From positions 1 through 35,047 of the forward strand of contig NIVC01004785.1 of the NCBI GenBank assembly GCA_002269645.1: 35,047 nucleotides of DNA. The letters run 5' to 3'. This DNA comes from Macrostomum lignano. Lineage: Eukaryota. The notes below the pieces were generated by a model, which was not told the DNA's origin, searched no databases, and saw only the letters and a program-made list of their open reading frames with translations. Both the position numbers and the translations under genes were made by a program. Of the stretch, positions 1 through 35,047 are shown one piece after another (positions within the stretch are counted from its first letter, which is position 1; each line of letters begins with the position of its first letter).

Positions 1-32
1 GATAGGGATTATCCAAATAGAAATTGTTAGTA

Positions 33-826
33 TGGGATTATCGGAGTGGGACAGTAAGTGTTTATCATAACGGATTATCGAGTGGGATAGTGGGATTATC
101 GTAATGAGATTATCGATGGGATAGTTGGGGATTATCGTAATGGGATTATCAGAGTGGGATAGTTGGGGATTATCGTAATGGATTATCGGAGTGGATAGTT
201 GGGGATTATCGTAATGGGATTATCGGAGTGGGATAGTTGGGGATTATCGTAATGGGATTATCGGAGTGGGATAGTTGGGATTATCGTAATGGATTATCGA
301 GTGGGATAGTTGGGGATTATCGTAATGGGATTATCGGAGTGGGATAGTTGGGGATTATCGTAATGGGATTATCGGAGTGGGATAGTTGGGATTATCGTAA
401 TGGGATTATCGGAGTGGGATAGTTGGGGATTATCGTAAATGGGATTATCGGAGTGGGATAGTTGGGGATTATCGTAATGGGATTATCGGAGTGGATAGTT
501 GGGGATTATCGTAATGGGATTATCGGAGTGGGATAGTTGGGGATTATCGTAAATGGATTATCGGAGTGGGATAGTTGGGATTATCGTAATGGGATTATCG
601 GAGTGGGATAGTTGGGGATTATCGTAATGGGATTATCGGAGTGGGATAGTTGGGGATTATCGTAATGGGATTATCGGAGTGGGATAGTTGGGGATTATCG
701 TAATGGGATTATCGGAGTGGGATAGTTGGGGATTATCGTAATAGGATTATCGAAGTGGGATAGTTGGGGATTATCGCAATGGGATTATCGGAGTGGGATA
801 GTAGGAGATTATCGTAATGGGATTAT
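33..826. repeat. 38-bp G-rich minisatellite (GGGATTATCGGAGTGGGATAGTTGGGGATTATCGTAAT)n, about 19-20 copies, in the NFAT5 intron downstream of exon 5
   Basis: Unit read directly with period 38, e.g. 301-338 repeats at 339-376; 1-nt indels in some copies; degenerate at both ends. Confidence 0.97.
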
Positions 827-973
827 TGTAGCGGAATCATGCTCATATTCGGCTTGGGCTTATCAAGGAGCAAATCACACAAAATTGAGGCTGGGATTTA
901 GCGCTTCGGGATGGTGGGACTGATAGGATGAAATAGGATAAGATATGGGATTATGACTCTGCGCGGCACTCAC

Positions 974-1146
974 TGCACACAATAGGATCGGAGGCAGCCT
1001 GCAGTGTGATGAAGTTTCCACCGCCCAGCGGCAGGTTGACTCGAAAAACCAGCCTAGCTTTGATGCTCTTCTTTCGATTCTTGCCTACTCCGCGCTTCTG
1101 TTCGACATCGGCGTTGCGCAGCTTCAGGATGCCCACGCAGTCCAGA
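974..1146 (-). CDS. NFAT5: NFAT5-type Rel homology domain, coding exon 5 (173 nt); gene continues beyond the left edge of the window
   Basis: Encodes LDCVGILKLRNADVEQKRGVGKNRKKSIKARLVFRVNL...TLQAASDPIVC, matching NFAT5 DCVGILKLRNADVE...RARLVFRV. Acceptor ctaatccaccccgccAG at 1147 (phase 2); donor GTGAGT at 973 (phase 1). Confidence 0.93.
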
Positions 1147-1687
1147 CTGGCGGGGTGGATTAGCAACGCGGGCACGGATTAACGTTGGGGATTACAGCGG
1201 ACTCTCAAGTTAATTAATTGAGGCAATGCAAACTATATGGCCGAGGTGTTCCAACCCATTTCTTTTCATATTTGATAATAACGAAAGAAAATGACACGAA
1301 ATTCTATACAAGCCTACTCACAGTACTAAGAATAGTGTATTTGTACAGCAATTAATTGTGCCTCAATTTTCTATTTACTATTATGATTTTGACCAGCAAT
1401 CGGAAGGTTTTTACAGCTGCTGCGACTAAAACAGTACAGCGTGCCCTCCGATCGTTTATCTCCGCTAGATTTGACTATCCAATAAGGCAGACACAGCGCT
1501 TAAAGAAGCAACCGCGTGTTAATCTAACACAGATTAGTGTTTATTCTCTTTTTAAAGCAAAAATACACAGCCAGAAATTGCATACGGTTGTCGGCAATGT
1601 ATATTTTTAGAGAAAAGCACTAGCGATACTTGGCTGACTTGAAAGACATTAATAATAATATTAACACTAGATAGTCTAGATATACAT

Positions 1688-1933
1688 TAGCCCAGTGGTC
1701 TAGCGCAGGCTCTGGTGTGCCAGCGACCCAGACTCGATTCCAAGTGCAGTCACATCAATTTGGGGCTAAATTGGAATCTCGGCTTGGCTCTGCTCGTGCA
1801 ATTAACGGCCTTGAGGGCCAACCCCCCGAGGCACAGTGAAGTGTACATGCCTAACGGGAGTCAAGGCGGAATGGGCAGTAACGCCTCTCGCCGGTTGAGT
1901 GACAATGGCGCTTAAAGTGCGGTAATAAAAAAA
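1688..1933 (+). mobile_element. tRNA-derived SINE, family A, copy 1
   Basis: A-box-like TAGCCCAGTGG (1688-1698), B-box-like GACTCGATTCC (1731-1741), A-rich tail near 1925-1933; clearly homologous second copy at 18869-19217. Confidence 0.75.
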
Positions 1934-2364
1934 TATGCAAGGAAATGGCTGCTTGGAACTAAGAACGGTCGGTAGCTATATATAAAGTGGCTAGGGTACA
2001 CCAACGCCCCTTCAGTCTTGTCAGTCCCAGGGTCCGAACTGCAGATAGTAAGCTCTCTATTAGACCAATAAAGAAAACTTTTTCGCAAGCTTAAACAGAG
2101 GTATTAATAAGCGAAGTGTAAGTTAAGTAGGCGAACAAAGAACGCCGACAGGTGGATAGATAAGAGAAATTAGGTAAAACTAGGTGTACGTGCAACACAT
2201 TTACAGAACTATCATAAGCTTGAGGCGGCATGTGGCACAGAGAGAAAGAGAGAGAGGGAGAACGGGGCTGGCTGCTAGGCCACAGTGTGCATGTAACCTG
2301 CCAGCTGATTATCATTAAGCATAAACTTTAAATAAAAAGCAAACCCAACTAACAAATGACTCAC

Positions 2365-2558
2365 TTGAGTATCATATTCTTCTGCGGATCGAACGGCACC
2401 TCCAGCACTCGGGTGCCCTCCTGTTCGGTTTCTACTGCCTCGCACGCGGTGGCTTTGCCGGACACTCTGCAGGCCTGATAATAGCCGTGCGGCTTCACCC
2501 GGCCAACATCTGTGCCAACAAAGATTGACAGGCTGGCTGGCTGCGACCAGCCAATCAG
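2365..2558 (-). CDS. NFAT5: NFAT5 coding exon 4 (194 nt; not in the ORF track)
   Basis: Hand translation LIGWSQPASLSIFVGTDVGRVKPHGYYQACRVSGKATACEAVETEQEGTRVLEVPFDPQKNMIL matches NFAT5 [23 protein letters not shown]...IEVGLDP.NNM. Acceptor ttttcccgcAG (phase 0); donor GTGAGT (phase 2). Both phases fit the neighbouring exons. Confidence 0.95.
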
Positions 2559-2631
2559 CTGCGGGAAAATATGAGCATAGAGCAGGGATTATTTATTATA
2601 GCTTGCAATAAAAATAATATTTATTATTATA

Positions 2632-2880
2632 TTGATTACACCTACGCCCTAACAGCTATTGCGCGGCGCATCTGAAGGCTGCGTACGGCTGTTCGGTCCA
2701 AGGACTGGGGGGTCGCCACGCACACCCTCAATTACCCCAGCTAATGCTGGCACCCATTTTACAGCTGGGTGAACTGAAGCAATGCAGAGTCAAGTGTCTT
2801 GCTCAAGGACACAGATTGTTTCTTAGAGTAGGTTGAGAATCGAACCCCCGTCTTTTTAGTTTCAGACCTTATACCGTAGT
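2632..2880 (-). mobile_element. tRNA-derived CORE-type SINE, family B, copy 1
   Basis: Plus strand has CCCATTTTACAGCTGGGTGAACTG...AAGTGTCTTGCTCAAGGACAC...GAATCGAACCC, resembling the reverse complement of the MIR/CORE domain and a B-box (GGTTCGATTC on minus). Further copies at about 23680-23965 and 26381-26650. Confidence 0.75.
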
Positions 2881-2989
2881 TTGCAAGGTTAAGCAAAGTT
2901 AGCTGCGGTTAGTACACGCAGCTGGGGAGAGTCGTAATTTAAGCAGAGCTTCAGTTCAGCTTCTGTTGTGACCGGGTAGAAGTAGTACG

Positions 2990-3335
2990 GGATCCCGATT
3001 CCTAAAATTCCTGCACCCCGATCCCGAAAATCTTGGATCTGATCACGGAAACCCTAGATTCCGATCACGAAAACTCTCAATCCCGATAACACTCGATCTT
3101 GATCCCAAAAACCCTCGATCTCGATCTAAAAAACCCTTGATCCCGATAACCCTCAATCAGAATAACACTTGATTCCGATCCCAAAAACCCTCGATCCCGA
3201 TCCCAAAAAATTCTTGATCCCGATCCCGATAACCCTCGATCCCAATAACACTTGATTCCGATCCTAAAAACTCTCTATCCCGATCACATAACATTTGATC
3301 CTGATCCCAATCCCGAAAAGCCTGAACTCAGATCC
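2990..3335. repeat. Degenerate C-rich repeat of GATCCC/CCCGATAAC/AAAAACCCTCGATC motifs
   Basis: Many imperfect GATCCCGAT and CCCGATAAC motifs with irregular spacing. Confidence 0.8.
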
Positions 3336-3391
3336 GACCTAATTCCAAAAGGTTTTATAAACAGTTTTACCATATTACATGTACATCAATA

Positions 3392-4975
3392 CGAGGGGTA
3401 TTCAATAAGTTTCTGGATGCACGAATTGAGGGTGATGTACACAATTTGGCATAGCAGGTATTATATACATCGTCTTGTGATTATATTTGTGCGATTTCAG
3501 ACAAATTCACTCTATAAAGCCTGTGCTACGCACACGAAAAGTTAGCATACCCTCAAACACTGAGAATTCACAATGGAGCTCAACAGAGGCCATTTGAGAG
3601 CAATGATTTACTATGACTACAAAAGTGGTCTAAGGCAGTATGAGAGCTTTGAGCGACTTCAAGCGGCTTTAGGCAATAAAGCACCTTCCAGGAACACTGT
3701 TTTTGAGTGGTTTGCCACATTTCGACGTGGTCAGCGGAGTCTGGATGATGAAGAGTGCAGCGGCCGGCCCACCTCCGCAGAAAGCGAAGAGAATGTTGCT
3801 GCCATTCGGGCCATGATTAAGGATGATGCCAGGGTAACTGTGACCCAGATAGAGACAGAAGTGGGCATCTCATCGGGAACCATCCGCACGATCCTGCACT
3901 CAAGGCTCAACCTGAGCAAGGTTTCTGCACGTTAGGTGCCTCATGATCTGGTGGAGGAGCAAAGAAGGCTCGGGTGGCTTGGTGCCATGCCATGCTTGAC
4001 AGATTCGATGGTGGCCGCTCAAACTCGGTTTGGGGTCTCGTCAGTGGTACCAAGCCACTACCAAGTCTGGTACCAAGTGGTACCAAGTCTGGATGATGAA
4101 GAGTGCAGCGGCCGGCCCACCTCCGCAGAAAGCGAAGAGAATGTTGCTGCCATTCGGGCCATGATTAAGGATGATGCCAGGGTAACTGTGACCCAGATAG
4201 AGACAGAAGTGGGCATCTCATCGGGAACCATCCGCACGATCCTGCACTCAAGGCTCAACCTGAGCAAGGTTTCTGCACGTTAGGTGCCTCATGATCTGGT
4301 GGAGGAGCAAAGAAGGCTCGGGTGGCTTGGTGCCATGCCATGCTTGACAGATTCGATGGTGGCCGCTCAAACTCGGTTTGGGGTCTCGTCAGTGGTGACG
4401 AATCCTGGATCTGTAGTTTTGACCCAGAGACCAAGCAGCAGTCGATCCAGTGGACACCAGTTGGAGGCGCCCTACCATTGAAGCTGCAGCGAGAGCGCAG
4501 CGTAGCAAAGCAGATGGTGGCCATTTTTGTGATGAAAGCTGATCATCTAGCGACCGTGCCACTTGTGCAGCAACGCACAGTCACTGGCAACTGGTGTACC
4601 AACTGCTGCCTGCCAAAAGTGCTGAGTTGTCTCTCTAGTTGCCACCCAAGGACTCGAGCTCGGAGTGTGCTTCTTCATCAAGACAACCCCCCCCCCAGCC
4701 CAAGAGTCCAGGCAAGTGGTCGAATTCCTGGCTGAAAAACGCATTCAAGAGATCGGCCATTTACCCTACAGCCCAGATCTGACCCCCGTGCGACTTCTTC
4801 GTGTTTCGGCAAATCAAGCAGATGCGTGGCAGTCGTTATTCATGGCTGGAAGCTGCATTCGAGGCCTTCATCAAGCATTTCAAGGGGTGCCAAGTTCATA
4901 GTGGTCTAGCTGCTTCAATAAGTGGTTTGAGGGGATGCAACGGTGCATAGACTCTTCTGGAGAGTACCTTGTGCA
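3392..4975 (+). mobile_element. Mariner (DD34D) DNA transposon, inactive, 3' TIR missing
   Basis: TA at 3390-3391 followed by mariner-type left TIR CGAGGGGTATTCAATAAGTTTCTGGATGCAC; transposase remnant follows; no reverse-complement TIR is seen after the ...SGEY segment near 4960-4975. Confidence 0.9.
3573..4970 (+). pseudogene. Mariner transposase pseudogene
   Basis: HTH region MELNRGHLRAMIYYDYKSG...SRNTVFEWFATFRRG...SGRP; WVPHEL motif mutated to SAR*VPHDL (TGG>TAG); SGDESW, LLHQDN and PYSPDL catalytic motifs spread over shifted frames; 311-bp internal duplication. Confidence 0.93.
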
Positions 4976-5440
4976 CTATTGGTAGTGTCTTTCCTTACTT
5001 CAGTGTTTAGGCTATGCTATAATATTAGGTATATTTTTTATACATGCTACGACAGCAAGTGAAGTTAAGCAAGTGAAAAAACTATATTATCCGCGAGAGG
5101 CAACATGCCTGACATTGAGCCATTGTGCTGTAGCTAAAGCCAGCGCATCTGTATCTGCCATGCCCCCACCACTCTCTCATAAGTGCTAGCATTAGCAGTA
5201 GTTCCGAACTCATTATAACACCGCATTCACCCGCAACCGCACAGATTAGCCACCAGCCGCAAATGCGCAAACTTCTAACACAGAAGATCATCGTATATTT
5301 GTAGGAATGGTATAGAATATTATACTTAGCTAATAACTCTCAATTAGCTAACTGTCTACAAAACCCGATCACATAACACTTAGTAGCCTACAATGTGTGA
5401 CCTAATATAGCACTCGTTTAGTCATTAGAACAGTCCTTTT

Positions 5441-5995
5441 GGCGCCACACATGTACTCATTCCGGCGCCACACAGTTACTCATTCCGGCGCCACACAGTT
5501 ACTCATTCCGGCGCCACACAGTTACTCATTCCGGCGCCACACAGTTACTCATTCCAGAGCCACCAGATTACCAATTCCGGCGCCACAGTTACTCATTCCG
5601 GCGCCACACAGTTACTCATTCCGGCGCCACACAGTTACTCATTTCGGCGCCACACAGTTACTCATTCCAGAGCCACCAGATTACCAATTCCGGCGCCACA
5701 GTTACTCATTCCGGCGCCACACAGTTACTCATTCCGGCGCCACACAGTTACTCATTCCGGCGCCACACAGTTACTCATTCCAGAGCCACCAGATTACCAA
5801 TTCCGGCGCCACAGTTACTCATTCCGGCGCTACACAGTTACTCATTCCGGCGCTACACAGTTACTCATTCCGGCGCCACACAGTTACTCATTCCGGCGCC
5901 ACACAGTTACTCATTCCAGAGCCACCAGATTACCAATTCCGGCGCCACAGTTACTCATTCCGGCGCTACACAGTTACTCATTCCGGCGCCACATA
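5441..5995. repeat. 23-bp minisatellite (GGCGCCACACAGTTACTCATTCC)n with 113-bp higher-order structure
   Basis: Variant monomer AGAGCCACCAGATTACCAATTCC recurs at 5556, 5669, 5782 and 5918 (spacing 113, 113, 136). Confidence 0.97.
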
Positions 5996-7198
5996 TACAC
6001 TGGTGCCATTCTGGCATTCTGGCGCCACACACTAACTCTGGCCCAGTTTACCGGATAATATGTACGATACTAGCTGAAAATAGCCAGCGAATCTTAAAAT
6101 TAGTATGCAGCTAGCAACAACTAAAAGAGAATCTATTGCCGCGCGTTAGAAATGAGGACTTTAAGACAAGGTCGGGGTTTATCTGCATTATCTGCAGAAG
6201 GACAAGAAAAGCAAGAAAACTGGCCGCACACAGAGGGCCAAGCCGGTCTGACCCTCTGCCCCTCCGTCTCTTACTCCTAATAGTAAATATAGCAATCTAA
6301 AAATAGGCTAAGTGCATCGGCAACAGTCTTCGCCGTAGCCACCGCTACCCACCTACAACCGGTTTCAGACACAGAAACATAATCCTAACAAAAACATTTT
6401 TTATGGATGGCTAAATCCAAAGCGCTTTCATGTTCAGTTAGCTTTGTTGAATTAATCAAAGCATTTAATCGAATTACTATTATATATAAATAATCTTGAA
6501 GCGGATAAATTGGTGACGGGATTAACCTTATATTTCCTAGAAAAATATTTGAAGGCTAGCTTTTTCCAGGAAAGAATTAGCCAACTGACCAGAATTCGGA
6601 GAATTATTCAAAGCACATTTTACCAGTCATATCGTATTAACTACTGTAGTAGAAATTTAGGCAGACCCACAGCTCAGCACAGCGCTTTATCAATGGCATG
6701 CCGACCGAATTTCGTTCTCTCTATTACATATAGACTTGGACAAAAGCGCTCGGGGATCGTACGCCAGGTACTAACACTTGAACTGTCATACGGGGCCTGC
6801 GTGAACACCTGATTAAACTGATTAAAGAAGAGAGGTTAAAGGGTCGCGTGAGCGCGCTGTGTTCTGGCCTTGCTACGAGCCTGTCCCTATGCGCAAATGA
6901 GTACAGTGTAATGCAGGGCATAGCACAACTTATACTGAGATAATAGTAGATCTACGCAATGTAACTGATGAGAGATACATTACGCCCTGGTATTATAGCA
7001 AGTTATAACAGAAAGGGTCACTGTTATGCTTACTAATCAAGCCGTTAACTGTTCTGTGAGTACGGGTTGCTCCTAAATTAAAATACAATACGGCATACTC
7101 CAGGCCAGACCAGACACCCAGCAAACTAAATCTGTTTAGAGATTCAGTTAACAGTTTAGCTTGGTTACTCGAGGGTATCTGACGGGTCTACCGATGTT

Positions 7199-7966
7199 GA
7201 TGACAGGGTTGACAGCTCTACCTGAGGCTAATGACAGGGTTGGCAGCTCTACCTGAGGCTAATGACAGGGTTGGCAGCTCTACCTGAGGCTAATGACAGG
7301 GTTGACAGCTCTACCTGAGGCTAATGACAGGGTTGACAGCTCTACTTGAGGCTAATGACAGGGTTGACAGCTCTACCTGAGGCTAATGACAGGGTTGACA
7401 GCTCTACCTGAGGCTAATGACAGGGTTGACAGCTCTACCTGAGGCTAATGACAGGGTTGACAGCTCTACCTGAGGCTAATGACAGGGTTGGCAGCTCTAC
7501 CTGAGGCTAATGACAGGGTTGACAGCTCTACCTGAGGCTAATGACAGGGTTGGCAGCTCTACCTGAGGCTAATGACAGGGTTGACAGCTCTACCTGAGGC
7601 TAATGACAGGGTTGGCAGCTCTACCTGAGGCTAATGACAGGGTTGGCAGCTCTACCTGAGGCTAATGACAGGGTTGACAGCTCTACCTGAGGCTAATGAC
7701 AGGGTTGACAGCTCTACCTGAGGCTAATGACAGGGTTGACAGCTCTACCTGAGGCTAATGACAGGGTTGACAGCTCTACCTGAGGCTAATGACAGGGTTG
7801 ACAGCTCTACCTGAGGCTAATGACAGGGTTGACAGCTCTACCTGAGGCTAATGACTGGGTTGACAGCTCTACCTGAGGCTAATGACTGGGTTGACAGCTC
7901 TACCTGAGGCTAATGACAGGGTTGGCAGCTCTACCTGAGGCTAATGACAGGATGGACAGCTCTACC
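7199..7966. repeat. 31-bp minisatellite (CTAATGACAGGGTTGACAGCTCTACCTGAGG)n, about 25 near-identical copies, at the 5' end of NFAT5 intron 3
   Basis: Period 31 read directly; copies differ mainly by TTGACAG/TTGGCAG. Confidence 0.98.
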
Positions 7967-7992
7967 CAAGAATCTACTAGGAAGCCGCTCAC

Positions 7993-8236
7993 CTGCACAG
8001 TGGGGTAGCCCTGCTGCGACCGATCCTTAACCGAGCCGCGCGAGCCTTCGGTCATGTACCGAGCCCGGTGGTGCTGCTCGGGCTGGGAGACGATTAGCAG
8101 TTCGAATGGGCCGTGCTTCCTCGGATAGCAGTTGAATAGGCTGGGCTTGCCAGACCGGCGCCTATCGCTGCCTGCGTCGCCAGAAAAGTTCGTGTGCACC
8201 GATGCAGGGGAAGAGGTGACCTCGTCTGACCTGCAG
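7993..8236 (-). CDS. NFAT5: NFAT5 coding exon 3 (244 nt), start of the Rel homology domain
   Basis: Encodes ...[66 protein letters not shown] is NFAT5-type (NFATc has GSRGAVKA). Donor CAG/GTGAG at 7992 (phase 0); acceptor cgcAG at 8237 (alternative at 8231), phase 2. Confidence 0.92.
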
Positions 8237-8390
8237 CTGCGATACGGGTGGAGATTCGGATTAAGTGAGGCTGTTTTCAATTGTGACACGGTTGAGTAAA
8301 TTTGAATTTGGCTTATTAATAGAATGCGGAGATTAGGTTAGGAAGGGCTAAAAAAGATAGGATAAAATTTGTTTTAATCTGGTTTTGCTC

Positions 8391-8715
8391 TTGGCCCAGC
8401 AACTGGAGAGGGTGGTCCAGCAACTGAGGATCTGAGAGGATGAGTGGCCCAGCAACTGAGGATCTGAGAGGATGAGTGGCCCAGCAACTGAGGATCTGGA
8501 AGGCTGGACCAGCAACTGAGGATTTGGAAGGCTGGCCCAGCAACAGAGGATTTGGGAGGCTGGCCCAGCAACTGAGGATCTGGGAGGCTGGCCCAGCAAC
8601 TGAGGATCTGAGAGGCTGGCCCAGCAACTACAGAGGATCTGGGAGGCTGGCCCAGCAACTGAGGATCTGGGAGGCTGGCCCAGCAACTGTGGGATCTGGG
8701 AGGCTGACCCAGCAA
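8391..8715. repeat. About 28-bp minisatellite (GGGAGGCTGGCCCAGCAACTGAGGATCT)n filling NFAT5 intron 2
   Basis: About 11 imperfect copies; explains the overlapping spurious ORFs at 8316-8824. Confidence 0.95.
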
Positions 8716-8772
8716 GTACTTCAATCAAAAAACAGTAGCAAGGATTAAGCACTATATGCAAGAGCAGCCAAC

Positions 8773-9259
8773 CTGGACACGCTGCCGTATTCAATAGACG
8801 AAGCCTGCCTGTCTTGGCCGCCACCGAAGCTGGAGCCCGAAGCGGCAGCGGCAGCAGCGGCCGCGGCGGCAGCGGAGTTCCGCCGCTTCAGCAATTCAGA
8901 CCGCAGACTGGACGCTTCGCCAGACAGAATGCCGGGCTCTTCCTCGGATGCCGATCCGAGGAACAACTCGCCGCAGTCGCGTCTAATACTTGACAACTGG
9001 GTGTCCGAATCCACCACGGTTATTGGCGACCGGCTTCGGGCGGGCGACGTGCACGAGGAGCTGGCCGGCGATGACGAGGACGACATGGCAGTGTCGGAGA
9101 CGCGGGCCCGCTTGTACTTGTAGTTGCCGCCGCCGCCGCCGCTGCTGCTACCGCCGCCGGTGGCACCGACGACATCCGGAGGCGGCGCAGACGAAGACGA
9201 TGAAGCTACGGTGATGGCGGAGGCGCTGACTGGCGCCACAAGACACTGGGACGGTTGCG
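8773..9259 (-). CDS. NFAT5: NFAT5 coding exon 2 (487 nt), Ser/Gly/Ala-rich region with basic clusters
   Basis: GC-rich open frame (ORF 8745-9239 extended to the ttttAG acceptor at 9260, phase 1). Donor CAG/GTTGGC at 8772 is phase 2 and matches exon 3. Assignment rests on phase continuity, not homology. Confidence 0.78.
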
Positions 9260-9324
9260 CTAAAATATATTTATATTCAGTTTAAATATCATTCGCGTTT
9301 GATCTGGTTAAGTCTTAATGTGCA

Positions 9325-9587
9325 TTGGCCACGACTGCCGACCCTAACCTAAATCTAAACCCTAACCTTGTCCTAAACCCTAACACAAGAGTCCTAACCC
9401 TAACTCTAACCTAAACCTCAACACAAAAAGCCTAAACTAAACCCCAACCTAAACTCCAACCTAAACATTAACATAAGAACCTTAACCTAAACCCTAACAT
9501 GAGCCCTAACCTAAACCCTGACACATGAACTTCAACTTATACCCTAACACGAGTGGCCAGGAAGTCATTGGGCCAGTGCGTGGCCAA
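9325..9587. repeat. Degenerate telomere-like (CCTAAC/CCCTAA) tract bracketed by short inverted repeats; possible MITE in NFAT5 intron 1
   Basis: Many CCTAAC/CCTAAA units at 9340-9548; TTGGCCACG (9325-9333) and CGTGGCCAA (9579-9587) form an inverted pair. Confidence 0.55.
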
Positions 9588-9638
9588 AAATATGCATTGT
9601 AAAACCCATTCGCCAACAGCACAAACAATACTTCTCAC

Positions 9639-10479
9639 CTTCTCTAGAGAGAGATATCAGCTGATCTGCAGATGGAAGCTGTTGTTGCTGCATTTGCTGT
9701 TCGGCAGGCTGCTGCTGATGCTGCCAGAGATTCAAAGCAGCTGGCGGTGCAGCATAGCGGCCGATAGCGGCTGAGGTAGAAGAGTCTGTTAAGATTGACC
9801 GGAGAGTCGAGCTGGCAGGCAGAGAGGCTGACACAGTGGAAGGCGTCAATTGGCGCTGCTGTTCAGGAGGCTCGGCCTTGACCTCCAGTTCGGCGATCAG
9901 GGTTTTCAAAAAGCTATCGTTGGCTGCTGGAACGAGACGCTGAGGCTGAAGCAGATGCACCTGCTGCTGCTGCTGCTGATGCTGTTGCTTTAACAAAGCT
10001 AAAATAACCGATTGCATTTGAGCAGTCTGGCTAGCCAAAGCCTGCAACAGGTTGCTCAAGTCTGAAGAGCCGCCGCAGGCGTAAGCCAGCTGACTAGCAG
10101 TGGCCGGCTGCAGTGACAAAGCTGGCTGCTGCTGCTGCTGCTGCTGCGGCTGCTGCTGTTGTTGTTGCTGAAGAATTTGCTGCAGCAGATTGGTTAAGGT
10201 GGAATTGCTAACAACAGGCTGCTCAGATTGGTGAGCTTGCTGAAGCAATGACTGCTGAGACTGTTGCTGTTGCTGCTGCTGCACTGGACTTGCCGCTTGG
10301 ACGCCATTAAGGCTGGACTGTTGAGACTGCGGAGTCTGCGGCTGCTGCTGCTGGTCATTGATAACACTTAGCAGCAGGTCCATTTGCTGCTCGTCCATAG
10401 CACTACTATTAGAAGTTGGTCCACTTAATGAAGTGGCACAAGTGCCATTAGATTGGCTGGTACCTAAATATGGCTGCAT
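9639..10479 (-). CDS. NFAT5: NFAT5 coding exon 1 (841 nt), Gln-rich low-complexity N-terminus
   Basis: ATG at 10479 opens a 280-codon polyQ-rich frame that ends at the strong donor AAG/GTGAGA (9638), phase 1, matching the exon 2 acceptor. An acceptor lies 18 nt upstream of the ATG (exon start 10497), so further upstream exons are possible. Confidence 0.75.
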
Positions 10480-10843
10480 TTGATTGATGAAGCAGCACTA
10501 GGTGATAAAGCTATAAAGGTTATATAGTTTCAAATTTGCATAGGCTTGTTTCTAGTGGCGATAGCCAGGATGACAAACAAGACAGTCCATGAAAGGATTA
10601 GTCAAAGAAGTTAACTTGACTTAAAAAATCAATAAGTATATGTGAGTTAATGCAAATTGTAAATAATAATAATCAAAAAACAAAAAGTGGCTCCTTTTTT
10701 CTATTGTTTAGTCCTATTGCAAATTTAGCCTAATTTATTGTTACTTAGACTAAAGAAAAAATAACTTAAGCTTATTTCTATATTAAGATTTTGTCTTACC
10801 TTTTTAGGAGTTAAAAGGCTAAGATCTTTAGCCTAAAGGCTTA

Positions 10844-10860
10844 CATACATGCGCAACCCC
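10844..10860 (+). mobile_element. Solo hAT-type TIR end (CATACATGCGCAACCCC), same family as the MITE at 24524-24820
   Basis: 14-nt match to the TIR of the 24524-24820 element; no partner end found nearby. Confidence 0.5.
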
Positions 10861-11724
10861 TTGATTTACACTGGCCATGCGACTTACTTTTTTACCAAAA
10901 AATGTGACTCACCTATGAAAGAAACCCAAAATAAAAATTGACACAGTTTTAGATAAATGGCAAGAGTAACCATGACTATCTTATATTAAGGCTATATCCC
11001 TTTTGGTAGGCATTTTTGTTTTTAAAAAACTAATATAAGTTATAGAAAAAAGGTAAATTTTCTTATACAATATTTTTCCTTCTTTATACTTTATCATTAA
11101 GCTAAACTAAAGGCAAAGCTGACTTTAAAGGTATTTTTTCAAAGGGTTTGGCTTAGGCCTACTTTTAGATTTATTAATAACAATAGATAAGAGATCAAAA
11201 AGTTAAAAATAATATTTTGGGCAAAGAAATTGGTTAAGTAAAATAGTGGAAATCTTTTACTTTACTGTGGTAAAGTGTTTGGGAACTTTTTGTATTGAGT
11301 AAGGCATTACTATTGACGAAACTCTAATGACTAATGACTTTGTATTTTACTATTTTTTATTTGAAAATAATTTAATGCAGTAAAGTAAATTAATAAAAGA
11401 TTTCCAAAAAAGTTATTTTGCCAAAAAAGGTATACCTAATAAAAAAACTAAAATTTTCAAGCAAAGATGATCACAGCAGTGCCTAATTCTAATTAATAGG
11501 CCTAAAGGGCAAATATACTTGTATTACAAAAATGTTGAAAATTAAGGATACAAAAAGAATAAAAGTTTTGTAACTTTTTATTAGGCCTACTTGGTAACTT
11601 GTCCAATTTTCAAAAGTAAGGATAATGAATAATGTGTCTTATATTATAATTCAGACAAATGGGACATATTGAATCGACTAAACTAGGCTAGGCCCCTAAA
11701 TATTAAAAATCTAATATACTAAAA

Positions 11725-11830
11725 ATGGTCTGTTGGTATGTGTGTGATCGATTTTAGCAAAAACGGCTCAACCGATTTTATTCGAACTTGCACCATTCGA
11801 TCAGAAATTTTTCCGTGACGGTACATGCAT
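11725..11830 (+). mobile_element. Possible Helentron-associated (HINE/DINE-1-like) fragment
   Basis: GTCTGTTGGTATGTGTGTG followed by AAAACGGCTCAACCGATTTT...AACTT resembles the microsatellite-plus-core layout of such elements; recognised by recall only. Confidence 0.3.
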
Positions 11831-12241
11831 CGTGGCTAAGAAATTGCTCGATGCTAAAGGGATTAAATATTCGAAAAACATGCTTTTTTTGCAAAGGTCA
11901 AGCAGCTATTTCGACTTGAAACGCACTGTAAAAATGCTAGAGAAAAAACTGACTGGTTGAATTCTGATTCGGAAATAGATTGCATCACAATACACTTTAT
12001 TTATCGTCTGTGTACTGGCTGAATTTGACACTCAATTGAATTGCGTCACAGCTTTGAGTGTGAAAGTATAGTGCAGTACTGAATTTATATTACGTAACCA
12101 TATTGTTAGCTTTCATAGACACTGGTACTGACTTGCCTAAGAAATTGATTATGTCATAACTGCTTCGCGTGACTTTTTACTCTACCTGACTTGGTGTGAG
12201 TGTTGAATTATATAAGTGGTACAAATTCACTGATAACTTCG

Positions 12242-12303
12242 ATGAGAGCCAGCCTAGAGCTGAGCAGACCAGACTACTAATGCAGCGACCTGGGTTCGAA
12301 TCT
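12242..12303 (+). mobile_element. tRNA-derived SINE head, family C, copy 1
   Basis: A-box-like AGCCTAGAG and B-box GGGTTCGAATC; aligns with 13706-13768. No cloverleaf acceptor stem, so not called a tRNA. Confidence 0.6.
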
Positions 12304-12376
12304 AAGTAGTTTAAAAGTAGTAGTGTAAAATTTTTTATTAAAAGCTTTTATTAAAGGACTAAATAAAAACACTTAG

Positions 12377-13368
12377 ATTACTGCACTCGATAAGCTAAGG
12401 ATTATTGCTCTTGGCAAACCAAGGAATACTGCACTCGATAAGCCAAGGATTATTGCTATTAATAAACCAAGGATTACTGCACTCAATAAACCAAGGACTA
12501 TTGCTATTAATAAACCAAGGATTACTGCACTCAATAAACCAAGGACTATTGCTCTTGGCAAACCAAGGATTACTGCACTCGATAAGCCATGGATTATTGC
12601 TATTAATAAACCAAGGATTACTGCACTCGATAAGCCAAGGATTATTGCTATTAATAAACCAAGGATTACTGCACTCGATAAACCAAGGATTATTGCTATT
12701 AATAAACCAAGGATTATGCACTTGGCAAACCAAGGATTACTGCACTCGATAAGCCAAGGATTATTGCTATTAATAAACCAAGGATTACTGCACTCAATAA
12801 ACCAAGGACTATTGCTATTAATAAACCAAGGATTACTGCACTCGATAAGCCAAGGATTATTGCTATTAATAAACCAAGGATTACTGCACTCGATAAGCCA
12901 AGGATTATTGCTATTAATAAACCAAGGATTACTGCACTCGATAAGCCAAGGATTATTGCTATTAATAAACCAAGGATTACTGCACTCGATAAGGCATGGA
13001 TTATTGCTATTAATAAACCAAGGATTACTGCACTCGATAAGCCAAGGATTATTGCTATTAATAAACCAAGGATTACTGCACTCGATAAGCCAAGGATTAT
13101 TGCTATTAATAAACCATGAATTACTGCACTCGATAAGCCAAGGATTATTGCTATTAATAAACCAAGGATTACTGCACTCGATAAGCCAAGGATTATTGCT
13201 ATTAATAAACCAAGGATTACTGCACTCATAAGCCATGGATTATTGCTATTAATAAACCAAGGATTACTTACTGCACTTGGCAAACCAAGAATTACTGCAC
13301 TCGATAAGCCATGGATTATTGCTATTAATAAACCAAGGATTACTGCACTCGATAGCCAAGGATTACTG
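12377..13368. repeat. 48-bp minisatellite made of two diverged 24-bp monomers (GATTACTGCACTCGATAAGCCAAG / GATTATTGCTATTAATAAACCAAG)
   Basis: About 20 dimers; unit length is a multiple of 3, which produces the repetitive ORFs at 12373-13283. Confidence 0.98.
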
Positions 13369-13412
13369 CGCTTGATAAGCTTGGCTACATGTATAGGATT
13401 ATTTCTATCCAG

Positions 13413-13665
13413 GGATGCTTGCTATTTAGGGATTCTTGCTATGTGCAGGATGCTTGCTATCTGGAAGGATGCTTCTACATTATTTGGGGTATGCTTGCTA
13501 TCTGCAAGATGCTTGCTATCTGCAGATGCTTGCTATCTGCAGATGCTTGCTATCTGCAAGATGCTTGCTATCTGCAGATGCTTGCTATCTGCAGATGCTT
13601 GCTATCTGGGTGGATGCTTGCTAGGAGTATTAGGGGATGCTTGCTACTGGGGGGATGCTTGCTGT
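13413..13665. repeat. 17/18-bp minisatellite (GATGCTTGCTATCTGCA)n
   Basis: Near-perfect core at about 13490-13615 with degenerate flanks. Confidence 0.95.
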
Positions 13666-13705
13666 CTTGGGAATATTTTCTATTTAGGGGTAATGACTAA
13701 AATTC

Positions 13706-13768
13706 ATGAGAGCTAGCCTAGAGGTAAACAGACTAAACTGCTAAATGCAGGGACGATGGTTCGAATTT
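13706..13768 (+). mobile_element. tRNA-derived SINE head, family C, copy 2
   Basis: ATGAGAGCTAGCCTAGAGG...AATGCAGGGACGATGGTTCGAAT aligns with 12242-12303. Confidence 0.6.
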
Positions 13769-13821
13769 TTAGAGAGTAGAGTTTTTTTAATTAAAGCTTT
13801 TTAACGCCAAGACAAAAAAAA

Positions 13822-15690
13822 ATTATGGAAGCGTCATGTAAACAATCATACAAGCGTCATGTAAACAATCATAGAAGCGTCATGTAAAAATCATAGAAGC
13901 GTCATGTAAACAATCATAGAAGCGTCATGTTAAAATCATAAAAGCGTCATGTAAACAATCATACAAGCGTCATGTAAAAAAATCATAGAAGCGTCATGTT
14001 AAAATCATAAAAGCGTCATAAAAAAATCATAGAAGCGTCATGCAAACAATCATAGAAGCGTCATGTTAAAATCATACAAGCGTCATAAAAAATCATAGAA
14101 GCGTCATGTAAACAATCATACAAGCGTCATGTAAACAATCATAGAAGCGTCATATAAACAATCATACAAGCGTCATGTAAACAATCATAGAAGCGTCATG
14201 TAAAAAATCATAGAAGCGTCATGTAAACAATCATAGAAGCGTCATGTAAACAATCATAGAAGCGTCATGTAAAAAATCATAGAAGCGTCATGTAAACAAT
14301 CATAGAAGCGTCATGTAAACAATCATAGAAGCGTCATGAAAAAATCATAGAAGCGTCATGTAAAAATCATAGAAGCGTCATGTAAAAATCATAGAAGCGT
14401 CATGTAAACAATCATAGAAGCGTCATGTTAAAATCATAGAAGCGTCATGTAAACAATCATACAAGCGTCATGTAAACAATCATACAAGCGTCATGTAAAC
14501 AATCATAGAAGCGTCATGTTAAAATCATAAAAGCGTCTTAAAAATCATAGAAGCGTCATGTAAACAATCATAGAAGCGTCATGTAAACAATCATAGAAGC
14601 GTCATGTAAACAATCATAGAAGCGTCATATAAAAATCATAGAAGCGACATGAAAAAATCATAGAAGCGTCATGCAAACAATCATAGAAGCGTCATGAAAA
14701 AATCATAGAAGCGTCATGCAAAAATCATAGAAGCGTCATGTAAAAAATCATAGAAGCGTCATGTAAACAATCATACAAGCGTCATGTAAACAATCATAGA
14801 AGCGTCATGTAAACAATCATAAAAGCGTCATGTAAACAATCATAGAAGCGTCATGTAAACAATCATAGAAGCGTCATGCAAACAATCATAGAAGCGTCAT
14901 GAAAAAATCATAGAAGCGTCATGCAAAAATCATAGAAGCGTCATGTAAAAAATCATAGAAGCGTCATGTAAACAATCATACAAGCGTCATGTAAACAATC
15001 ATAGAAGCGTCATGTAAACAATCATAAAAGCGTCATGTAAACAATCATAAAAGCGTCATGTAAACAATCATAGAAGCGTCATGTAAACAATCATAGAAGC
15101 GTCATGAAAAAATCATAGAAGCGTCATGTAAAAATCATAGAAGCGTCATGTAAAAATCATAGAAGCGTCATGTAAACAATCATAGAAGCGTCATGTTAAA
15201 ATCATAGAAGCGTCATGTAAACAATCATACAAGCGTCATGTAAACAATCATACAAGCGTCATGTAAACAATCATAGAAGCGTCATGTTAAAATCATAAAA
15301 GCGTCTTAAAAATCATAGAAGCGTCATGTAAACAATCATAGAAGCGTCATGTAAACAATCATAGAAGCGTCATGTAAACAATCATAGAAGCGTCATATAA
15401 AAATCATAGAAGCGACATGAAAAAATCATAGAAGCGTCATGCAAACAATCATAGAAGCGTCATGAAAAAATCATAGAAGCGTCATGCAAAAATCATAGAA
15501 GCGTCATGTAAAAAATCATAGAAGCGTCATGTAAACAATCATACAAGCGTCATGTAAACAATCATAGAAGCGTCATGTAAACAATCATAAAAGCGTCATG
15601 TAAACAATCATAAAAGCGTCATGTAAACAAGCATAGAAGCGTCATGTTAACATAGAAGCGTCATGAAAAAATCATAGAAGCCTCATATAA
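13822..15690. repeat. About 1.9-kb 23-bp satellite (ATCATAGAAGCGTCATGTAAACA)n, about 80 copies
   Basis: Period 22-24 read directly; rare variants recur at a 768-bp offset; degenerates towards 15780. Confidence 0.98.
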
Positions 15691-15904
15691 AAACTAATGA
15701 AAGTGTGTCATTTAAAAAATTAAGAAGCATCATGGAAGAATAAAAGAAGCGTAACGTAAAAATCAAAAGAAGCGTCATGTCAGACATGTCAGTCATAAAA
15801 ATTAAATGAAGCTATAGTGCTGTGCTGGGGAGAATCACTGAGACTTCAAGGCTCACAGAGAATAACTGAGATTACAGGGGGGTTTCTGAGATGTTAAAGC
15901 AAAA

Positions 15905-16785
15905 GTCAGAAGCTACTTCAAAGTACATGTACTTTACTTAAGTTCTTTTATTGCATTCTTTGTTGGCTTGCCACGGTGGGGGGGGGGCGCTGATAGAAGA
16001 AGAGTCATGTAAAAATAAAAGGAGCACTATGTATACATAAAATAAAAGTCATGTCAAAGTTAAAAGATTTATTTGGGAATTGCTACGATGTCAAAGCTTG
16101 GAGGGAATCGTTATAGTGCTGTGATTCTTAAAGAAGGAATCACTTAAATGCCAAGGCTTAGGGAAGAAGAATTGCTGTGATTTCAAGGCTTTAGGTTGGG
16201 TAAAAGTTAGGTTTACGTCAGGTTTGGGTTGAGGGTTAGATTTTAGCGCGTTTCAAGGTTAACAGGGGATTTTTTAGATTTCAAGGTTTATGGGGGCATC
16301 GCCGACATGTCAAGGCTTACGAGGGGAATCTATCTATCTATCTATCTATAGCTGAGATGTCAAGGCTCACGGGGGAATAAATGAGATGTCAAGGCTAATG
16401 TCAGAAGCTACATGTAGTTTATTGGAAAAAAAGTTATTACATTATTTGTTGGCTCCTCACGGGAGGGATCGCTGATAGAAAAAGCGTAATGTAAAAAAAA
16501 AGAAGCTTCATGTCGAAGTTAAGAGATTCATTTGGGAATCCCTACGATGTCGAGGCTTGCAGGGAATCGCTTTAATGCTGTAGTAGTGCTATAGACTCTT
16601 AGAGAGAATTACTGAGATTTCAATGCTTTAGGGTTAGGGTTAGGGTTAGGGTTAGGGTTAGAAAGTAGACAGATTTTTTAAGATTTCAAGGCTTATGGGA
16701 GCATCGCTGAGATGTCAAGGGGGGAGTTGATATGTTAAGGCTTGTGGGGGGGGATTGCTGACATGTCAAGGCTTACACGGGTACT
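15905..16785. repeat. Diverged direct duplication of a roughly 0.4-0.5 kb unit containing GATGTCAAGGCTT sub-repeats and a telomere-like patch
   Basis: GTCAGAAGCTAC near 15905 and 16400; TTTGTTGGCT...GCTGATAGAA; TTTGGGAAT..CTACGATGTC; GATTTCAA.GCTTTAGG.T are colinear in both copies. Confidence 0.8.
16628..16661 (+). repeat. Interstitial telomeric repeat (TTAGGG)5 + TTAG
   Basis: Five perfect TTAGGG units. Confidence 0.97.
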
Positions 16786-17524
16786 GGTAGCGTACTGAAG
16801 CATACTGGTAGAAGTAGCTCTGAAAGAAGGCAAGTATGGTTGAATTTCAATGTCTGTTATAAAATTCTGCACAAACATGTTTTATTGGTACATAAGCCTG
16901 GAATTAAAATGAGAATTCGATTCCTAGCCCCCCTCCCTAAGAATTTTTTTTCATTTTAAAGGATTCGTCCCTTGCTTATTGGCCACCCCGAAGGGGGGCG
17001 CTAGATTGCTAGTAACATTCAAAAATTGCTGGAGTCCTATTAAAATATAGGACAAAGCTTTATTGCTGTTTGAGTCAGTATGTTTGTATCTATTGCTATT
17101 GAGGCATGTTCTCACAGTCATCAAATATAGGGTGCCTACACATTTTGAGCAAGTAAAATAAAGGAGACTTTTGACTGTTGCCAAAATAAAGGAGATTTAA
17201 TTTGGTAATATAGTATAGGTAATAATAGGTAATATATGATATTAAATATAGACCTAAACATACATAACTTGTTTGTTACATTTATACTTTAACAAACTGT
17301 TTTAACCTGCAGATTTTGAACCCACTGAGTTTTAATCCCTGGAACAATATTTTCAAATCTGAAGTCATACTCCAATAAAACTTGTTAATAGTTAGAATAG
17401 AGGTAAATAAAAAATTAGAGTAAATTTGTCGTAAATTAAGATTTGAGGGTATATTGATCTTCTTGGTTGGTGTTGCCATAGAATGACAGGCAATGTCTGT
17501 CCAAGGCCTGTATAAACAAAATCT

Positions 17525-18245
17525 GGCCTCTTGCTTCTCTGCATCTTTCTATGTCCCTTGGGTGTTCTGAAACTTCTATCTCCTCTTCTGTCTCCTCTTC
17601 TCTCTTTCTCCTATTGTCTCTTCTCTCTTTTTCCCTTTCTCCTGCTCTCTCTAATCTCTTCTCTCATCTTGCTCATCTCCACTTTTTCTCTATTCTTTCC
17701 TCTTTTCCCTCTGCTCTCTTATCTTTCCTCTATTCTCTGCTCTCTCATCTTTACTCTTCTCTCAGCTTTCTTATCTTTCCTCTTTTTCTCTTAGCTCTCT
17801 TATCTTCCTCTTCTCTCAGCTCTCTTATCTTTCTTTTCTTCTCTCAGCTCTCTCATCTTTCCTTTCTTCTCTTAGCTCTCTCATCTTTCCTCTTTTCTCT
17901 CACCTCTCTCATCTTTCCTTTCATCTTTTCCCTCTTCTCTTTTCTTCTTTTATCTATCCCCTTTGCCTATATATCTCCTCTCTTCTCTTTCCCTCCTCTC
18001 TCTTTTCTTAACTCTCTCCCCTATTATCTATTCTCTTTAAATCTCTTTTCTCCCATCTGTTCTCTTCTTTACTCTCTTTTTTCTCCTCTTTTCTCTCTAT
18101 TCTCTTATCTCTTATCTTTCTTTCATCTCATTTCTCTCTTCTCTCTTTTGTCTCTCTTATCTCCTATTCATCTCTACTGTCCTCTCACTTCTCTTTCCTT
18201 ACTCCTTCCCTTCTTCTCTGCCCTCTCTCTTTACCATCCTATCTC
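17525..18245. repeat. About 720-bp polypyrimidine (CT-rich) low-complexity tract
   Basis: Plus strand is almost entirely C/T with scattered A; source of the spurious L/S/F ORFs at 17531-18267. Confidence 0.97.
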
Positions 18246-18251
18246 CTCAGG

Positions 18252-18866
18252 GGCCCTATTGGAATAAATGTTGAAAACCCGCGGACGCACGCTTTAGAAT
18301 AGAGTCAAATTATTTTCCCGCGCTATAGGATAATTAGAGATGTCCCGAAAGAGCAGTTTCCTCGAAATCAAAATTCGTTAACTTTCCAAACTCAAAATTG
18401 AAATTTTCCGAAATCAAAACGCAGAAAAACAAAGTTTAGTATGACCAATACTCACTTTTTACATTCGATTTACTGCTTATGCAAAATGAAATACACGTAG
18501 ATGTAGCAGAAATTACTGATTTTTTAGCGATTTTTGACTTTTCGATTTTAGCTTCCAAATTTTGACTTCTAATTTTATTCGAAATTGAAATTTGCTCTTA
18601 ATAAAAATTCTAATTTTGGAAAATTCAAATTGAAATTTCGGAACATCTCTAAGCTTTATAAATTATAAGTGTATAGGCCCCTTCCACAGAGGTATTAGAT
18701 GACCCCTTTCCATGCATATGTATTTGCTAGAGCAGCAGCCAGCAAGAAAAGGCAGCGCGCGCACGCCGCGCAGGCGCTGCGCGCCTGTGCGCGCGCCGCG
18801 CTTTAGAAAAATTTCAAAAGTGCGCCGGACGCCGTCCGCGGATTTACAACTTTTTCCTATAGGGCT
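18252..18866. mobile_element. MITE-like element with imperfect TIRs of about 35 bp
   Basis: Left GGCCCTATTGGAATAAATGTTGAAAACCCGCGGACG versus reverse complement of the right end AGCCCTATAGGAAAAAGTTGTAAATCCGCGGACG; CAGG on both flanks; exact TSD length ambiguous. Confidence 0.7.
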
Positions 18867-18868
18867 CA

Positions 18869-19217
18869 GGGGGGCCATAGCCCAGCAGTAGCGCAGCTGC
18901 TCTAGTGTGCCAGCAACCCAGGCTTGATTCCAAGTGCATCACATTAATTTGGGGCTGAATTGGAATCTTGGCTTGGCTCTGCTTGTGAAATTAATGGCCT
19001 TGGGAGCCAACCCCCCAAGGTGGAATGAAGTGTATATGCCTAACAATAGTAACAATAATATAAAGTTAGGGAAGCTGTACACTCTTATGTGAGTATGTGC
19101 AATATGCCTGAATTTGTATCCACGCGACTGCGCATTTGTATGCCTATTTTAGGGAGTTGGAGAAATGGGCAATAATGCCTCTCGCCGGTTGTATGCCTAT
19201 GTTGCTTAAAGTGCACC
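18869..19217 (+). mobile_element. tRNA-derived SINE, family A, copy 2, interrupted by a ~105-bp insert
   Basis: GGGGCCATAGCCCAG head; colinear with 1688-1933 except for extra sequence at about 19045-19150. Confidence 0.75.
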
Positions 19218-19401
19218 AGGGTGCACATAACCCCCTTACCATTAATAAAAGGCAACCCTCCTCTTATCTTTTATTTTTTTCTTTTTCTCTCTCTTACCTC
19301 TCTTTTCTTCTTGTCTATTCATTCTTCTTTCCATTCTCATCTATCCTTGCAGCCATTAGCTAGATTCTTTATTTGGCCTTTAAAGTAAAAGTCTGCCAAC
19401 T

Positions 19402-19965
19402 GGCAATGTTGCAGTTTGTTTTGCATATTTATTTTTACTTTTGAATATGTGCCAATGTCATGAACAATCAAACAAGTGAACATTAACAAAACTATAACAT
19501 TGCTCCTTAGTCACTGAATCCTCAAAAGTTGCTCAAGCCTCAAAATAAGTCTCAGAACTCAAATCCTCACAGGGGATAATAATCGGCAATCCAATACAGC
19601 ACTGCACTGAAGACATTGGTAGGGTACATGTGACACCAGAGGAACTCTTCAAGATCACTTTCAAAGAGAGCATAGGATGTGCCATGCATTGATCTGAAAT
19701 TTGTGCTTAGTATATGCCTATGTACCTTTGATTGTGTTTGTATGAACTGTCACATCTTGGGGGTTGACAAAATGCAAACAGTGGTTGATAATAGCATGGT
19801 TCTTCACCTTCACCTCTCACTAAAACTTGCCTTGTTGCCTAAAAATGTCTATGGCCTTTTAGGATGACATGGCATGACAATTTAGCACAAATTTAAACCC
19901 TCCATGACACGTTGGCACATATTCAAAAGTAAAAATAATTATGCAAAACAAACTGCAACATTGCC
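19402..19965. mobile_element. Non-autonomous Mutator-like (MULE) MITE, 564 bp
   Basis: 54-bp TIRs with 1 mismatch (19402-19455 / 19912-19965), ends GG...CC, 9-bp flanking repeats CTGCCAACT / CTGCCAACC. Confidence 0.85.
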
Positions 19966-20173
19966 CTGCCAACCCCTGCTTCAAAAGCCAGTTTTTAGGA
20001 CATAGTATTCTCATGGTTGTTTCATTCTGTGGCCTATTTGTTGACTGCTTTGATCAGGTCATCCTTCTGGCCAATTTGCAACCTTGTGAGAGGAACTTAT
20101 ATATCTCCAACTCCACAGTTCCACATATTTAATATTGTGGCTAACCTAGGAATGGCTAGGATTGATGCTTTAA

Positions 20174-21457
20174 ATAGGGACTTCAGTGAGTTATAAGAAG
20201 TGCGTGCCAATGGCAAAAAAGTAAGAAAAAAGTCTAATTTTTCAAGGGCGATTTTAAAGAAACTATAGAAGCCAGGATGAAAGTAAAATATGCATTTAAA
20301 AGGTAAAAAGGAGCTCTTTCAAATGACACCAACTGCAAGTCTAGCTTTGTTATACTTTTTGCACTGTCTATTTTTAAAGTTGACCATTTTTTAGGAGGAA
20401 TATAAAATTGAAGCCAAAATGAATAAAAAAACAGTGGTTCAGAAAATGCTTTTTCTTAGCTGCAATGTGTTTCTTATAATGGAAACAAAGGTTTTATAGT
20501 GTAAAGGGATAATTTAAAAACATTTTTCTGGTGTTAAAAAAAATTTTTTTTTCTTTTAATGCCCATATGGCTCTATGCAAAATTTCAAATCCAAAATTTT
20601 CCATGAAATCCTTTTCCTGCATTGTTTCTCTTTATATTTTTCATTACCTATTGACAATACAAGCACAGTAAAAAAACCGCTTGCCAATAGCTATAGGCGC
20701 AAAAATTTTGTGGAGGTTTCTTTTTTTGATACGTTTACATGTAAAATACCCATTGAAACGTGTATTTCGTGTTTTTTGTGAGACTCTGCCTTCCGGCAAA
20801 CTAGTTCTCTGTGTCATTTAACTAATTCTGCTATGCTGAACACGATAGGCAAAACCGTTTTTTAATAAACCCATGCGCAAAGCCTGTACAGCACATTACA
20901 TTGCAGTTGGGGTGTCTGTCATGCATTAAAAATTTAGGGCAAGAAGTAGAATAGTATTATAGTAGGTAAAAACCTGAACAAAATGACACTAGCCTTGTAT
21001 AAATTAAGCAAGCAGAACAGATGCTATTGTATTTTTAAAATTGCAATCATTGCGTATCTGGTTAAAATAGTCAAAATTTCATACACCCATCCTGTTTCAA
21101 TTAGCTTAGCAACTTGGGCATATAAAATAATATTAAAATATATAATTCATACAATTAACACTAAAAAACTGAACAAAATGACACCAAGCACAGTCATTTT
21201 GGTTGGCTAGAAAATTAATTACAAGTGTTCAAAGACAAAAAGCCAACTTTTTGGCCAAAAATGATCACAAACCGTAATGTAAAAATTCCATTGGCTAAAG
21301 GCACAAATCGGGGTTACTAAAATAGCTGTAGTTTCCTTATTACTCAACCAAATCACTAAAGTTTGGCCATTTTGGAAATGGGAAAGTAAGATCTATCTAG
21401 TGAAATAGCAGCCTATAACAATTTCTGAAATTTAATTTTCTCACTGAAGTGCCTACT
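20174..21457. mobile_element. Non-autonomous Kolobok-like (TTAA-TSD) element, about 1.3 kb
   Basis: TIR TAGGGACTTCAGTGAG (20175-20190) versus CTCACTGAAGTGCCTA (21440-21455), 15/16 match; TTAA on both flanks (20170-20173, 21458-21461). Superfamily inferred from TTAA plus the A(G)TAGG terminus. Confidence 0.7.
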
Positions 21458-23402
21458 TTAAAGTTTGTTCAATTAGGCCTAGTAGGCCTAACTAGACCTA
21501 ATGTCATAGGGCCTAATCATATCATATATACAAACCATTTTGTTGAGACTTAGGCCTACAAACTATTTTTCTACATAAAATTGTCTAGGGAAAATAATAA
21601 AAAGCGATGGAAAAGTCTTCTTAAAAAATATTATTTAAAAGGACCCTAAACTAGGCCTAGGCCTAATAATATATTAAGTAGGCCTATGTATTGTGTGCTA
21701 AAAATCCTAGGAGCTAAAGTGGCTAAAATAAAGGAGAAAGTCCCAAAAATCTTCCAAATAAAGGAGATAAAGGAAATAAAGGAGGTTTGCCAAATAAAGG
21801 AGATAAAGAAGATAAGGGAGGGCGCGGGAACCCTGCAAATAAGGCCGAATTTCGTGTGATCACCAACTTTAATTGTTCATTTCTTTGAACATCGGTCTCT
21901 CTATGATGGCATTGTAAATAACCCTTGGCTTTAGCCTAAATCACGAAACATTTTCACGCGAAGAGGCTATTTTTATATCTTCTAGTAGCGAGTCTAAAGG
22001 ACCTAGTTAGAAAAAAGTAGCTCAAGCAATTTTTGCGCCAGTTGTAGGCCTACACTGGACTGGCCGACGATCTGGTTCGTGTCCGGACTAAGAAACTGGT
22101 ATTTTAATTTTCTTAAAGTCAAAAAACATACAAAAGCAAAAATTAAAAACACTGTGCTAAAAGTGTTTGTATATTTTTCAAGATAGTCATGACAATTTTA
22201 CAAATAATTATGCTTTTGTTATACTTCCTAAGCATAGTACGTTATGAAGTTTAGAACATATAGATTGGAGTTTACATTATGGAGTCGGGAATTATTAGAA
22301 TTATTGGTTGCAAACCCCATCTAATAATTCACATTAAGGTCGCTTTTAAACCGATAGTTAACCAAGGACTACCAAGGACGGTAAACTACGTTTCTTAGAA
22401 AGTGTTTAAAATAGCTACACTTACTGAGTTAAAAAAATTTAACTTTTCATATTAAATTTTTGTTATTGCTTTCGATTGGAGGCAGACCCGGTGTTCATTT
22501 CTGATATGTTTTGCCTTTCTTATAGCCCTATTGATATTCACCAAGCTTTTTGTTTAGAAGATTAGTATTATGGTAATTTTTTCTACGCATTTCCTGTACC
22601 TAAAAATCATAAAAATGCATGGCACAGCTTGAATCTTTGGTTTTATGAATCTATATTTTATCATCTGTTACACAGTGGGCTAAGAATGATAAAATTGACT
22701 CATAAAACCAATGAGCCGAGCTGTACGTTGCCTTTTTAATGCCAATGGCTAATTTTAGGCACAGGGCATGAAAAATGATACACGTAGAACTTTTGTTTTA
22801 AAGTAATTTGCTCTTCAGCTAAATGCACGTAGAAAAACAAACAGAAACATTACAGCTGAGAATTTTCATGAGCTTCTTGGTTTTGTTTTTCATACTATTG
22901 TTTACATGCATATGCATACATACATGTAAAAATGTATTTACAGTGGTGGACTAACACAATTGATGTGTGCAGATAAAGAACAGATGCGTCGTCGCCACGG
23001 GGGCGACATGGGGAGTGTGATCCCCCAGTAGAAGCTATATGGGGGACATGCTGTGCTTTGTCACTCACCTTGCACCTTGTTGTGGAAATCAATAATTTTG
23101 CTTCACGCCTTTTTCAGCAGGGCGCCTTAAGTGTCTGCGGTGCCAAAATGAGTACCTGCGGCTGCTGCGTCAAAATGAGTGGTTGCTATATGTATGTATA
23201 AAACATTTCCAATTCTCGAAAAAATGTGTACATACAGAATTCTTGGCTCTACCCTCGATCCTCACGATATCCATATGCGACCCCCCTAAAAATAGTATTC
23301 AACAACACATCTACAAGACTTCCAAAACAACTCCACGAAAAATGCTTCACCATTAAAGAATAACTCGTTTAAAAGACAGGGACTTTTAATTCTAACCTGT
23401 AG

Positions 23403-23612
23403 ACGGGGGTCAGCAAAATACAGCCCCACGGGAGGCATTCGGCTCTCGAAGCCTCTCTATTCGGCCCTCGGACCCTTTTAAAGTTCATAATAGCGATCCG
23501 GCCCGCTCAAGGTTTCTTATTCTCAGCTCTCTTCAATTCTCTCCTCTACTCTCATCTGGCCAGCAGCCATCAGCTGGATTTTCTATCTGGCCCTTGAAAT
23601 AAAATTTTGCCG
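23403..23612 (+). mobile_element. hAT/Charlie-like MITE fragment
   Basis: GGGGTCAGCAAAATACAGCCC start, internal CGGCCC motifs and GGCCC...AAAATTTTGCC end resemble Charlie-type MITEs; terminal bases are not intact. Confidence 0.45.
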
Positions 23613-23679
23613 TGTATCAAATATTTTATGAATAAAAATGTTTTCTTCAGCTGAAAACTAAAATAATAATACTCTATTA

Positions 23680-23965
23680 CACCACACCTGCCTTGGCGGC
23701 TGAGTTGTCGCTGTTGCACATCCGTTAATTGCAGCTATTCGGCGCATCTAAGAAGGCTGCGTACATGTACATGTACGGCTGTTCAGTCCAAGGACTGGGG
23801 AAGGGGGGTCGCCACACACACCCTCAATTACCCAAGCTAGCTGGTACCCATTTTACACAGCTGGGTGAAGCAATGCAGAGTTCAGTATCTCGCTGAAGGA
23901 CACAAATTATTCCGAGTGGGCTCATCGAACCTCCAACCTTTCAGTCGTGATTCCAACGCTCTAAC
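23680..23965 (-). mobile_element. CORE-type SINE family B, copy 2
   Basis: CAGCTATT.G.CGCATCT.AGAAGGCTGCGTAC...CCCATTTTACA.CAGCTGGGTGAA...GGACACA...CATCGAACC is colinear with 2632-2880. Confidence 0.75.
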
Positions 23966-24523
23966 TGACTTAATTAAAGAAACAAAAAGTAACTGCACAA
24001 TAAAAAACTTGGCAACTTGGCAAAAAATTACGCTAGTTTTTGTGTAATATACTGTGACGTTGTCAGTTGAGGTAGCCCCGACAAGGGCCGTTTTAGCGAA
24101 AGCAGTGCCAATCTATAATATTGTTAATTTAATGGTCTCGTACTCTCACGTCTGCTTAAAGTAATGCCCGAAGAATTTTAAAAAATATTGCGTGCGTTTG
24201 TAAAGCCTATGTACAATGCGATCGATAATTTCTGTTTACAAGTTGGTTTTTCTCGCCGGCCAATAGAAAAGCCGCGCATAAATTATGCTAGCCTGAAATT
24301 AAGCTCTCCTCGCGCATCCACCCCCAGCCCGCTCTTTATCAGTCCTGTCTGGCTGGGGCGCCCGGGGTTAGACCCTTGTTTTTCAACCCTTGTTTGCTTG
24401 TTTACCCGTCTTGTCTCTCCGCCTCGCTCCGCCAGTTCTAAACCACGCCTCTGCCAAGTCTCAGTCACGCCACCGCCACCGTCTGTAAAGGGTTCTCGCT
24501 ACGAGTACCGCCACCACACGATC

Positions 24524-24820
24524 CATACATGTGCAACAGTCGGCCAAGTCGGCCGATCCGGCCGACCGATTTGGCGGCCAACCAAGGAAGTCGCAAAAAT
24601 GCCCACCCGAAAAAACACCAAGTAGTAGTACTAAGTAGCTGACGAGACATCTTGGCTTTTAAAGACAGTCATAGTTACTCCTGCCGTTTACCCAAAGTTG
24701 CGTTAATTTTGCTTTCGGGTTTTTTTACATGTAAGTCGCATTTTTGGCCAAAAACTACGTCGCATTTTTGTTAAAACTAAGTCGCACGGCCGACCGAATT
24801 TTGGAGGTTGCGCATGTATG
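24524..24820. mobile_element. hAT MITE, 297 bp, with perfect 8-bp TSD
   Basis: TIRs CATACATGTGCAAC / GTTGCGCATGTATG (13/14); TSD ACACGATC at 24516-24523 and 24821-24828; internal GTCGC and CGGCCGA repeats. Confidence 0.92.
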
Positions 24821-26064
24821 ACACGATCACTGCGATCACATCGTCGCCATTGCCTCAGGCTCATCGACTCGCTCGCTCTATCATCTATAATCTATCTTAT
24901 TGTTGCGTAGCCGCCCAGTGCATTCCTTACGGATTCAGCAAATACTCTGGCCCATCTCTATTAAATCATCAAGTGCTACCGCTATACAAAATTGTCTCTG
25001 CTGTAGTTGTCTTCGTCAGTTGATTTCGAGTCTGCCGGTTAATCGTCACAATCCCAGAAAATATATTATAACGATTATAATCAATATGGAAAAGATCATA
25101 GCTACCAAAAAATTACAGAAAAAGAGCAGACTGCCCTGTACTGACTTTTGCATCGGGAAAAATTGACTTTCAACAACAACAAAAACTAAATTGAAGTACA
25201 TATACAAGCTAATATACATGTAAGTGGGCGGCTAATACCAAATGCAAAACTTGCAAAGTTCATTTTACTTACTCTAGTAAAAGTTCAAAAAACAAATAAA
25301 GAATATAAATGAATGATTGCTTGCGAGAAATTGTGGAAGACAAATTATCGGGTTTTTCGTCATAATTGGAACAAAATAAAAGCGGGTCATGACATATTTT
25401 GTTATAATTGCACCGAACTGGTCGCAAAAAGGGCAGCTGATGGAAGAGCTGTAAAGACTCTTAACTATTTGTTATAAAAAGTTTCTTGATCTGCTACAAT
25501 GACCACACGGACGCGTTGCTTTAAAATGCATCATCCAAATTGGCCCAGCCATTAATTAACAAGTCTTTAATAGTAAATTTACGATTTCTTACTTACTATC
25601 CGTACTTTGGGCGATAACATGAAAATTAGCTAGCATGCGTTTGGTTCAATGCACAGATACTAGAATAATTAGATGGGCCATCTCAGCACATTTGGGCTAC
25701 TTTCAGTTCAGTAGCAAGTTAAACAGAAGCATTTTGATGTATTTTAAAGCCAAGACTCATTTATTGGCTCTTACCCCCCCCCCCTCAGCATAAACCCTCT
25801 CCAACCGTGCCTTTCCACACTATAACTTCTTTCTATATATATAACGAAGTGTTCCTTAATGGTCATTGCTTCCAACGTAATGCCAACTTCCATGTGTATA
25901 TTGCAGTATAAATGGCTGAAAAGTTCCCATCCTGCAAATGCATTTTCAAGCGAAATCAGGCTCACTCAATTTTGCAGTGCGACCGTCTCACTATCAGTGG
26001 TCCTTGATCTTCGACTCATTGTCATAAATCAGCCAGAAGACGCTTCTCGACTGAACTGACTCAC

Positions 26065-26317
26065 ATCCTCTCCGACCTGCTCCTCCTGCTCGGCCATGTC
26101 AGCCACTGGCTGCTGATCCTGAAGCTCTGACAGCTCAGCAGCTGCGGCCACGGCGCGTCTGGCTAACAGGGTGAGCAGATGGCGCCTAATTGGCGCCGGA
26201 TCGTCAGCGGGCAGCAGCCGAATGGAGCAGCCACGAACCGGCAAGATCAAAGCCGGCGGCGACTCAGACGGTCGCAACGGCGGCGGCTGCGGCAGTTTCT
26301 GGCAAAGAAGTGCTGCC
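26065..26317 (-). CDS. XRCC4-superfamily (PAXX-like) gene, coding exon 2
   Basis: Acceptor ctccctacacAG (phase 2) gives (R)AALLCQKLP...ALILPVRGCSIRLLPADDPAPIRRHLLTLLARRAVAAAAELSELQDQQ...GED. Donor GAT/GTGAGT at 26064 is phase 0; alternatively the frame reads through to a stop at 26029. Confidence 0.72.
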
Positions 26318-26380
26318 CTGTGTAGGGAGTTTATTGAAGGGGATATGAAAATTTACCACTGGTAATAATAAAATTAATAA

Positions 26381-26650
26381 TTGATTACACCTGCCCTAAT
26401 AGGCAGATGTGCAACCGACAGCTCAGTCGCAGCTATTGCGCAGCGCATCTGAAGGCTGCGTACGGCTGTTCGGTCCATAGACTGGGGGGGGGGGGGGTTC
26501 GCCACACACTTTCAAATACCCCAGCTAATGCTGGCACCCATTTTACAGCTGGGTGAACTGAAGCAATGCAGAGTAAAGTGTCTTGCTTAAGGACACAGAT
26601 TGTTCCGAGTGTCAAGAATCGAACCACCAACCTTCAAGTCGTGGACAAAT
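26381..26650 (-). mobile_element. CORE-type SINE family B, copy 3
   Basis: TTGATTACACC...CAGCTATTGCGCAGCGCATCTGAAGGCTGCGTACGG...CCCATTTTACAGCTGGGTGAACTGAAGCAATGCAGAGT.AAGTGTCTTGC...GAATCGAACC; very similar to copy 1. Confidence 0.8.
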
Positions 26651-28835
26651 TTGAGTAATCTGCAAACTTCTGCGGGTCAACTGTGTAAAGGCTAGGGTAG
26701 GGTAGAGACGTAGGTATTTTATTTGAGTTTGAACTTTTGTGATTGTGACTGACCTATGAGTGCCCGCCTGCGTACAGCCTCCGCGCGCTTGTATGTGCTC
26801 AGAAATCAGCGGAATGGGCAGAATTTGCCCCGGCATTTACACGTAAGAGATTATTGCTTAACCTCAATAATGGAGACATTAAGGAAAGGTAACAAAGGTC
26901 ATTTTATATTGAAATAATCTCACCTGCGGCGCTAAAATTGCACAAAAATATTACAGGCAAATGAGAATCGTGCCTGAACACTATAGTATCAGCGATGTGT
27001 TGTGCTAGTTAAACAGTTAACTGGTTTGTAAATCTTGACTTCTGTAAAGAATAGCATTGTAAGAGCTGCTTTCATTTGATTTTCTCAGCTACCAATTTTT
27101 TTACAAGCAGCTTTAGTGTATGAAACGTGTTTTTTGCAAAGAGCGATTTCTACTCCAGAAAGGACAAAAACAAAATCCTTCTAGTGTAAACAGAGATTTT
27201 CTAATCAAAGCATACAAGCAGCTAGTCCGCGACTGATAAAACTGAGACTGAAAATTCTAACATTAAACTTTTTGGCACAGTTTTTTAGCTAGCTCAAAAC
27301 TCTGCTTCGATCACAAGCCGATGGCATTCGTTTGACAATCTAGCATATGGTCCACGATTCTGGGACTGATCGTGCTCCTCCGCTGCAAATGAAGCATTGC
27401 TCTCGTCCCCACTGCTTGTGACAGTCTGTCTAAATGAAAACCTAGGGATGAAACTGTAGCTCGTTCAGCTGCTATGAACCAAATAGATGCTTGTTGGACT
27501 AACAAATAGCCGATAGCTTCAATCAAAGATCATATATACACAAGATGGGCCACTCATTAACCACTTATGTGGCCATAGAAGCTAATGTTAAAAATTTTGC
27601 AACTCGTGACAGCTCAAAAATCAACTAGCCACTGAACTCAATTTAATCAGTAGTCTCTGCAGTGCATGCATCAGTCTTAGTTTGATGGAGTAGCTTTTTA
27701 TTAAATTCATTTCCCTATGTCCCTAAGCTACTGAAATCAAAATTTAAGCAACCCATGTTGGCTTTTGTCGCACAAGTGACGAAAAACAGCGGTCGGACTT
27801 TCCCTATTGCTGCAATACCAAGGGGCCTATCTAGAGAATATAAGATCTATGGTATATATGGACCAAATAGCTCCATTACTATGGCAAACATATCTTGGAT
27901 ACCAAAATTGGTTTTGCTGTTTATGATCTAATTCTTCATTGAATCAGAAGCCAGATACCCTAGTATATTTAACTCATTTTGTTTAAATAATAGTTTTTCT
28001 ATGGCCGCCAACGTTTAAAGCCAACAGTACTGAACACACTCAGAGAGATATAGCTCGTAAGTTAAGAGGAGAAATGAAGAAGAGTCAGAAATATTCGCTA
28101 CTAAGTCTACATTTTCTGCAAAGTCATTTAATTCTACCAAGCACCTTAAAGAAATGCGAGCGAATGATAGTTAGAGCTACATGTACGTTTAAGGAGTTGC
28201 ATGAGGCGAAAAAAACAAACTTGGGAGTTCCTGCAGCGGACCTGCAATGATGCATGTTTCTGAAAGAGATGGACGAGTTCACCAAGTTGGATCTAGCGGC
28301 TGATGAAACTTTTCATCCTGGAGATGTCGAGGAGCATCTAGGCGGATCCGGAATTGAGGAGTGCAATACAATTGCGTCAATGATGCTATATCGGCTAGCG
28401 AGGGTAAGGCTTCGGGTTAGAGAAATCTTCGTCCGTTTCAAAATCTATCTACATGTAGCAGGACCGGTGCAAGTGAGATGCAAATAACCTTAGAGAAATC
28501 AGATTTTTCTCCACCGAAAATGTCTACCTTTCGAAAACCTTATTCTCGAGAGCGTTATACCTTTTTACCGGCCAGCTCCAGTTTGTATCTAAAAAATCGA
28601 GCGTAGCGCGCGTCATACTACTTTACTTTATTCTATGATCGTCAGTCTTAATAGTGATCGAAATATTCTTTAGTTTAGCTCTTTAGGCTGGCACAGTTGC
28701 CGCAGCCAACACAGATTGCCAGCTACATGTACATGCATGTGTAATTTATAAATCCAATACACTAATAGCCTACAAGTAACAAAATATCCTAAAAAACCGT
28801 TGAAAATCAAGAAACTACTGAGAACGTGCACGCAC

Positions 28836-29056
28836 CTCACAGCGCTAAATACGCTAGAATCGTCTTCCAGGCCCAATTTGACGCGCAGTTCGGCCAGCTT
28901 GGCCCGGTCAATTTTGGCGCAATAGACGGCATCGCCGTCGGACAGAGACAGCCAGAGCGCGGAGTCGCGCAGCTCGCCAATTAGACTGAACCCGCCGCCA
29001 GCTGGCAAGAGCAGCGAGTCAAGGCCGGACAGCTTTACCAGGCGGTCAAATGACAT
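28836..29056 (-). CDS. XRCC4-superfamily (PAXX-like) gene, coding exon 1
   Basis: ATG at 29056 gives MSFDRLVKL...LWLSLSDGDAVYCAKIDRAKLAELRVKLGLEDDSSVFSAVR; donor AG/GTGCGT at 28835 (phase 2) matches exon 2. Resembles the PAXX head (LYVTDAAELWSTCFTPDSLAALKARFGLSAAEDITPRFRAAC) and the XRCC4 head (ITLTDGHSAW...ELRKALL). Alignment by eye only. Confidence 0.72.
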
Positions 29057-29195
29057 TTTAATGAGTATCGATGCGGTGTAGTATCCGCGCTGACTGCAAG
29101 TTGAACCAAAATTTTCTCAAAATCAGATTTTAAAGGCTGTGCACACACGGGTGTACTGTGTGTATATTGATTTGGTTTGCAGTGATGATTTTAAA

Positions 29196-29470
29196 TGATT
29201 TGATCTGGTATAATTTGCTCTCGTACGATTTGATCTTGTACGACTTGATCTTGTATGATTTGATCTTGCATAAATTGATCTTCTAAGGTTTTTTCTTGTA
29301 TGATTTGATCTTGTTCGGTTTGTTCTTCTTTAATTTGATATTGTACGACTTGATCTTGCATGATTTGATGTTGTACGATTTGATCTTTTATGATTTGATG
29401 TAGTACGATTTGATCTTGTACGACTGGATCTCGTAAGACTTGATCTTGTATGATTTGATGCTGTATGATC
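29196..29470. repeat. 15-bp minisatellite (ATTTGATCTTGTACG)n, about 18 degenerate copies, between CIAO2B and the PAXX-like gene
   Basis: Period 15 read directly. Confidence 0.93.
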
Positions 29471-30067
29471 GATTGGAAATTGGGGTATAATAGTCGTTAA
29501 AGGGATATGAAAATAAAAAAATACTAAGCTAACAACTATAAAACTAATTTATACTTAGCTATTAATTTTTTGGAGCATGTAAACAAAAAACAAAGCTTGT
29601 ACAATTTGAGCAGGCTCTCAAAGTATCTGTACCAATGTTAGGATAGTGTATTGTGTCAATTTATTCAAGCATTCAAGCATGCGAAAATGCTTTCTTTGCT
29701 TAAAGAAATGTTAACGAACGATCGGAACGAATCATGATTAAGTTTGACTGCTATTTGTAGGGCCGGTTTATAATATAGCAGAACAACAGGTTGACATTTA
29801 ATTGGAAAAGATTACACCAATCTAATATGCCAGATACGGAAGCGAAAATATGAAATTAGTCACGTTATGGAAAAAAATATGAGACAATTTACAATTCACA
29901 AAGAGCACGAGCTATGGATTCGAAATCCCAGGGATTCCAAACACGACTCCCAATTCCAAATCAAGGATTCCAAAAAGATTTACAAATTCCAAATTGATTG
30001 CTGGACATTGGATTTCTAACAAAGAAATCTAACCCCAAATTGTAATAAATAATTCTTAACCGAACAC

Positions 30068-30217
30068 TCAGTGCTCGCGCATTTCACCCAGACACTGGTT
30101 GACAACAGCCAGAAGGTGGGTATTCTCCAGAGCGGCCGCCACGCGCTCTTTATCGGCTAGCTGTTTGTTAATCGCCTCCTCAGAGTTGTGCGTGCCCGGA
30201 GCGATTCGGACGCCTAC
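30068..30217 (-). CDS. CIAO2B: CIAO2B/FAM96B/MIP18 coding exon 2 (terminal; not in the ORF track on this strand)
   Basis: Acceptor ccccaaccaacAG (phase 0); encodes [49 protein letters not shown], matching human [39 protein letters not shown]. Confidence 0.97.
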
Positions 30218-30268
30218 CTGTTGGTTGGGGCGGAGTTTCGATATTTATTACTTGCAGTGGAGTTGGGA

Positions 30269-30275
30269 CTATCTG

Positions 30276-30310
<35 letters not shown>

Positions 30311-30424
30311 GTCTATCTATCTATCTGTCTATCTATCTGTCTATCTATCTATCTATCTATCTATCTGTCTATCTGTCTATCTATCTGTCTATCTATCTAT
30401 CTGTCTATCTATCTATCTATCTAT
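30269..30424. repeat. (TCTA/TCTG)n tetranucleotide microsatellite in the CIAO2B intron
   Basis: About 39 tandem TCTA/TCTG units. Confidence 0.98.
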
Positions 30425-30661
30425 CAACAAAGTACCAAACTATCTATCCGTATATATTAGCAATATAGCTCGTATAATAAATCAACGTATCCAGCCCGCA
30501 ATAGTTATACAAGCGACCTCTTAATCTTAAGAAATCTACTATAGCTATAATAAAAGACAAAGATCATAATAAGTAAAAACTTTTCCCTTTAGTCTACTAA
30601 CAGTAGAAACAGTAGAAATATACGCGCACAAATCTAAGTAACATTAAACTTTTTTACAAAC

Positions 30662-30976
30662 CTTGAAGCGCGAGGGCAGCGACCGGATCAGCTTGACCCG
30701 AATGCTCAGACCGATGAGAGTCGCTTGGCTGCAGTGCGGGATGGTCGGCGTGAATTCTATGCTAATCCGATTGGCCGGATCATCAACCTGAACGGCAGCC
30801 TCGCTGACAACGCCGAGCTCTTCTAGCGTTAGCGGATGCTCCGGATCGTTGATAACCCGGATTAAGTCGAATACTTCGCGAGCATCGAACTGATCAGCAA
30901 GGTCTTCGTTAAGCATGCCAGGCGTTATTGGACGCTCGGTAGTCCTGGCGTACACAACTGGGTTGGCATTGTCCAT
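30662..30976 (-). CDS. CIAO2B: CIAO2B/FAM96B/MIP18 (cytosolic Fe-S assembly component) coding exon 1; full protein 154 aa
   Basis: MDNANPVVY...[27 protein letters not shown]...[31 protein letters not shown]; [11 protein letters not shown] and LSI(R/K)VKL are CIAO2B- rather than CIAO2A-type. Donor AAG/GTTTGT at 30661 (phase 0). An in-frame upstream ATG exists at 31027. Confidence 0.97.
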
Positions 30977-31032
30977 GGCGTAGTGTATAGGCGCACTGCT
31001 GCTGGAATCAGAGAGACAGTATGCCATTTTTA

Positions 31033-31999
31033 ACAAGCTGAGCAATATCTTGTGAGTCCCTGACAAGCTGAGCAATACCTTGTGAGTCCCTGACAATCTG
31101 AGCAATCTCTTGTGAGTCCCTGACAATCTCAGCAATCTCTTGTGAGTCCCTGACAATCTGAGCAATATCTTGTGAGTCCCTGACAAGCTGAGCAATATCT
31201 TGTGAGTCCCTGACAATCGGATCAATCTCTTGTGACTTTGTGAGTTCTCGACAATCTGAGCAATCTCTTGTGAGTCCCTGACAATCGGAGCAACACCTTG
31301 TGAGTCCCTGACAATCTGAGCAATCTCTTGTGAGTCCCTGACAATCTGAGCAATATATTGTGAGTCCCTGACAATCGGAGCAATATCTTGTGAGTCCCTG
31401 ACAATCTGAGCAATCTCTTGTGAGTCCCTGACAATCTGAGCAATATATTGTGAGTCCCTGACAATCGGAGCAATATCTTGTGAGTCTCTGACAATCTGAG
31501 CAATCTCTTGTGACTTTGTGAGTTCTCGACAATCTGAGCAATATCTTGTGAGTCCCTGACAATCTGAGCAATATTGTGAGTCCCTGACAATCGGAGCAAT
31601 ATATTGTGAGTCCCTGACAATCTGAGCAATCTCTTGTGAGTCCCTGACAATCGGAGCAATATATTGTGAGTCCCTGACAATCTGAGCAATCTCTTGTGAG
31701 TCCCTGACAATCTGGGCAATATATTGTGAGTTCTCGACAATCTGAGCAATCTCTTGTGACTGAGTTCTCGACAATCTGAGCAATCTCTTGTGACTTTGTG
31801 AGTTCCCGACAATCTGAGCAATCTCTTGTGACTTTGTGAGTTCTCGACAATCTGAGCAATCTCTTGTGAGTCCCTGACAATCTGAGCAATATATTGTGAG
31901 TTCCCAACAATCTGAGCAATCTCTTGTGAATTTGTGAGGTCCCGACAATCTGAGCAATCTCTTGTGAGTCCCTGACAATCCGAGCAATCTCTCGTGAGT
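31033..31999. repeat. 30-bp minisatellite (TCTGAGCAATCTCTTGTGAGTCCCTGACAA)n, about 31 copies, immediately 5' of CIAO2B
   Basis: Period 30 with some 39-bp and shorter variant units; generates the long repeat ORFs at 30644-31987. Confidence 0.98.
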
Positions 32000-33240
32000 G
32001 TAAGATATCTTAGTTGGGACTAGGAGTACTAGATTAGAATGATTAATATACTACATACTAGAATATACTATGCTTGTAAGGTGGTTCCATTGAAATGTCA
32101 CACTTTGTATAAGTAATGCATAAGTATATTTTGATTTAAATTCAAACAAATAAGTGCAGAGCTGAAATGCATGAGATAAGGTTTTAGCATAGGAGTAGGA
32201 AAAAGAACCCTATCAATTCAGCACCTACTATTCCATATGCAGAAAGAATCATATAAGCTGTCAAGAACAAATTTATTCAATCTAAATGTCATCTGTTTCT
32301 ACAACTTTCTCTAACTAAGCTCAAAATCTACTAAGAGCTTTTTGCATTTTAGCTTTTATCTTACACTTTTATCTTACACTTACACAGATTTTTACAAGAT
32401 GTATAATAGGCTTTACAATGTTTTCCTATCTAGAAAAAATTAAGCTCTTAAAAATATTTATTTTAAAAGCTTTTCAACCTTTTGTTTTTATTGTTTGCCA
32501 ATAATTTCTTTATTTGCTATTAAATTAGGGACTCTAGTAAGATTTTTTAAATCAATTATTGAATTAATAAAATACAAATAGGAAAGATTGTTTCAAAGCA
32601 CTAGCATAGTAGAAATTTACTAAAGATTAGGAAACTATTGAATCAAAGTGATGCTTATAGGCGTAGGCTTATGCAACGCAAGCAATAAAGTTCATAATTA
32701 TAATTTATTAAAGTTTATAAGTTGTTATATTTGTATGATCAGTATCATAAACAAAGGTTGTTTAGACAAAAAGGATTTTTGTCTAAACAAAACCTAGACA
32801 TAAAACCTAGACATAAAAACGAAAAAAAGTGGGGTTCGAGATAAAGTTAGGCCTACCCGTATAACAAACTGTGCTCTTTTTTAATTTTGTAATTTTTTAA
32901 GGAAATTTATTTTTTCTCAAGATTAGAATCAAAATTACAAAAATACCAGCGTGCTTTTTTTCACAAAGTGCTCCATTGCTTCGGTTTTCAAATAAATCTT
33001 GAGTAGCAGTTTTTCTATGAACTTAGTGTAAATTTTGCGGATATTCAGCCAGCTGATCCGATTTTTAAGATCTCAGGCCAGTCGTAGTTCTTCTAATTTT
33101 CTTACTTTAAGAAGATAGGCCTATACAGACGTACAATTAAAAGATAAGCAAAGCACAAATTTGAGTTCACTTCTCAAAGTCTAAATCAAGTCTTGCCTCT
33201 TGTGCCCCTTATTCCTTTAATTTTTTTGTATATTCAAGTC

Positions 33241-33297
33241 ATGTCTACTTTTGACAACCCATTTGCTGAACCATCATCAGATAGCAATCCATTCATG
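33241..33297 (+). CDS. SCAMP: SCAMP (secretory carrier membrane protein) first coding exon
   Basis: MSTFDNPFAEPSSDSNPFM with two NPF motifs, then canonical donor ATG/GTAAGT (phase 0); parallels the SCAMP1 N-terminus MSDFDSNPFADPDLNNPFK. Later exons were not found in the window. Confidence 0.8.
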
Positions 33298-35047
33298 GTA
33301 AGTGCCTTAGCCTAAGTGAAAAAGTATATAACGTCTATCTATCCTGCTTTAACTATCTGGGAAGTCTTGACCATATAATAACATTGTCATTGATTAGGAG
33401 TGAGTAGGACTAGCTATAGTTGAAATGTAGACAAAGCCTTTTCACAATAGGCCTCTAGTGGGCTTTGGGGTTGGAATTTTTTAATGCTTAGTGTTGTATC
33501 AATTAATTACAGGCTTCTAAGTTTAGTATATGGTGGGTAGGTGATCATAGGGTGTAGGTCACATAGGCAAAAAGATGGCAATCTTCAAGTTTCGTTTGTT
33601 TAATTATTTCCGGAATTATTTCGCCCTCTATTCAAGGGTGGTTGGAATTAAACGAACGAAACTTGAAGATACCCAAAAAGACATTAAGGCAAAAGTCATT
33701 TTGGAGAAAGTTTGGCAAGTCATTTTGGAGAAAGCCATACTATGGGCATGGCATGGGGCACAAGCTTCAATGCATGCTTCAATGTATATACAAGCTATAT
33801 TCAGGATTTAATTTAACAATTAGGCCTTATCTAGATAGATGTTAATTTATGCAATGTAGGCCCAATAAAAGTTTTATTTTATGCCGCTGGCTTTTATATG
33901 TATCTAAAATGGGGTTGGGGGTTGCATACTTGTGGCTATATGCCAAATGCAATGAGGTTGCATATATATTTGTCTTTGCATATTTTTAAGATTATATATT
34001 TGTGTATCATTCACATACTGCAGCTCCAATGAAAATGTGGGGATGGTGCACTGTATGGTATGCTAGACTTAAATAACTGAGTTATGATTATATTCAATGT
34101 TAGGCACTAGTCTATTAGTGTTAATAAACATTAATCCATTAATAAACATTAATAAGTGTTAAGATTTTTCATTAGGGCCTAATGTTAATGGACTACCATT
34201 AAGATTTTTAAACAAATTTACTAACAAATTTGCATTAATAACTTTGTGAGTTAATAACAAATTCATCATTAATGTTAATGGAAATGTCAATGACCAAAGA
34301 TGCAAAGAAAAAACAAAAATATAAGTTTAAAAAAGTTGCAAAATTATAGATGAGTTTTCAAGTTTCAAATAAAAAAGTTACTACTTTAATTATATCATAT
34401 ATGCTTAATTTAGTAGTATTATATAAACAAGTTTTTTAAATTATTATTTATTACTTTTTAGCTTGTAAATCCTTTAGATGACCTCTATGTTTTGCTAAAA
34501 AGGGGAAAGCAAAGACAGTGTATTATAAAAATGTGCAAGGTTTCTATATTTTTGTGTTAACTTTAACAAATTAAAATTAACAATTATCAGTTAACTTTCA
34601 GTTAACTTAATGAAGTTAAAAGTTGATAAGTTAATATTTTTTAACACTAATGCTCTTCCCATTAATGGAAATTAAGATTTTCATTAATGGTACCCAACAC
34701 TGATTGTATTAAGGGAGACTACACAGTTGGCTTTTTAGATCTTATAGAAGCATTCATTAGGCCTAATCATTAACTTTTTACTTGAATTGATTGTTTTCAT
34801 TTTTAAAGTCTAAAAATATAAAAAAGTAAAAAAGTAACAGTTTATCATGTACTAATAAATAAATTATTTGTTATAGTCAATTGCCATAATTAAATATAAG
34901 GTTAGGCTCCTACTACTTTACCATAAAGTAATAATATGACTAGGTAATTTTATCTACAATATATCTCTATTCAATTTGAATTTTCGCATTGATATATATA
35001 TTAGGAATTCTTGAAATAATATCAGTTTTGCATGTATAAAGCATGAA

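What the first reader, a model, noticed from the sequence alone, without database searches (positions are those of the whole stretch)
26065..29056. Unannotated two-exon XRCC4-superfamily gene, most like PAXX, in an invertebrate
Seen: two short minus-strand ORFs join through phase-matched splice sites (AG/gtgcgt ... cacag/G) into one protein of about 158 aa or more. Inference from known sequences: LSLSDG..VYCAKID...LAELRVKLGL...VFSAVRAALL and the later helix (DPAPIRRHLLTLLARRA...ELSELQ) fit the XRCC4/XLF/PAXX head plus a short coiled coil. The L.ELR.KLGL segment and a coil broken early by Pro favour PAXX over XRCC4. PAXX is studied almost only in vertebrates and is not recognised in fly, nematode or budding yeast, so a divergent invertebrate orthologue would be informative and easy to miss by BLAST.
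Basis: partly seen in the sequence, partly recalled or inferred. Interest (0 to 1): 0.7.

Follow-up and report, generated by a model that had tools for sequence, protein, structure and literature searches.

The report
Divergent flatworm-type PAXX-like DNA-repair gene
The two minus-strand reading frames form a real two-exon gene for a small DNA-repair scaffold protein of the XRCC4/PAXX family, very diverged and apparently without the tail that normally anchors PAXX to Ku; it adds a member to a known family.

Summary
Exon 1 (29056..28836, minus) and exon 2 (26317..26029) join through GTG AG|gtgcgt ... cacag|G GCA into an intact 169-aa ORF.

- **Homologue:** an exhaustive HMMER scan of 1.84 billion proteins found one true relative, Macrostomum lignano hypothetical protein PAA94624.1 (E 1.4e-8, 37% identity). 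It aligns without a break across the junction, and its gene has an intron at the same position and phase.
- **Shared intron:** rat PAXX has a phase-2 intron in the homologous Arg codon (SRFR/AAC against SAVR/AAL here).
- **Fold:** AlphaFold2 gives a beta-strand, helix-turn-helix, beta-hairpin head and a roughly 28-residue stalk. All significant Foldseek PDB hits belong to the XRCC4 superfamily.
- **Which family:** Foldseek does not separate PAXX from XRCC4. Profile-profile comparison does: PAXX scores 37.3 against a shuffle null of 13.8±2.3, while XRCC4 and XLF score at null level.
- **Ku-binding motif:** the flatworm homologue has a PAXX-type motif (PGMSLLNP..RKRPAARGV). The window's gene does not, and no such peptide exists in any frame of the window.

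PAXX orthologues are already reported across non-insect, non-nematode animals, plants and ciliates, so this is a new member of a known kind. Whether the motif loss is real needs transcript data.

The parts
28836..29056 (-). Coding exon 1 (Met1 to the first two bases of Arg74). It encodes the N-terminal strands and the helix-turn-helix of the head, including LSLSDGDAVY and LAELRVKLGL.
   Evidence: Searches give the sequence and ORF; tblastn of P0001 residues 7-80 maps to 29059..28838. One search gives strands 24-30, 33-39 and 44-49 and helices 51-61 and 66-79. G+C is 0.61.
26318..28835 (-). Intron of 2518 nt, GT...AG, phase 2, inside the Arg74 codon. It contains a SINE-like repeat at 26429-26643.
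   Evidence: The M. lignano gene has an intron at the same position and phase (ATT GG|gtatgc...acacag|G GCC), and so does rat PAXX intron 3 (TTC AG|gtaagt...ccttag|G GCA, aligned). Repeat copies are shown.
26029..26317 (-). Coding exon 2: a Pro-rich loop, a beta hairpin (ALILPV / CSIRLLP), the stalk helix (PIRRHLLTLLARRAVAAAAELSELQ) and an acidic tail, ending in the stop codon TGA at 26031..26029.
   Evidence: tblastn of P0001 residues 88-139 maps to 26289..26131. One search gives strands 97-101 and 104-110 and helix 114-141.
26059..26067 (-). It could be an alternative 5' splice site, but no downstream exon was found.
   Evidence: One search gives the sequence. Searches found no Ku-binding-motif-like or otherwise conserved coding segment downstream.
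29094..29100 (-). cttgcag acceptor-like site 38 nt upstream of the ATG. It may be a 5'-UTR or trans-splice acceptor (inference only).
   Evidence: The M. lignano gene has ttttcag 22 nt upstream of its ATG, where its annotated 'partial' CDS begins.
25760..25765 (-). AATAAA, a candidate polyadenylation signal about 265 nt downstream of the stop codon.
   Evidence: pattern scan only; not evidence of use.

Best explanation
This is a real two-exon protein-coding gene for a 169-aa member of the XRCC4 superfamily that descends from PAXX. It has a small beta-sandwich and helix-turn-helix head followed by a roughly 28-residue stalk helix. In PAXX, XRCC4 and XLF this architecture forms a homodimeric scaffold at DNA double-strand breaks. 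The gene is homologous to Macrostomum lignano Mlig032148 (PAA94624.1 and two near-identical copies), either as an orthologue or as an old paralogue. The window very probably comes from a macrostomid flatworm. The M. lignano protein has the full PAXX layout: head, short coil, disordered linker and a C-terminal PAXX-type Ku-binding motif. The window's protein stops after an acidic tail and has no such motif. The likely mechanism is therefore a dimeric PAXX-like scaffold that cannot dock on Ku70 in the canonical way. The gene, its splice junction, the fold class and the PAXX affinity are shown by computation. Dimerisation, a role in end joining and expression are inferred.
For: 1. **Homologue across the junction.** The only homologue among 1.84 billion proteins aligns continuously across the junction at E 1.4e-8.
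2. **Conserved intron.** The position and phase are shared with the M. lignano gene and with rat PAXX intron 3. Rat has SRFR/AAC and the window has SAVR/AAL, with AG|G GCA in both. hhalign pairs Arg74-Ala-Ala here with human Arg77-Ala-Ala.
3. **Predicted fold.** The AF2 model has pLDDT 69.5 and pTM 0.56 and reads 3 strands, HTH, 2 strands, helix 114-141. All 30 Foldseek PDB hits at E<=1e-3 are XRCC4 chains. A. thaliana PAXX, CCDC61, human PAXX and XLF follow.
4. **PAXX rather than XRCC4 or XLF.** The flatworm profile against a 72-sequence mammalian PAXX alignment gives hhalign probability 66%, E 5.6e-5 and score 37.3, colinear over residues 30-198 against 33-199 of 204. Column-shuffle controls give 13.8±2.3 (maximum 21.7, n=100). 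The head-only profile, with the window's protein first, scores 25.1 against 12.8±2.5. Human XRCC4 scores 15.8-17.0 and XLF 10-12, which is null level.
5. **Structural fit of the PAXX chains.** They have the highest target-normalised TM-scores (0.50-0.57 for the P0001 model), the lowest rmsd (4.8-5.7 Å) and the highest identity (19-21%).
6. **Ku-binding motif in the homologue.** P0001 has PGMSLLNPMQRKRPAARGVVL against mammalian PGESLINPGFKSKKPAGGVDF. Pfam PAXX PF15384 matches profile positions 160-190 of 194 at E 0.0042.
7. **Microsynteny.** A SCAMP-like first exon lies head-to-head upstream of the gene in both loci.
8. **Coding constraint.** About 63% amino-acid divergence has accumulated with no frameshift or stop and only codon-sized indels.
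Against: - The protein gets no Pfam hit at all, even at E<=10. The word-index search found nothing.
- The Pfam PAXX hit of the M. lignano homologue is below the gathering score (17.1 against 25 bits) and covers only the motif.
- Foldseek E-values rank XRCC4 above PAXX.
- The AF2 models rest on a two-sequence alignment and have only moderate confidence.
- The window's protein lacks the Ku-binding motif that defines PAXX function.
- No transcript evidence was available, so the junction, the 3' end and expression are unverified.
- The source organism is inferred, not known.
Confidence: 0.8

Rival explanations
1. The gene has the PAXX identity described above but is a decaying or truncated duplicate: a pseudogene, or a copy that has recently lost function. 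The loss of the linker and Ku-binding motif would mark its inactivation. The functional PAXX of this genome would be an Mlig032148-type gene elsewhere.
For: The C-terminus is about 75 residues shorter than all three M. lignano copies, which all keep the motif. No motif exists anywhere in the window. Nothing more than 50% identical to this protein is present among about 15 billion predicted proteins, which would fit an unannotated or unexpressed locus. The window shares at least five repeat families with the M. lignano locus, one at 94.7% nucleotide identity. That suggests the same or a closely related genome, and therefore paralogy.
Against: The 169-codon ORF is intact. The start codon, both splice sites and the structural core residues are conserved despite about 63% divergence, with no frameshift. 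That pattern implies coding constraint over most of the gene's history. An AATAAA follows the stop codon.
Confidence: 0.15
2. The gene model is incomplete at its 3' end. Exon 2 would be spliced at GAT|GTGAGT (26065/26064) to one or more downstream exons that encode a linker and a diverged Ku-binding motif, as in mammals, where the motif is split by the last intron.
For: There is a near-consensus donor just before the stop. Rat PAXX splits its motif as ...NPGFK|SKKPAGGVDFDET.
Against: The M. lignano gene encodes everything after the shared intron in one exon. An HMM of the motif (mammals plus P0001), run with all filters off over all six frames, found no match scoring above zero (best E 4.7, score -4.0). 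Regular-expression scans and a very permissive tblastn found nothing either. Downstream G+C islands are repeats (MITE-like and SINE-like).
Confidence: 0.1
3. It is the XRCC4 orthologue (the DNA ligase IV partner), or an XLF orthologue, rather than a PAXX relative.
For: Foldseek ranks human XRCC4 chains first for both models (best E 5.9e-5 and 6.9e-5).
Against: The predicted stalk is only about 28-35 residues and is followed by disorder. That is too short for the ligase IV-binding coiled coil of XRCC4 (from my knowledge of XRCC4, not tested here), and there is no XLF-type fold-back helix. hhalign scores against XRCC4 (15.8-17.0) and XLF (10-12) are at the shuffle-null level, while PAXX scores 25-37. 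The homologue's tail matches the PAXX motif, not the XLF C-terminus. PAXX chains give a better TMt, rmsd and identity.
Confidence: 0.04
4. The two ORFs are adjacent by chance and there is no gene.
For: None beyond the absence of Pfam and word-index hits.
Against: A homologue spans the junction at E 1.4e-8 in a library of 1.84 billion proteins. The intron position and phase are conserved in two other species. The predicted fold is coherent.
Confidence: 0.01

Closest known systems
Macrostomum lignano hypothetical protein BOX15_Mlig032148g3 (PAA94624.1; near-identical copies PAA94534.1 and PAA89085.1)
   Same: It is the only detectable sequence homologue: 37% identity over residues 1-137, E 1.4e-8. 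It has the same two-exon structure with the intron at the same position and phase, the same predicted head and short stalk, the same Pro-rich segment before the hairpin, and a SCAMP-like gene head-to-head upstream.
   Different: The M. lignano protein continues for about 75 more residues: a Gly/Ala linker, a PAXX-type Ku-binding motif and an acidic/basic tail. The window's protein ends in a short acidic tail without them. It is named only 'hypothetical protein' and passes no Pfam threshold.
Vertebrate PAXX (C9orf142/XLS; PDB 3WTD, 3WTF, 4WJA, 7ZWA; Pfam PF15384)
   Same: It has an XRCC4-like head plus a coiled coil of about 30 residues followed by a disordered tail. The profile-profile alignment is colinear and includes LxxLxxR/KhGL (LAALKARFGL against LAELRVKLGL) and the stalk (APRLRALTLGLAKR against APIRRHLLTLLARR). 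A phase-2 intron sits in the homologous Arg codon followed by Ala-Ala.
   Different: Identity is about 20% and there is no Pfam hit. Mammalian genes have 7 coding exons against 2 here. One head strand appears to be replaced by a Pro-rich loop (inferred from the model). The window's protein has no Ku-binding motif.
Arabidopsis thaliana PAXX (PDB 8P26), and the proposed PAXX orthologues C. elegans NHJ-1 and ciliate Die5p
   Same: These are precedents for highly diverged PAXX orthologues recognised mainly by fold and by the C-terminal motif (bioRxiv 10.1101/2023.05.26.542399). The 8P26 chains are among the lowest-rmsd structural matches to the model, at 4.6-5.0 Å with TMt 0.47-0.48.
   Different: No sequence-level comparison with them was done here. 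According to that paper, plant PAXX keeps a C-terminal Ku-binding site and also binds XRCC4.
Human XRCC4 (PDB 1FU1, 1IK9) and XLF (2QM4, 2R9A)
   Same: They share the superfamily fold. XRCC4 chains give the best Foldseek E-values (5.9e-5, TMq 0.48).
   Different: XRCC4 has a long stalk that binds ligase IV, and XLF has a fold-back helical region and its own basic C-terminal motif. Neither is predicted here. hhalign scores are at null level.

Membership tests
XRCC4 superfamily (XRCC4/XLF/PAXX/SAS-6/CCDC61) | N-terminal head: a beta-sandwich with an inserted helix-turn-helix, followed directly by a long alpha-helical stalk | tested here: met
   The AF2 model (pLDDT 69.5, pTM 0.56) has E24-30, E33-39, E44-49, H51-61, H66-79, E97-101, E104-110 and H114-141. 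All Foldseek PDB hits at E<=1e-3 are XRCC4, followed by PAXX, CCDC61 and XLF. The P0001 model gives the same result. Confidence is moderate because the alignment has only two sequences, and one strand fewer is predicted than in the solved heads.
PAXX (Pfam PF15384) | Sequence match to the curated family profile at its gathering score | tested here: not met
   hmmscan of the window's protein found no family even at E<=10. The M. lignano homologue scores 17.1 bits against a cut-off of 25, on the motif only.
PAXX | Remote sequence homology specific to PAXX rather than to its paralogues | tested here: met
   hhalign against a 72-sequence mammalian PAXX alignment scores 37.3 (probability 66%, E 5.6e-5) for the P0001-first profile and 25.1 for the head-only profile. 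Column-shuffle nulls are 13.8±2.3 and 12.8±2.5, and 0 of 100 shuffles reach the observed score. XRCC4 scores 15.8-17.0 and XLF 10-12. Caveats: the PAXX alignment is mammal-only, and XRCC4 and XLF were single sequences.
PAXX | Short coiled-coil stalk (about 30 residues) followed by a disordered C-terminal region, with no XLF-type fold-back and no long ligase IV-binding stalk | tested here: met
   The model has helix 114-141 and then low confidence. In P0001 the helix is 117-151 and the tail from 164 has pLDDT below 50. This is prediction only.
PAXX | C-terminal Ku-binding motif (PGxSL[IL]NP....K[KR]PA..GV.[FL]) that docks on Ku70 | tested here: not met
   The motif is absent from the 169-aa product. 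A motif HMM (all filters off, all six frames of the 35-kb window) found no match scoring above zero, and regular-expression and tblastn scans found nothing. It is present in all three M. lignano copies.
PAXX | Gene structure: a phase-2 intron in the Arg codon at the end of the second head helix (vertebrate intron 3) | tested here: met
   Rat has TTC AG|gt...ag|G GCA (SRFR/AAC). The window has GTG AG|gt...ag|G GCA (SAVR/AAL). M. lignano has ATT GG|gt...ag|G GCC. The residues are paired by hhalign. Whether XRCC4 or XLF genes share this intron was not tested.
PAXX | Homodimerisation, Ku70 binding, and a contribution to non-homologous end joining that is redundant with XLF | not testable with these tools
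   These are biochemical and genetic properties. No multimer prediction or expression data were available.

The most novel reading that the evidence does not exclude
Macrostomid flatworms may carry two anciently diverged PAXX-lineage genes next to SCAMP paralogues. One is canonical and has the Ku-binding motif (Mlig032148). The other, this gene, keeps a constrained head and stalk but has lost the Ku anchor. It would then be a Ku-independent or modulatory scaffold, for example one that heterodimerises with or competes against canonical PAXX, or one that contacts XRCC4 or XLF through its head, as plant PAXX contacts XRCC4.
Probability: 0.2. Interest if true: 0.5.

Novelty: new member of a known kind. 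Interest (0 to 1): 0.3.

Why it matters
It shows that flatworm genomes encode a PAXX-lineage end-joining factor so diverged that Pfam and BLAST-type searches miss it. In M. lignano it is labelled only 'hypothetical protein'. That fills a gap in the NHEJ gene set of a group used to study stem cells, regeneration and radiation responses. The conserved phase-2 intron is an independent marker of orthology across about 80% sequence divergence. If the missing Ku-binding motif is real, it would be a natural separation-of-function variant of PAXX. The family and its wide distribution outside vertebrates are already described, so the conceptual gain is modest.

Tried and rejected
- **Direct searches.** Pfam hmmscan, phmmer against PDB sequences (only chance C/EBP hits at E about 1), a profile of the two flatworm proteins against PDB sequences (nothing below E 0.85) and the word-index search all found nothing. 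This family is beyond the reach of sequence-to-sequence and profile-to-sequence searches.
- **False hit.** The second phmmer hit, P0002 (711 aa, E 2.7e-4), is a repetitive bacterial-type surface protein that matches 'AAWLSLSP' five times. I rejected it as a low-complexity coincidence.
- **Search with human PAXX.** Only mammalian sequences were listed, so no invertebrate PAXX sequences were available to bridge the profiles.
- **Search for a 3' exon with a Ku-binding motif.** Stop-to-stop segments, regular expressions, a motif HMM over six frames and G+C islands were all checked. The islands at 23.0-24.7 kb are repeats. The alternative frame of exon 2 reads 'GRAGGAGRRG', which resembles the M. 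lignano linker only through GAG/CAG-rich composition, so I rejected it.
- **Rfam scan of the window.** It found nothing. The 262-bp segment that is 94.7% identical to M. lignano has terminal inverted repeats and is better read as a MITE than as an RNA gene.
- **Identifying the source contig.** A permitted look-up with a contiguous 304-aa ORF found nothing, and Callithrix PAXX was not on record.
- **dN/dS.** I did not attempt it: with two lineages at 37% identity, synonymous sites are saturated.
Full report
**1. Observation**

On the minus strand an ATG at 29056 opens a reading frame that meets a good donor at 28836/28835 (GCT GTG AG|GTGCGT). A second frame starts behind an acceptor at 26318/26317 (ccctacacag|G GCA GCA). 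Joined, they are in phase: the intron is phase 2, and AG|G rebuilds Arg74. The ATG is the first in-frame ATG after an upstream stop. Both exons are sharp G+C islands (0.61 and 0.55-0.67) in a 0.35-0.45 background.

**2. Is it more than chance?**

Direct searches were empty. There was no Pfam family even at E<=10, only chance hits among PDB sequences, and nothing in the word-indexed 5.8-billion-protein search.

The exhaustive phmmer scan of 1.84 billion cluster representatives found one real relative, P0001 (E 1.4e-8, 37% identity). It aligns with query residues 1-137 in a single stretch that crosses the proposed junction without a gap. A second hit, P0002, is a repetitive surface protein matching a short low-complexity word, and I discarded it.

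P0001 is Macrostomum lignano 'hypothetical protein BOX15_Mlig032148g3' (PAA94624.1). Two copies about 98% identical to it lie on other contigs.

Its gene (locus L001) also has two exons. Its single intron lies at the aligned position and in the same phase: ATT GG|gtatgc...acacag|G GCC, that is NLIG/ASL against SAVR/AAL here. Its annotated 'partial' N-terminus is read-through from a ttttcag acceptor, and its real start Met aligns with the Met used here. Together these results validate the start codon, the junction and the reading frames. A chance join is excluded.

**3. What the protein is**

*Fold.* AlphaFold2, given the two-sequence alignment, produced a moderately confident model (pLDDT 69.5, pTM 0.56). 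It has three strands, a helix-turn-helix (51-61, 66-79), a Pro-rich loop, a beta hairpin (97-101, 104-110) and a stalk helix 114-141, followed by disorder.

Foldseek against the PDB returned only XRCC4-superfamily proteins at the top:
- Human XRCC4 chains came first (best E 5.9e-5, TMq 0.48).
- A. thaliana PAXX 8P26 followed (E 5e-3, rmsd 4.6-5.0 Å).
- CCDC61, human PAXX 8BH3_M (E 0.017, 21% identity) and XLF came next.

The M. lignano protein gave the same picture. XRCC4 led by E-value. Human PAXX (3WTF, 3WTD, 4WJA) had the best target-normalised TM-scores (0.50-0.57), the lowest rmsd (4.8-5.7 Å) and the highest identity (19-20%). Membership of the XRCC4 superfamily is therefore supported, but fold search alone does not decide between PAXX and XRCC4.

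*Which family.* Four independent lines point to PAXX.

(a) Profile-profile comparison. I verified the human PAXX, XRCC4 and XLF sequences against PDB chains and built a 72-sequence mammalian PAXX alignment. The scores were:

| hhalign comparison | Score | Note |
|---|---|---|
| Flatworm profile (P0001 first) vs PAXX alignment | 37.3 | probability 66%, E 5.6e-5; residues 30-198 against 33-199 of 204 |
| Column-shuffled PAXX alignments (n=100) | 13.8±2.3 | maximum 21.7 |
| Head-only profile (window's protein first, no motif) vs PAXX | 25.1 | – |
| Column-shuffled control for the head-only profile | 12.8±2.5 | maximum 21.1 |
| Flatworm profiles vs XRCC4 | 15.8-17.0 | null level |
| Flatworm profiles vs XLF | 10-12 | null level |

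(b) Motif in the homologue. The M. lignano homologue has PGMSLLNPMQRKRPAARGVVL where mammals have PGESLINPGFKSKKPAGGVDF. Pfam PAXX matches exactly this stretch (profile positions 160-190 of 194) at E 0.0042. That is below the gathering score but specific.

(c) Architecture. Both flatworm proteins are predicted as a head, a stalk of about 30 residues and a disordered tail. There is no long XRCC4-type stalk and no XLF-type fold-back.

(d) Gene structure. I mapped rat PAXX onto its locus (L002) and found seven coding exons. Intron 3 is phase 2 inside Arg79 (TTC AG|gtaagt...ccttag|G GCA GCC, that is SRFR/AAC). hhalign pairs that Arg-Ala-Ala with Arg74-Ala75-Ala76 of the window's protein. Rat, M. 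lignano and the window therefore share the intron position and phase. Rat and the window even share the same split codon, AG|G, followed by GCA. I could not check whether XRCC4 or XLF genes share this intron.

**4. The missing tail**

All three M. lignano copies encode a Gly/Ala linker, the Ku-binding motif and an acidic/basic tail in exon 2. The window's exon 2 instead runs ...AAAAELSELQDQQPVADMAEQEEQVGEDVSQFSREASSG and stops.

I searched for a displaced or separately spliced motif in five ways:
- stop-to-stop segments downstream;
- a very permissive tblastn;
- regular expressions;
- a motif HMM from mammals plus P0001, run unfiltered over all six frames of the window;
- inspection of downstream G+C islands, which turned out to be repeats.

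None of these found the motif. An AATAAA lies about 265 nt after the stop. The most economical model is a two-exon gene for a 169-aa product without the motif. A missed 3' exon (about 10%) or a decaying duplicate (about 15%) remain possible without transcript data. Against decay, about 63% amino-acid divergence has accumulated with no frameshift or stop, and the structural core is conserved.

**5. Source and context**

The window is eukaryotic and rich in repeats and minisatellites.

It shares at least five repeat families with the 22-kb M. lignano locus at 68-95% nucleotide identity. These include a 262-bp MITE-like element at 94.7% and Mos1/mariner remnants at 73-75%. Unique sequence around the gene does not align at all.

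A SCAMP-like first coding exon (MSTFDNPFAEPSSDSNPF...) lies head-to-head upstream of the PAXX-like gene in both loci, at 62% identity. A CIAO2B-like gene lies between them only in the window.

I infer that the source is a Macrostomum or a close relative. The shared young repeats sit oddly with only 37-62% protein identity. That tension leaves open whether the two loci are fast-evolving orthologues or old paralogues within the genus.

**6. Mechanism**

By homology, the protein should form a head-and-stalk homodimer of the kind that XRCC4, XLF and PAXX use to scaffold end-joining complexes. Canonical PAXX is tethered to Ku70 by its C-terminal motif and acts redundantly with XLF (established knowledge; PMC4339890 and bioRxiv 10.1101/2023.05.26.542399).

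The M. lignano protein has all the parts needed for that mechanism. The window's protein has the scaffold but not the tether. It is therefore either Ku-independent or modulatory, or on its way to being lost. Computation shows the gene structure, the homologue, the fold class and the affinity to PAXX. Dimerisation, partners, role and expression are inferred.

**7. Novelty**

Xing et al. 2015 stated that PAXX is absent from most invertebrates. Later work reports orthologues throughout Filozoa except insects and nematodes. It also reports plant and ciliate (Die5p) orthologues and proposes C. elegans NHJ-1 as one.

A literature search listed no paper that mentions PAXX together with flatworms.

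The finding is therefore a new, very diverged member of a known family, found in a phylum where it had not been named. It may also be a variant without the Ku-binding motif. Interest is modest (0.3).

Noticed in passing
window 30068-30217 and 30662-30976 (minus strand): A two-exon CIAO2B/FAM96B (MIP18)-like gene lies immediately upstream of the PAXX-like gene on the same strand, spliced RFK|[10 protein letters not shown]. Pfam FeS_assembly_P matches at E 6.6e-12. A 30-bp minisatellite of about 31 copies (31033-31999) abuts its 5' end. The M. lignano locus L001 has no counterpart.
   Followed up: partly
window 33241-33312 (+); L001 4258-4326 (-): A SCAMP-like first coding exon with NPF repeats (MSTFDNPFAEPSSDSNPF...) lies head-to-head with the PAXX-like gene in both the window and the M. 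lignano locus, at 62% amino-acid identity. This looks like conserved microsynteny. No Pfam hit was obtained for this short exon.
   Followed up: partly
window 24560-24821; L001 9294-9554: A 262-bp element is 94.7% identical between the window and M. lignano and is bounded by inverted repeats (CATG[T/C]GCAAC ... GTTGCGCATG), so it resembles a MITE. It is far more similar than the coding genes of the two loci (37-62% amino-acid identity). That mismatch is unexplained unless the two loci are paralogues in one genome or genus, or the element moved recently.
   Followed up: partly
window 3565-4971 (+): Mos1/mariner-type transposase remnants are present (HTH_48, E 6.4e-11). They contain a perfect (100%) 348-bp tandem duplication at 3738-4396, which is either a very recent event or an assembly artefact. 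They are 73-75% identical to a copy in L001 (2201-3253).
   Followed up: partly
window 7903-8289 (minus), with ORFs at 8745-9239 and 9565-10479 (minus): An exon encodes the start of a Rel-homology DNA-binding domain (RHD_DNA_bind, E 3.2e-9; the peptide resembles NFAT). Upstream of it lie Ser/Ala-rich and Gln-rich ORFs that may be exons of the same transcription-factor gene. Minisatellites at 7200-7966 and 8403-8715 overlap or flank it.
   Followed up: no
window 26429-26643 (inside the intron), 2653-2849, 23731-23949: There are three copies of a SINE-like repeat of about 200 bp (75-86% identical to each other). One sits inside the intron of the PAXX-like gene, next to a run of 13 C on the gene strand.
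   Followed up: no
window 32-826, 5441-5993, 12390-13378, 13817-15780, 29195-29469: The density of minisatellites is unusually high: the scan listed 20 tandem-repeat rows, some describing the same array. One array has 87 copies of a 23-bp unit (13817-15780). These arrays produce most of the long spurious ORFs in the window.
   Followed up: no
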